Assembly: GCA_963751345.1 (NCBI GenBank)
Contig: CAVVUS010000030.1
Coordinates: forward strand, 224,001-288,000
Origin: an uncultured Chloroflexia bacterium
GTDB taxonomy: Bacteria > Chloroflexota > Anaerolineae > B4-G1 > SLSP01
Direction: 5' to 3'
Length of the DNA: 64,000 nt
Every line of letters starts with the position of its first letter. The first letter of the stretch is position 1. Below are positions 1-64,000 of this stretch, one piece after another. The notes beneath the pieces were generated by a model. It did not search any database and was not told the DNA's origin. It worked only from the letters and a program-made list of their open reading frames with translations. The translations under genes and the position numbers were made by a program.

Positions 1-977
1 CGTAACGTGACCTCCGGCATAGGTACGGCGCTCAGGATCCGGTCCAGCAGGTCGTCGGGACTGACGTTGTCCGCCAGTGCCTCGTAGGACAGAACCAGCC
101 GGTGCCGGATGACGTCACGGGCCAGGTCGCGCACCTCCTGCGGCAGCGCGTAGGCCCGCCCCCGGATAAAGGCGAGCGCCCGGGCGGTCAGGATGAGGTT
201 GATCGACGCGCGCGGGCTGGCGCCGTACAGAATGAACGGTGCCAACTCCCCCTGCCCGATCCGCTTTGGATCGCGGGTCGCGGTCACGAGCTTGACCGCG
301 TACTCGATCAGTGCCGGGTCGACGTAGACCGCGTCGACCGCCTGCTGCAACGCCAGCAACTGCTCGGTATCGATCACGCGCTGCACCGCTTGCAGCGCGC
401 CGGTCATGCGCTCGACCACGACGAACTCCTCGGTCTGCGAGGGATATCCGACCAGTACCTTGAGCATGAACCGGTCGACCTGCGCCTCCGGCAGCGGGTA
501 GGTGCCCTCGGATTCGATGGGGTTCTGGGTGGCCATCACCAGAAAGGGGTCGGGAACGCTATGGGTTTCCCGCCCGATGGTCACCTGTCGTTCCTGCATC
601 ACCTCCAACAGGGCGCTCTGGACCTTGGCCGGAGCGCGATTGATCTCGTCGGCCAACAGCAGGTTGGTAAAGACCGGGCCGAGCGAGGTGTTGAACTCGC
701 CGGTCTTCTGGTTGTAGATCCGCGTCCCGATCAGGTCGGCGGGGACGAGGTCGGGCGTGAATTGGATGCGGTGGAATTGCCCGCCTATGGTAGCCGCCAG
801 GGTCTTGATGGCCATGGTCTTCGCCAGGCCGGGCACGCCCTCCACGAGGATGTGCCCCCGGGCTAGCAAAGCGACAAGGAGCCGTTCCAGCAGGATATCC
901 TGTCCGACGATGATCTTCTTGACCTCGTAAAGCACCTGTTCCATCGTCTCGTTGCTCGAGCTCTGCGCGTATTCCAT
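1..977 (-). CDS. moxR: MoxR-family AAA+ ATPase (runs off window edge)
   Basis: Manual minus-strand translation: MEYAQSSSNETMEQVLYEVKKIIVGQD...GHILVEGVPGLAKT (Walker A), RIQFTPDLVPADLIG, LADEINRAPAKVQSALLE, ATQNPIESEGTYPLPEAQVDRF. Confidence 0.93.
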   Translation of the reverse strand, partial: MEYAQSSSNETMEQVLYEVKKIIVGQDILLERLLVALLARGHILVEGVPGLAKTMAIKTLAATIGGQFHRIQFTPDLVPADLIGTRIYNQKTGEFNTSLGPVFTNLLLADEINRAPAKVQSALLEVMQERQVTIGRETHSVPDPFLVMATQNPIESEGTYPLPEAQVDRFMLKVLVGYPSQTEEFVVVERMTGALQAVQRVIDTEQLLALQQAVDAVYVDPALIEYAVKLVTATRDPKRIGQGELAPFILYGASPRASINLILTARALAFIRGRAYALPQEVRDLARDVIRHRLVLSYEALADNVSPDDLLDRILSAVPMPEVTL

Positions 978-993
978 ACTCACTCCTATATCC

Positions 994-1857
994 TCATCTC
1001 AATACAGCGGTCCGCCCCCGCCGGCCGCAGCCAGGGCCGTGCCGATGGGCACCGCAAATCCGACGCCGACGAAGAAGGTCTGCTCGGAGGGATTGGCCAG
1101 CGCCGTGACGATACCCACGACTTAGCCCTGCCGGTTGAGCAGCGGGCCGCCGGAGTTGCCGGGGTTGACCGCCGTATCGAACTGGATCAGACCCTCCAGC
1201 TGCTGCATCGCTGCCCTCGACCGAGATCGAGCGGTCGAACCCCGAGATGACGCCCGCGCTCAAGGAAGCGACCAGCCCAAAGGGATTGCCGACCGCGTAG
1301 GCCTCGTCGCCCACCCGCATGGCCCCTGAGCTACCGAGCACCGCCGGCACGATGAGCTCAGGGGGTTCGGCAGGATGCACGACGGCGATGTCGTTCTCCG
1401 GCTCGGCGGAGATGATCTCGCCCGTCGTCTGGCTGCCATCGGCGAAGTAGATGTCGATCTTCGTCGTCCCGGTCACGACGTGCAGCGCGGTCAGGATGTC
1501 GCCGGCGTCGTTGACGATGACGCCGCTGCCGACGCCAAAGTGTCCTCCCTCCCCCGTATCGGCACTCTCGGTCTGGATGAAGACCAGTGACGGCAGGATG
1601 ACCTGGTAGACCTGGGCGGAGTAAGGCGGCGGCGGTGTAGCCGAGGCCATCACTTGCGAGATCTCCGCGTCGATCTCACGTTGCGTTGGCGGCACGGGTG
1701 GGGGATAAAGGCGGTTGTAAGCGTACACGCCTACGAATACGGAGACGAGGATCAAGGCGAACGGCCACGCGCGCTTCGCAACGACGCGCCATCGCTGTGA
1801 CCGCGCAAGCCCCTTCCTGCCCTCCGGAGCCGGTGGTGCACTTGGGTCTTCAGCCAT
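994..1857 (-). CDS. Membrane-anchored trypsin-like S1C/HtrA-type serine protease, frameshifted near 1200
   Basis: N-terminal [26 protein letters not shown]; [16 protein letters not shown] is read in another frame. Confidence 0.85.
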
Positions 1858-2033
1858 ACGGAATAGCTCTGTGTCCCTTTAGCCTGACAACTGACGAGCG
1901 ATCATCCGGGTAACATCATCACCTCCAGTTTACCATATTATTCTGAGTGTATTCTGAGAAATCGCTACGAAGTCCCCATCTCAGACTGTGTCAGGCCCAA
2001 ATGCTGCCGGTGGTCAGTTAAGCTGACTCTTGG

Positions 2034-2110
2034 GGTTCGTAGTAACGACTTCAGTCGTTCCGGTGCCTCAGTAGGCGGCGCCAGAACCGCTGAAGCGGTT
2101 ACTACGAACC
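2034..2110. repeat. REP-like inverted doublet (GTAG family)
   Basis: GGTTCGTAGTAACGACTTCAGTCGTT...AACCGCTGAAGCGGTTACTACGAACC; each arm has its own hairpin. Confidence 0.8.
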
Positions 2111-2218
2111 AGGTTAACGGGCCACCAGAAACAGAACGAAGTTGTGTATTTTGCACAGGCACAAAACCGAATTACCCTATCGTGGAACAGAAAAACGAGG
2201 CAGGTAGGAGATGGAACT

Positions 2219-3740
2219 ATGGATCAAACGGCCGGCTCCTGGCAATTGGCTTCCGCGACAGCCCTCCCGACCCATCAACCCAGCCGCCGGTTGTACTTCT
2301 TCTCCGAAGCGCTGCCGGAAGGCGCCCGCAACATCCACCCAATCTATGCGCCGGTGACCAAGCACGGCGTTGTGCTTGAGGGCGACGCCCCTTGGGAACA
2401 GGGCGGCGCGGTGGCGTCGTTTTGCAGTACGGTGATGCGCCTCGAGGATGGACGCTACCGCCTCTACTACACCACGGTCAACGCCGGAGGCATGCGCCTG
2501 GCCGTGGCCGAGTCTGCCGACGGCCTTGCCTGGCAGCGTCTGCCGCTGGGACAGGAGCGCTGGCAGGGACACGACTACCAACCGCATCGTCCTGACGGGG
2601 GTCCCCGGCGCGGAAACAATCGAGCATCAGGCCATCGCGCTCGAAGGTGACGCCGGCCGGCAAAACCAGGTGGGCCAGCCCCAGGTGCTGCGCTTGCCCG
2701 ATGGTCGCTGGCGCATGGCCTACTGGCATCACCAGCACGGCTGGGGCCGGATTCCCTACCTCTACACCATCGCCGAGAGCGACGACGGCCTGCGCTGGCA
2801 CGTGCCGCACTACGATCGCCCGGCGCTCACTTCCCACTGGCTCGGAGATCAATCGGCGCTGGACCCCCAAGCGAAGCTGGCGGAGAAAGCCCGCCGCACC
2901 AACGACGCCAACTACGTGTACTGGAATCCGCGATTGCAGTGCTACGAGCAGTTTTCACAGTGGCTTCTCGACGCCATCCCCGAGCGGCGCGTCGCCGAGG
3001 ACAACGCCCCGGACGTCAACCGCATGATCCAGCGCCGCGTCAGCGCCGACGGCCTGACCTGGAGCGCGCCGGAACTGGTCATCCGGGCGGACGCTCGCGA
3101 CCCGTGGGACCAGCAGTTCTACCACCTCGCCGTACAATACCACGAGGATTGGCTGATCGGCTCGCTGGGCCACTACCGGGTCGAGGCCGCGCAGCAGACG
3201 ATGGACCTTGAGCTGGCCTTCAGCCGCGACGGACGCCGCTGGGAGCGCCCGCTGCGCGGCGGCTTCATCCCGCGCGAGCCGGGAGGGCGCGACGCCGAAG
3301 GCGTCTACCCGCCCAATGCCTGGATCGATCGCGGTGACAACTGGCTGTGTCTCTACACGGGCTCGGCCCGCAAGCACAACCAGCACGCCCGGACCGACCT
3401 GCCGCCCAACTGCATCATGGCTGCAACTTGGTCGAAGCACCGCTTCGTCGGGCTGCGTGCCGGCCACGTGCCGGGCGGGTTCCTGACGCCGGTGGTCTAC
3501 CCGCAGGCGGCTGAAATCCGGCTGGACGCCGACGTGCGCGGCTGGCTGCGCGCTGAGCTCTGCGACGCCTGGGGCCGGAAGATCGAGGGCTATCACCTGG
3601 AAGATAGCATCCCCGTCCATGGCGACGACACGGCGCACGTCCTGCGCTGGCGCGATCGGGACACCGGTAGCTTCCGCCACGACCCGGTGCGCCTGCGTTT
3701 CGAATATGCCGACGCCGACGTCTATTCCGTGCTGACATGA
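2219..3740 (+). CDS. Five-bladed beta-propeller glycoside hydrolase-like protein (GH32/43/130-like), frameshift near 2575
   Basis: ORFs 2144-2650 and 2448-3740 joined; Asp-box-like repeats ESADGLAW, ESDDGLRW, SADGLTW, SRDGRRW. Confidence 0.7.
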
Positions 3741-3842
3741 CCTCTGCGCCGGGCCCCGGCGAGTCTGCTTGTACCTGTAGGGGCACGAGCGGCCGGGGAC
3801 CTCCGTCTGAGGCGCAGGGACGGGGAGGGAGAAGGCCCATAT

Positions 3843-4038
3843 GCATCAAGCTAAGCCCACGTTCGCGTCGGCGAAGGCCATCCATCTATGGACCGCGGGC
3901 GTCTCGCCCGCTCTGAGCGCACGCGTGACCCGCGATGACCCTCGTGATCTGCGCATCACGTACCTGCGCGGGCTAGCAGAGCGGGCGAGACGCCCGCGGT
4001 CCACTATTGGCGCCCACCTGGCGTCCTTAGCTTGATGC
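3843..4038. mobile_element. MITE/REPIN-like nested inverted-repeat element
   Basis: 13-bp TIRs GCATCAAGCTAAG/CTTAGCTTGATGC enclose a 27-bp perfect IR (3889-3915 and 3977-4003). Confidence 0.65.
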
Positions 4039-4114
4039 CCATAGGCGAGCTGCCCGCGGTCCAGCAGACGAGCGCCTTCTCTAGTCTGCTCCTATCCATA
4101 TCAGGAGGAAACCG

Positions 4115-6211
4115 ATGACACTCGAACACACGTGGTACCAGACCCGCTACCGCCGCATGCTCGGTGGATATGCACATCCCCGACTGGGATCCGGCGTTCC
4201 TCGCCCACTACGATCCCCAACGCATGATCGACCTCTACGTGCAGGCGAACCTCAATGCCGTGATGTTCTACTGCCAGTCGCACGTCGGGCTCTGTTACTG
4301 GCCCACGACGACCGGCAAGCAGCACGCCGGTCTGAACGGGCGCGACATCGTCGGCGAGTTGCTGGCCCTGCTTAACGAGCACGACATCGCCGCGACCGCC
4401 TACTACTCGCTGATCTTCAACAATCAGGCAGCCCTCGACCATCCCGACTGGGCCATCATCTCGCCAAAGGGATATCACAAGCCCGGGCGGTATGGTCACG
4501 TCTGTCCGAACAATCCCGACTACCGGGCCTTCGCGCTGGCCCAGACGGAGGAACTGGTCACCGGGTACGACTTCGACGGCTTCTTCTTCGACATGACCTT
4601 CTGGCCCGACATCTGCGTCTGCCCACACTGCCGCAAGCGCTATCTGGAGGAAACCGGACGGCCCATTCCGCTGACCATCGACTGGCTCTCCCCTGAATGG
4701 TGCGCGTTCCAGGCGGCGCGCGAGCGCTGGATCGAGGAGTTCGCCGGGATGTTCACCGCGCAGGCACGGCTGCGCAAGCCCGACATGCCGGTCTACCACA
4801 ACTTCGCCACCGCGCTGATCGGATGGTCGCCCGCCGTCCCCTTCTCCTCGGCGAAGCACCACACCTTCCTCGGCGCCGACTTCTACGGCGACCGCGTGGA
4901 ACAACTGCTCGCCTGCAAGACGATGCTCAACCTCAGCGAGCACCGTCCCATTGAGTTCATGACCTCGGCCTGTGTGACGGTCGCCAACCACGTGACCCTG
5001 AAGCCGGCAGCCGAGATGGCCCTCCAGGCCTACGCCGCCCTGCTCTTCTCCGCCGCCTTCCTCTTCATCGACGCCGTCAATCCGGACGGGACCATCGAGC
5101 CCGAGCCCTTCGCGCAGGTCGGCGAGATCTTCGCGGAGACGTCCCGAGTATGAGCCTTACCTGGGCGGGACCTCTGTGGAGGATATCGGCGTCTACTTCA
5201 GCGACGCCTCGCGGGCCGACTTCTCCAAGAACGGCGCGCCTATCGGCCAGGCGACGTGGGGCCACGGCACGCACACGCGTGCGGTGCGCGGGATGTGCCG
5301 GCTGTTGCAGCAGGCCCACCTCCCGTTTGGCGTCATCACGCGCAAGCAGCTACCGGTGCTCGACCGCTACAAGGTCGTCGTGCTCCCCGACGTGTCGCGG
5401 ATGGACGCCGAGGAAGTCGAGGCGATCCGGGCCTACGTGCGCGGCGGCGGTCGCGTGTACGCCAGCGGGATGACGTCGCTGACCGAAACGCAAGGGGTGC
5501 GCCGCACCGATTTCGCGCTTGCCGACGTCTTCGGGTGTCACTTTGCCGCCATAGACGCGGGCAAGACGACCTACCTCAAACCGGCGACGCCGGAGATCAA
5601 CCGGACCTCGTCTCTGCCTCAGAAATACGTCCAGCGCGACGCGGACGATGCTCCACCTTCAACCGGAGGCCGAGGGCGAGATCCTGGCCACCCTCAGCCT
5701 GCCCTACGGCAGCCCCGAGCCCGGCTCCCTCTTCGACCACGCGTGGTCGAGCATCCACACCTCGCCGCCGTGGGAGGACACCGGGCGCCCGGCCCTCGTG
5801 CGCCACCGGGTCGGGAACGGGCAGGCCGTTTACTGCGCGGCGGCCCTGGAGGCGGACGAGAGCGACGTCAACACCCGGCTGCTCACCGCCCTCCTGCGCG
5901 ACCTGCTGGCCGATCCCTCCTATACCGCCGAGACGCATCCCGACGTGTGGATGAACGTCATGCACCAGCCCGACCAAGGGCGCTTCCTGATCGGGTTCCT
6001 CAATGCGCAGCGCCAGGTGCCGCCCGTGCCCGTGCCGCCGATCCCCTTCACCCTCAGGCCACCGGCGGGGACAAAGGTCACGGCGCTGCTGCGCCTGCCT
6101 GATGAAACGCCGGTTCCGTTCTCCACCACGGACGACGGCACGCTCTACGCCACAGCCGATACGTTGGAGATGTTCGCGCTCTACATGGCCACCTACGCGC
6201 CATCCTCGTAG
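4115..6211 (+). CDS. Glycoside hydrolase (GH151/GH42-like TIM barrel plus trimerization domain), about 3 frameshifts
   Basis: ORFs 4115, 4164, 5176 and 5648 joined; QSHVGLCYWPT, YDFDGFFFDM, CVCPHC, YKVVVLPDV. Confidence 0.75.
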
Positions 6212-6364
6212 CGGCGGTGCGTCGGCATCGTCCCGCTGCTCCAGCGCCATCTCGCTTACCAGGCGCCGCTGTCATTCGTGGTCATGCTCGCGCTCCCCAA
6301 GCTCTCGTCTGCGAGAGCCATGTTATAATCTATGGCAAATACCTTTAACAAATAGGATAGGTAG

Positions 6365-7177
6365 ATGCCACAAACTATAAGCGGGCTTAGCCCCAAGGAA
6401 GCCGAGTTTCTCTCGATACTGGCCTCACAGGGCAAGAAGATCTTCACTTCATCCGAAGCGCACGCGTTCTGGGGAAGCCCCAGTATGACGGATCAAGCCC
6501 TCTACCAACTGGAACGCCGTGGATGGCTGTACCGGCTTGAGCCTGGGATCTACCTGCTGCTCCCACTCGAAGCAGGGCCGGAGAGACACTGGTCGGAGTC
6601 AGCCCTGATCATCGCGCCATACCTGGTCGAACCAGCCGCCATTGCCTACTGGTCCGCACTGCACTACTGGCAGTTGACCGAGCAGATTCCGCGCATTACC
6701 TTTGTCCAGTCGACGACACGCAAACGACCGGCAACCAAGACGATTCTGAACATGAGCTTTCGGTTCGTCACCGTCAAGGAAGAAAAGTTCTTTGGCTTGG
6801 CGCGTCGAACGCTGGACGGCCAACCCTTCCAGGTGACGAACCGTGAGAAGACCTTGATAGATGCAGCGGATCGCCCCGAACTAAGCGGTGGCATCTATCA
6901 ACTGGCGCAGTCACTCCAATCAGCCCAGGAACTTGATTGGCATCAGCTGTCGGATTACTTGAGTCATTGGCCGACGACAAGTCCCACCAAGAGGATCGGC
7001 TATCTTGTCGAGGCACTCGATCTCGAAATCCCCGATCGGAACATGAGGATAGCGCAGTGGCAAGAGCGGATCGCCCCGGGCGTCGTGCTCCTCGAACCGG
7101 GGCGATCCCGAGATATCGGCAGCATCACTACCCGCTGGCAACTGCAGATCAACGTCGATGGTCCCTGGAATCGTTAG
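6365..7177 (+). CDS. abiEi: Type IV TA antitoxin, AbiEi family
   Basis: N-terminal wHTH (LERRGWLYRLEPGIY), IAYWSALHYWQLTEQIP, VTNREKTLID. Confidence 0.88.
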   Translation: MPQTISGLSPKEAEFLSILASQGKKIFTSSEAHAFWGSPSMTDQALYQLERRGWLYRLEPGIYLLLPLEAGPERHWSESALIIAPYLVEPAAIAYWSALHYWQLTEQIPRITFVQSTTRKRPATKTILNMSFRFVTVKEEKFFGLARRTLDGQPFQVTNREKTLIDAADRPELSGGIYQLAQSLQSAQELDWHQLSDYLSHWPTTSPTKRIGYLVEALDLEIPDRNMRIAQWQERIAPGVVLLEPGRSRDIGSITTRWQLQINVDGPWNR

Positions 7178-7186
7178 GAGACGACC

Positions 7187-8050
7187 GTGATCACCGAAGC
7201 CGAACTGAGGCAGAGGGCGTTCGCATGGGGCGTCGATGCGATGGTGGTGGACCTCGACTACAGTCTAGGGTGGTTCCTTGCTGCATTCTACGCGGCCAAT
7301 GAACGCGCAAACGGGCTGTGCTTCAAAGGGGGCACCTGCCTGCGGAAATGCTACTTCGGCGAGTACCGGTTCTCCGAGGACTTGGACTTCACAGCAACGA
7401 TCCGCGTCACGGCGGAGCAGTTAGTCGAGTGGACAGCCAACGCTTCCGCCTGGTCCGGGGACCACGATGGTCCCGGTTTCGAGGCAGCAGCCCCGCGCAT
7501 CGAAACGGTCCGTGACGAGTATGGTCATGAGACCTACCAGGTTCGTCTCTACTTCCGTGGCCCCTTACAATGGGGTGGCAGTCCCAGAGCGATTCGCCTG
7601 GACGTGACACGCGACGAGGTCATGATACTGCCTGCAGATACTCGAGCCCTAATCCACCCGTATTCCGATGCCGAACTCCTACAAGGTGTCGGGATTCCCT
7701 GCTACTCGCCCGTAGAGATTCTGGCAGAGAAGCTGCGGGCTATTGGCGGGCAGCGGCGATTCACGGTTTCTCGTGATCTCTACGACATTCACCACCTTAT
7801 ACGCATCGGTGTTACAGCCAAACAGTTCATTCCGCTGTTAGCGAGGAAGTTCGCGGCCCGCGAGGTAGATCTCGCCGACCTGAGTATCGAACGCGTCGAA
7901 GCTCGCCGTAGGGATTTTCAGGAGGACTGGGAACGCCGGCTCAACTACCTCGTCGAAGGGGAAAACCAGGGTCGATTTCGGTGCGGCATGGGAGACCCTG
8001 ATGGAGACTGTACGGGAAATGGAAGCTCAGAGCCCCCACATCCTAGATAA
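7187..8050 (+). CDS. abiEii: Type IV TA toxin, AbiEii/AbiGii nucleotidyltransferase
   Basis: FKGGTCLRKCY...RFSEDLDF, EILAEKLRA, SRDLYDI; the C-terminus is probably frameshifted. Confidence 0.9.
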   Translation: MITEAELRQRAFAWGVDAMVVDLDYSLGWFLAAFYAANERANGLCFKGGTCLRKCYFGEYRFSEDLDFTATIRVTAEQLVEWTANASAWSGDHDGPGFEAAAPRIETVRDEYGHETYQVRLYFRGPLQWGGSPRAIRLDVTRDEVMILPADTRALIHPYSDAELLQGVGIPCYSPVEILAEKLRAIGGQRRFTVSRDLYDIHHLIRIGVTAKQFIPLLARKFAAREVDLADLSIERVEARRRDFQEDWERRLNYLVEGENQGRFRCGMGDPDGDCTGNGSSEPPHPR

Positions 8051-8466
8051 GCCCAAGGAAGGTTGATGCGCTCGCGCAATTCTGGTGCAGAATATGCATC
8101 CAGTGCACGTTCCGTTCCGCTCCCCGTCATGCTCGCATCCACCAGCCGATTCAGCGCGTCATAGCCAAAGCTGCCCCGCTGCGCGCCCGCCCATTCCAGG
8201 TAGGCGTCGAGATATGTCTTGCTCTGAGACGGCCGGTAGAGAAAACCCGCACCACAGCTCTTTCACCTATCCACACACCCTTGATGGGTCCTCGGCACCG
8301 GCTGAAGACTATGATAACTCAACCAACAGAAATGGCGCCGCTGAAGCGACCCCCTTGGTATACAGGCCAAATCGCGTCACGTTAGCTGAAAACACCGGGA
8401 TGAGTATCGGAATCGCTTCCGAAGGGCATATAATACCGGCGAGTCCTTGACGTACGGGAGGTCCCC

Positions 8467-9877
8467 ATGGAGGATTTCTGGTCGCGCTACCGAACCGTTG
8501 AGCAGAAGAGCTTCGATTTCCTGGCCGGCAGTCCGTGCCGGCTCGACCATTACGACGTACGCCTGCGCATCCATCCCGACCGGCACAGCGTGGACGTCAC
8601 GGGCACGGCGCGCGGTCGCGTTGTCGGTCCCGGTGCAGACGAGTTCAGGTTCCTGCTGGGGCTGGACTACCGGGAGCCGGCAGCAACGTCGTGCACGATC
8701 CGCGAGCTGACGCTGGATGGCCGGCCCGCGGCACCGATACGCAGTGATGGGCACACGCATCGCGTCGCATTCCCCCGACCGCGGGAGCAGCGGAGAGACC
8801 TTCGAGCTGGGCTTCGACTACAGCACCGTGCCGGTAGCCCGGAAGTGCTGGGTCAACGCCCAGTCCGACTGGCCGGTGCCCGGACTCGCGGATGGCGAGA
8901 CCGAGCTTTGCTTCGAGGGCTACTGGCTCCCCTTTGCCAACGCCCTCTTCCAGCCGGTGACGTTCCGGATCGACATCGCCGACGTGCCGGGCAGCGTGGT
9001 GGTGGCCAATGGGGAATCGCTTGGGGATCTGGTCAACGAGGGCGAGCGGTGGCACCGGTACCGATTGGCGGTACCCACCTTCCCCACCGTCGTTGCAGGC
9101 GACTTCGAGATCCTCACCAAGCCCCTCAGCGGTGGGTCGTTCTCCTTCTATCATCAGGCCGGCTATGCAGGTGTAGCCGACGAGGTGCTGGCGACGGGCG
9201 TCCGTATCCTCGACCTCTTCACCCGGTGGCTGACGATAAGTCCGCGGGGCGATCTCGCGCTGATCCAGTTGGCCCGCACCGAATGGGGCCAATACGCGCC
9301 GTTCCCTTTCGTCATCTTCCCCCGGGACGACATCCGGAAGGACGTCGCCGCGAACGACTGGAAGCGGATCTCACAGATGTTGGCGCATGAGATCGGGCAC
9401 TTCTGGTTCGGCAATCTGCTCAAATCCGGACCCACAGAACAGTGGCTGAGCGAGGGTTTCGCGCAGTATTTCAACCTTCTCTACACGGAGCACGCGTTCG
9501 GAGCGGAGGCCCTGCGCGGCGAACTTCAGCGCTACGTATCGCGCCTGTCCGAGATCGACATCGAGACCCAGGCACCGCTGGATCACATCACCTTCGAAAA
9601 CCCGGCACAGCCCATCCTGGTCAGGCTCAAGGGCGCACTCGTGCTGCACTGCCTGAGACAGCGTCTGGGCACAGAGCGCTTTATCGCGTTCCTGGCGGCG
9701 CTGGTCCGCCGCTACCAGGGCCAACTGATGACCACCGCCGATGTCGAGGGTGAGGCCGGCCGGTTTCTCGGGCCGCAGGAGGCCCACACGTTCTTCGACA
9801 CCCATCTGCGCGGCCTGGCGATCTACGACTGGGATCCGGCGACGGACACCGTCGTAGCGACAGTATCGCAGGCATAG
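8467..9877 (+). CDS. M1-family zinc aminopeptidase, frameshift near 8775
   Basis: AHEIGHFWFGN...WLSEGFAQY (HExxH-x18-E), KGALVLH. Confidence 0.85.
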
Positions 9878-9989
9878 CGAGGCGTCGGCGATCGGCCGAG
9901 TATAGAGGGGTATTTCGGTCTGGTTAGGGGTCCTGTTCCAAGTGGGTACTTGGTGCCACGAAAAACAGGGGCAGAAAAGACAAAAAGTG

Positions 9990-10062
9990 TGGGCCCACCA
10001 GGATTCGAACCTGGAACCGACCGGTTATGAGCCGGCTGCTCTAACCGTTGAGCTATGAGCCC
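9990..10062 (-). tRNA. tRNA-Ile2 (CAT, lysidine type; elongator Met not excluded)
   Basis: GGGCTCATAGCTCAACGGTTAGAGCAGCCGGCTCATAACCGGTCGGTTCCAGGTTCGAATCCTGGTGGGCCCA; CCA not encoded. Confidence 0.9.
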
Positions 10063-10068
10063 CTGTAG

Positions 10069-10139
10069 AGCGGGCGACGGGAATCGAACCCGTATCTTTA
10101 GCTTGGAAGGCTAAGGCTCTACCATTAAGCAACACCCGC
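10069..10139 (-). tRNA. tRNA-Gly (TCC)
   Basis: GCGGGTGTTGCTTAATGGTAGAGCCTTAGCCTTCCAAGCTAAAGATACGGGTTCGATTCCCGTCGCCCGCT. Confidence 0.93.
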
Positions 10140-10148
10140 ACATTTCAG

Positions 10149-10157
10149 ATTATACCA
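10149..10157 (-). promoter_or_regulatory. Extended -10 promoter of the tRNA pair
   Basis: TGGTATAAT about 10 nt upstream of tRNA-Gly. Confidence 0.6.
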
Positions 10158-10160
10158 TGC

Positions 10161-10830
10161 TCACCCCAACTCGTCGAGGAAATCGCCCAGGCTGTGGCGC
10201 ACCGCGTAGGCCGCGGCCTCGGCGCGATTCGTGAGATCCAGCTTTGAGAGGATACTGCTGACGTAGTTGCGCACGGTCCCCTCGCCCAGGAAGAGTTCTT
10301 TCGCAATCTCCTTGTTGGTGAAGCCCTTCGATACCAATCCCAGGACGCGCAGCTCCTGCTCGGTGAGGTCCTTGAAGGCAGCCGCCTGCTCCTTGCGGGT
10401 CGCCTCGCGCACCCGCTGCAGGACGCGCTGCGTGACCGCAGGGTCGAGCAGGGCGTCGCCCTCGGCCACGCGCCGGACGGCCCGCACGAGCTCCTCGCCG
10501 CCGCCCTGTTTGAGCACGTAGCCGGCGGCGCCGGCGCTGATCGCGTCAAAGAGCATCTCGTCCTCGGCATACGAGGTAAGCATCAGCACCTGCGGTCTCC
10601 GGGAACTCCTCCTTGATCTCGCGGCAGGCCTCGATGCCGTTCTTGCCCGGCATACGGATGTCCATCACGACCACGTCGGGGTGATGGATCCGCGCCTGTT
10701 CCAGCGCCTCGTCCGCCGAGGCCGCCTCGCCCACCACGGCGAAATCCGGCTGGTTGCTCAACAGCGTCCTCAATCCCAGGCGCACCACCTCGTGGTCGTC
10801 CACCACCAAAATCCTGTATGTCATCGCCAC
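10161..10830 (-). CDS. NarL/LuxR response regulator, frameshift near 10590
   Basis: [30 protein letters not shown]...NKEIAKEL...TVRNYVS. Confidence 0.92.
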
Positions 10831-10831
10831 C

Positions 10832-12199
10832 TCACGAATAGGGTACCGTCAAATCAAAGGTCACGCCCGCGCCGGGCGCGCTCTCGATACGCAGTGTCGC
10901 GTCGAGGAACCGGGTACGCTCGCGGATGTTTCGCAGCCCATACCCCTTGCTGACCAGAAGCTCCTCCATTCCAATGCCATCGTCGGAGATCACCAAACTG
11001 AAGCTCTCTTCACCGTACGCCAGCCGCACCCGAACCCAGCGTGCTTGCGCGTGCTTCGCCGTATTGGCCAGCGCCTCGCGCACGATCTGGAAGATGTGCC
11101 GGCGCCGCGCCATCGAGTAGATGGGTCTGGGTTCGCCGACAATCTCGAACTCGGTCTCCAGCAGGCTATTGACGTGGAAGTCGCGCAGCAGATGCTCGAT
11201 CCCCGCCTGCAGGTCCTCGTCCGACAACTCGCTGCGCAGGTCGAAGATATAGCGCCGGATATCGAGGATCGTGTTGTTGAGGTCATCCATCACCCGGCCG
11301 AGCTGCGACTGCGCGCGCTCCGGGTCGCGCGGGATGATGGGTACGACGCTCTCCAACAGCAGCCCCGCCCCATAGATCGACTGGATGATCCCATCGTGAA
11401 GCTCGCGTCCGATGCGCTCGCGATCCTCGGCCAAAGTCTGCATGCGTTCGACATCCTCGACCCAGAGCTCGATCTCGCGCTGGATCGTGGTCAGCGACCG
11501 CCCAAGCCCGTACGTGATCCCGGCCCCGACGACGGCCCAGATCCAGCCGGCCATGATCGATTCGATGAGCTGGGCGTCGAAGCGCGACGCCAGAAACGTC
11601 TGGATGCCGGGGACCGCCAGCAGGTTGAGACACCCAAACGCCACCATCATGATCTCGATGAGCCGCAGGTCGGGGCGGATGCGAATGCGGAGAGAGGGAT
11701 CGAGCGATTGATAGCTCTCTCGGCGAAGTCCTATCGCCGTCAACACCCCGCCGGGAAAGGCCAGAGCATACCTCAAGGCCACGATGGTCGGAGCGGTCAG
11801 CTCTTCCCACGCCCACCCTACCGCCCAGAGCGCCAACAGATAGGGACCGAGCCAGAGTCCGCAGATGGTGAGGAAGAGGCCGATGGCGCGCCGGCGGTAC
11901 GTTTCCTCCGTCATGAAAGACTGGATCCCGAAGATCAAGAGCGACGTATAGGCGAGCGCCAGCACCAACAGCGAGACGCGATCTGGCACCGCGTGCCCGC
12001 CCGGAAGGATCCCCGTGAAGAGCTCGTACCAGGCATAAAGCGCCTCGCCGATGGCAAACGCCCCCAGCCAGGCCAGGTTGCGGGCCAGCGAGATGCGACG
12101 GCTCCGGTAGTGCAGGAAGATCACGGTCAGGCCCAGGGTGAAAAACACCAGGCCATGGCAGAAGCGCCCTAACACAGACCAGATCGTCATCATTCCCAT
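10832..12199 (-). CDS. Multi-TM sensor histidine kinase (HisKA_3)
   Basis: About 6 TM segments, [36 protein letters not shown]. Confidence 0.92.
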
Positions 12200-12474
12200 C
12201 AGAAGACTTTCAACTCACGTGTCCCTCGACCATCGGCGCCCCGACCGCAGTCCCACCGTTGCCGGCGACCCCTGACAGGAGTCTAGCACGATGTGACCCT
12301 TGCCGCCAGAGGAGGCTGATGGCAGTAAGGCGAGGAGCGGCGCGAACGTCATCTGTGACGAGATGGCGTCCGCGAGAGCCTGGGCGTCTTCCGCAAGCGC
12401 GTCCCCGGCATCTGTCCCAGGCGCGCGATGCGGACAACTCACGCACACCCGGTCGGAAATCCGACGCTGCAGCC

Positions 12475-12518
12475 TTGATTGGCCGCGTTTTCGGCCTGTA
12501 TAATAGAACAAAAGATCT
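12475..12518 (+). promoter_or_regulatory. Sigma70 promoter with LexA-like operator (copy A)
   Basis: TTGATT-N18-TATAAT followed by GAAC-AAAA-GATC. Confidence 0.7.
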
Positions 12519-12673
12519 AATAACCACCCAGGAGGCCTTCTATGGCCGGTATCAAACACGTGACCGAAAAACAGCCCGCCACCCACGTCCGCTCCCGCGG
12601 CCGGCAAGACGCGCTTCCCATAGCCCTCCATTCTTCATTCTTCCATTCTATCATTCTTATCTTCTCCCCCTCC

Positions 12674-12855
12674 ATTACGAAACGAACCCATTTTCGGGCA
12701 CCCCTGAAAATGGCCGATGGCACCTATATGTACGGCCTTTCTCCTACCCCTCCAGTACGAAACGAACCCATTTTCGGGCACCCCTGAAAATGGCCGATGA
12801 CGCCGAGACGCATGACCTTTCCCTTGCCGCCTATTTTGCGAAACGAACCCATTTT
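12674..12855 (+). repeat. 3 x ~21-nt direct-repeat array (copy A)
   Basis: CGAAACGAACCCATTTTC core in repeats starting at 12674, 12754 and 12835; periods 80 and 81. Confidence 0.92.
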
Positions 12856-12947
12856 CAGGGGCGTGGACTTACACCCAGAATGAAGCACCCTCCCTGGGGA
12901 TGCACGTCACCTTGATTGATCGACCGCCGGGGCTATACTTGGTGGCT

Positions 12948-14269
12948 ATGGATTTGTTTGAATTCAGTCGGCAGGACCAGATTCAGCGAGAGGCACCGCT
13001 GGCTGCCCGGATGCGGCCACGCACACTCGACGAGTTCGTGGGGCAGGAGCAGATCATCGGGCCGGGGAAGCTGCTGCGCCGCGCGATCGAGGCCGACCGG
13101 CTCTTCACGTCGATCCTCTTCTGGGGCCCGCCGGGCGTCGGCAAGACGACGCTGGCGGCCGTCATCGCCAACACCACCCAGTCGCACTTCGAGACGCTCA
13201 ACGCCGTGCTCGCCGGCATCGCCGACCTGCGCAAGCTGGTGGATGCCGCCAGCGAGCGCCGCGCGATGTACGGCACCCGCACGCTGCTGATGGTCGACGA
13301 GATCCACCGGTGGAACAAGGCCCAGCAGGATGGCCTGCTGCCGGTGGTGGAGGACGGTACCATCACCCTGATCGGCGCAACGACGGAGAACCCCTACTTC
13401 TCCATCATCTCCCCGCTGCTCAGCCGCTCGCGCATCTTTCGCTTCATCGCCCTTACGGTCGAGGAGATCGAGGACCTGGTATTGCGGGCGCTGAAGGACA
13501 AGGAGCGTGGGTATGGCAGGCGCGAGATCGTCCTGGATGACGACGCGCTCCGACACCTGGCGGCTTTCGCCGACGGCGATGTGCGCAGCGCGCTCAACGC
13601 GCTGGAGCTGGCGGTGGAATCCACAACTCGCGAGATGAGCAGGGCGTCATCCACATCACGCTGGACGTGGCCGAGGAGTCGATCCAGCGGCGGGCGATGC
13701 AATACGACAGGGCCGGCGACGAACACTACAACACCGCCAGCGCCTTCATCAAGTCGATCCGCGGCTCCGATCCGGATGCTGCCCTCTACTACCTGGCCAA
13801 GATGGTCCTGGCGGGCGAGGATCCCCGCTTCATCTTCCGGCGGCTGCTCATCTCCTCAGCCGAGGACATCGGCCTGGCCTCGCCGATGGCGATCTCGGTC
13901 GTGATGGCGTGTGCGCAGGCGTTTGAGTGGGTCGGCATGCCTGAGGGGCAATACCACCTGGCCGAGGCCACGCTCTATCTTGCCACGGCCCCCAAATCGA
14001 ACAGTGCAGGTGCCTACTTCAAGGCACGAGCGTACCTCGAGGAGCACGGCTACCTCCCCCCGCCGATCTATATCCGCGACGAGCACACGTTGCTGCGTGA
14101 GGAACAGGGAAAGGCCCCCGGCTACAAGTATCCCCACGATTACCCCGGCGGATGGGTCAGCCAGCGGTATCTTCCCGAGGGTGTGGAAGGGGGATGGTAT
14201 CAACCCAAGGACATCGGCTACGAGGAACGCATCGCGGAGTTCATACGGAAACTCCGGGAGAAGCAGTAA
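12948..14269 (+). CDS. rarA: Replication-associated recombination protein A (MgsA), frameshift near 13630
   Basis: APLAARMRP...GQEQI, GPPGVGKTT, DEIHRWNKAQQD, SAFIKSIRGSDPDAALYY, YKYPHDYP. Confidence 0.95.
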
Positions 14270-14356
14270 CCGGCGAGTCGGACGGAACTGGATAGGTCAA
14301 CCGGCAAACCCGTGGTATCATGACGGAGGAGAGATATAAGCTGGAGTGATACAACT

Positions 14357-14866
14357 ATGAGCGATCCTATTTCAAACAGGGCGGCATGGATCCTTGGCGA
14401 ATCCGAGCACGTCTTGGTGCCACTTGACGAACTTTACGACCGGTTGGCCCGCGAGGGTCTGATGGTCTGGATGACGCCTGATCTCCTCGAGCAGCTCCTG
14501 ATGTCTGACGAGCGGTTCGAGGTCTATGAGGGACTGGCGGATTCGGACCTTTTTAATCCGATGGTCCAGTCCGAGTTGCAGACACGCGGGCTGCTGGCCG
14601 GCCCCCTGATCATGCTTCGGGAACGAGCATCCTCCACCCAGGAGGTGATGCTGGACATGCTGCTCCATCTCCAGGAGATGAACACGGCGTTGGAGACGGC
14701 GTGGCAGCTCCGCCCCGAGGGCAACCCCGAGGTCGAGGCCGAGCTGCTGAACCTATTGATGATGGGAGATATGCTGGAGCGTGAGATCAAGCGAGCGCTT
14801 GATACCGGCAGCATGATCATTGAGCTGGATCCGGGCGATGATACCAAGGATCTGGGAACGGGCTAG
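14357..14866 (+). CDS. Acidic hypothetical protein
   Basis: 169-aa ORF with GGAG RBS and coding-like composition. Confidence 0.7.
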   Translation: MSDPISNRAAWILGESEHVLVPLDELYDRLAREGLMVWMTPDLLEQLLMSDERFEVYEGLADSDLFNPMVQSELQTRGLLAGPLIMLRERASSTQEVMLDMLLHLQEMNTALETAWQLRPEGNPEVEAELLNLLMMGDMLEREIKRALDTGSMIIELDPGDDTKDLGTG

Positions 14867-14906
14867 TTTTCGGAGCAGATTCGAGGACGGCATCTATGAC
14901 GGGGAG

Positions 14907-15702
14907 GTGAATCCACCTCCCCGTCGTCTTACGTGGCGACGTGCGCAAGCATTAGCCCTCACCGTGATCCTGATGGCTCTGGTGGGATGCGGCGGCCCCG
15001 CCGGCAGCCTGGACGATATCCGGTCGACCGGTGTCCTCCGTGTGGCCACCGATCCATCGTTTCCCCCCTTTGAGGCCGTCGATGGCAATGGACAGATTGT
15101 GGGCCTCGATGCCGACCTCGCCCGCGAGATCGCCCGCCGGATGGGCGTCGAGGCACATCTGGTGACCACAGGCTACGATGCGCTCTACGACGCGCTGACG
15201 GTGAACCAGGCCGACGTCATCATCTCGGCGCTCTACCCGGATCCGACCCGCAGCGCCGGCTTCGCGTTCAGCCACCCCTACTTCGACGCAGGCCAGGTGT
15301 TGGTGACCGCCGAAGGTAGTGACATTTCGGCACCCGCCGATCTGGCGGGGCGTTCTGTAGCCTGCGTCTTCGGCACCGAGGGCCATATGCAGGCGCTGCG
15401 GTGGGAGCAATCCCTCGATCCGCCCCCCACCATTCTCACGGCCGACGATTGGACCGGAGCAGTGACGTACCTACGAGAAGGCAGAGCCGACGCCGTCGTC
15501 ATAGATCGGGTATCCGCCCAGATCGCCACTCAACACGGAGGGTGGGCTGGCGATGGTCGGCCCACCGATCGTCGCGGAGCCCTACGTGATCGCCGCACGG
15601 CACGAGGATGCGGATCTGATCGATGCCATCAACGGCATCCTTCAAGACATGGAGACCGATGGCGAGCTGGAGGCGCTCGTCGATTCTTGGATGCAGCCTT
15701 AG
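14907..15702 (+). CDS. Amino-acid ABC transporter substrate-binding lipoprotein, frameshift near 15540
   Basis: Lipobox LVGC, LRVATDPSFPPFE, GLDADLA, FSHPYF. Confidence 0.85.
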
Positions 15703-15773
15703 CCGAGACTGCCTCTTTGACAAACCGGGGCAACCCCAATACCATTCAGGCGACACGATAGAGAAGGAGTGAC

Positions 15774-16400
15774 ATGGCAGAAGTACACATTTCCCAACAC
15801 CCGCTGGTCAAGCACAAGCTGACGCTGCTCCGCGACAAGAACACAGAGCCCAAGAAGTTCCGCGAACTGATCCGCGAGATCACGCTTCTCATCGCTTACG
15901 AGGCATTGAAGGATCTGGAGATCTGTGAAAAAGAGGTCGAAACCCCGCTCGTGAAGACGCAGGGGTACAAGATCTCCGAACCCATCGGCCTGATCCCCAT
16001 CCTGCGTTCCGGCCTGGGCATGGTCGAGGGCATTTGGGAGATGATCCCCTCGGCCGAGGTCTGGCACATCGGCCTCTTCAGGGACGAGCAGACGCTCCGG
16101 CCCGTTGCCTACTACAACCGGCTGCCCATTCATCCCACCGTTTCGGTCTGCCTGATCCTCGATCCTATGCTCGCCACCGGCGGATCGGCCGTCAAGACGG
16201 TCGAGATCCTCAAGAACTGGGGGGCGAGGCGGATCAAGTTCCTCGGGCTGATCGCGGCGCCGGAGGGCGTGGAAGCCCTGACGACCATGCATCCCGACGT
16301 GGACATCTACCTCGCGGCACTGGACAGCCACCTCAACGAGCACGCCTACATCGTTCCGGGGTTGGGCGACGCCGGTGACCGGCAGTTCGGCACTGCTTAA
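15774..16400 (+). CDS. upp: Uracil phosphoribosyltransferase
   Basis: [39 protein letters not shown]. Confidence 0.97.
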
Positions 16401-16415
16401 GGACAACACGCCAAC

Positions 16416-17455
16416 TTGACCTATGGGCTTGAATACGCGCTGATCCTGCTGGCCGGCGGTGTCATTGCCCTCGTCGTAACCCCCCTTATGGGGAAGTTGG
16501 GCCTCCGCCTCAATATCGTGGCCGCGCCCGGGGGGCGGCGACGGCACCATGGCGTGATCTCGCGGCTGGGAGGCGTGGGGCTGGTCCTCGGCTTCTTCGG
16601 GGCTATAGCGCTCTCCCGCATCCTTCCGATCCCTACCGCCGACCCCAACGAGACCCGCCGCTTCTGGGGCCTGATCGTAGGGGGAGCGCTCATGTTCCTG
16701 CTCGGCCTCATTGACGACCGCTACGAGCTTCCGCCGGGCGCCGAATACGTCGGTTACTTGTTGGCCGCTGTCGTCGCCACGGCTAGCCTCATCTTCCTGG
16801 AGCGCTTCAATAACCCGCTGACGGATCGCATGATTGTCCTGCCGCGCTTCGTCTATATCCCGCTCACCTTATTCTGGATGACCGGGCATGATCAGTAACC
16901 GTCAACTGGCTGGACGGGCTGGATGGACTCGCGGCCGGCGTCGCGGCGATCCTCGCCCTGATCCTGAGCATCCATATGTTCCGCAGCGGGCAGCACAGCG
17001 TGGTCCCCCAGGCCCTAGCGCTTCTCGGCGCATCGGTGGGCTTCCTGGTCTACAACGTCTCTCCGGCGCGGGTCTTCCTGGGAAGCAACGGATCCTTCTT
17101 CCTCGGCTATGTGATGGGTGCCCTGGGGCTGATCGCCGGCGGGCGTGTGGCGACCGTGCTCCTCGTCATGGGCATTCCCATCGTGGACGTCGCCTGGACC
17201 ATCCTGGATCGCTGGCGTCACGGGGTCAGCCCGTTCCACGGGGACCGGCGTCATTTGCACTTCCGCCTCCAGGACGCCGGCATCTCCACCCGGACGATCG
17301 TCTTCATCTACTGGGCCTTCTGCGCGATTGCAGGGGTGTTGGCGCTCGTGCTTGCGTCGCGCCTCTACAAGCTGCTGGCCCTGGGACTCCTGGGCGGCCT
17401 GACCACCCTCCTGCTGCTCTATCTCAGTCGCAACGCACGTAGAGGATTACCCTAA
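16416..17455 (+). CDS. MraY-family (TagO/WecA) polyprenyl-phosphate GlcNAc-1-phosphate transferase, frameshift near 16895
   Basis: RLGGV, GLIDDR, NWLDGLDGLA, PARVFLG, DRRHLH. Confidence 0.9.
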
Positions 17456-17475
17456 CCCTAAGGAAGGACCGAGGA

Positions 17476-18375
17476 GTGCTCATGGAACTCGATCTGCACG
17501 GCATTTTCGTCCCGCTTGCAACACCCTTTAGCGCCGATGGCACCGTTAACGAAGAGGAGCTGCGCCGTTTGGTGCGCTTTATGGCCCCTCACGTCAACGG
17601 CTTTGTGGCGAATGGAACGACCGCGGACTTCCCGCTGCTCTCGTACGAGGAGCGGGGCCGCATCCTGGACATTGTGCTGGAGGAAACCGGCGGCGGGCGC
17701 CTGGTCATCGGCGGCGTGGGCGCGGTCGCGACCTCAGACGCGGTCGACCTGGCCTTGACCGTCCGGCGGGCGGGTGCTGACGCCGCCCTGGTGGTGAAAC
17801 CCTACTACGTGCGCCCGACCCCGGCGGGGCTCCGCGACCACTTCCTCACCGTGGCTCAGAAGGTCGAGGGGTTCCCCGTCCTTCTCTACAACTTCCCAAA
17901 GCTGATGGGACAGGAAATCCCCGTCGAGGTCGTTCGCGAGCTGACAAGTGTCGCGCCTAACGTGCTGGGGATGAAGGACTCCTCGGGCCAACTGCCCTAC
18001 ACGCTGGCCGTGATCGAGGCCACACCCGCGACCTTCAACGTGTTGGTGGGCCACGGCGCCTTGCTGCTGCCCGCGATTGCGATGGGCGCACCGGGCGCGA
18101 TCCTGGCGGCGGCCAACCTCGTGCCCCAAGCCTACAGGGCGATGTACGATGCCGCTCTGGCTAACGAATGGGAAGCGGCGCGGGCGCTCCAAAGTCGGAT
18201 CTATCCTATCGCGGCCCTGGTCTCCAGCTATGGCAGCCTGACCGTGCGCGCGGGGCTGAATTACCTGGGTTTCGCTATGGGGGCGCCACGACTACCGCTC
18301 TCCGGCGAGGGCACGCTCACCGAGGAAGAGCTGCGGAGACTGCATCGTAGCCTTGAGGACCTCAAGGATGTCTGA
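17476..18375 (+). CDS. DHDPS/DapA-family aldolase
   Basis: GIFVPLATPF, NGTT, LYNFP, GMKDSSG. Confidence 0.88.
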   Translation: MLMELDLHGIFVPLATPFSADGTVNEEELRRLVRFMAPHVNGFVANGTTADFPLLSYEERGRILDIVLEETGGGRLVIGGVGAVATSDAVDLALTVRRAGADAALVVKPYYVRPTPAGLRDHFLTVAQKVEGFPVLLYNFPKLMGQEIPVEVVRELTSVAPNVLGMKDSSGQLPYTLAVIEATPATFNVLVGHGALLLPAIAMGAPGAILAAANLVPQAYRAMYDAALANEWEAARALQSRIYPIAALVSSYGSLTVRAGLNYLGFAMGAPRLPLSGEGTLTEEELRRLHRSLEDLKDV

Positions 18376-20212
18376 CCGGGGCACGCCGAAAGCGCTTTGG
18401 CGCATTTGGCCCTGCCTTGTGCTTGTCGTGGGCTCGCTGCTCTCCTGCTCGCGCACCACAGCCACCGCACCACCCCCAACCACCGAGCCGCCGACACCGC
18501 GTCCAACGCCGACCCTAGCCGCCGAACCGACGCCCAGGGCGCAGCGGCTCATCCTGTGCACGCTGGAGCCGCAGGCCATCAGTCCCTTTGTGACCGACCC
18601 GTCGGCGGATGACATCCTGAGTCTCTATGATGAGCCCCCCATCGAGCGCGTCGGCTACGGATGGGAGGCCCGCCTCGTCGAGCGCGTGCCCTCTCTGTCG
18701 ACGGGGGACGTCATCACGCGCTCCGTTCCGGTTAGCACCGGCATGCGCTATGCCGATCCATTGGGATTTGTTCGCCAGTTCACCGACACCACAGCGGCGG
18801 AGCTGCCCCAACTCGTGGTGACGTTCACGCTCAAGCCGGATCTCCTGTGGTCAGACGGCCAGCCGATCACATCCAGAGACGCGATCCTCGGCTACCACTT
18901 GGCCCAACTCCCGGAGGCCGAGGGGCAATGGCACGACCTCGTGGAGCGCACGGCGAGCTTCGTCGCGGTCGATGAGCTGACCCTGCGTTGGGAAGGAATA
19001 CCGGGTTATCTGAGCGCCGATTTTCCGGGGTTCATGTTCCCACTTCAGCCCGCCCATCGATGGCAAGGGCAGACACTCGAAAGTATCTTGAGCGATCGCA
19101 CCCCACCGGCGACAGGTGCCTTCAGGATCACGGCGTGGGAATCGGGGCGGGAAGTCCGGCTGGCACCTAACGACAACTACGCCGGTCCCGCACCCAAGCT
19201 CGAGGAGGTGATCGTCCGTTTTCCCCAGGTTGATCCGCAGAGCTGGACCAGCCTAGTGGCCGACGGAACGTGCGACGTGATCCCGCCCTACCCTATCGCC
19301 CAGACCTCCTGGCAGCAATGGGCCAATCTCGGTATCGCCGGACAGGCCATCGTATGGGCCGATGTGGCCCCAACGGTGCTGCGGCTCGACCTCAACACCG
19401 ATCCTGTCCAGGACCCGACCCACGCGACCCCTCTGCAGGACCCGCGGCTGCGTACGGCGCTGTCGGGCTGCATCAGCCGCAAGCAGTTGACCCAGGCCCT
19501 GCCGTCAGAGGCGTTGGCGGAGGCAACCGGCTTTATCCCCCCAAACCACCCGGCCTATGTGGAGACCGAACCGGCGGCGTATAACCCGGAGGCCAGTGGA
19601 AGGGCTCTTGACGCGATAGGATGGCAAGACGAGAACGGGGACGGCGTGCGAGAGGCGCATAACGTGCCGGGAATCGCCGATGGAGAGCCCCTGAGCCTGA
19701 CGCTCTCTTTCGCCTCCCAGTACTTTGTCATCGCGGCGCATCTGGCCGCCAATCTGGAGACGTGCGGTGTGGGCGTCAACTCGCAGCCGACTGATGCCCG
19801 CCAGCTCTACTCACCCGGCCCCGAAAGCCCCCTCTTCGGGCGCACCTTCGATATGGCACTTCTCGGATGGCAGGTGGGGGTGCCGCAGATCTGCGGTGCC
19901 TGGCTGAGTCAGCGCATCCCGGGGGAGGCCAACGACTGGAGCGGCGAGAATTTCAGCGGCTACACCTCGGAGGACTACGATGCCGCCTGCAGGCAAGCGC
20001 TCTCCGCCATTGACGTCGAACAACAGTATACCGCGATAGACGAGGCCCAGCGTCTCCTCAACGAGACGATGCCGACGCTCTTCCTGGCCTGGCGCCCTTT
20101 CTGGTTCGCGACGCGGCCCGATGTGCTGGGCATCCGCCCGGACGTCTCGGCGACGGGCACGCTCTGGAACATCGAGGAGATCTCTATCGAGGAGGGCACG
20201 CCCCAGGGCTAG
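18368..20212 (+). CDS. Peptide ABC transporter substrate-binding lipoprotein (family 5)
   Basis: Lipobox LLSC, Pro/Thr linker, TFTLKPDLLWSDGQP, TGAFRI. Confidence 0.85.
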   Translation: MSDRGTPKALWRIWPCLVLVVGSLLSCSRTTATAPPPTTEPPTPRPTPTLAAEPTPRAQRLILCTLEPQAISPFVTDPSADDILSLYDEPPIERVGYGWEARLVERVPSLSTGDVITRSVPVSTGMRYADPLGFVRQFTDTTAAELPQLVVTFTLKPDLLWSDGQPITSRDAILGYHLAQLPEAEGQWHDLVERTASFVAVDELTLRWEGIPGYLSADFPGFMFPLQPAHRWQGQTLESILSDRTPPATGAFRITAWESGREVRLAPNDNYAGPAPKLEEVIVRFPQVDPQSWTSLVADGTCDVIPPYPIAQTSWQQWANLGIAGQAIVWADVAPTVLRLDLNTDPVQDPTHATPLQDPRLRTALSGCISRKQLTQALPSEALAEATGFIPPNHPAYVETEPAAYNPEASGRALDAIGWQDENGDGVREAHNVPGIADGEPLSLTLSFASQYFVIAAHLAANLETCGVGVNSQPTDARQLYSPGPESPLFGRTFDMALLGWQVGVPQICGAWLSQRIPGEANDWSGENFSGYTSEDYDAACRQALSAIDVEQQYTAIDEAQRLLNETMPTLFLAWRPFWFATRPDVLGIRPDVSATGTLWNIEEISIEEGTPQG

Positions 20213-20477
20213 GCGGTTCCGCCTGTTCGAGCTCAGAGAGCCAGTCGGCCAGCACGACTTCGTAAGCAGCGATCGTCGCTGCCTGCGTGGCATCGAAGAG
20301 CGCGCCGCGTCCGAGCCAGTCATTGCCCTGGTGGACGTAGGCGTCCCTGAGAAATCCCCTGATGTCGTCGACCGTGAAGTCGGGATCAGTCCGCCTTCGC
20401 TCCATGAGCTGACTGTGAAGCGCCTCGAAGACCTCTTGGTAACGACGCGACATAACGTCCTCTGAACTAACGATCAT
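20184..20477 (-). CDS. Small hypothetical protein
   Basis: 97-aa ORF overlapping the stop of the thioesterase gene. Confidence 0.6.
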   Translation of the reverse strand: MIVSSEDVMSRRYQEVFEALHSQLMERRRTDPDFTVDDIRGFLRDAYVHQGNDWLGRGALFDATQAATIAAYEVVLADWLSELEQAEPPSPGACPPR

Positions 20478-20899
20478 CGTGCCGCCTGCCCGCCTTCTCC
20501 GTCACGTACCTGTCCTGCTTTCTCCGTCACGCGTGCCATGAAGCGCGCCTGGTCGATGATGAACCGCTCGTGCTCGGCATCCCCGACTTTCTCCACCTCA
20601 TCCCAGGCCTCGACGTGGAAGCGCAAGCGCCGCCCATCGACCGCCAGCAATTCAGCGCGCACGCGGACCTGCATCCCAACCGGCGTCGCCGCCAGATGTC
20701 GCATGTCCACCCGGGTCCCGACTGCCGTCTGCCCTTCCCCAAGATAGGGCTCAATCACAGCCTGGGCCGCCCCTTCCATCAGCGCGATGAGGTGCGGCGT
20801 GCTCAACACCGGCACGAAGCCGCTGCCATAGGCGGCAGCCGTTTCGCCCTCTGTAACTACGTGCGTGATCTCGGCTGTCAAACCGACCTTGATCTCCAT
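20474..20899 (-). CDS. FlK-like hotdog thioesterase
   Basis: VLSTPHLIALME, TAVGTRVDMRHLAATPVG, HERFII. Confidence 0.9.
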   Translation of the reverse strand: MEIKVGLTAEITHVVTEGETAAAYGSGFVPVLSTPHLIALMEGAAQAVIEPYLGEGQTAVGTRVDMRHLAATPVGMQVRVRAELLAVDGRRLRFHVEAWDEVEKVGDAEHERFIIDQARFMARVTEKAGQVRDGEGGQAAR

Positions 20900-20939
20900 C
20901 GTCATCTCCTGCTCGAGCGTCGGGGCGAATGGCCCCACG

Positions 20940-22412
20940 CTAGAATGATAGTTGGGGCACAATGAACCCAAAGAGGCACCAAAGATCCAGAGCCACCATT
21001 GCAGACAGCCATCCCCCGGCAAAGACGCTGCGCCATCGCGGCTGTGCAAACGCCAGCATCGGAAGGATGATGCCTGCGGTCCCTAACATCGCTAACGGCC
21101 ACACGGGCATATCGTCACGAATCAGGCCGGCGATCCCCAGCGCCACGGCAACCACCAGAAGAGCCAGTGAAGTTCCCACGGCAAGCTTCGGCTGCATCAA
21201 CGACCGCCAACCCAGTGCGGCGCCCAGCGCCAGCAGCGGCAGCGCCGGGAACAGATACCGTCCCTGATGCTGCACAAAGGTGACGTTATAGACGACGACC
21301 ATACCGAGGGTGATCAAGCCGGCGGTCCCCAACACGATCAGATCGTCGCGCTGATGTGGCTTGAGTCCTGCCTGTACGGCATCGAAGAGGTACCAAGCGA
21401 TCCCGTAGATCGTCAATGCAGAGAAAACCGCCAAGCCCTGATATATCCGAAGGTCCAGCACGACACCCATCCAGCCGAATTGACCCCAGAACGACCTAAA
21501 CAGGGTCCAGACAGCGTCTCGCAGAAACGGCCTGAGCCCCTGCTGGGCAATCCACGCGGCAGTCTGGGGTTGGCCGACCACCACGTCGCCGTGACGCATG
21601 AGCCCAAACAGATCGGGCCAGCCGTAAACGGCGATGTTGCGCCCCCACCATAGACCGCCCAACACCGCCACCGGCAGGGCCATCGCGAGCAGTTGCCGCG
21701 CTGCCCAGCGAACAGGCATCCCGGCACGACGGTAGCGAAGGTAGATGACAAGCAGCGTCAGTGGCAGCACGCCATAGCCTGTGGTCTTGGTCAGCACCAC
21801 TGCGCCGGCGATGAGGCCCAACAGCCACGGGGACGCGCGGCCGCGCAAGTAGCGCAGCGCCAGCCACAGCCAGAGCCAGAGCAGTGCCACAACCAGCGCA
21901 TCATTGTTGACCGAGGCCATAATGGCGAGATACTGCGGGATGAACGCGGCCAGCCCCCCGCCGAACCAGGCTATCCCGGGCCGATCCGGGTAGGCTTCAC
22001 GCAGGATGAGGAAGATCATCACAATGCCCATCCCCCCCAAGATCAGCGAGAAAAGCCGCAATGCCAGGACGGAGCCTCCCGAAAGCCAGTAGATCGGCAC
22101 GGCTAGTAGGTAATAGAGCGGGGGTTGATGGTCCTCGTATTCCAGTGGAACGACGGAAAGATTCGAAGGAAACCGCTCGGTCGTCAGGCGGCTGATGTAC
22201 GCCTGATCGTAGTCGCCGGGCTCCATCACAGGGAACCCATGACCGAGGGCCAGGGATCGAACGTAGTTGTAATGAGCCGGCTCGTCCGGGGCCTGCCAGA
22301 TGGGCGTGCCGGCCGCGTAAAGGCTGCCCACCACAAGATAAGCGACGAGGATGACGACGGCCGGCCACACCGCTCTGATCGCCGTCGGCCTCCCCCCAAT
22401 CTGAAGGCTCAC
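20940..22412 (-). CDS. GT-C (ArnT/PMT, DUF2142-like) membrane glycosyltransferase
   Basis: PIWQAPDEPAHYNY, HQPPLYY, SVNND, QHQGRYLFP; many TM segments. Confidence 0.85.
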   Translation of the reverse strand: MSLQIGGRPTAIRAVWPAVVILVAYLVVGSLYAAGTPIWQAPDEPAHYNYVRSLALGHGFPVMEPGDYDQAYISRLTTERFPSNLSVVPLEYEDHQPPLYYLLAVPIYWLSGGSVLALRLFSLILGGMGIVMIFLILREAYPDRPGIAWFGGGLAAFIPQYLAIMASVNNDALVVALLWLWLWLALRYLRGRASPWLLGLIAGAVVLTKTTGYGVLPLTLLVIYLRYRRAGMPVRWAARQLLAMALPVAVLGGLWWGRNIAVYGWPDLFGLMRHGDVVVGQPQTAAWIAQQGLRPFLRDAVWTLFRSFWGQFGWMGVVLDLRIYQGLAVFSALTIYGIAWYLFDAVQAGLKPHQRDDLIVLGTAGLITLGMVVVYNVTFVQHQGRYLFPALPLLALGAALGWRSLMQPKLAVGTSLALLVVAVALGIAGLIRDDMPVWPLAMLGTAGIILPMLAFAQPRWRSVFAGGWLSAMVALDLWCLFGFIVPQLSF

Positions 22413-23179
22413 CGGAACTCCAACCGAACGCCCTTGATGCGCTCGATGATCTTCTGCAGGATGAAGATCGCCATAAAGAAGGGGACATCCACTAGCAGCG
22501 TGCTCGCGCCCAGGAGCACGATCCACCGCACGGCCACGGTTAGGAACCGGCCGACGCCGTCGAGGATCAGCGACGTCCCACCTGCCACCGCAATCAACAC
22601 TGCGACGGCGACCGCAAGCAGGCCGAGAAAGGGCCAGGCGTGGATATCGGCGCGACTGGGCAACATCGTATTGCTGATGGTGAAGACCAGATAGACCCAG
22701 AGCCACACATCCGGCGCCCGAAGGGCCTGCAGAAAGCTGTGCAGTCCCGGCAGCCAATCTCCCTGGGAGAGCGCCGCGACGATCTCCGGCGTCCCGAAGA
22801 CAAGGTATCCAATAGCGACCACCGCAATGCTGCCAAAGATCAGGGGGGCACCGCCGATCAAACTCGCCCGGATAAAGTCGGTCTCCTCAACCGTGACAAA
22901 GCCCAACTGGATCCGTTGATCGCCACGCTTGGGAAGCAGGCTCATCCGCCCAATCTTCACCCCGGTCAACGTCGCCGTGATCGCGTGACTGAGCTCGTGG
23001 AGAAAGACGCCCGGCAGCAGGATAATCGCATAGAGCCAGAGCGCGATTTCCTGGTCCCCGCTCAACAGCAACATCACACCCTGGAGATGCCTGTGCAGCC
23101 AACGATCCGCCCCGAGCAAAAGGCCAAGGACGACTAGCACCTGTACCAAGAGGATGAGCATCGGGCTTACGAGATCCAT
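22409..23179 (-). CDS. Membrane protein with HExxH motif (M50B-like metalloprotease)
   Basis: PGVFLHELSH, GGAP, MLPSRAD. Confidence 0.7.
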   Translation of the reverse strand: MDLVSPMLILLVQVLVVLGLLLGADRWLHRHLQGVMLLLSGDQEIALWLYAIILLPGVFLHELSHAITATLTGVKIGRMSLLPKRGDQRIQLGFVTVEETDFIRASLIGGAPLIFGSIAVVAIGYLVFGTPEIVAALSQGDWLPGLHSFLQALRAPDVWLWVYLVFTISNTMLPSRADIHAWPFLGLLAVAVAVLIAVAGGTSLILDGVGRFLTVAVRWIVLLGASTLLVDVPFFMAIFILQKIIERIKGVRLEFR

Positions 23180-23303
23180 AGGGGCATTTATCCCAAATCA
23201 TACCACAGATTAGGTGGTTAAAGCCACCGTATTATCCCAATTTATCGCAGATATCCCAACTGGCAGTTGCGATTTTGTGCTTTTGCGCTATGCTCGCATC
23301 AAC

Positions 23304-24113
23304 ATGACCGACATTCACAGCTTGCAACAAGGTGCGCAGAACGGTTATGAGGTGCACACCCCCATCTTTGATGGTCCCCTCGGCCTCCTTCTTCGACTGA
23401 TCGAGAAGAATGAGTTGGATATCACCAAGGTTGCCCTGGCAAAAGTAACCGACGAGTTCATGGAGCAGGTCGATCATATGCGCGCCACCATGCAGATCGA
23501 GGTCATCGCAGAATTCCTCTTCGTCGCTGCGAAGCTGCTCTGGATCAAATCGCGCGCGCTCCTGCCAAAACCTCCGGCATCCGCCCGGGCGGCAGAGGAT
23601 GAGGACGACGTCGGCGACGAACTCATCCGGCAGCTACGAGCATACCAGCAGTACAAGGGGGCAGCCAGTTGGCTGCGAGGACGCGACGGTTCGGGGTTGC
23701 GTTCGTACGTACGTGCCGGCTATCTGCCGCGTCCCACGCGCATCACCCTTGACATCGGCGATATCGATCTGGGTGATCTGCACGAGGCTGCTCAGATGGC
23801 CCTCCTGCCGACAGAGGCACCCCGTCCCGAAAGGGCGATCCAGCGCGTCCGGATTTCTATCTCTCAACAGATCGCACTGATCCGTAAGCGGCTGGAGCGC
23901 TGGGTCAGGGTCAGCTTCCGCCGATTGCTGAGCGACGCCCCCTCTAGGCTGGAGGCCGTGGTCACGCTTCAGGCCGTTCTTGAGCTCATCAAGCAGCAAG
24001 CGGTTTCAGCCCAGCAGGAGGAGCTCTTTGGGGATATCACCATCCAGGCCCTCGTCCCGCTGCACCAGATGACGATGACCGGACAGACGCCAGACGGCAC
24101 CCCCGCCGCCTGA
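23304..24113 (+). CDS. scpA: Segregation/condensation protein A
   Basis: FDGPLGLLLRLI, AEFLFVAAKLLWIKSRALLP, AVLELIK, QEELFGDI. Confidence 0.93.
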   Translation: MTDIHSLQQGAQNGYEVHTPIFDGPLGLLLRLIEKNELDITKVALAKVTDEFMEQVDHMRATMQIEVIAEFLFVAAKLLWIKSRALLPKPPASARAAEDEDDVGDELIRQLRAYQQYKGAASWLRGRDGSGLRSYVRAGYLPRPTRITLDIGDIDLGDLHEAAQMALLPTEAPRPERAIQRVRISISQQIALIRKRLERWVRVSFRRLLSDAPSRLEAVVTLQAVLELIKQQAVSAQQEELFGDITIQALVPLHQMTMTGQTPDGTPAA

Positions 24114-24170
24114 CACCAAATCTCTAGAGATCCCGCTGCCCGCTGCAGCCGATGTCCCACGGCGTATGGT

Positions 24171-26098
24171 TCACTCGGGCTGCGCGTGGATGGGCAGGAC
24201 AAACGCAAAGGTGCTGCCCTCGCCGGGCACACTGCTCACCCAGACACGACCCTTGTGCTTTTCGATGACCGATTTCACAATGGCCAGGCCCAACCCGGTG
24301 CCCTGGACCTCTTCCGTCTCGGGACTCTGCACCCGGTAGAAACGCTCAAAGATCCGCGGCTGCTCCTCGGCAGGGATGCCAATCCCTGTATCGCTGACCT
24401 CGACAATCGCGTAATTCCCATCGGTGCGCGCGAGTACCTTGACCCGTCCCCGCGGTCGGTTGTACTTGATGGCATTGCTGATCAGGTTATCCAGGACCTG
24501 ACGCAACCGGCGCGCGTTCCCCCAAACCCGCAGCGCGCTATCGGGCAGGTCGGCAGAAAGCGCCATTGCCTCCGACCTTGCGTAGACCTGCGCCGACTCC
24601 GTGGACGTGCGAATCAACTCGTCGAGGCGGACGGCCTTCATCTCGAGATCGAAACCGGCCTCGATGCGCCCAATATCCAACAGGTCGGAAATCAGCGCGG
24701 TCACGTGCGTGAGGCTGTTGAGCGCGCGCGTGACGAAATCGTGCTGCATCTCGTTGAGCGGCCCCGCACGGTCGAGAAGCTCCACGTACCCCTGAATCGT
24801 CGTCAGTGGTGAACGCAGGTCGTGCGAGACCGTCGACACAAACTCGGACTTCAGTCGGTCCAACTCCTTGAGATGTGTGATCTCCTGCATGACGGCCACG
24901 CGACCCACGCCCGCGATGGTACTTAGCTGCGCGTTGAAAACACGGCCATCCTCAAGGTTCACTTCTGTGTGGATCACCGAAGCATCCGCCTCGGCCTGGG
25001 AGAAGAGATCGCGAACGTCAGCATTATCGGTCGCATCAGCCAACAATTGCCCCTTCGCCTCAGGATCAATCCCCAGCGCCCGCCCGGCAGTCTCACTCCA
25101 CAACCATAGCCGGTTGGACATATCGGTCACGATGATCGCATCCGCAGCATATTCCAGGATCGCGCTGAGCCGCGACCGCTCCGCTTCGCCCTCGGCGTAG
25201 AGGCGCGCGTTCTCCAACGCGATTGCGGCAAAGTCGGCGACAGACGAGAGCGTGAAGAGCTGATTCTCGGTAAACGGCAGGTCGTCTTCGCGGTTGACCA
25301 CCCCCAGAATCCCGATCGTCCCTGACCCCGATGTCTGGAGCGGAACGTAGAGAAGCGAGCTCACCAGAAAGCCGGTCGCGATCTCGGCCTCTCGATCCAG
25401 AATCACGGGTCGCCCGGACCGAATGACCTGCCAGGCGACGGGATCTGACGTCGCCTGATGGAGCTGCTGGGCCGACGGTTCATCCCAGTTCTTGGCAACC
25501 CGCACGAAGAGCTTACCGTTCTCCCTCAGCACGATGAACCCATCGCTGGCCTGGGTCAGATTCACCGAGGCCACGACGATGCGCTCCAGTATCTCATCGA
25601 CATCGAGGGAAGAAGCCACCGATTTCCCGACGGTGTAGATCGTGTTGATCTCCTGAAGCCGGGCATTGAGGCGTCGGTTTGCCTCGGCAAGGGTCGCGCC
25701 GATGCTGTCATCTCTGGGATCGTAGGTCGCGCCGGAAAGCACCTCATCAAGCGTTGCCCGTAGTCTCTCGCGGTCGAAAGGATAGGTCACCAGAGCTTGC
25801 GGCCGCAACTCCACCAGCGCGCTCAAACTTGAGATGGAGACATCGCCTGTCACGTGCAAGGAGGACAACGGGGGGACCGTCAGGATCCAACTGCAGGGCG
25901 CGTACGTCCAGGGGCACGCCATCACCAATCTGAGGGTAGCGAGACAACCAGAAGCTCTATGCTTGGATCGCGAATAGCAGATCGAAGCTCGGCCAATCCG
26001 CTCACCTGGGTCGCAGAGAGGCCAGGCGGGAGGAGGCCGGCAAACTCCGCAAAGAGCGGAGTGTCTTCACAAAAGACGAGAATATGAGGCAACTTCAC
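24171..26098 (-). CDS. Sensor histidine kinase (degenerate REC-GAF-PAS-HisKA-HATPase), frameshift near 25930
   Basis: VSHDLRSPL, NLISNAIKY, DTGIGI, GTGLGL. Confidence 0.9.
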
Positions 26099-26196
26099 CT
26101 TCCTGGTTGTCTGGCATAGACCGAGCCTGCCCGCCGGCTACCCGACATCATAGCCGATTCGGGAGGTCGAGCAAGTCGCGGTGGTGCTATAGGACG

Positions 26197-26231
26197 AACC
26201 TTGCGAAGGTTTCGGAAACCTTCGCAAGGTT
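26197..26231. repeat. Perfect 17-bp palindrome (REP-like)
   Basis: AACCTTGCGAAGGTTTC-G-GAAACCTTCGCAAGGTT; a half copy sits at about 36612. Confidence 0.85.
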
Positions 26232-26325
26232 GGGTCGAGGGCCGTGCAGGCCAGAGAAACTTTCCATGGCCCGGCTACGTACTAAACTGGTAGGGCATAC
26301 GTGACTCAACAAGGGGGATACGATC

Positions 26326-26721
26326 ATGAGACTCTTGATCCGTTGGGCAATCAGCGCACTATCTCTTTTCGCGGCGGCATGGCTCGTCCCAGGCATTCAC
26401 GTCGATGACAGCCGGGGATGGGTCGTCTATGCAGTGATGGCCGTCGTCCTCAGCCTCGTCAATGCACTGGTCCGGCCATTGTTGAAGCTGCTGACCTGTC
26501 CACTCATTCTCCTGACACTGGGGTTGTTCACGCTCGTCATCAACGCCATCTCACTGCTCATCGCCGCCTACCTGGCCAACGACCTCTTCCATGTGGGCTT
26601 CTACATCGATGGGTTCTGGCCGGCACTCTGGGGCGCCATCATCGTCAGCGTTGTCAGCATCGTGCTCAGTGCGTTCATTCATGACGACGATGAGCATCGG
26701 CAGCGTCGCCGCGACCGGTAG
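26326..26721 (+). CDS. Phage-holin-family (YvlD/DUF360) membrane protein
   Basis: LVNALVRPLLKLLTCPLILLTLGLFTLVINA. Confidence 0.9.
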   Translation: MRLLIRWAISALSLFAAAWLVPGIHVDDSRGWVVYAVMAVVLSLVNALVRPLLKLLTCPLILLTLGLFTLVINAISLLIAAYLANDLFHVGFYIDGFWPALWGAIIVSVVSIVLSAFIHDDDEHRQRRRDR

Positions 26722-26803
26722 CGGGTGCTTGTAAATCACCTCCTGCGTGTTATCATGCGGCAGGGCGCCGAGCAAGACGACTGCCCCGGAGGAGGAATAT
26801 CCC

Positions 26804-27313
26804 GTGGTCAACATCCGACGCATCACACTCACGGCATTGATGGCCGCCCTGATTTTCGTCCTGACCACCGTGCCGCGCATTCCCGTGCCGGCCACCGGGG
26901 GGTACATCCATCTAGGTGACGCCGGGATCTCGTTCGCGGCGGTGGCTTTCGGCCCTTGGGTCGCTATGGCGTCGGGGGGACTTGGCACCGCGCTGGCCGA
27001 TCTGTTGGGCTTTCCGCAGTGGGCGATTTTCTCCCTCGTTGTCCACGGCCTCCAGGGCTTAGTACTGGGGCTCATCTTCCGCAGGGGCCTGAACTGGCTC
27101 ACCGCGGTGCTGGCAGCGTTGGCCGGGATCGTCATCGTCGTCGCGGGGTACTTTGTGGCGGGTGTCATCCTTGAGGGCGCCGCGGTCGCCGCCCTGGAGA
27201 TCGTTCCGAATATCATCCAGGCGTTCAGCGGGAGCTTGATCGGTATTCCGCTCTACTGGGCCGTCCGGCGGGCCTATCCGCCCCTGGAGTCGTACAGCGA
27301 GCGCTCGGCCTGA
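26804..27313 (+). CDS. ECF transporter S component
   Basis: RIPVPATGGYIHLGD, GTALADLL. Confidence 0.9.
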   Translation: MVNIRRITLTALMAALIFVLTTVPRIPVPATGGYIHLGDAGISFAAVAFGPWVAMASGGLGTALADLLGFPQWAIFSLVVHGLQGLVLGLIFRRGLNWLTAVLAALAGIVIVVAGYFVAGVILEGAAVAALEIVPNIIQAFSGSLIGIPLYWAVRRAYPPLESYSERSA

Positions 27314-27334
27314 CGACAGTCTCTGAGACGTTGC

Positions 27335-27369
27335 GCGGAGGAGGGGCTCATACCTCCTCCGCTTTTTTT
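27335..27369 (+). terminator. Intrinsic terminator
   Basis: GCGGAGGAGG-N8-CCTCCTCCGC followed by T7. Confidence 0.85.
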
Positions 27370-27412
27370 GGTTTTCTGCAGGGCCAAACACGATCGAGCA
27401 TCAGGCTTCTAT

Positions 27413-28876
27413 ATGATCAGGGCAGATAACATCACCTTTGCATACGCACCACGCCAGCCGGGGGACGAACCGGAAGAGGTTCTCACCGATTGTTCACTAC
27501 GGCTGGATGCAGGCCAGGCCACCGCCGTGATGGGATCCACCGGTGCCGGGAAGAGCACCCTCAGCTACGTGCTCGCAGGGCTCGCCCCTCGCCACACCGG
27601 CGGGACGCTGTCCGGGTCGCTCTCGATCGCCGGGCACAACGCAGTAGAGAAACCACCTGCGATCGGCAGCGTGGGACTGCTGTTCCAGGACGCCGCAACC
27701 CAGCTCTTCAACACCTCCGTGGAGGACGAGATTGCGTGGGGATTGGAGGCTATGGGGCTCACGCCGGCTGAGATCGAGCGCCGGGTCGAGGCATCACTGA
27801 CGCGCTTTGAGCTCGCACGGGACCGCGGGCGCCCCCCCTGGGCGCTTTCAGGCGGGCAGCAGAAACGACTCGCGCTGGCTGCGCTATGGGCGATGCGACC
27901 ACGGATTCTGATCCTGGACGAGCCCCTGGGCGGGCTCGACCCCGAGGGGCGTGAGGAAGTGCTGACCTCGCTCGAGGGATTGAGGGAAGCGGGGACCGCG
28001 CTGCTGGTGATGACGCTGCGACCGGAGACCGCAGGGCGGGTTGGGGCCGTCTCGCTTCTGGCCGATGGTCACTTGTCTGCCCCGGCCCCGCTGCCCGAAC
28101 TCCTCAAACGAACCGACGATCTCATCGCGACCGGCCTGCTGCTGCCCACGACGCTGTGGCCCGATCTCGGCCCGAAGCGGGCCATGGATTCAGCTCAAGC
28201 TGCCGTCGATGTCCGGGGCCTCCGATTTCGCTACGCAGGCGAGGCCGAGGTCCTCCATGGCATCGATCTCCGAATACCCACAGGCCAGTTTGTCGCGGTC
28301 GTCGGAGCGAACGGCGCCGGGAAGAGCACGCTCGTCCGCCACCTCAACGGCCTGCTGCGCCCCACAGGTGGCGACGTGGAGATCCTGGGCACGCCCATCG
28401 GCAAACGCTCGACCGGCGAGATGGCCCGGCAGGTGGGGTTTCTCTTCCAACGTCCCGAACAGCAGCTTTTCGCGCCGACGGTGCGCGAGGAAGTGGCGTA
28501 CGGACCCACACGGCTCGGAATGGATGCAGTCGAGCAGCGCGTCGCATCGATCCTCGACCGGTTTGGCCTGCAAAACGTCGCTGACATCCCACCGGCGCTG
28601 CTGGGTTACGGCGCGCGGCGAACCGTCACGCTGGCCTCCCTCGCCGCGCTGTCCACGCCCATCGTCGTGCTCGACGAGCCCACCGTGGGCCTCGATGGCC
28701 GGGGACTGGGACAGTTACTCACCTGGTTCTCGGATCTGCGGGCGGAGGGCGTGACGATCATCCTGGTCACCCACGAACTCGACCTGGCGTCACGCGCCGA
28801 CCGGGTCATCGCCCTGAAAGCGGGACGGATTGTGGACGACGGGGAGCCCTCCTCGGTGCTCAAGACTGCGATATGA
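27413..28876 (+). CDS. ECF transporter ATPase, fused tandem A-A'
   Basis: Two Walker A motifs (GSTGAGKST, GANGAGKST), LSGGQ, two LDEP. Confidence 0.92.
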   Translation: MIRADNITFAYAPRQPGDEPEEVLTDCSLRLDAGQATAVMGSTGAGKSTLSYVLAGLAPRHTGGTLSGSLSIAGHNAVEKPPAIGSVGLLFQDAATQLFNTSVEDEIAWGLEAMGLTPAEIERRVEASLTRFELARDRGRPPWALSGGQQKRLALAALWAMRPRILILDEPLGGLDPEGREEVLTSLEGLREAGTALLVMTLRPETAGRVGAVSLLADGHLSAPAPLPELLKRTDDLIATGLLLPTTLWPDLGPKRAMDSAQAAVDVRGLRFRYAGEAEVLHGIDLRIPTGQFVAVVGANGAGKSTLVRHLNGLLRPTGGDVEILGTPIGKRSTGEMARQVGFLFQRPEQQLFAPTVREEVAYGPTRLGMDAVEQRVASILDRFGLQNVADIPPALLGYGARRTVTLASLAALSTPIVVLDEPTVGLDGRGLGQLLTWFSDLRAEGVTIILVTHELDLASRADRVIALKAGRIVDDGEPSSVLKTAI

Positions 28877-29727
28877 CCGTCATCTTCGATTCGTACGTGC
28901 CCGGCACATCGCTGCTCCACCGCATGGACCCCCGCGTCAAACTCTGGGGCGCGCTGCTCGGACTGATCGGAGTCTTTCTGCTGCCCAACCTGTGGGCCCG
29001 GGGGCTCTTCCTGATCGGCATCCACCTTGTCCTGCTGACGTCCGGGGTGTCGTGGCGTGTGCTCGGCCGGCTCTGGCGCCAGATGGCGATTCTGATTATT
29101 CTCATTCTGCTGCTCCAGCCCTTCCTGCAGCCCGCGGGCCATCTCATCCTGGCCGTCGGCCCGCTGCGCTTGACGGTGGGGGGCGTGCTCGAAGCACTAG
29201 GCCTGATTGTGCGCGCGATGGGGATCGCCTTTATCATCGGTGCACTGCTCTTCACCACCGCGCAGCCCGCCCTCCTGCGAGCGCTCGTCCGTTTGGGGCT
29301 GCCGTACACGTGGGGGCTCACCATCAGCCTCGCCCTGAGGTTTCTTCCGGCAATACAGGATCTCTTTCGTGCTGTGCGGGATGCTCAGGCGGCGCGGGGG
29401 TGGGTAGCCAAGGGGAACCTGGTCAGGCGCTTCCGGGAGTACATTCCCGTGCTGGTCGCGGTGCTGATCGGAACGCTGCGGATGAGCGACCAGCTTACGC
29501 TGGCCCTGGCAGCGCGGGGGCTGGAGACCATGGGGCAGCGCACTGCCTGGCACGAGCTCCGTATGAGGGCATCCGACTGGATCTTTGCTGCCGTCATTCA
29601 CCGTTGGAACGGCGGCCTTCGCGTGGTGGCGACTTGGGCTATGAGTGCCGAGGCATGCCATCCTGCCACGAATTGCCGTTCCAGGCGCCAGGCACCTCTA
29701 CGCGCAGCGAGGATTGCTCGACCATGA
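28873..29727 (+). CDS. ecfT: ECF transmembrane T component; the C-terminus is probably frameshifted
   Basis: LHRMDPRVKL, LALRFLP, two ARG motifs. Confidence 0.9.
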   Translation: MTVIFDSYVPGTSLLHRMDPRVKLWGALLGLIGVFLLPNLWARGLFLIGIHLVLLTSGVSWRVLGRLWRQMAILIILILLLQPFLQPAGHLILAVGPLRLTVGGVLEALGLIVRAMGIAFIIGALLFTTAQPALLRALVRLGLPYTWGLTISLALRFLPAIQDLFRAVRDAQAARGWVAKGNLVRRFREYIPVLVAVLIGTLRMSDQLTLALAARGLETMGQRTAWHELRMRASDWIFAAVIHRWNGGLRVVATWAMSAEACHPATNCRSRRQAPLRAARIARP

Positions 29728-29782
29728 TGATGTGCTATACTGCTGCGCAGGCGGAAGCACATAGGCAAGCGACCGTCATCCT

Positions 29783-30736
29783 ATGACGTACAAGACAACC
29801 CTGATCTACAATCCTACGGCCGGCCCCTGGGATATGGCACGCCCCCTCAAACGCCTCGCGACCTACCTGGGCAAGAATGGGTGGCAGATCGAGCTGGCCC
29901 AGACCGAGCAGCCGGGAGACGCCGCACGCCATGCTCGCGACGCTGCCGATGGCGGGGCCGACCTCGTGCTCATCGCCGGGGGCGATGGCACGATCAACGA
30001 AGCGGCCAACGGGTTGAGCGACAGCGACACCACCCTGGGTATCGTTCCCGTTGGCACCGGCAATATCCTGGCCCACCAATTGCGGATGCCCGTCCTCCCG
30101 GTGGTTGCCCCGTTGGTCAAGGACGTCGGCGACGCCCTCCTCAGGAGCCGCGTTCAGCGAGTCGACATGGGCGTCATCAACGAGCGCCGTTTCGTCTGCT
30201 GGGCCGGGCTCGGGTTGGATGCCGAGATCGCAGCCCAGATGGAGCCGCGCCCCCGACATATGAAGCGCTTGCGCACGCTGCCTTACATCATCACAGGGTT
30301 CGCGGTGGCGTCCGAGTACCGCGGCGTGCGGTCGCACTTCCTCATTGAGGATCGTACGTTTCGTACCCGAACCCTGTTAGCCGTCGTGAGCAACATCCAG
30401 CTCTACGCGGCCTTCTTTCAGATTGCGCCTCACGCACGGATGGACGACGGGCTGCTGGATATCTTCGTTTTCAAAGGACTGGGGTTCTCCTATGCCCTGA
30501 GGTTCGCGATGCAATCCATCACCGGGCGCCATCTCGACAGTCCCCACGTGATGCACGCGCTGGCCAGCAGGATGGAGGTCGAGACGACGCCCCACGTCGC
30601 CGTTCACCTGGATGGAGATCCCTACGGATGCACACCCGCCACATTCGGGATACATCCGCTTTCACTGCGCCTCCTGGTGCCACCGCATGCCCCCGAGAGC
30701 CTTTTCAGCCGGCCACCTGAGAGGCCGTCACGGTAA
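29783..30736 (+). CDS. Diacylglycerol/lipid kinase (YegS/DgkB family)
   Basis: YNPTAG, AGGDGTINE, PVGTGN, DDGLLD, DGD. Confidence 0.92.
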   Translation: MTYKTTLIYNPTAGPWDMARPLKRLATYLGKNGWQIELAQTEQPGDAARHARDAADGGADLVLIAGGDGTINEAANGLSDSDTTLGIVPVGTGNILAHQLRMPVLPVVAPLVKDVGDALLRSRVQRVDMGVINERRFVCWAGLGLDAEIAAQMEPRPRHMKRLRTLPYIITGFAVASEYRGVRSHFLIEDRTFRTRTLLAVVSNIQLYAAFFQIAPHARMDDGLLDIFVFKGLGFSYALRFAMQSITGRHLDSPHVMHALASRMEVETTPHVAVHLDGDPYGCTPATFGIHPLSLRLLVPPHAPESLFSRPPERPSR

Positions 30737-30759
30737 CCGGAGCTTCGGATCCCTACGAG

Positions 30760-31556
30760 ATGATTGACACGCATACACACAGCCACCACTCGCCCGATGG
30801 ACACGCGGATATGGCCGCAATGGTGGCGTCCGCCCAAGCCCTGGGACTGACCGGCATCACCTTCACCGATCACGGTGAGTGGACTCCCGGCGACAATGCG
30901 GTCGGGTTCCTCGACCTGGACCGGTACTTTGCCGAGATAGCCGAGGTGCGCGACCGGTTCGCGGGCACGATGGCCGTGCTCTCAGGCGTGGAACTCGGCA
31001 ACCCGCACGATTATCCGGAGGAGGCCGCCGCGATGCTGGCGGGGTACCCCTTCGACCTCGTCATCGGCTCGGTCCATTGGCTCGACGGCCAGCCGGGCTG
31101 GAGCCGCCGTTCTTTGCCCAAGGGCTGGACGCCGGCTATCGCCGCTACTTCGAGGAGGTCGTCCGGATGGTCGAGGTGGCCGACTTCGACGTGCTGGGGC
31201 ACCTGGACCTCGTGCGCCGCGACTCGTGGGAGCTCTTCCACGAAGGTGCTGACATTGGATCCCTATCGCGATCTCATCGAGCAGGTACTGCGTAACCTGA
31301 TCGAGACCGGGAGAGGTATGGAGGTCAACACCTCCGGGCTGCGTAAGGGCCTGCCGGAGCCGGTACCCGGGGCGCCAGATCCTGCAGTGGTACCGGGCGC
31401 TTGGGAGGCGAGATCCTCGTTTTGGGCTCCGATGGCCATCGCCCGGAGCACGTGGGCTATGGCTTCGACACCGCGCGCGACCTGGCACGGGCAGCCGGTT
31501 TCGAGCGCGTAGCACGCTACCGGGAACGTCAGATCGTTGACTGGATCGCGCTGTAG
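30760..31556 (+). CDS. Histidinol-phosphatase, HisJ (PHP family), about 3 frameshifts
   Basis: DTHTHS, FTDH, GVE, IGSVH, GHLDL, EVNTSGLR. Confidence 0.85.
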
Positions 31557-31589
31557 AGAAAGACCCAGACTGTCGTAAGACAGGAGATT

Positions 31590-32324
31590 ATGAACACCGA
31601 ACCCTTGATGACCATCATCATCCCTGCGTACAACGAGGCGCACCGGCTGCCGGAGACGTTGGAGCGCGTGTTGACCTTCGTGGGCTCTCGATCTGAGAGC
31701 CTGGATGTCATCGTCGTGAATAACAACAGTCGCGACGCCACAGGCGAGGTCGCCCGAGAGTTCGCCGCGAAAAGCCCTGTCCTGCAGGTCCTCGACCAGC
31801 CCATCCAGGGCAAAGGGGCTGCGGTGCGCAAGGGCATCCTGGCGGCAACCGGCGCCTACGCCTTCATCTGCGATGCGGATCTGGCGATGCCGATCGAGGA
31901 ATTGCCGCGCTTCTTTCCCGAGACGTTGGGGACCACGTATGACATTGCCATCGGCTCGCGGGAAGTGCCGGGCTCCCGGCGCTACAACGAGCCGGCATAC
32001 CGGCACCTGATGGGGCGGGTCTTCAACTTCGTCGTGCGCACGCTGGCGGTGCCGGGCATCCAGGACACCCAGTGCGGGTTCAAGGCGTTCCGGCGCGAAC
32101 CGGGGCAGGCGATCTTCTCAAAGCAGAAGATCGACGGGTTCGCCTTTGACGTGGAGGTGCTGGCCATCGCGCGCCGGTGGGATCTCAAGATCGTGGAGAT
32201 CGGCATCCCCTGGTACTATGGGCCGGGGGGCAGCGTTAGCCCGATCCGCGACTCCTGGCGGATGTTCCGTGAGGTAATGAAGATCCGCAGCAACGTCAAC
32301 GCGGGCATGTACGACCGCGCCTAG
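31590..32324 (+). CDS. GT2 polyprenyl/dolichyl-phosphate glucosyltransferase
   Basis: IIPAYNE, GKGAAV, CDADL, DTQCGFK, FDVE. Confidence 0.92.
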   Translation: MNTEPLMTIIIPAYNEAHRLPETLERVLTFVGSRSESLDVIVVNNNSRDATGEVAREFAAKSPVLQVLDQPIQGKGAAVRKGILAATGAYAFICDADLAMPIEELPRFFPETLGTTYDIAIGSREVPGSRRYNEPAYRHLMGRVFNFVVRTLAVPGIQDTQCGFKAFRREPGQAIFSKQKIDGFAFDVEVLAIARRWDLKIVEIGIPWYYGPGGSVSPIRDSWRMFREVMKIRSNVNAGMYDRA

Positions 32325-35300
32325 AGTGTGTCCAGCCCCTCGGCGGCCTCGATCAGGGTGTCTACCCGGTACTCCGACTGCGCCTCGGCGCTCCGAAGCT
32401 GGGTGACCAACGTGTAGGTGGCGGTGAAGCGCGCCACGAAGGCGTCATCGTCGAGCTCGGCACCCTCCAGCGCATCGAGGCAGAGCAGCCACCAGAGCCA
32501 CGCCTCGAACGACTCCCGGTTGAACCAGAGTACGTCGTTGTAGCGATTGACACCCAGGAAGGCCTGCACGTCCCGGTGCCTCAGGGCACGACGGAGCATG
32601 CGCGCAGGCTCCAGCGCAGGAGCAGGTGAGGGTTCCACCCCCTTCGACGTCCGAAGGCAGCCAATCGTGATGGGTCAGCAGCATCCGGACCGTCGCGATC
32701 ACGCGCTGCTGCGCAACGTCGGGCAACCCCAGGTCGGCCAACGCCTCCGCCAGGGCTTACGGAGCAGCCACGCGTCGAACCAATCCCGGCTGACGGCGGC
32801 AGCATTCTCCGCGTCGACCAGGCCGCCCAAACGGTGGGTGAAAAGCCAGCCAAAGAGCGCGCCCCACATCGCCCAGCCATCCGCGTCCCAGCCCGCCGCA
32901 AAGGCAGCCGCGGCGGCGGAGAAGCGCTCGGCCTCGTGCGGGGGAGCGACGCGCTGTGCCACAGCATCCGGAAGGGCCAGCAAGACCTCCAGGCGATCCA
33001 CCACACTCTCGACGAGATCCGCCTCGGGGAGACCGGCTATGCCATCCTCATCCATCACCAGCGTGGCGCCGCGGAAGAGATCCAGCACCTTCTGCGTGAC
33101 CTCTTCGAGGAACGCGGCGTCCTCGGCCTCGGCCACCTTGGCTTCCACCGCATCGGCATCGGCTGCCCCAGTCGCACCGGCTGCCGCAGCCGCACCGGCT
33201 GTTGCAGCCGCACCGGCTGTTGCAGCCGCGTGGTCCACTAACCAGCGGAAGAGCCGGAGCGCTCACCAGCATACGAAACGGCACGTGGACCGGGCCAAGC
33301 ACCAGCTCCTGGAGTGCCTCGTCGATGTCGGGGACGCCCTGCCCCTTCAGGTGATCGTTGAGCTGGGCATAGTGGTGCTGGTCGTTGTCGAGAATCTCGC
33401 GGAAATCGACGAAGGCATTGACCTGATAGGCGAAGAGCTCGGCGAAGAGCCCGTGTTCGTGTAGATCGCGGCAGCTACGGATGAATTCGAGGCCGTTGAC
33501 GACGTCCCGGAAGATCAGGAAGCGGTTGGGATCGTCGGTGATCCCCAGCCCATCGCCCAGCGACGTCTGAACCAGCCGCTTGCCGCCATCGGCATCCTTG
33601 ACGGCATAGCCCACCGACATACGCACCCAGCCGCGGGTGTCGCCATAGCGATTGTTGTAGAGAATCAGCGCACGCTGATCGCCCACGCGGTTGGAATAGG
33701 CAAAGACGTTCTCATCCACCGCGCCATCCGGCGTGAAGAAGTCATAGAGGTAGAACGCCTCAACGCCGGCAAAGAGATAGCGCCGGCGCAGGAGCGGGAC
33801 AATCTGGCGCTCGTGCCGGTCGACCAGGCCCTGGTCGGGCTGCTCGTTCCAATAGGCCTGCCTGTACTCCATGCCGTACTTCTCGGCATATCCCTCGATC
33901 TGGCCGTGACCGATCATCGGCAGCCCGGGCACGGTGACCATCATCGTGCAGACCCCGAAGTACTTGTCCCCCTTGCCAAACTGATCGACCGCCGTGCGCT
34001 CGTCAGGGTTGTTCATGAAGTTGACGTAGCGGCGCAGGATCTCAGGGTCAAACTCCAGCGTGTTCTTCATCACCTCGCGATACTCCGCGTTCAGCTCATC
34101 GCGCAGCATGTTCATGAAGGCGCTGTTGTAGACGCGATGCATCCCCAGGGTGCGCACGAAGTAGCCCTCCATCATCCAGAAGGCCTCGGCGAGCAGCAGC
34201 GTATCGGGCACCTCCGCCGCCACCCTGTCGACGACCTCGCGCCAGAACTCCTCCGGCATGCGCCGGTCGAACTCGGCCTTGGTGAGGCCGAACTCCGCGC
34301 GGGAGGGGATGTCGCCGCCGGTGCCGGGCTCCGGGAACCACAGGCGCTGGTAGTGCCGCTTGGCCAGCGTCATCGCGGCATCAAAGCGGATGATCGGCGA
34401 GCGCCGGGCTACGTCAAGGATGGTGCGGATGACCGCCTCACGCACCTCGGGGTTCAGGTAATCGAGTTGGGCGGTATCGTTCCAGGGCATCTGCGTGCCG
34501 TCGTTGCCATGGTAGATATAGCGGGTGCTGCCGGTCCAATGGTCGCGCCGCTGGAACGCCACCGCCGCATCGGTGCGCTCGTAGTAGTGATCCTCCAGGT
34601 AGATGCCCACCCGGTCGTCGTCACAGAGATCGGGACCGTTGTAGGAATAGGAGGGAAAAGGGCTGTAGTCGAGGCCGACGAACCAATCGGGATGGTGGAC
34701 GACCCAGTCGGAGTCGATGCCCATGTGGTTGGGGACCATATCGCTGGCCATACGAATGCCGCGAGCCCAGGCACGCGCCCTGAGCTGCTCGAAGGCCGGC
34801 TCGCCCCCAAGGTCATCGGCCACCGTGTACGTCATGATCGAGTAGGCGGAGGCCACCGCCTCGGGGTTCCCCATCATCTGCTTGATCTTCCTGGATGCCT
34901 TACTCCGCTCCCACAGCCCGATCAGCCAGAGCGCCGTAAAGCCAAAGCGGCGCAGCCGGTCGAACTCCTCATCCGGCACGTCGTCCAGGTGGCGGATCTC
35001 ACGCCCATAGGCCTGCGACAGTTGATCCAGCCAGACGTAGACGTTCTTGGCCATCATCACCGCGCGGGGCATCCAATCCTTGTCGGGGCTGAAGTTCTCA
35101 GGTTCCGCCGCCAGCTCGCCGAACTCGTAGACCTCGGCGGGACCCGGCCCAAAGCCGAAGAACGCCTTCGCCTCCTCCTCCAGGAAGTCGAGGCTGCTGA
35201 GCAGGCGAGAGAGGTAGGATCCGAGCAAGTTGCCCCAGCGGGCGCGAATATAGGCCAACTGGGCGTGCCAGGAGCCCGGCGCCGCGAGGGCGGGACCCCG

Positions 35301-35975
35301 GAGGATGTCGAAGAGACTCTCGTTCTGGGGGCCGAAGCCCGGCTGATCCGCAAAGAACGCCTTCAGGAGATCCGCGAAGGCCGGATAGGCCTCGGTCTGC
35401 TCCAACGCCGTGTCATCGAACAACTCGGAGAAAGGGAGTGCGGCGGGGTTCTCGTTGGTCATCCACAGCAGCAGCATTTCCTCCAGAACCGCAGCGCGGA
35501 CCACCTCCGCTCTCCCTCCCACCCGAGGGAGGGGAGCGAGATACTCCTCGATCGTCTGCTTGCCCCTATGGACCGCGACCGGGGGAAACTCCTCAAGAAA
35601 CGTGACCAGGGCTTCCTCGACCTGCGGCTTGCCCAGCCGATCCTCCAGGAAGGCCAGCGCCTCCTCCATCACACGGGGCTTCCGCTGTTGGCGGTACTGT
35701 GCCACGATGTAGTGGAGGATCTCGTCGACGAGCCCCATCGCGTTGATATCGCCCGCGCGGACGCTCCGCTCGGGATGATTCACCACATCCCGTTGTTCGT
35801 TGATCCGCTGCGCGAAGAGACGGGCCGCGCGGAAATTCGCGAAGATGACATTGCCGTTGAAGGAGAAAAATGCGTCGTCGAAACCATAACGGTTTCGAGC
35901 CGCTCGGGAGACGTGGAACTCACGGACGACGAACTCCTGCGCGCGGACCGCCTGCGGGCGGATAGACATAGTCAA
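32321..35975 (-). CDS. Large GH13 alpha-amylase-family protein (~1200 aa), C-terminal frameshifts
   Basis: DMVPNH, IRFDAAM, LAEAFW, MNNPDE; continues in ORFs 32699-33238 and 32321-32638. Confidence 0.88.
33160..33230. repeat. 18-bp coding tandem repeat
   Basis: GCAGCCGCACCGGCTGTT, about 3.5 copies, encodes AAATAG repeats. Confidence 0.85.
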
Positions 35976-36315
35976 CGCCTTTTCGGGGTTAGTGGGATCA
36001 ACGAATGAAGCTAATAGCGAAACCGAGGATCATGCTCACGACCAGCAGAACGCTGATCGCCAAGAACACAATCCGGATCGTGCTGACGCCTCGTCGTCGT
36101 TTTTCGACATAGGCCGTGCTCCTTTCCAAAAGATAAGCGGGGACACACGATGTCCTTAGACGGTGTATTCCTACAATACAACAGCTTCATTATAGCACAA
36201 AGGGGACAGGGAGTAGGAGCGAGGGCGCTCCCGGAAGGCAGAGACCTACCGGCTATCACTCCGTCTCATACACTCTCGCGATCTGCGCGGCGAAATCCGC
36301 CATGAGGGGGAACCT

Positions 36316-36534
36316 GTGGAGATCGTGGAATTCCCGGAAGGGCCGTACGCGGTGAAGACGGTGCATCTGCGCGATCCGGGGAGCGACATCGGCAGTACCT
36401 GGCAGGAGCTCGTCGTCTGGCGCGAGCAAAGCGCCTACAAGGCCGCCGACCATCAGTGGCTGGAGCATCACTTCCACGTTGGTGTGCCGGGGCACGACTT
36501 CGACCTGGATCTCTATCTGCCCATCGCGAAGTAG
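36316..36534 (+). pseudogene. C-terminal fragment of a GyrI-like effector domain
   Basis: EIVEFPEGPYAV...IGSTWQELVVW...HQWLE...DLYLPI; no N-terminal part or RBS. Confidence 0.6.
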
Positions 36535-36638
36535 GCGATGCGACGCGCGGCCCTTCGCAGGAAAGAAGATGAATGAGAGAATGGGAATACACCCCGACCG
36601 GCGTCGGGGGAAACCTTGCGAAGGGTCGCGTTGGCCAG

Positions 36639-36801
36639 AAAATGGGTTCGTTTCGTAATAAGGCGGGGGCTGGGGAGCAGGATTTGGGGAGAAGAAGACG
36701 AGTCATGGCCAAAATGGGTTCGTTTGGTAATAGGCAGGGACTAGGGAGTAGGAATTGAGGAGAGAGGACCAGCCATTGCCAAAATGGGTTCGTTTCGTAA
36801 T
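36639..36801 (-). repeat. 3 x 21-nt direct-repeat array (copy B)
   Basis: ATTAC(G/C)AAACGAACCCATTTT at 36781-36801, 36711-36731 and 36639-36659; periods 70 and 72. Confidence 0.92.
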
Positions 36802-36921
36802 GAGGGGGGCCGGGTGTAGGACTGGGGAGAAGGGGACGCAACGTGGTAGTGCGGCGAGGCGGGACTGCGGGCTGCGTCTCGGTAGGGCGTTGGACGCGGT
36901 CATCGGGTAGGTCTCCTGGAT

Positions 36922-36972
36922 TGTATAATAGATCTTTTGTTCTATTATACAGGCGAACTCGACCCCAATCAA
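36922..36972 (-). promoter_or_regulatory. Sigma70 promoter with palindromic LexA-like operator (copy B)
   Basis: TTGATT-N17-TATAAT; TGTATAATAGA-ACAAAAGA-TCTATTATACA. Confidence 0.72.
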
Positions 36973-37095
36973 GGCTCCAGGTCGGCCAACTTGCTGTCGA
37001 GCGCGCGAAGACCAGGGGGATGATCGCCCGGTAGCGATGGTGCCCATCGAGCTGATCGAAGAGGTGCTTGCCGAGCGCGAGGCATGCGTGAGGCA

Positions 37096-37172
37096 GTAGC
37101 GCCGCCCGGGGACGAGTCCCCGGGCTACGAAGCAGCGCCCGGTGAACCGGGCTTTCTGAGCCTTCGCTACAG
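37096..37172. repeat. GTAG/CTAC REP-like hairpin cluster
   Basis: GCCCGGGGAC-GA-GTCCCCGGGC-TAC and GCCCGGT-GA-ACCGGGC. Confidence 0.7.
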
Positions 37173-37428
37173 CCACAAGCCCACTTGCCTGGCGGGGCGC
37201 GTCGCAGGCCCCGTCCCGGCCAGCTCTGTTGTGCGCCGTCAGTCTACTTCGTACTCCGCGGCGGCTTCGCACATCACGATGCTCTCCGTGTCGACCGGCG
37301 GATAGGGCCCGGGGGTGCCATAGCCTCCCAGGCGGCCTACGGCGGTCTCGATCGCGGGGACGCAGTCACGGCACGGTCGTGCGGGAGGGGAAAGCGGGCC
37401 ATCGACGACGCGCGATCTCCTCGAGGAC

Positions 37429-37758
37429 TCAGGGGACCCTGAGCACCTCGGTGGTCCGTTTCCCCCAGCTGCCATCCTCCTTCTGTCGGGGCACATCGAA
37501 TCCAAGGATACCCTCTTCCACAAGGAAGATGAATTCCTGGCCGTCGGACTGGCGGACGACGACGGTGTCGGTTGGCTCCGGGCCGCGTTGGCGGTACTCG
37601 AAACCGGCCGGGAGGGGATAGTGGCGGTCGAAGTCGGCCGGGGTCCGGAGTTCTGGCTCGTCGATCATGCTCCGGGTCGGGTAACGGCGTGGGGATGCCG
37701 CCGGTCGGCGGGCGGGCGCCGCCTGCTTCTTGCCAAAAAGCTTACGTAGAAGCCCCAT
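37429..37758 (-). CDS. Small hypothetical protein
   Basis: 109 aa, MGLLRKLFG start, AAGGAGG RBS. Confidence 0.65.
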   Translation of the reverse strand: MGLLRKLFGKKQAAPARRPAASPRRYPTRSMIDEPELRTPADFDRHYPLPAGFEYRQRGPEPTDTVVVRQSDGQEFIFLVEEGILGFDVPRQKEDGSWGKRTTEVLRVP

Positions 37759-37834
37759 CGTGACGCCTCCTTCGGTGCTACCTGACGTTACCTTCCGCGT
37801 GGCCGATGGCGTGTCGTTGCGCCGGCCGACGCCC

Positions 37835-37927
37835 CTACGCCAGATCCGCCGCGATCTCCGCGGCGAGGACGTCGGGCTCGGGCGGGTTGGCAGTCTCCTC
37901 CAGCGACTCGTCGCGAATCCGGAAGAT
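37835..37927 (-). pseudogene. C-terminal remnant of a type I R-M methyltransferase (HsdM)
   Basis: IFRIRDESLEETANPPEPDVLAAEIAADLA* resembles the HsdM tail IFWLKDESLED..LPEPDVLA.EI..DL. Confidence 0.6.
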
Positions 37928-38116
37928 GGGGTGTGGACATAGCTTGTCGCAGTTGGACGTGCGGCGTCGCGCTTCCTAGAAGACTGTTTTTCGACAGACC
38001 CAGTCTACTATCAGGTCAGCAGTATCGCAAGACAATGCCTCCAAAGGCGGGCGCATCGCGAACTCGGATCGGGCCCACGGACCAGGTGGCGCTCACCCAC
38101 GCTGATCATCTCCGCG

Positions 38117-38199
38117 GTAGAGACGGGGCGGCGCCCCGTCTTCTGCCCGCAGCATACACGGCGCGGAGCCAGAAGATGCCCCGGCGGGGCGTCTTCTAC
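38117..38199. repeat. GTAG REP doublet
   Basis: GTAGAGACGGGGCGGCGCCCCGTCTTCTG...CAGAAGATGCCCCGGCGGGGCGTCTTCTAC. Confidence 0.75.
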
Positions 38200-38296
38200 A
38201 GGTGCAGCGACTGAGACGCGTACGCCCTGCAATGCCTCCCTACCACGCCGTATGCGGATGCCTTCGCCGCGCTGTGCCCGCCCGGAGGGGCTCGGA

Positions 38297-39457
38297 CTAC
38301 CAGAGCTTCGGCCGCGGACGACGGAGCGCCCGACCCTTCCACGTCAGGCCGTTGCCGAGGCTGATCAGGAGTGACCAAAGGGCCAGCGCTGTCATCACGA
38401 GCGTCGTGGCCGGGTAGAGCGCAGCCACGTACGCCGGCACGCGCAACTCGCGATAGGGGATCAGCCACAGCATCAGGGCGACGCCAATGCACACGAGCGT
38501 CGTGCCAAGCGACACGTCGGGCGCCAGGCCCAGACCGTAGAGCGCCAGGTCTGCGAGCGGCACGAGGAACATCACCGCCAGCCATAGCCACGCGGCCAAG
38601 TAGGGCACAAGCCGGAAGTCGAAAGCCGCAAACAGGTTCTTGGCGAACCCCGCCCACGCCTCGCGGCCGCTCCTGTACATGCGACACGAGACCAGATCGA
38701 CCGCGCTCATCATCCGCGCGCGGTATCCCATCGCCGTGATGCGCCGGGCGAGCGCGAGATCGTCCACAATCGAGGCGCGCACCGAGGCGTGGCCCCCGAT
38801 CGCATCATACGCCGTACGCCGGAAGAGCATCATCTGCCCGACGGCACACGAGAGCGCCCGACGGTTCAGGCGGTAGGCCAGCGGGAGCGGCAGGAAGGAG
38901 AGCATCACCCAGGAGAAGAACGGGACGGTCAGCTTCTCGCCCCAGGTGGGCACCTCCTGACGTGGGAAGCCGCTCACCAAGCCGGCTTGCTCGCCCTCGA
39001 TCGCCGACACGGCTGCGCGCAGCGCCCCGGGTCGGTGGAACGTGTCGGCATCCGTGAAGTAGAGCATCTCGCCGGTCGCACGGGAGGCAAGCTGGGCGCA
39101 GGCCCAGTTCTTCCCGAGCCAGCCCGCCGCCAGGGGGCGTCCATCGAGCACGACCAGACGTGGGTCGGCCTGCGCAAGCGTCCGGAGGATGGCACGGGTG
39201 CGGTCGGTCGACGCGTCGTCGAGGACCAGCACCTCGAAGTCGGGGTAGTCCTGCGAGAGCAGCGACCGGACGCAGCGTTCGATGTTGGCCTGCTCATTGC
39301 GCGCGGGCACCAGGATCGACACCTTGGGCAGGCGCGCCCCAGCGGGGTGCCCCGCGGCGCGCCGCAGCGCCCGCGCGTTGCCGAGCGCGATGAAGACCAG
39401 GATCGCCTGGAAGAAGATCAGGTGCACGATCAGGTCGTGTGTGAGGAAACGCGCCAT
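38297..39457 (-). CDS. GT2 glycosyltransferase (CruC/CrtQ-like)
   Basis: VPARNE, LDDASTD, GWLGKNWAC, FTDAD, IVDDLALAR, CRMY. Confidence 0.88.
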   Translation of the reverse strand: MARFLTHDLIVHLIFFQAILVFIALGNARALRRAAGHPAGARLPKVSILVPARNEQANIERCVRSLLSQDYPDFEVLVLDDASTDRTRAILRTLAQADPRLVVLDGRPLAAGWLGKNWACAQLASRATGEMLYFTDADTFHRPGALRAAVSAIEGEQAGLVSGFPRQEVPTWGEKLTVPFFSWVMLSFLPLPLAYRLNRRALSCAVGQMMLFRRTAYDAIGGHASVRASIVDDLALARRITAMGYRARMMSAVDLVSCRMYRSGREAWAGFAKNLFAAFDFRLVPYLAAWLWLAVMFLVPLADLALYGLGLAPDVSLGTTLVCIGVALMLWLIPYRELRVPAYVAALYPATTLVMTALALWSLLISLGNGLTWKGRALRRPRPKLW

Positions 39458-39469
39458 CGCTGTGAACCG

Positions 39470-40090
39470 TCAGCGCCGGCGCGCGATCCAGCCGCGCAGA
39501 TGTGGACGGCGGCGCAGGTCCGTGCGGTGCGTCCAGGCAAGCACGACCACCTGCGCCGCAAGGACGGCCAGGAACAGGGGATTGGGCATCCAGACGACCA
39601 GGATCGCAGCCAACCCCAGAAGCGTCAGCATCACGGCCCAGCCGTCGACGTCGAGAAGCGCGGTCCAGAAGAGGATCGACAGAAGCGCCGGCAGCGAGAG
39701 CCGCCACAGCGTCAGGCCGATCCACACGCCCAGCGTCACCGCCAGTGCTTTGCCTCCGTGGAAGCCGAGGAATGGAGAGAAGGCGTGACCCAGGAGCGTG
39801 GCAGTCGCGATGAGCACCATCGGCAGCCCGCGAATTCCCAGGTTGACGTACGCCCACCCGACCGGTGCGGCGGCCTTGGCAACGTCGAGCATCAGGGAGA
39901 GTACGCCCACGAGCGGCCCGCCGGCGCGGAAGGCATTCGTCGCGCCCGGGTTGCCATCGCCAAAACGACGCACGTCTGCACGGGCCAGGGCCTGGCCCAG
40001 CCAGACGGAGAAGGGCAGAGACCCACAGACGAATGACAGCCCGACGAGGGCCGGCAGAAGCAGCAGCGATGGTGCCATATTGTTGGGCAT
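39470..40090 (-). CDS. PlsY-family acyltransferase
   Basis: GSLPFS, GDGNPGATN, GHAFSPFLGFHGGKALA. Confidence 0.88.
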   Translation of the reverse strand: MPNNMAPSLLLLPALVGLSFVCGSLPFSVWLGQALARADVRRFGDGNPGATNAFRAGGPLVGVLSLMLDVAKAAAPVGWAYVNLGIRGLPMVLIATATLLGHAFSPFLGFHGGKALAVTLGVWIGLTLWRLSLPALLSILFWTALLDVDGWAVMLTLLGLAAILVVWMPNPLFLAVLAAQVVVLAWTHRTDLRRRPHLRGWIARRR

Positions 40091-40516
40091 CCGGCTCCTA
40101 ACATCCCGGGTAGGGCGATTTCAGCAAGGTCTAGCCGAACATGCGCCAACGCTCGCGGTCAGCGGAGGTGCGGGGTCAGGCGGCCGGTCCACCTCTCCTG
40201 CGACACTCTTTGTCGGATGGGCAGAGTGTCTTGCTTACCTTTGGACGAGGGCCGGCTCTGCCCGTGAGCCTAGGATACCACGGGTTGATGGAGGTCGCGA
40301 ATCCATGCAAACAAGACCATGGACGGCTTACGCGGTGCCACCGGCGTAGTTCAGAACCGGACGAAATGATCGAATGGGGGCTGTTGCCGCATGTCCCGGG
40401 GGTACTGCCAGTGCTGTCATACGACTGGATTTTAGGTGACAGAAAGCGCAGGTTGCGGGGCTGGCAATTGGACGCTAAACTGGCTATTGAACAAGAGCAC
40501 CATCAGGGAGCATGAG

Positions 40517-41686
40517 ATGCGGCGCGAGGACTTTGCAGGGTCACAGGCAGCATACCTGGTCCGGACGACTCAGTCAGGGCAGACATCGTGGGCTTACGTT
40601 CCGCCGGCTTTGCCGCCCGAACTGGACTGGACGGACGTGCAGCTCCGTCGGGCTCTCTCGGAAGCTGACCGTACCCTTGGAGAGCTGGCCGGACTAGGAC
40701 GAACGCTCCCCAATCCGCGCCTTCTGATCGCGCCCTTCGTACGTCGCGAGGCAGTGCTCTCGTCCCGCATTGAGGGGACACGTGCGGGACTCGGTGACGT
40801 GTATGCGTACGAGTCAGGGCAGCTTGCATTGCCGGGACTGGGGCCGGAGGAAGAGACGGATGTCCGAGAGGTGGTGAACTATGTACGAGCCCTCGAATTC
40901 GGGCAGGCCCAGGTAGTTTCAGGACAGCCTGTCAACCTATGGCTGATTCGAGGGCTGCACGCCGAGCTATTGAAGGGGGTGCGCGGCGCCCAGCGACATC
41001 CGGGTGAATTCAGAAAGATCCAGAACTTCATCGGGAAAACCGATTCATTGGGGGATGCCTCGTTTGTCCCTCCACCACCGTTGCACGTGCAGCAGTGTCT
41101 GGAGGAACTCGAGCGATACATACTAGCCGCGGATCCTGAAGCATCGCTGGTGCGATTGGCGTTTATCCATTATCAGTTTGAGGCCATCCATCCCTTTGAG
41201 GACGGCAACGGACGGATCGGGAGGTTGCTGGTGCCGCTGCTGTTGCTGGCGTGGGAATTGGTGCCGGAGCCGTTGCTGTACTTGAGTGCCTATCTTGAGC
41301 GGCATCGGGAGAGGTATTTCGGGCACTTGCTGGAGGTAAGTCAGCAGGGCAGCTGGCAGCCCTGGGTGATTTTCTTCCTGAGAGGCGTAGCGCAAGAAGC
41401 ACGTGATGCCGTAGGGCGAGCGCGAATCCTGCAGGATCTGCGTGAGGGATGGCGAGCCAAACTGATGGAAATGATTGTTGCCCCATCGGTGATGGCGCTG
41501 CTGGAGCTGGTGTTTGAACGACCTGTGATGAGCGCCCCCAAAGCGGAAGAGGCGCTGGGCGTTAGCTATCGCACGGCAAGCCTGGCGATTCAGCGACTGG
41601 AATCAGCAGGAATTCTCACTCAGATAGACGGAAGCTCGCATCCACGTCAGTATGCGGCCGAGGAGATCCTGGCTGCGTTACGCTAG
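40517..41686 (+). CDS. Fic-family protein with N-terminal inhibitory helix and C-terminal wHTH
   Basis: HPFEDGNGRIGR catalytic motif; EAVLSSRIEG inhibitory motif. Confidence 0.93.
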   Translation: MRREDFAGSQAAYLVRTTQSGQTSWAYVPPALPPELDWTDVQLRRALSEADRTLGELAGLGRTLPNPRLLIAPFVRREAVLSSRIEGTRAGLGDVYAYESGQLALPGLGPEEETDVREVVNYVRALEFGQAQVVSGQPVNLWLIRGLHAELLKGVRGAQRHPGEFRKIQNFIGKTDSLGDASFVPPPPLHVQQCLEELERYILAADPEASLVRLAFIHYQFEAIHPFEDGNGRIGRLLVPLLLLAWELVPEPLLYLSAYLERHRERYFGHLLEVSQQGSWQPWVIFFLRGVAQEARDAVGRARILQDLREGWRAKLMEMIVAPSVMALLELVFERPVMSAPKAEEALGVSYRTASLAIQRLESAGILTQIDGSSHPRQYAAEEILAALR

Positions 41687-41967
41687 GAATCTATCGATCC
41701 TTATCATTTTGGGGGCATTTTGATACTTTACCGTCGAAAAGTATCAAATCATAGGGCGAACTGATACTCAAGTACCATTTACGGTGTTGAGGGTGGGACA
41801 ACAACCAGTAACGAGTGACGATGGACGTGAGGACGTGAGGACGTCGTCTCGCCCGGTCCGGTCACTCCCCGACGCAGTCGAGGCCATCACGCGTCACGTC
41901 CCACACAAGCCGACCGAGGCTCTCGTGTGAGCCTCGGCCGACGGCGATGTCCGATTGCGCGTCGCCG

Positions 41968-43311
41968 CTACGGATAGACGCGGTTGATGGTCCGGGGGTA
42001 GGGGATGGTCTCGCGGATGTGGTCGATGCCGCAGAGCCAGGTGACGGTGCGCTCGACGCCCAGCCCGAAGCCACTGTGGGGCACGCTGCCGTACCGGCGC
42101 AGGTCGATGTACCAGCGGAAGGCCTCCTCAGGGAGGTTGTGCTCGTGGATGCGCTCGAGCAGCAGGTCGGGATCGGAGATACGCTCGCTGCCCCCGATGA
42201 TCTCGCCATAGCCCTCGGGCGCCAGCAGGTCGACGCTCTTGCAGACTTCGGGGCGGCCGGGCCAGGGCTCCATGTAGAAGGCCTTGGCTACCGTGGGATA
42301 GCCGTAGACGAAGACGGGTTTGTCGAAGAGCTGGGTCAGCTCGGTCTCGTGCGGCGAGCCGAAGTCGTCGCCCCACTCGATGGCGAGCTGTGCCTTGAGT
42401 TCGGGGTCGCCGGTCCGGGCGCGAATCTCGGCCAGTTTGGCCAGGGCATCGTCGTAGGAGATCCGCGGGAAGGGCGGCGTGATCTTCTCCAGGACGGAGA
42501 GGTCGCGCCCCAACGAGAGCAGCTCGGCCCGGCAGTCACGGAGCACCCGCGCGACGATGTGGGAGATGAACTGCTCCTCGATCTCCATCAGCCCGTCGAG
42601 GTCGCAGAAGGCCACCTCGGGCTCCACCATCCAGAACTCGGTCAGGTGGCGCCGGGTCTTGGATTTCTCCGCACGGAAGGTGGGGCCGAAGCAGTAGACC
42701 TTGCCGAAGGCGAAGATGTCGGCCTCGTTGTAGAGCTGGCCGCTCTGCGAGAGGTAGGCCATGCCTTCGTCGAAGTACTCGGTGCCGAAGAGCGTGGTGG
42801 TGCCCTCGCTGGCTGCGGGGGTGAAGATCGGCGTGTCCATGAGCGTGAAGCCGTTGGTGTCCAGCCACTCGCGGATGGCGCTGATCACCGTGGCCCGGAT
42901 CTTGAGGATCGCCCATTGGCTGGGGACGCGGATCCAGAGGTGGCGGTGGTCGAGCAGGAAGTCGACACCGTGCTCCTTGAGCGAGATGGGATACTCGCCT
43001 TCGACGGCCTGGATCGTCTCCAGACCCGTGATCCCGATCTCGTAGCCGCCGGGGATGCCCGGCGCCCGCTTGTCGGCCCGCACGACGCCGGAGATCAGGA
43101 CCGAGGACTCCTGGGGGATGTGGACGATGGTGTCGAAGAGCTCCGGCGGCAGGTCGCGCTCGAACGCGACGCACTGGACGAAGCCGTAGCCGTCGCGGAC
43201 CAGGAGGAAGACCAGCTTCCCCTTATGGGTGCGGTTGTAGACCCACCCCTGGAGGGTGACTTCCTGTCCGTCGTACTCAGCAATCCGATTTGCCTGAATC
43301 ACAGGTGGCAT
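41968..43311 (-). CDS. asnS: Asparagine--tRNA ligase
   Basis: OB fold, YLSQSGQLY, PTFRAEKSKTRRHLTEFWM, EIIGGSER, PHSGFGLGVER. Confidence 0.96.
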   Translation of the reverse strand: MPPVIQANRIAEYDGQEVTLQGWVYNRTHKGKLVFLLVRDGYGFVQCVAFERDLPPELFDTIVHIPQESSVLISGVVRADKRAPGIPGGYEIGITGLETIQAVEGEYPISLKEHGVDFLLDHRHLWIRVPSQWAILKIRATVISAIREWLDTNGFTLMDTPIFTPAASEGTTTLFGTEYFDEGMAYLSQSGQLYNEADIFAFGKVYCFGPTFRAEKSKTRRHLTEFWMVEPEVAFCDLDGLMEIEEQFISHIVARVLRDCRAELLSLGRDLSVLEKITPPFPRISYDDALAKLAEIRARTGDPELKAQLAIEWGDDFGSPHETELTQLFDKPVFVYGYPTVAKAFYMEPWPGRPEVCKSVDLLAPEGYGEIIGGSERISDPDLLLERIHEHNLPEEAFRWYIDLRRYGSVPHSGFGLGVERTVTWLCGIDHIRETIPYPRTINRVYP

Positions 43312-43454
43312 TCCCGGCCTCCTTTGGGACGATGTGAGCCGCAGCGGCTGCCCAGACGGGCCACCACTGGTGCTAAGTTGCGCTGGTTTCCGCGATTTGC
43401 GACCCGGAGCCGGCCCGAGTCGTGAGTGGCTCGTGCGGCATCTCCTCCCAACAG

Positions 43455-43489
43455 GACTCAGATCCTTCGCTGACGCTCAGGCTGACAGC
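43455..43489. repeat. REP-like element (GATCCTTCGCT..CGCTCAG..TGAC type)
   Basis: AGATCCTTCGCTGACGCTCAGGCTGACAG in an intergenic position. Confidence 0.5.
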
Positions 43490-43508
43490 TTTCGGAAACC
43501 AAGTTGGT

Positions 43509-44189
43509 CTAGCCCTCGTCCGGCAGGCCCTCCGGCTCAGGTGTGTGGTTGTGTTGGCTGCGCTTGCGCCAACGGCTGAAGAAGAAATAGACGACCGCCA
43601 ACACGGTCACCACGATCACGACGTTCTGATAGCGATCGATGATGTCCGCGACCAGGTGCCACTGGGAGCCCAGCAGCCGCCCGGCATAGGCCAGCAGGAA
43701 GCTCCAGAGCGCGGTCCCCAACGCGGTGTAGAACGCAAAGGTGCCGATGTTCATGCTCGCGAGACCTGCGGGCACGGAGATCAGGCTCCGGATGATCGGG
43801 ACCATGCGTCCGAAGAAGATGACGTATTCGTCGTAGCGATCGAACCAGGCCAGGGCGATGTCGAGATCGCCCTCCGAGAGCATGAACCACTTGCCGAAGC
43901 GCCGCAGGAGGTAGCGGACGCGGCTCTCGTCAAACCACTTGCCGAGCCCATAGAAGAAGAAGGCACCGGCGACCGAGCCGATGGCGCCCACGATGGTCAC
44001 GCCCAGGAGCGTGAAGCCGCTCGTCTTGTCCAGCGTCAACCAACCGGCGAGGGGCAGCACGACCTCCGAGGGGATGGGAGGGAAGACGTTTTCGAGGAAC
44101 ATCACCAGGCCCAGGCCCGGATAGCCCACCGTGCTGATGATGCTGAGTGCCCATTGGTTGATCGCGTTCAGGATCTGGGATAGATGCAT
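43509..44189 (-). CDS. DedA-family membrane protein
   Basis: FLENVFPPIPSE, FFGRMVPIIRSLISVPAG. Confidence 0.93.
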   Translation of the reverse strand: MHLSQILNAINQWALSIISTVGYPGLGLVMFLENVFPPIPSEVVLPLAGWLTLDKTSGFTLLGVTIVGAIGSVAGAFFFYGLGKWFDESRVRYLLRRFGKWFMLSEGDLDIALAWFDRYDEYVIFFGRMVPIIRSLISVPAGLASMNIGTFAFYTALGTALWSFLLAYAGRLLGSQWHLVADIIDRYQNVVIVVTVLAVVYFFFSRWRKRSQHNHTPEPEGLPDEG

Positions 44190-44286
44190 ACATCTCTCCG
44201 AATCGGGTAGTGTGAGGGGGATTATACCACGGCGTGGGGAGGGGGCAGGTCTTCAGAAGGGAGTCAGGCTTCAGGAAGTCAGGGAG

Positions 44287-45663
44287 TCAGGGGGCGTATC
44301 CCAGTTCTACTCCGTATTCCCGACGTCTGGAAGCTGAGCGCTGAGCGCTGATAGCTCTCCTATACGCCTTCTCGGCGACCGCTGCGAGATCGCTCCACGC
44401 GAAGCGAGCGGCCACGTCGGTCGCGGCCTGCGCCCGCATGCGCGCGAGGCGGTCGGGGTCGGCGAGGAGGGTCAGGACGGCCCGGATGAAGGCCGCGTCG
44501 TCGCCCGGGGGGACGAGCGCGCCGGTCTCGCCGTCGACGATCATCTCGGGGATCTGCCCCACGGCGTCGGCGACCACGGGGACGCCGGCCCCGAGGAGGT
44601 CGAGCAGTTTCACGGGGCACTTGGTGCGGTTGAGCAGGGTATCGTCGAAGGGATAGATGGCGAGGTCGGCGGCGGAGAAGCAGGCGGGGAGGTTGTCCGG
44701 CGTCCCCCAGCCGGCGTAGGCCAGGTCCCAACCGGCGGACGCGGAGGGAGCACTCTCTGCGCACCCCACTCGATGCCGGCAAGGGACCGGCTCCGGCATC
44801 TCGAGGGGGGCGGATCACAGATCCGCCAGGAACCTCATCCAATAGCGCTCCGTTTTCACGAAGGCCGGGATCGCGGGCGCGCCAGCCGGCGTCTTGCGCC
44901 AGCCGGAGGAGCAGTGACTCCTCGCCGGCGAAGCCCTTCCCGACGACGAGAAAGCGGACTTCGGGACGCTGTCCGCGAACGCCGTGCATGATGCGCCAGA
45001 GGCGGTCGAGGCCGAACTCGAAGAACCGCGTGTAGAGGAGGACCGTCGGACGGCCGGCGGCGTGCGGCGGGACGGCAAACGGAAGCGGGCTCACGCCGTT
45101 GGGCAGATAGAAGACCCGCTCGGGCGGCCCTCCCATCGACCACGCCAGCGTCTGCAGCGCGCGGCTCGCGACGGTCACCGCGTCGGCGTGCGCGAGGCCC
45201 CAGCGCTCCTGCCGGGTAAAGAAGGCCTGAAGTGCGCCGAGGATAGTCCCCGACGGCATTCCAGCCACCGGGGCCCTCCCAGTCGTCGGTGTCCACAACC
45301 ACAGGGTAGCGGCGCCTCAGCGCCCGATGGGCGAGGCCGGCGTAGGCTTTGGGCTTGAAGGTATGGACGACGTCGGGCACAAGTTGGCGCGCCCGGCGCA
45401 CGAGGTGCGCCGTCAGACGCCAGTGGAACCAGCCGGGCACGCCGCGAGGGAGCGCCACGTTCTCGATGTGGACGCCCTCCTCCTCCCACGTGCGTCCGGC
45501 GTCCTCGGGGTTCTGCCACGGCGGGAGCAGCATCGTGACTTGGTGCCCACGCGCCGCGAGCGCGGTGGCCAACGGCAGGGCGCGCATGCGCATCGTCATC
45601 CGCGGGCGCATGCCAAAGGGGCCGATCATGACGACCCGCAGGGCCGCGGGAGAAAGGGTCACG
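44287..45663 (-). CDS. GT4 glycosyltransferase, several frameshifts
   Basis: RVVMIGPFG, VVHTFKPK, VDTDDWEG, ADLAIYP...KCPVKL...AGVPVVA. Confidence 0.85.
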
Positions 45664-45759
45664 TGGGGGGGCTCGGCTCCGGAGGTGCCGCCGCAGACGG
45701 CGATACCTCTGGAGCTTGGCAGTCCGCCGCTGCGCGGCGGACTGCTGCTGCTATGGTTA

Positions 45760-46415
45760 TCCGCAGACTGCCGGGCGTCTGCGGCCGCCCGATCCGCCAC
45801 CGGCCGGAAGCTTCGGCGGTGGATGGCGCAGATGCCCAGACGGTCAAGGGCCTCCTGATGCTGCGCCGTGCCGTAGCCCTTGTGCTGTGCAAAACCATAG
45901 CCGGGGAAGCGCTGCTCGGCGGTCGCCACCATCCAGCGGTCGCGCGTCACCTTCGCGACGATCCCCGCGGCGGCGACGGTGAGCGAGGTCGCGTCGGCGC
46001 GGGGAAAGGCGTTCTGCGGCAGGTCCACCTGGGGCAGCCTCAACGCGTCCAGGATCAGGGCCTGGGGACGGATGGCCAGTGCAGCGAGCGCCCGCCGCAT
46101 CGCCAGCCGGGTCGCGGGCACGATCCCGAGCGCGTCGATCTCCGCAGCGGTGGCAAAGGCGGCGCCTGTCGCAAGCGCGGTCTGTGCGATCCGGTCGAAG
46201 CAGCGCTCGCGCTGCCGCAGGCTCAAGGTCTTGGAGTCGCGCACGCCCTCCAGGTCCGCCAGGCGCGCGGGGTCCCGCGGGAGCACGACGGCGGCGGCGC
46301 AGACCGGGCCGGCCCACGGCCCGCGTCCCGCCTCATCCAGGCCGGCGACGACCGACAGACCCGCGCGCCAGAAAGCTTCCTCGGCAGCGGTGGTGGGGAT
46401 CGGGTAAGCATTCAT
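45760..46415 (-). CDS. rnhB: Ribonuclease HII (3' end uncertain)
   Basis: AGLDEAGRGPWAGPV, RDSK, AAAGIVAKVTRD, HKGYGT, HRRSF. Confidence 0.93.
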
Positions 46416-46633
46416 ACGGTCACGTATTGTGCCACGGACGTGCGGATTGCCAATTGGGGGCGGGGGGGATGGGGCACAAGTGCCGGGGACCCCGCGCCGC
46501 AGACGGCGCGGAAGGATCCCCGGCACCGGAGAGGGGGGATGGGCATTGAGAAGGTTGCGTTTCACCTGGAGTTGTTTATACTGTTTGTATACCTTTTCCA
46601 GCACCTCGGGAGGGGAAGGAGCGGGAGGCCACC

Positions 46634-47960
46634 ATGGAGTTTCTTGACGATCTGCGCAATCAGCACGGTTCCAAACCCCAGCCAGAGGACGACAAACCTG
46701 ACACAAAGGCCTCAGATACCCAAGCTCCCGCAGACGAGGACGCCTGGGGCGATCTGCTGGCCGGCGTGAAGTTTGAGGAACCGACTGAGACGTCACCGGC
46801 CATCAAGGGCCAAGGGCGCGGAGGCCGACGACGGCTCAACGGGGGGCAACGGATCCTCCTGGGGATCCTGGCCGTGGCAGTGCTCGTGCTCTGGGGCGTC
46901 GTGATCGTGGCGATGACGGGGGGGCTGCCCGCCTCGGTCGCCGGATTGATATCAGCCCCAGGTGCGACACCCACCGTCCGCCGTCTCCCCGGCAGATGCC
47001 ACGCCCATCGCTGCGGAGAGCGAAGCGCCTACACCGGCCGCCGTCGCGGGAACGACCGGGGACGATGCAACGCCGGCGCCACCGACGGCGACCGCCACCG
47101 CCATACCCGCCGGTCCCGTCGCGACGGCCTTTGACGAGCGGCTGCGACAGGATCCCACCAACGTCGACCTGTACCTCCAGCGAGGATACGAGTTTCTGGG
47201 TCTCGGAGCGCTCGACGCCGCCGCCGATGACTTCGAGCGGGGCATAGCGTTGGATGCGGAGCGCGCCGAGGCCTATGAGGGGCTGGGCTGGGCCCGCTAC
47301 GACCAATTCCGCTGGCAGGACGCGGAGGACGCCTTTGGGTCTGCCCTCTCCTTCAATGAGGATCTGCCCACGCCACACTTCGGCCTGGGGTTGATGGCTT
47401 ATTATCGGGGAGACTACAAGACTGCCGCCAAAGCATTCGATTGGGCCGCAGAGCTCGATCGGCAGCACGCGGAATATGAGGCCTGGCTGGCCATCGCCTC
47501 GGCCCGCCTCGGGGACGAGCAAGAGGCCCTGGGTGCCGTCGCGCGGGCGATCAGCCTTACCGAGCAACTCAACATCGTCTACGTCGCCCAATCCTGGACA
47601 CGCGTCATCGAGGAGCCACCCGACATCGACGGGGCGCAGGGCGACCTGCTCTATGCCCAGGATCTGGAGCCTAACAATTTCCTAACCCTCAATGCCATCG
47701 CTCAGTTCTATCTCCAGTTCCGACCGGAGCGACTCAGCGAGGCCGAGCAGTTGGCGACTTATGCCCTAAACTGGGCAGCCAACGACGTAGAGAAAGCGGT
47801 CGCCCTCCAGACGCTGGGCGAGGTCTATCTGGCACAGAGCCGGATGGGGGACGCGCAGCGGATGCTGGCGGAGGCCGCCGACCTGGCCTCCCAAGATGGG
47901 GAGATCGCCCTGGCGGGGCTGGCGGAGGATCTGGCGCGGGCGGGCGGGGAGATTCCATAG
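46634..47960 (+). CDS. Membrane-anchored TPR protein, frameshift near 46975
   Basis: Acidic N-terminus, one TM, Pro/Thr/Ala linker, tandem TPR helices. Confidence 0.8.
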
Positions 47961-48037
47961 GGTAACTCGCATCCGCCGTCGGAAGCGCAACGTCTCCGGA
48001 CGCAGGGGTTTCTACGTCCGAAGTGTACCTTCCGCCG

Positions 48038-48066
48038 CAGAAGACGCCCCACCGGGGCGTCTCTAC
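48038..48066. repeat. GTAG REP, same family as 38170-38199
   Basis: CAGAAGACGCCCCACCGGGGCGTCTCTAC between convergent genes. Confidence 0.7.
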
Positions 48067-48096
48067 GAAGATTGCAGACCCGCTGAGGGAACCCCC

Positions 48097-51036
48097 TCAA
48101 TCCGCTGCGGCTTCCGCCTTCTCTCCCTGGAGCCAGTGCTTCAGGTACTGCCCCGTGTAGGATCGTTCGTTTTGCGCGATCAATTCCGGCGGACCCTCTG
48201 CGATGAGCTCGCCCCCTGCATCGCCACCCTCGGGCCCCAGATCGATGATCCAGTCCGAGACCTTGACGACGTCGGGGTTGTGCTCGATCACGATCACCGT
48301 ATTGCCGGTGTCGGCCAGCCGCTGGAGGACCTCGATCAACTTATCGACGTCGGCCGCGTGCAGCCCCACCGTGGGCTCGTCGAGCAGGTAGAGCGTCTTG
48401 CCGGTCGGGCGCTTGGAGAGCTCCCGCGCCAGCTTGACACGCTGCGCCTCGCCGCCGGAGAGCGTGGGCGCCGGCTGTCCCAGCCGGATGTAGCCCAGGC
48501 CGACGTCGTAGAGGGTCTGCAGCCGACGCGTGATGTTGGGCACGGACGCGAAGAACTCCAGCGCCTCGGTCACGGTCATGTCCAGGATCTCGGCAATGTT
48601 GAGACCCTTATAGCGGACCTGCAGGGTCTCGCGGTTGTAGCGCTGCCCGTGACAGACGTCACACGGGACGTACACCTCGGGCAAGAACTGCATCTCGATC
48701 CTCAGCTCCCCCTGCCCGCCACACGCCTCACAGCGACCGCCCTTGACGTTGAATGAGAACCGCCCCCGATTGTACCCGCGGATCTTGGACTCGGGCAGCT
48801 TGGCAAAGATATCCCGAATCGGGCCGAAGATGCCGGTATAGGTCGCGGGGTTCGAGCGCGGGGTGCGGCCGATCGGCGACTGATCGATATTGATCACCTT
48901 GTCGATGTAGTCGTGGCCCTCGATCGCGTCGCACTCTCCGGCGGGCTCGCGGGAACCATTGAGGATCTGCGCCAGCCGCTGATAGAGCGTCTCGACCATC
49001 AAGGTGCTCTTGCCCGAGCCCGACACACCGGTCACGCAGACGAAGAGCCCCAGCGGCAGGCGGACGTCGATGTTCTTCAGATTGTTGGCCCGCGCCCCCC
49101 GAATCACCAGGGCCTTGCCGTTGCCCTTGCGGCGCTCAGCCGGCACCGGAATCGACTTGCGCCCGGAGAGATAGGCGCCCGTGTGGGAGGTCGGATGGTT
49201 GAGGATCACGTCGAGCGGTCCGGAGACGACGACCTCGCCACCGTGCTCACCGGCCCCCGGGCCAAGATCGACGATCCAATCCGCTGCGCGGATCGTCTCC
49301 TCATCGTGCTCGACGACGAGGACCGTATTGCCCAGGTCCCGCATCTCCTTGAGCGTCCGAATCAGCCGCGCGGTATCACGCTGATGCAGGCCAACGCTCG
49401 GCTCGTCCAGCACGTAGAGCACGCCGGTCAATCGCGAGCCGACCTGGGTCGCCAGCCGGATCCGCTGCGCCTCGCCCCCGGAGAGGGTGCCCGCGGCTCG
49501 ACTCAGGCTCAGGTAATCCAGTCCCACGTTGACCAGGAAGGTCAACCGGTTGCGGATTTCCTTCAGCGCCCGCTCGGAAATCGCGTATTCCTTGGCACTC
49601 AAGAGCGGCGTCGTCTCCGGCGTGGGGTCCTCGCGGCTGTCGATCAACAGATCCATCCACGCCTGCAGCCGCGCCACGGGCCAGCGGGTCAGCTCGTCGA
49701 CCGGCTTCTCGGCCACGGTCACGGCGCGCGCCACGTCGTTGAGCCGCGTGCCCTGGCATGCCTTGCACGGCGTCTGGCTCATCACCTCCTCAATCTTGGC
49801 GCGCACGTAGTCCGAGGAGCTCTCATCGTAGCGGCGCTGGAGGCTCGGGATCACGCCATCGAAGCGGCGGAGGCCCGACCAGACGCCCCGGTTCGTCTCA
49901 TAGGAGAGGGGGATCTGCTCGCGCCCGGTGCCGTAGAGAATGATGTGCTGCTGGGCCTCGCTCAACTCGCCCCAGGGCTTATCCATCGCGATGCCGTAGT
50001 GCTCGGCCACGCCTTTCAGGACCTGCCAGGAAGCGCTATCGTGATCGTCGGTCATCCCGTAGGCAATCGCGTCATCCTTCAGCGAGTGCAGCTCATTGGG
50101 CACGATCAAGGCCGGGTCCAGCTCAAGCTTGAACCCCAACCCCTCGCAGACGGGGCAGGCGCCGTGCGGGCTGTTGAAGGAGAAGGAGCGTGGCTCGATC
50201 TCGGGGATGCTGATGTTGCACACGGGGCACGAGAGCCGCTCGGAGAAGAGCACGTCGCCCTCGGGCTGCGCTGCGGCATCCGGCGAGCGCACGATGTTCA
50301 CGATCATGACGCCGTCGCCCAGACGCAGGGAGGTCTCGACCGAGTCCGTGACCCGGCTCACGAAGTCAGAGTAGAGCTCTCCCCCTACCTCAGCAGGGCC
50401 CGGCACCACCAGACGGTCCACGACCGCCTCAATGTCGTGCAGCTTGTAGCGATCGAGCTCGGGCACATCCTCCAGATCGAAGACCTCGCCGTCGACGCGC
50501 ACCCGCACGAAACCCAACTTGCGGGCCTCCTCGAAGATGGGGCGATGGTGGCCCTTCCGCGTCCGGACCAGCGGCGCCAATACCTGCAGCCGGGTGGCGG
50601 CGGGCATCGCCAGGATGGCATCCACGATCTCCTGGGCGCTCTGCTGGGTCACCGGGCGGCCGCAGTTGGGACAGTGGGGGATGCCGATCCGCGCGTAGAT
50701 AAGGCGCAGATAGTCGTAGATCTCGGTGACGGTGCCGACAGTCGAGCGGGGGTTGTGGGAGACGCCCTTCTGGTCGATGGCGATGGCCGGGCTGAGCCCC
50801 TCGATGAGCTCGACGTCGGGCTTGTTCATCTGTCCGAGGAACTGACGCGCGTAGGCGCTCAGGGATTCGATGTAGCGGCGCTGACCCTCGGCGAAGATTG
50901 TGTCGAATGCCAGGGACGACTTCCCCGACCCCGACAAGCCGGTGATGACCACGAGCTTATTCTTCGGGATCTCTACATTGATATTCTTCAGATTATGTTC
51001 CCGCGCCCCGCGGATAATCAGTTCGTCACTCGCCAT
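48097..51036 (-). CDS. uvrA: Excinuclease ABC subunit A
   Basis: [31 protein letters not shown] twice, zinc fingers. Confidence 0.98.
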
Positions 51037-51076
51037 ACTCCCCCCTATGCGCCCCTATACACCAGACTGCAACCCT

Positions 51077-51119
51077 GTATTATAGCATGGTTTTGGCCCC
51101 TCACTAGGTACAAATGTTC
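51077..51119 (-). promoter_or_regulatory. uvrA promoter with LexA (SOS) box
   Basis: Extended -10 TGCTATAAT; GAAC-ATTT-GTAC at 51108-51119 matches the GAAC-N4-GTTC type. Confidence 0.78.
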
Positions 51120-51173
51120 TATTCGAACAGTGAGAGGCGATCGTGATGGACGATCATGGCATAAGGCCAAGCG

Positions 51174-51201
51174 TTGACTTGCCCTTCCTTCATGGTATCA
51201 T
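51174..51201 (+). promoter_or_regulatory. hrcA operon promoter
   Basis: TTGACT-N16-TATCAT with TG extension. Confidence 0.65.
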
Positions 51202-51216
51202 TCTTTAAGAAGGTCT

Positions 51217-51243
51217 TTAGCACTCTTAATTCGAGAGTGCTAA
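51217..51243 (+). promoter_or_regulatory. CIRCE operator
   Basis: Perfect TTAGCACTC-N9-GAGTGCTAA. Confidence 0.97.
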
Positions 51244-51391
51244 TCTTCGCAGGGACCGGTCTTTCCTCGTGGTTTGCCCCTATTTTGTGGGCCATGGCGC
51301 GCGGGGAGGAGCGGCCGGGACGGTGACGGTGCGCGCACGATTCGCGAGTAAAATACGGATGGTTACTTGGTACCGGTAGGGTGAGATAGAA

Positions 51392-52504
51392 ATGGTAGAC
51401 CAGCAACAGCTTTCGCCGCGACAAGAGATGCTGCTCCGACTGATCGTCAAGGAGTATGTGGAGACGGCCGGCACGGTCGCGTCACGGACGCTTGTCGAGC
51501 ACTACGATCTGGGAGTCAGCCCGGCAACGGTGCGCAACGATATGGCGCGCCTCGAGGACCTCGGCTACCTACTCCAACCCCATACCTCGGCGGGTCGCGT
51601 CCCCACAGATCAGGGCTTTCGTTACTTCGTCGAGCGCCTGATGGAGGAACGATCTCTGCCGCAGACCGAACAGCGCACGATCGCCCACCAATTCTACCAG
51701 GCGCGCGACCACATTGAAGAGTGGATGCCGCTGGCCTCTTCCGTGCTCGCCAAGGCGGCGCAGGCGGCCGCGATTCTGACGGCCCCCAGGACGACGGGCT
51801 CGATCTTCAAGCACCTCGAATTGATCGCCACGCACGGGCGCGCGGTGCTTCTCATCCTGGTGATGGAGGGCGGCACCATCGAACAAGAGATGCTCGTCGT
51901 CTCTGAGCCGATGACACAGGCAGCCCTGCGCGACGTGGCCGACCGGCTGAACCAGATCTGTGCCGGATTGGATGTAGCAAAGATCAAGACACGCATGCGC
52001 GAATTCGCACCGTTGGAGACGGACATCGCACGCGTGGTGCTGACCATGATGGCCGACGCGGACGGGGAAGCATCCAGCGAGGTCTACTATTACGGTTTGT
52101 CTGAACTGCTGCAAGCGCCGGAATTCGCGGTCGCCGAGGATGCCTCGACGTCGTTGGTCCGCGTGCTGGAGGAACAGAGTTTGCTCCACGCCGTTTTGTC
52201 CGAAACGCTCACGCCGTCGGTCGGTATCGGCAGCGTGCGGGTGCTGATCGGGGGAGAGGGTCGGTGGGACGAGCTGCGCACCTGCAGCGTCGTGCTGGCA
52301 CGCTACGGCGTCGCCGACTACGCCACCGGGGCCCTCGGCGTTGTGGGACCTATTCGGATGCATTACGGGCGTGCAATTTCTGCCGTTCGCTTCGTCGCGA
52401 GCGTGCTGGGTGACTTGGTCTACGACATCTATCAGCCGGACCTGCCGACCGATTACAAAGTGAGGTCGGCGGATGCGGCCAGGTCCACGTCGGACCGATC
52501 ATGA
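51392..52504 (+). CDS. hrcA: Heat-inducible transcription repressor
   Basis: SPATVRNDM, QPHTSAGRVPT, GVVGPIRMHY; CIRCE upstream. Confidence 0.96.
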   Translation: MVDQQQLSPRQEMLLRLIVKEYVETAGTVASRTLVEHYDLGVSPATVRNDMARLEDLGYLLQPHTSAGRVPTDQGFRYFVERLMEERSLPQTEQRTIAHQFYQARDHIEEWMPLASSVLAKAAQAAAILTAPRTTGSIFKHLELIATHGRAVLLILVMEGGTIEQEMLVVSEPMTQAALRDVADRLNQICAGLDVAKIKTRMREFAPLETDIARVVLTMMADADGEASSEVYYYGLSELLQAPEFAVAEDASTSLVRVLEEQSLLHAVLSETLTPSVGIGSVRVLIGGEGRWDELRTCSVVLARYGVADYATGALGVVGPIRMHYGRAISAVRFVASVLGDLVYDIYQPDLPTDYKVRSADAARSTSDRS

Positions 52505-52577
52505 GACGTCGCTTGTGCCAAGACCTCCCGCGTATATGACTTCATTGATCAAGGCACTATTTGGAGGCAGAAGGAAG

Positions 52578-53286
52578 ATGACGGAAGAGGAACTCAAGGA
52601 GACGCAGCCTGAAGCCGAGGGCGCTCAGGCGTCGTTGTCGGAGCCTGCAGAGGGGCTGCCGGAAGAAGAAGCGGCGGAGGCTATGGAGGCCGAAGCCGAG
52701 GATGACCTGAAGGCACTGGCGGACGAGCTGGCAGAGGCCGAAACCACTCGCCGAGGCCGAGAAAAAAGCTGCCGAATACCTCGACGGATGGCAGCGCGCC
52801 CAAGCCGCCTTCGCCAATTTTCGAAAGCGGACGGAGGCCGAGCAGACCCACTGGCGCAGCACGGCCAATGCACAGCTCCTGTCGAGACTTCTGCCCGTCG
52901 TCGAAGATTTCAAGCGTGCGTTTGAGGCTATCCCGGACGCCGACAAAGACGACCCCTGGCTGGAGGGCGTTCGCCTGGTGCAGCGGAAGCTCAAGGCAAT
53001 TCTCGACTCGGAAAGCGTCACCCCGATTGAGTTGAGCCCTGGCGACGCCTTCGACCCCAACATTCACGAGGCTGTGCTTTATCAAGAAGTAGAGGGCTTC
53101 GGAGAGGGTGAAGTGGTCGCCGAAGTCGAGACGGGTTATATGCTGGGCAACCGTGTATTGCGGCCAAGTCTGGTCGTGGTTGCGAAAGGGCCCGCGGAAC
53201 CTGCGTCGCCGGCAGAGCCTCCGGCACAGCAGGAAGAGGAGACCGAGGAAAGTACAGAGGCGGCCTCGCCGACCGCGGAGGCATAG
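52578..53286 (+). CDS. grpE: Nucleotide exchange factor GrpE, frameshift near 52745
   Basis: QRAQAAFANFRKR, LLPVVEDF, FDPNIHEA, GYMLGNRVLRPSLV. Confidence 0.92.
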
Positions 53287-53327
53287 CCCTCCGTCCGGAT
53301 AATGATTGAGGGTTACACGGAGCGAAG

Positions 53328-54452
53328 ATGAGTCAAGATTATTACAGCCTCCTGGGTGTATCGCGCGATGCCAGTCCGGAAGACATCAAGAAGGCCTATC
53401 GTCTGATGGCACGCAAGTATCACCCCGATGTCAACTCGGAGCCGGACGCCGAAGAGCGATTCAAGGAAGTGAATGCCGCTTATGAGGTCCTCTCGGATGC
53501 CGATAAGCGGGCAATGTACGATCGCTATGGGACCGACGTCCCCCCCGGTATGGGAGGATACGACTTCGGCGGCATACGGGATCCGTTCGACATTTTCGCC
53601 GAGGTTTTCGGAAACCTGGGCGGGTTTGGTGGTTTCGGGCGAACCGGGAGGGGTGGCCCTCAACGCGGAAACGATCTCCGCACCGAGCTGGAGATCACCT
53701 TCAGGGAGGCCGCGTTTGGCGCCGACAAGGAAGTGGAGGTCCGCCGCCAGGAGCTGTGCAGCGTATGCGGTGGCTCGGGCGCGGAACCCGGTACGTCGCC
53801 TGAAACCTGCCCCGAGTGCAAGGGGTCGGGACAGACGCGCCAGGTCCAGCACACACTGCTGGGTTCGTTCGTCAACATCACCACGTGCCCGCGATGCCTG
53901 GGCAGGGGCACCGTCGTCAAGACGCCCTGTCACGAGTGCCGGGGGTCCGGGCGGACTTACCAGACGCGACAACTCCAGGTCGCTATCCCCGCAGGTGTGG
54001 ATGATGGGGTCACCATTCGCGTCTCCGGACAGGGGGAGCCGGGCGAGCTCAACGGGCCCAACGGGAACCTCTATATCACGCTCAACGTCACGCCCGACGA
54101 CTACTTCAAGCGCCGGGGGAATGACATCATCCTGGAGTTGAAGGTCAACGTCGCGCAGGCGGCGTTGGGTGACAGCGTCACCGTGCCCACACTGGACGGT
54201 GACAGGCAGATCACGATTCCCGCGGGCACGCAGTCGGGCGCCATTTTCCGCCTGCGCGGCCTGGGCATTCCGCAGTTGCGCGGGAGTGGGCGCGGGGACG
54301 AGTTGATCGTCACCCAGGTCGCCATCCCCAAGCATCTGACCGAGGAGCAGAAAGAGCTCTTCCAGCAGCTTGGGTCGACGCTTGGGACGGAGGTCATCGT
54401 CGAGGACAAACAGAGCTTTGTGGACCGCGTGAGGGAAGCCTTAGGCCTGTGA
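53328..54452 (+). CDS. dnaJ: Chaperone DnaJ
   Basis: J domain with HPD, G/F region, 4 x CxxCxGxG. Confidence 0.97.
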
Positions 54453-54462
54453 GTTATCGTCT

Positions 54463-55338
54463 ATGGAGTGGCTAGAGGTCAGCGTCCGTGTCAATCACGA
54501 GGCGGCCGAGGCGGTGGCCGAAGTCCTCAGCCGGTATGTGCCGGAAGGGGTAGCACTCGACCTGGACCCCGATGCCACGAATGATGCGCCGGTGACGGTC
54601 AAGGCCTACCTCGCCGTCGATGACGACGTCGCCACGCGCCGGCGCAAGATCGAGGAAGGGCTCGGGCACCTCAGCCACATCTGGCCGGTGATCCCTTCCC
54701 CGACATTTGCCACGATTCCCGACCAGGACTGGACGGCGCGGTGGAAGGCGCAGATCAAGGTTCTGCATCTCGGCCAGCGGGTGGTGATCAAGCCCTCCTG
54801 GCGGTCGTACGTCCCCAAGAAAGATGAAATCGTCCTGGAGATGGACCCGGGGATCGCCTTCGGCACGGGCCTCCATCCCACCACCCAGCTCTGCATCGCG
54901 GCCATCGAGGAGCTCACACAAGCGGACTCGACCCTCCTGGACCTGGGCACCGGCACGGGTATCCTGGCGATGGTGGCAGCACGCCTGGGGGCGCGGCATA
55001 CATTGGCCGTCGACATCGATCAAAACGCCGTTATTGCAGCCCGAAGGAATGTGCTGGCGAACGGGCTTGGCGAACGGATCACGGTGCGCGAGGGTTCGCT
55101 GTCTGACGTCGAAGGTTCCTATGACCTGGTCATGGCCAACATCCTGGCGCCGGTGATCATCGAGATGGCGGGCGAGGGCCTGGCGGAGCGCGTCCGACCC
55201 GGAGGAACCGTGGTGTCATCGGGCATCCTCGGCGAGCAGGTCGATGAGGTCGTCGTGGCCCTGCAGGCGCACGGTCTCCGCGTGACCGAGCGACACCTCC
55301 AGGGGGAGTGGGCAGCGCTCTACGCGACCCCGTCGTAG
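54463..55338 (+). CDS. prmA: Ribosomal protein L11 methyltransferase
   Basis: DPGIAFGTGLHPTT, LDLGTGTGIL, ANILA. Confidence 0.95.
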   Translation: MEWLEVSVRVNHEAAEAVAEVLSRYVPEGVALDLDPDATNDAPVTVKAYLAVDDDVATRRRKIEEGLGHLSHIWPVIPSPTFATIPDQDWTARWKAQIKVLHLGQRVVIKPSWRSYVPKKDEIVLEMDPGIAFGTGLHPTTQLCIAAIEELTQADSTLLDLGTGTGILAMVAARLGARHTLAVDIDQNAVIAARRNVLANGLGERITVREGSLSDVEGSYDLVMANILAPVIIEMAGEGLAERVRPGGTVVSSGILGEQVDEVVVALQAHGLRVTERHLQGEWAALYATPS

Positions 55339-55377
55339 CCCTCTCTCGCTTTTCGGCCCACGTATCCGCGGGCAACG

Positions 55378-55406
55378 TTATCCACATTTCCGCGAAGTTA
55401 TCCACA
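55378..55406 (+). promoter_or_regulatory. Two perfect DnaA boxes
   Basis: TTATCCACA at 55378-55386 and 55398-55406. Confidence 0.7.
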
Positions 55407-55516
55407 GTCACGACGCCGCAGGAACCTGCAGCTCGGGCGAGCGCGTGTCTTTCCTGATGCCCCCTCTCGTGGTACAATGACGCCTGGCAAAAAGGAGTAA
55501 CCTGACCACAGATAAT

Positions 55517-57109
55517 ATGAATACCGTAGCCGAACAAGTTGATACGGATATGACCGATACAACACAATCGATCGTCGACAATCTGGACTCGATGATGCAA
55601 GTTCTCCCACCGGAGATTCGCGAGGCCGTGAACGCCGTGAACCGGCGGGACGACCTTCTCGAGGTCATCCTGGATCTCGGGCGTGTGCCGACGGCCCGCT
55701 ACACCGATAGGGAAGTCGTGTTACGAGAGCGCGAGGTCACACGTGAGGATATTGATTGGGTCGTAGACCGGATCGGAGAATTCGATGCCGACAACCGTGC
55801 GGGCATCACCCGTACGCTGCACCGAATCGCCGCCATCCGCAACCGCAAGGGACAGGTCGTGGGCCTGACGTGCCGCGTAGGACGCGCAGTTTTCGGAACG
55901 ATCACGATCATCAAGGACTTGATCGAATCGGGCAAGAGCGTCCTTTTGTTGGGACGCCCCGCCGTCGGGAAGACGACCATGCTACGCGAGGCCGCCCGCG
56001 TACTGGCGGAGCACAAACGCGTCGTGATCGTCGATACGTCCAACGAGATCGCCGGGGACGGTGATATTCCACACCCGGCCATCGGCAAAGCTCGGCGGAT
56101 GCAGGTTTCCCTGCCCACCCTCCAGCACGAGGTGATGATCGAGGCTGTGGAGAACCACAACCCCGAGGTCATCGTGATCGACGAGATCGGTCGCGAGCTC
56201 GAGGCCACCGCCGCCCGCACCATCGCCGAGCGCGGGGTGCAACTCATCGCAACCGCTCACGGCAACACACTGGACAACCTGCTGCTGAACCCGACGCTGT
56301 CCGACCTCGTCGGCGGCATCGAGAGCGTGACGCTCTCGGATGAGGAAGCACGTCGCCGCGGGACGCAGAAGACCGTCCTGGAGCGGCGAGCGCCGCCGAC
56401 CTTCGACATCCTGGTAGAGCTGCAGGACCGGCAGCGTCTCGTCGTCCATAAGGACGTCATGGAAGCCGTGGACGCCCTGTTACGCGGGCGCTCGCTTCCC
56501 GAGGAATTGCGCTATCGCGACGGAACGGGGCAGATTCACATGGAGCAGATGCGATCCGAGAGCCCCGATCAGGAGCCGCTCGATTACATGGACCTCGCCC
56601 GCGGGGCGCCGGTGACCGCCACAACAGGCCGGGAACACCGGACGCTCCAGGAGAAACGCATTTTTCCCTTTGGCGTAGCGCGCAACCGACTGCTCCACGC
56701 CGCCCAGGATCTCCACGTGCCGATTCGGGTTGTGGATAACCTGAAGGAAGCGCAGATCTTCGTGACGACCAAGCAGTACTACCGGAAGCGACCACGCGCA
56801 ATCACGGATTCAGAGCGCCGCGGCGTTCCGATCTACGTCTTGCGGGCCAACACGTTGGCCCAGTTGGAGACATTCCTGAAGGACACGTTCAAGCTCGCGG
56901 ACGATGACACAGACGCGCTCTCACTGGCGATGAACGAGGCCGAGGACGCTATCGGCCGGGTGCTCCAGGGAGAGCACGCCGTCAACCTCGCCCCGCAGAA
57001 TGCCTTCATCCGCCGCTACCAACACGAGATGGCGAAAAAGGCGCACCTCATCTCACGCTCCACCGGCGAAGAACCTTATCGCAGCGTGCAGATCTTCCGC
57101 GAGGGCTGA
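55517..57109 (+). CDS. SpoIIIAA/Ycf45-like AAA ATPase with C-terminal R3H domain
   Basis: LDLGR, RTLHRI, GRPAVGKTT, DTSNEIAGDG, IDEIG, ATAHG, RRYQH. Confidence 0.9.
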   Translation: MNTVAEQVDTDMTDTTQSIVDNLDSMMQVLPPEIREAVNAVNRRDDLLEVILDLGRVPTARYTDREVVLREREVTREDIDWVVDRIGEFDADNRAGITRTLHRIAAIRNRKGQVVGLTCRVGRAVFGTITIIKDLIESGKSVLLLGRPAVGKTTMLREAARVLAEHKRVVIVDTSNEIAGDGDIPHPAIGKARRMQVSLPTLQHEVMIEAVENHNPEVIVIDEIGRELEATAARTIAERGVQLIATAHGNTLDNLLLNPTLSDLVGGIESVTLSDEEARRRGTQKTVLERRAPPTFDILVELQDRQRLVVHKDVMEAVDALLRGRSLPEELRYRDGTGQIHMEQMRSESPDQEPLDYMDLARGAPVTATTGREHRTLQEKRIFPFGVARNRLLHAAQDLHVPIRVVDNLKEAQIFVTTKQYYRKRPRAITDSERRGVPIYVLRANTLAQLETFLKDTFKLADDDTDALSLAMNEAEDAIGRVLQGEHAVNLAPQNAFIRRYQHEMAKKAHLISRSTGEEPYRSVQIFREG

Positions 57110-57130
57110 TTTGGGGCGGCGCTGACACCG

Positions 57131-57766
57131 ATGCGGGGTACGTTCATCACCTTCGAGGGGCCGGAAGGCAGCGGCAAGACCACACAGTTGAGGCTGCTGG
57201 CGCCGTGGCTGAGTGTACACGGCATCGACCCCATCGTCACGCGCGAGCCGGGCGGAACGCGCATCAGCGAGGCGATTCGCTCCGTGCTCCACGATCCCGG
57301 TCACACCGAGATGACGGCGGAGACAGAGATCCTGCTCTACTCTGCCGCCCGCGCCCAGCTCGTTTCCCAGGTGATCCGGCCCGCGCTCGAAGCGGGAAAG
57401 GTCGTTCTCTGCGACCGCTACTATGACAGCACCTATGCCTACCAGGGCTATGGACGAGGGCTTCCAATGGAAGCCCTTCGTCTTATTACGGGCTTCGCCA
57501 CACAGGACTTGGTGCCCGACCTGACACTCTACCTCGACGTGCCCCCCGAGATCGGTCTGCAACGGCGGGAAGATGGCGGGGAGGAGATGAACCGGTTGGA
57601 TCGCGAGGCCCTGGACTTCCATCGCCGCGTTCGTGAGGGCTATCAGGCCATGATCGGGGAAGACCCATCGCGCTGGCGAACCATTGACGCTACCGGCCCT
57701 GTGGATGAGATACAGTCGGTGATCCGAGGGGTAGTGATGGAGAGGGTGGAGAGAAGAGAAGAATAA
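57131..57766 (+). CDS. tmk: Thymidylate kinase
   Basis: FEGPEGSGKTTQ, TREPGG, DRYYDSTYAYQGYGRG. Confidence 0.96.
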   Translation: MRGTFITFEGPEGSGKTTQLRLLAPWLSVHGIDPIVTREPGGTRISEAIRSVLHDPGHTEMTAETEILLYSAARAQLVSQVIRPALEAGKVVLCDRYYDSTYAYQGYGRGLPMEALRLITGFATQDLVPDLTLYLDVPPEIGLQRREDGGEEMNRLDREALDFHRRVREGYQAMIGEDPSRWRTIDATGPVDEIQSVIRGVVMERVERREE

Positions 57767-57852
57767 AGAATGGAGAGAATAGAAGAATGCGGATTGTCCC
57801 TATTCTTCGGTTCTCTATGCTTGCATTCTGCATTCTCCGATTCCTGATTCCG
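57745..57852. repeat. Degenerate 7-8 nt tracts in inverted arrangement
   Basis: (AGAAT)n purine tract followed by an (ATTCT)n tract. Confidence 0.55.
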
Positions 57853-57869
57853 GCGGGAGGAGGTCCCCT

Positions 57870-58727
57870 ATGTTAGAATCCGTAACCGTCGCCGTGGCGC
57901 AGATGAATCCCCAGCTCGGGCGACCCGAACACAATCGCGCACGCCTGCGAGAGCTCCTCGTCGAGGCGATTGCCCACGGTGCGCGCCTTACGGTTTTTCC
58001 GGAGTGTGCCACGACCGGCTATGGGTTCGCGGATCTGGCGAGCGCCGAAGCCGTGGCGGAACCCGTGCCGGGCCCCACGACGGAGGCCCTCACAGAGGTT
58101 TGCCGGCAGCACAGGAGGGATGATGGCGGGCCCTACGTCGTCGCCGGCCTGCTGGAACGCACGGGGGACCCCAAGGTCGTCTATAACAGCGCCGTCCTCA
58201 TAGGGCCGGAAGGCATGGTCGGGCTCTATCGCAAGGCCCACCTTCCCTTGCTGGGTGTGGATCGCTTCACGACCCCAGGGGACACCGGTTTCCAGGTCTG
58301 GGAGACCGAGATCGGGCGAATCGGGATCATCATTTGCTATGACCTGCGCTTTCCCGAGGCGATGCGCGTCCTGGGGCTGTCGGGCGCGGATATCATCGCG
58401 CTGCCCACGAACTGGCCCGATGGCTCTCAGAATGCCCCACAATTCGTCACGCGCACCCGCGCGCTCGAAAACCGCGTCTTCGTCCTCGCCTGCAATCGCT
58501 GCGGCGAGGAAAGCGGCTTCTGGTTCTTCGGGCACAGCCAGATCACGGACCCGCGGGGAACCGTCCTGGCAGAAGCGGAGGCCGACGAGGAGATATGCTA
58601 TGCCGACATCGATCCGGCCCAGGCGCGCCAAAAGCGTATCGTCCTGCGCCCCGGCGAGTTCGAGCTCGACACCTTCGGCGACCGCCGTCCGGATTTGTAC
58701 GGCAGAATCAGAAGAATAAAGAATTAG
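57870..58727 (+). CDS. Carbon-nitrogen hydrolase (nitrilase family)
   Basis: E-K-C triad: [19 protein letters not shown]. Confidence 0.93.
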
Positions 58728-58745
58728 AGAATGAAAGACAGAAGA

Positions 58746-59524
58746 ATGGAGGCCCAACGCGTGGCCACTCACAAGAACTACATCATCGACATGGACGGCG
58801 TCCTGGTACGCGGCAACACGCTCATTCCCGGTGCCGGGACCTTCATTCAACGCATGAAGGATGCGGGCGTCGAGTACCTCGTGCTCACCAACAATCCACT
58901 CTACACACCGGGGGATCTGGCGCACCGCCTGCAGGCCGTCGGGCTGGACATCCCGGCGAACGGATCTTTACGTCAGCTATGGCGACCGCGCGGTTTCTTC
59001 AGAGCCAGCGCCCCAACGGCACCGCGTACGTCATCGGCGAGAGTGGGTTGACCGAGGCCGTCCACCACGAGGGCTACGTCATTACCGATATCGACCCGGA
59101 CTACGTCGTGCTGGGCGAGACCCATACCTATAACATCGCCCAAGTTACCAAAGCCGTCCGGCTCGTCGTCGCGGGGGCGCGCTTCATTGCCACCAATCCC
59201 GACACCTCGGGCCCCTCAGAGCACGGGATCGTGCCGGCGTGCGGGGCTATGGCCGCCCTCATCGAAAAGGCGAGTAACAAGTCTCCCTTCTTTGTGGGCA
59301 AACCCAACCCGCTGATGATCCGCACCGCCCTCAACTACCTGGGCATCCACTCGGAGGACACGATTATGGTCGGCGACCGCATGGATACCGACATCGTCGC
59401 GGGCGTCGAAAGCGGCATGGAGACCATCCTGGTACTCACCGGTGTCACGACGCGCGAGGGCGTTGAGGCGTTCCCCTTCCGTCCGACCCGAATCGCGGCC
59501 TCGGTCGCGGATATCGAAGTGTAA
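58746..59524 (+). CDS. nagD: HAD-IIA hydrolase, NagD-like, frameshift near 58955
   Basis: [27 protein letters not shown]. Confidence 0.9.
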
Positions 59525-59550
59525 CCGGCGATCTCGGACACGCGACGTGC

Positions 59551-59601
59551 GTAGGACAGGGGAGACCTGGAACGCGATGTTCCAGGTCGCCCCTGTCCTA
59601 C
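59551..59601. terminator. Long GTAG...CTAC hairpin between convergent genes
   Basis: GTAGGACAGGGGAGACCTGGAAC-GCGAT-GTTCCAGGTCGCCCCTGTCCTAC. Confidence 0.7.
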
Positions 59602-59629
59602 AGGATTACAGCACGTGGTGGAGGATCGT

Positions 59630-60310
59630 TTAGCCCGCGCCCCCATCGCCCTTCGGGGCTCCGTCCAGCGATACCAGCCCCTCCCGCAAGGCGTACAGCG
59701 CCGCCTGCACCCGATTTGCCAGGTACAGCTTGCCCATAATGTTGCTGACGTGCGTGCGCACGGTCGCCGCAGTGATATTCAACTGCTCGGCAATCTCCTG
59801 ATTACTCAACCCTTGGGCCACTAGGAGCAGTACCTCCACTTCCCGTTCGGTCAGTGGTTCGGGCGTGGGGGGCCGGTCTGAGGTATCAGAGATCTCCTGC
59901 AGGACCTTGCGAGCGATGACCGGGTGCAGCGACGATTCCCCGCGCTGCATCTGGCGAATCCCCTGCACAAGGTCTTCCGGGGCAGACTCCTTGAGGAGAT
60001 ATCCCCGGGCACCGGCCTTGATGGCCGGAAGTACCTTCTCATCGGTGGCAAAGCTGGTCATCACGAGGATGCGGCTCTCCGGCTGCCGTGCCTTGATTTG
60101 GCGGGTAGCCTCAATGCCGTCCATCCGGGGCATAGCCAAGTCCATCAGAATCACGTCAGGGTGGAGCCGGTCGGCCTGAACTATGGCCTCCTGCCCGTCG
60201 GCAGCCTCCCCCACTACCTCAATGTCCGGGATCTCTCCCAGCAAAGCGCGGATGCCTTTGCGGACGATGGTATGGTCATCCACAATCAGAATGCGAATCG
60301 TTTGACTCAT
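59630..60310 (-). CDS. NarL/LuxR response regulator
   Basis: IVDDH, DVILMDLAMP, LTEREVEVL, TVRTHVSN. Confidence 0.95.
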   Translation of the reverse strand: MSQTIRILIVDDHTIVRKGIRALLGEIPDIEVVGEAADGQEAIVQADRLHPDVILMDLAMPRMDGIEATRQIKARQPESRILVMTSFATDEKVLPAIKAGARGYLLKESAPEDLVQGIRQMQRGESSLHPVIARKVLQEISDTSDRPPTPEPLTEREVEVLLLVAQGLSNQEIAEQLNITAATVRTHVSNIMGKLYLANRVQAALYALREGLVSLDGAPKGDGGAG

Positions 60311-62494
60311 AAGACCTCCTCATCGTCCTCAAGGGCGACGGTTACCGTCACAGTCGTGCCGTGCCCGGGCCGGCTGTCCACTGTCACTTGACCTCCGATC
60401 TTGGCAGCCCGCGCCACGAAACTGCGCAGACCCATCCCCCCGGTGGTCGGAGCGAGGCTCGGATCAAATCCGGCGCCGTCATCGCGCACCTGGAGCCGGA
60501 TGACCCCGTCCGTGAACTGCAGCCGCAGCGTCACATTTTGCGCCCCGGCGTGCTTCATGACGTTGTTGAGGGCTTCTTGCGCGATCCGGTAGAGTTCCTG
60601 TTCGATCCCAATCGGCAAGCGGCGCTCGCCCTCAACCTCGAATTCGGTATGCACGCCGGCACGGGTCTCGACCGCCGCCAGCCGGACGCGCAGGGCCGTC
60701 ACCAGCCCTTCCTGTTCAAGAGCGGGCGGGTGCAGTTCAAAGATCAGCAGCCGCATATCGTACATCGCGCTCCGCGCCGTGTCGCCCAATTCATGTAGGT
60801 GTTGCAGGGTCACATCCCCCTTGCCTGCCGTCAGGGCCAGCGCTGCCGCATCCGCGTAGAGCGCCATGCTGTAGAGCGATTGCACGACGGAGTCGTGCAA
60901 CTCACGCGCCAGGCGCTGCCGCTCCTCCAGCACTGCCACCTGCCTGGCCTGCTGATTGAGCCTGGCGTGCTCGATGTTGATGGCGGCTTGATTGGCGAAG
61001 AGGCCAATAATCCGGATGTCGTCTCGCACAAAACCACCGGGCTTGTCCAGGACTTCGAACACGCCGATGGCATCACCATTCGCATGCAGCGGCACGGCCA
61101 GGAAAGATGTGGGGCGCGCTCCCTGCAAATACTCAATCGACTCGCCGGCGGGCGAGTTGGTCAAAAAGGGTTCGTCGCGGCGCACCACGATGCCGGCGAG
61201 AGATCCAGCGACAGGAATCCGGTCAAAGAACTTGGGGGCCGTCCCACTGACGTAAGTTACGTGCAGCCAGGCCTCGTCCTCCAGGAGCAAGACCGCACTC
61301 CTAACGGCGCCGGTCAGTTGCTGGGCTTCGGCACAGACTATCTCGAGCACCTCCTCCGGGCCGACCTTGTGGACCAAAGCGGCTGCCACCCGCTGGAGCC
61401 CCAGGCTTTCTTCCAGACGCTGGCGCGTTTCGGCGTACAGACGAGCGTTATCCACAGCCAGCGCGACCGAGTTGGCAATACCCCAGACCAATTCTATCTC
61501 GTCAGAGTGTAAACTGGCGATAGTCGCTGGAGGTGCTGAGCACGGCAAGTCCCAACACCTTGTCACTCACGCGGATAGGCACAGCCAACACCGATTTGAC
61601 GCCCCAGGCCTGTGCCATCTCCTGGCTGATCCGGGGATCGTCCGCCGCGTTCACCCAGGCCATCGGCAACTGACGGTCCAGCGCCTCCTTGGCCAAGGAG
61701 TCGATCACCGGATCCAGATAGCGCTCACGCGAGTCCCTGCGGCCCTCTTCAGCCGGCCCGCGAACCACCTGGGGCACGAGCACCTCCCGCTCAGGATCAA
61801 GCAGATAGATGCCGCAGTACGGCACGTCCACAGCGGTAGCCAAGGCATCGGCCACTTGCTCCAGCACCTGGGCCGGTTCCAGCGCGCTGTTAGCCATCTG
61901 GGCAGTGTGCAGCATCAAGGCAATATGCTGTTGCGCGCGGATGAGGTCGGCGTTGAAGGTGGCGGAGGTGCCAATGAGTTGTTTGTGCTCCCAACCCAGC
62001 GTCGCCAGCATTTGGGCCAGGCGGGCTTGCGCTGTCAAAACCACCCGCAGACGATCTTCGGCGATGACAGGCACCTGCCGGAGGGCTTCCAGGTACGCCT
62101 GGGCGTCAACCTGCAATGCCTCGGCCTGTCGGCGGGACTCAGCCTCGTCGGGGGGCGCATACAGGAATTGGCCCATGAACAAGGTGGCGACGTGTTCGCC
62201 TCTTACCGACACCGGCATCGCACAGTTCAGCAACCCGTGCTCGCACTGATGCACCACCATGGTGTCACCGTCTCGGAGATGGCTGAAGAGGTAGTCATCG
62301 CTGTAGGGGCAACGGCCCTCGGCCCCTGCGGGTAGGTGGTGAAAGCGGGAACAAATATCTTGCCAACCCACGGCGCACAACACCTTGCGCTCCGTATCCA
62401 GCAGAGCGGTAGGTACGCCGGCGACGCTGTACCACGACTGCATGACTTGCTGAAAGCCGGGCAGATCTACCAGCTCAGAAAAGGGATACTGCAT
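60307..62494 (-). CDS. PocR-GAF-GAF HisKA_3 sensor kinase, frameshift near 61510
   Basis: WQDICSRFH...CEHGL PocR motifs; ERQRLARELHDSV, EALNNVMKHA, DDGAG. Confidence 0.88.
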
Positions 62495-62712
62495 CGGGCG
62501 ACTCCTCTCATTTCTCCTGGTCGCGAACGCGGGGGCGAAAGACATCCACTGCTTTGCCGGGATGGCAGACCCCACGGCCACCATTGTATACCCAACGAGG
62601 CGGTTCTGCCTCAATGATTGGCGTAAACCCGTCTCCACACAATACGGAGCACGCTCACACTCGTGTCATCTGAATGTGGAGCGACTAATCTACACAACGC
62701 CGATGACTAAGG

Positions 62713-63600
62713 TCACCCCTCATACGCAACCTTCAATGCACGCTCGGTCACGCCCTCGTAGACACGCTCCATCTGGTCGCGGAATAGCGAGGCCTTGACG
62801 AAGCCGGGAAGGCCAACCCGTTTCAGCAACGCAAACTCAACCTCGGGCTCGGCGATATGGACGGTGTAGTCTGCCAGGGCATCGCGCGTCCCCCAGAAGC
62901 GGTCAAGAGATTCCTCAAGGGGAGGCGGCGGTTCGACTGCATCAGCCTGTGCCTCAGCCAGGGCTTCCGTCGGTGCTGTCGCATTTGCCCGCCGCTCTCG
63001 CAGTGCTGCGGTCACCTCGCCCTGGTCGCGCCCACGCAGTTTGAAGAGCAGGAAGGGATCTGCATCAAAGCGCTCGCCCAGCAGATAGTAGACAGCGGCA
63101 ATATGCTTGCACGGGTTCGCCCAGTCGGGGCAGGAGCAATCCGTCACGAGGTCGTTGGACGAGGTAGGGAAAAGCGGGACCCCAACGGCGTCGAAGACCT
63201 GCTCCACCTCCGTGGGCATCTCCCCGTTCAGAAGTTGCGCGGAGAAGATCGCCTGCGCTGCCAGCGCATCGATCACCGCATCCCACTGGGTATCCGTCAA
63301 CGGCTTGAGCTTGATCTGCACCTTGTACGGCGTGGGACGTGATCCCTGCACGCGTGCGGAGACCTGTCCGGGCACTACGTCAATGTTGAGAACCTGGCCC
63401 CGCCGCGCGTAGCTGCGTCCTCGGCTCAGGCGAGCTGAGTCCACCAACGCCGTCAGCGCCTTGATCCAGCGATTGGCCCACCAGTTCTGGACGAAGGCGC
63501 CCTTTTGGCTCTTGGCCTTGATGCCGTCGACTTCTATGGGTCGCGAGGGCTCATACTGAGGCCAGTAGTTCTCGTAATAGCTCGATCGTCTCCGCGTCAT
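62713..63600 (-). CDS. SWIM zinc-finger protein
   Basis: RLSRGRSYAR, VQGSRPTPY, CSCPD...CKH, DPFLLFKLRG. Confidence 0.92.
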   Translation of the reverse strand: MTRRRSSYYENYWPQYEPSRPIEVDGIKAKSQKGAFVQNWWANRWIKALTALVDSARLSRGRSYARRGQVLNIDVVPGQVSARVQGSRPTPYKVQIKLKPLTDTQWDAVIDALAAQAIFSAQLLNGEMPTEVEQVFDAVGVPLFPTSSNDLVTDCSCPDWANPCKHIAAVYYLLGERFDADPFLLFKLRGRDQGEVTAALRERRANATAPTEALAEAQADAVEPPPPLEESLDRFWGTRDALADYTVHIAEPEVEFALLKRVGLPGFVKASLFRDQMERVYEGVTERALKVAYEG

Positions 63601-63609
63601 CCGTTCACC

Positions 63610-64000
63610 TCACTCCTCGCTCAGGGTGATGACTGCGCGCAGGTCGTCGGTGCTGAGATCGGTCAGCCAGCCCTCGCCGGCCCCGACGACGCTCTGAGCC
63701 AGCGACTTCTTGCTCTCGATCAGGGCATCAATCTTCTCCTCCAGCGTCCCCGCACAGATGAACTTGTGCACCTGCACGTCGCGCGTTTGGCCAATGCGAT
63801 AGGCGCGATCCGTAGCCTGATCCTCCACAGCCGGATTCCACCACCGATCGAAGTGGAAGACGTGGTTAGCAGAGGTAAGGTTCAACCCGGTGCCACCGGC
63901 CTTCAAGGAAAGAAGGAAGATCGGCGGGCCCTGCGGAGACTGGAAGCGCGCCACCATCTCGTCACGCCGCTTCGACGGCGTTCCGCCGTGCAGATAGAGC
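63610..64000 (-). CDS. SNF2-family helicase, C-terminal part (partial)
   Basis: [41 protein letters not shown]. Confidence 0.93.

What the first reader, a model, noticed from the sequence alone, without database searches (positions are those of the whole stretch)
12460..12860. Multicopy promoter + operator + mini repeat-array element: candidate SOS-inducible RNA-array system (copy A)
Seen: the same architecture occurs here (+) and at 36630-36987 (-), 24 kb away in an unrelated context. The shared leader is CCGAC.CTG.AGCCTTGATTGG..CCTGTATAATAGAACAAAAGATCTA..CCAGGAG.CCT..ATG. It is followed by 100-130 nt and then exactly three ~21-nt repeats (ATTACGAAACGAACCCATTTT) at a 70-81 nt period, separated by variable C/T-rich spacers. 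Successive repeats fall in different reading frames (KRTH, RNEP, ETNP) and the ORFs diverge, so conservation appears to act on nucleotides rather than protein. No cas, transposase or RT gene is adjacent. Inference: either an orphan leader+array transcript processed into small guide-like RNAs by a factor encoded elsewhere, or a non-autonomous element with iteron-like sites.
Basis: partly seen in the sequence, partly recalled or inferred. Interest (0 to 1): 0.85.

Follow-up and report, generated by a model that had tools for sequence, protein, structure and literature searches.

The report
SOS-promoter mini-elements from an unknown gene
The two loci are short, gene-less copies of a DNA-damage-controlled, single-gene element of unknown function, keeping only its promoter and a 21-base end motif that accompanies this gene family in two bacterial phyla.

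Summary
Both loci share a sigma-70-type promoter, an overlapping LexA-type box, SD+ATG and three copies of (A)TTRCGAAACGAACCCATTTT (6 exact or 1-mismatch hits in the window; 0.06 expected).

It is not CRISPR-like. The "spacers" are diverged tandem duplicates: 86% identical 80-nt units in copy A, 79.5% over 132 nt in copy B.

The loci belong to a family: about 12 leader+core loci in this genome. The core occurs in 13 of 21 other genomes of the genus and in 0 of 19 outside it.

The leader and the core are the 5' and 3' ends of one 263-aa gene that has the same LexA-type promoter. That gene is intact in G002, G013 and G011 and frameshifted here. The protein matches no Pfam, NCBIfam, PHROG or PDB entry and is modelled as all-helical. 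It gives 53 matches in one Bryobacterales chromosome.

The same nucleotide motif sits at the 3' end of Acidobacterial homologues, read in different frames.

Best reading: these are internally deleted, non-autonomous derivatives of an uncharacterised SOS-controlled selfish gene unit, and the core is that unit's cis-acting site. How the unit moves and what the motif does remain inferred. No RNA data exist.

The parts
12461..12541 (+). Copy A leader: -35 TTGATT (12475-12480), -10 TATAAT (12499-12504), LexA-type box TAGAACAAAAGATCTA (12504-12519), SD AGGAGG (12530-12535)
   Evidence: BLAST block shared with copy B and with other leaders: A positions 138-215 of the query that starts at 12324.
12542..12625 (+). 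Copy A remnant of the family gene's 5' coding end (MAGIKHVTEKQPA... versus MTGPKRVTEKQLA... in the full-length gene), followed by unrelated sequence
   Evidence: 68.6% identity over 118 nt to the full-length unit at G000:C30:392620-392510.
12626..12673 (+). C/T-rich tract with an 8-nt periodic sub-repeat (TCATTCTT-like)
   Evidence: D3. The array region has C/G ratio 2.04 and 61% pyrimidine.
12674..12694 (+). Core 1 of copy A, ATTACGAAACGAACCCATTTT
12754..12774 (+). Core 2 of copy A, AGTACGAAACGAACCCATTTT. It belongs to an 80-nt unit that is 86% identical to the preceding unit.
   Evidence: D1
12835..12855 (+). Core 3 of copy A, TTTGCGAAACGAACCCATTTT
   Evidence: D2
36901..36985 (-). Copy B leader: -35 starts at 36972, -10 ends at 36944, box 36944-36929 inside a perfect 11+8+11 palindrome, SD, ATG at 36903-36901
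   Evidence: I3
36777..36801 (-). Core 1 of copy B (17-mer at 36797-36781)
36707..36731 (-). Core 2 of copy B, the CCAAAC variant (17-mer at 36727-36711)
36635..36659 (-). Core 3 of copy B (17-mer at 36655-36639)

Best explanation
Both loci are miniature, internally deleted derivatives of a roughly 1-kb single-gene unit.

The full unit has three parts:
- a strong sigma-70-type promoter whose -10/+1 is overlapped by a LexA-type operator;
- a 263-aa all-helical protein of unknown family;
- a C/T-rich tail ending in the 21-nt core (A)TTRCSAAACGAACCCATTTT.

The minis keep the 5' end (promoter, operator, SD, ATG and about 10 codons) and the 3' end (tail plus core). They have lost the gene body. The 3' unit was then duplicated in tandem to two or three copies.

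Inferred working: LexA represses the promoter, and DNA damage releases it. A C-rich, weakly structured RNA is then transcribed across the core or cores, and in some places into the downstream gene.

The core is a nucleotide-level cis element that accompanies this gene family in Chloroflexota and Acidobacteriota. I read it as the site on DNA or RNA that the family's own protein recognises. It would be needed in cis for whatever spreads or maintains the unit, which would explain why gene-less copies retain it.

Shown: the anatomy, the family, the derivation from the full-length unit, the cross-phylum motif, and presence/absence between species.

Inferred: LexA control, transcription, protein-motif recognition, and mobility.
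For: 1. Family. There are 11 box+core loci by pattern in G000, including the full-length unit, plus C13:140045 found by BLAST. The core occurs in 13 of 21 other same-genus genomes and in 0 of 19 genomes of other genera.

2. Derivation.
- The full-length gene carries the same promoter/box type and has a core 24 nt (G002) or 18 nt (G014) after its stop; in G011 the core lies inside the ORF's end.
- G011's only core match (up to 1 mismatch) is that one.
- The copy A leader plus its first codons align to the full-length unit (68.6% over 118 nt).
- All 4 Anaerolineae-type full-length loci with enough upstream sequence have TATAAT followed directly by an AGAAC/TAGAAC-N4-NNTC-type box.

3. Motif variant agrees within genomes. 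G013 has the gene and 10 of 10 listed cores with AAACAAACCC. G000, G002 and G014 have the gene and most cores with AAACGAACCC.

4. Cross-phylum motif.
- AA[AC]CGAACC occurs 31 times forward and 4 times reverse in 80 homologue loci. The forward hits lie in 20 of the 80 loci.
- In the Acidobacterial loci they cluster +545 to +620 nt from the start codon.
- The motif is read as PNEPI and as ETNP within the same ORF.
- Third-codon-position majority fraction is 0.94 in the motif against 0.62 upstream. This used 13 rows, of which 2 are the same loci fetched twice, so 11 are distinct.

5. The same gene-less pattern occurs in Acidobacteria. L192, L193 and L195 have 2-3 motifs behind a shared leader and no family gene.

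6. Copy number and unit edges. The family profile gives 53, 10 and 6 matches in three Acidobacterial genomes. Paralogues share 92-97% identity over 0.78-0.95 kb with sharp edges and no recurrent neighbour gene.

7. Presence/absence.
- The copy A site has no box in 0 of 17 orthologous rarA upstream regions.
- The full-length unit is a roughly 0.95-kb indel between the same two genes in G011 versus G018, with the core at its right edge.
- Two units lie at G000/G002 synteny breaks.

8. Constraint. In 5 G000/G002 orthologous pairs, promoter+box is 236/255 identical (93%) and core 120/147 (82%, which counts one deleted unit). Interior is 423/582 (73%) and flanks 742/1023 (73%).

9. Not coding. Copy B and its G002 orthologue differ by a 1-nt indel after about 13 codons.
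Against: - No terminal inverted repeats and no target-site duplication were seen.
- No clean empty site was found for any mini. Copy A replaces an unrelated 217 nt in G002. Two other G002/G000 comparisons also show replaced sequence, not clean insertion.
- The protein has no transposase, recombinase or nuclease fold. The best matches are generic coiled coils (Foldseek E at best 0.086; VIA Z at most 7.9, within the noise stated for helical models).
- In G041 many paralogue pairs are homologous exactly from start to stop codon. Gene conversion among old paralogues would also give this.
- The 53-match genome G041 has no AAACGAACCCAT at all, so the motif is not needed by every subfamily.
- One solo core has decayed in G000 relative to G002 (case 4).
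- G003, G004, G005 and G020 carry cores but gave no hit with the full-length protein. They are MAGs, so this is not absence.
- LexA binding and transcription are untested.
- The G000 frameshifts may be assembly errors.
Confidence: 0.55

Rival explanations
1. A family of trans-acting, SOS-induced small RNA genes. The conserved core is a seed, or a protein-sponge motif (1-3 per RNA). The 263-aa gene merely carries such an sRNA in its 3' UTR, and the gene-less loci are stand-alone sRNA genes duplicated from promoter to 3' end.
For: - The units run from a promoter to just past the core, with no TIR or TSD.
- The core is always on the sense strand downstream of the promoter (11 of 11 loci).
- The core is mostly unpaired in the predicted folds.
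- Promoter and core are more conserved than the interior.
- The array RNA would be C-rich and G-poor (C/G 2.0-3.2).
Against: - No complementary target was found outside the elements. All 29 genome hits with up to 2 mismatches are the elements themselves.
- There is no enrichment of hairpins after the last core. Mean MFE is -20.5 against -21.5 kcal/mol for 400 random 70-mers, one-sided Mann-Whitney p 0.79.
- No intrinsic terminator was detected in the sense direction.
- There is no Rfam match.
- It does not explain 53 matches of the protein gene in one genome.
- It does not explain why the motif lies inside coding sequence in Acidobacteria.
Confidence: 0.17
2. An addiction or decoy system. The helical protein is a toxin or nuclease, and the core-bearing RNA neutralises it or is its substrate, working like a type III toxin-antitoxin pair. 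The gene-less loci are orphan antitoxin/decoy genes that protect the host.
For: - Repeat RNA sits next to a protein gene, the gene is solitary, and it is multi-copy and patchy in distribution.
- Several genomes have many minis but gave no hit with the full-length protein.
- The invariant H41 lies in the conserved stretch SRxNALKHG. From memory this loosely recalls the Rx4-6H motif of HEPN RNases. It is a lead only.
Against: - There is no similarity to any PADLOC-independent family tested (Pfam, NCBIfam, PHROGs, PDB).
- No HEPN or ToxN fold appears among the fold-search rows.
- The repeats lie downstream of the gene, not upstream.
- Spacing is irregular.
- R35 is not among the columns conserved at 90% or more.
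Confidence: 0.1
3. Decaying pseudogene remnants without present function. The similarity of leader and core reflects recent common origin or gene conversion, and the arrays are slippage products.
For: - The interior decays quickly and ORFs are disrupted.
- One solo core has degenerated.
- The elements sit in fast-changing intergenic DNA and at rearrangement points.
Against: - The core is identical across species whose flanks are 73% identical.
- It is kept in a second phylum at synonymous sites.
- The promoter and box are 93% conserved.
- Copy number is far above that of the source gene.
Confidence: 0.12
4. An orphan CRISPR-like leader+array whose transcript is cut into guide RNAs.
For: A leader with a promoter is followed by direct repeats at 70-81 nt.
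Against: - The conserved repeat is only 17-21 nt.
- The spacers are diverged copies of each other.
- 12 of 18 clusters hold one core.
- Periods range from 38 to 203 nt in the genus.
- No cas gene is adjacent.
- The repeats are explained as the 3' end of a gene.
Confidence: 0.02
5. The cores encode a repeated peptide tail of small SOS-induced proteins.
For: There is an SD and ATG after the box, and the forward frames of the core lack stops.
Against: - The cores fall in different frames within and between copies.
- An orthologous ORF is frameshifted.
- The ORFs share nothing beyond about 11 codons.
Confidence: 0.02

Closest known systems
MITE-type non-autonomous derivatives of insertion sequences
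   Same: Short, multi-copy, gene-less copies keep both ends of a longer coding unit. Copy number exceeds that of the full-length partner. Presence differs between related species. They are associated with rearrangement points.
   Different: There are no terminal inverted repeats, no target-site duplication and no recognisable transposase. The left end is a complete regulated promoter. The right end is a tandemly duplicable 21-nt motif.
BOX elements of Streptococcus pneumoniae (boxA-boxB(n)-boxC; recalled, not tested here)
   Same: Dispersed intergenic modular elements with a variable number of a tandem internal or terminal subunit.
   Different: BOX elements are not known (from memory) to derive from a coding unit or to carry a LexA-type operator. 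The sequences and host phylum are unrelated.
Type III toxin-antitoxin loci such as ToxIN (recalled)
   Same: A promoter-driven array of short direct repeats is linked to one protein gene, and the RNA repeats are the protein's partner.
   Different: Here the repeats follow the gene and their spacing is irregular. The protein is an all-helical model with no ToxN-like match. Many loci lack the gene.
LexA-controlled small genes of the SOS regulon (tisB/istR-1, symE/symR, dinQ; recalled)
   Same: A short transcript starts at a promoter overlapped by a LexA-type box.
   Different: There is no conserved peptide, the loci are multi-copy, and the conserved part is a 3' nucleotide motif.
CRISPR arrays
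   Same: A leader with a promoter, followed by direct repeats.
   Different: See the membership test: short repeat, related spacers, irregular period, no cas gene.

Membership tests
CRISPR array | Repeats of about 23-50 nt at a regular period, separated by unrelated unique spacers | tested here: not met
   The conserved repeat is 17-21 nt. Spacers are 79.5-86% identical to each other. Periods range from 38 to 203 nt across the genus. 12 of 18 clusters hold a single core.
CRISPR array | cas genes nearby, or elsewhere with a matching repeat type | tested here: inconclusive
   No cas-like gene was found among the neighbours scanned with Pfam or in the ORF lists. The whole genome was not scanned for cas families.
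MITE / non-autonomous IS derivative | Terminal inverted repeats | tested here: not met
   No inverted pair brackets either copy. None was seen at the edges of the Acidobacterial units.
MITE / non-autonomous IS derivative | Target-site duplication | tested here: not met
   The flanks of near-identical paralogues show no duplicated bases. No clean empty site was available for the minis.
MITE / non-autonomous IS derivative | Shares both ends with a longer coding partner and outnumbers it | tested here: met
   Leader and core equal the 5' and 3' ends of the 263-aa gene unit. There are about 12 leader+core loci against one full-length (frameshifted) copy in G000.
MITE / non-autonomous IS derivative | The partner encodes a transposase | tested here: inconclusive
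   There is no Pfam, NCBIfam, PHROG or PDB sequence match. Fold searches gave only generic helical matches. This does not exclude a new enzyme.
LexA (SOS) regulon member | Operator matching the organism's LexA box | tested here: met
   The element box is TAGAACAAAAGATCTA. The lexA upstream box is TAGAACAAATGTGCGA and the recA upstream box is TAGAACGTTTGTACTA. Palindromes AGAAC-N4-GTTCT occur at several intergenic sites. The consensus is inferred, not measured.
LexA (SOS) regulon member | The operator overlaps the promoter so that binding blocks RNA polymerase | tested here: met
   The box starts at the last base of the -10 hexamer in both copies.
LexA (SOS) regulon member | LexA binding and damage induction | not testable with these tools
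   No RNA run was listed.
Type III toxin-antitoxin (ToxIN-like) | An endoribonuclease toxin of ToxN/AbiQ type preceded by a regular repeat array | tested here: not met
   The repeats follow the gene. The model is all-helical. No such Pfam family matched.
Integron attC site | An imperfect palindrome of 57-141 bp with RYYYAAC ... GTTRRRY ends (recalled definition) | tested here: not met
   By reading, the core and its flanks hold no such paired sites. Inverted repeats around the cores are copy-specific.
Any Rfam RNA family | A covariance-model match | tested here: not met
   There were 0 matches at E up to 1 in 12400-12950 and in 36500-37050. Only two tRNAs reached the gathering score in the window.

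The most novel reading that the evidence does not exclude
This is a new class of damage-triggered selfish element: a solitary gene of about 1 kb whose all-helical protein, with no DDE, HUH, serine- or tyrosine-recombinase fold, recognises a 20-nt terminal motif on DNA or on its own RNA. That recognition spreads or maintains the unit, and gene-less minis parasitise it. The element is shared by Chloroflexota, Acidobacteriota and probably other soil phyla, and it reaches tens of copies per genome.
Probability: 0.22. Interest if true: 0.85.

Novelty: new variant of a known kind. Interest (0 to 1): 0.6.

Why it matters
If this reading holds, a large protein family that is unnamed in the sources searched gets a first handle. 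The family gave 781 hits at E up to 0.001, and every hit that carries a source name is called 'hypothetical protein'. It has up to 53 matches in one genome.

The handle has three parts: a damage-controlled promoter, a defined 20-nt partner motif that can be synthesised and tested for binding, and natural gene-less derivatives.

The work would also add dispersed SOS-controlled promoters to the regulon of Anaerolineae-type Chloroflexota. Some of these point into neighbouring genes such as rarA. It would also explain recurrent assembly breaks and rearrangement points in these genomes.

Tried and rejected
- RNA evidence. One search for sequencing runs listed no RNA holder and only small DNA shares. 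Read laying was not used. This says nothing about expression.
- Rfam. No match.
- RNA structure. The copy A and copy B transcripts fold no better than shuffles by much (z -1.96 and -0.80). A CGAAA...TTTCG stem around the core shows no compensatory change, judged by reading the copies. Hairpins after the last core are not enriched. There is no sense-strand intrinsic terminator.
- tmRNA mimicry. The tmRNA tag region is unrelated.
- Viral origin. The 19-nt motif hit 8 viral contigs, and none has a family gene beside it by tblastn or by a family HMM.
- Protein annotation. Pfam, NCBIfam, PHROGs, a PDB profile search, Foldseek against PDB, VIA wide and the ESM Atlas all gave nothing informative.
- Known LexA motifs upstream of the Acidobacterial homologues. 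Not enriched: 2 of 72 against 7 of 72 in the control region for GAAC-N4-GTTC, 5 against 10 for GTTC-N7-GTTC, and 1 against 0 for CTGT-N8-ACAG.
- Clean empty/filled sites for minis. Not found. One comparison is spoiled by a 53-nt poly(A) run in G000.
- Reverse-strand mini-ORFs starting MGSFR. I considered and dropped them. They have no shared sequence beyond six residues and no promoter was seen.
- Literature. Four full-text searches (listings and abstract starts only, no paper read) showed nothing on such elements. This is not proof that nothing is in print. Supplements were not consulted.
Full report
**1. Observation**

Reading both loci confirms the shared architecture.

Copy A (+ strand):
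- TTGATT at 12475-12480, then 18 nt, then TATAAT at 12499-12504.
- TAGAACAAAAGATCTA at 12504-12519.
- AGGAGG at 12530-12535 and ATG at 12542.
- Three cores at 12678, 12758 and 12839.

Copy B (- strand):
- The -35 hexamer starts at 36972 and the -10 hexamer ends at 36944.
- The box is at 36944-36929 and the ATG at 36903.
- The cores are at 36797-36781, 36727-36711 and 36655-36639.

The 17-mer core gives 7 hits with up to 3 mismatches against 0.06 expected, and the 25-nt leader gives 2 hits against 0.00 expected. Neighbouring genes are ordinary: a histidine kinase, a LuxR-type regulator, rarA/mgsA, an alpha-amylase-family protein and a glycosyltransferase.

**2. The arrays are tandem duplications, not repeat-spacer arrays**

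Copy A holds two 80-nt units that are 86% identical (D1). Copy B units are 79.5% identical over 132 nt. In G002 a three-core array likewise consists of near-identical 82-83-nt units (L030).

In the window's genome, 29 cores (up to 2 mismatches) form 18 clusters: 12 singles, 1 double and 5 triples. Across the genus, periods run from 38 to 203 nt.

**3. A genus-wide family**

The window is G000:C30:224001-288000. A pattern search finds 11 loci in G000 with a -10/box followed by cores within 1 kb. BLAST adds C13:140045.

The core (up to 1 mismatch) occurs in 13 of 21 other genomes of the genus. It was not found in 19 genomes of other genera of the family and order. Record titles of close relatives name Anaerolineae/Chloroflexia MAGs. 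G004 and G013 use the variant CGAAACAAACCC throughout the listed hits.

**4. Source of the two conserved blocks**

One G000 locus (C30:392587, - strand) has the same promoter with box TAGAATAAACGTTCTA. It is followed by an ORF beginning MTGPKRVTEKQLAANRANARKSTGPRTPEGKA. A core lies after the end of the reading frame.

Intact 263-aa versions exist in G002 and G013. G011 has a 277-aa form.
- The core follows the stop codon by 24 nt in G002 and 18 nt in G014.
- In G011 the core lies inside the ORF's end.
- In G011 that is the only core found in the genome.

Copy A's leader and first codons (MAGIKHVTEKQPA) align with this unit at 68.6% over 118 nt. All four Anaerolineae-type full-length loci with enough upstream sequence carry TATAAT followed directly by an AGAAC/TAGAAC-N4-NNTC-type box.

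So the minis are the unit's 5' and 3' ends without its body. The G000 full-length copy differs from G002 by three 1-nt insertions. rarA next to copy A has a 2-nt insertion. These may be real decay or assembly errors.

**5. The operator**

The lexA gene of this genome has TAGAACAAATGTGCGA between its -35 and -10. recA has TAGAACGTTTGTACTA. Perfect AGAAC-N4-GTTCT palindromes lie at several intergenic sites.

The element box differs from that palindrome at one position and overlaps -10/+1. LexA control is therefore a reasonable inference, but it is not shown. In copy B the box is part of a perfect 11+8+11 palindrome, so another repressor cannot be excluded.

**6. The protein family**

The 263-aa protein has no Pfam, NCBIfam or PHROG family and no PDB sequence relative. 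The AlphaFold model is confident and all-helical (pLDDT 83.8). It matches only generic coiled coils:
- Foldseek E was at best 0.086.
- VIA Z was at most 7.9, which the tool states is within noise for helical models.

A database search found 781 relatives at E up to 0.001. Every hit that has a source name is called 'hypothetical', and many lie on contigs of 1-3 kb. The Atlas neighbours are unnamed clusters.

The profile finds 53 matches in one complete 8.8-Mb Bryobacterales chromosome, and 10 and 6 matches in two other Acidobacterial genomes. Paralogues there share 92-97% nucleotide identity over 0.78-0.95 kb with sharp edges. The edges run from 0-200 nt upstream of the start codon to the stop codon or the last motif. 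No neighbour gene recurs.

**7. The motif crosses phyla as nucleotides**

In 80 homologue loci, AA[AC]CGAACC occurs 31 times on the gene's strand and 4 times on the other. The forward hits lie in 20 of the 80 loci. In Bryobacterales/Solibacter loci they lie +545 to +620 nt from the start.

There the sequence is (A)TTACCAAACGAACCCATTT. This is the same 19-21 nt as in this window. It is read as L-P-N-E-P-I, and further copies in the same ORF are read as E-T-N-P.

In 13 aligned rows (11 distinct loci), third codon positions have a majority fraction of 0.94 inside the motif and 0.62 in the 60 nt upstream.

Two Acidobacterial genomes also hold gene-less loci with 2-3 motifs behind a shared leader (L192, L193, L195). 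Their inter-motif spacer resembles the corresponding stretch of the full-length gene. The same full-length/mini relation therefore appears in a second phylum.

**8. Turnover**

- The copy A site upstream of rarA lacks the box in 0 of 17 orthologous regions that have at least 436 nt of upstream sequence. One of them (G021) has a core-like hit.
- Against G002, 574 nt of G000 (window 12324-12897) stand in place of an unrelated 217 nt.
- Copy B is orthologous in G002 but has two cores there.
- Two other units are orthologous in G002.
- Two units lie where G000/G002 synteny breaks.
- At the maf-upstream locus G000 and G002 carry different leader types.
- The full-length unit is a roughly 0.95-kb indel between a glycosyltransferase gene and a sugar-transferase gene in G011 versus G018. 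The core lies within about 20 nt of its right edge.

In 5 orthologous pairs, identity by block is:

| Block | Identical / total | Identity |
|---|---|---|
| Promoter+box | 236/255 | 93% |
| Cores (counts one deleted unit) | 120/147 | 82% |
| Interior | 423/582 | 73% |
| Flanks | 742/1023 | 73% |

**9. What it is not**

- There is no Rfam match.
- No strong fold was found.
- Hairpins are not enriched after the last core.
- There are no terminal inverted repeats and no target duplication.
- There is no link to phage contigs.
- The ORFs after the leader are not conserved, and the copy B ORF is frameshifted in its orthologue.

**10. Reading**

The best-supported account is that these are non-autonomous derivatives of an uncharacterised, LexA-box-controlled single-gene unit, and that the core is the unit's cis element.

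Whether the unit transposes, is copied by recombination or gene conversion, or persists by addiction is open. The exact start-to-stop homology of many paralogues, and the lack of the motif in the 53-match genome, count against a simple transposon picture. Whether the core acts as DNA or as RNA is also open.

Four literature searches (listings only) showed no description of such elements.

Noticed in passing
window 13625-13626 (rarA/mgsA, 12948-14269 +): G000 has a 2-nt insertion relative to the G002 orthologue, which splits rarA into two ORFs. This may be a pseudogene or an assembly indel.
   Followed up: partly
G000:C24:32259-32330: A 53-nt poly(A) run lies exactly where G002 (L211) carries a leader plus a three-core element. 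It looks like an assembly artefact at a repeat.
   Followed up: no
G000:C11:489746 and C12:77392; G002 C6:114956, C7:1924, C22:120280: This is a second leader type: a LexA-type box plus an ORF starting MTTQPGxVFLxSDxLHDEWTKLPHALIDRLPLI. It is fused after about 37 codons to core arrays and to GGCGACTTCATCGCC hairpin repeats. No clear full-length gene was found in the genus.
   Followed up: partly
L135 2384-3299 (Bryobacterales MAG): A 72-nt C/T-rich tandem repeat of 12.7 copies (97% matches) lies directly after a family gene. L133 and L129 have related arrays of 174 and 163 nt.
   Followed up: no
L192, L193, L195 (Acidobacterial genomes G043 and G042): Gene-less loci with 2-3 motif copies about 55 nt apart lie behind a shared GTGCTATAnnTGGG leader.
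   Followed up: partly
window 36922-36951: The copy B operator lies in a perfect 11+8+11 palindrome, TGTATAATAGA-N8-TCTATTATACA. G002's L030 shows the same.
   Followed up: no
window 9990-10139 (-): Two adjacent tRNA genes.
   Followed up: no
G000:C10:123949-124022: Two LexA-type boxes lie in a divergent promoter region: TAGAACATATGATCTA and AGAACATGTGTTCT. The genes were not identified.
   Followed up: no
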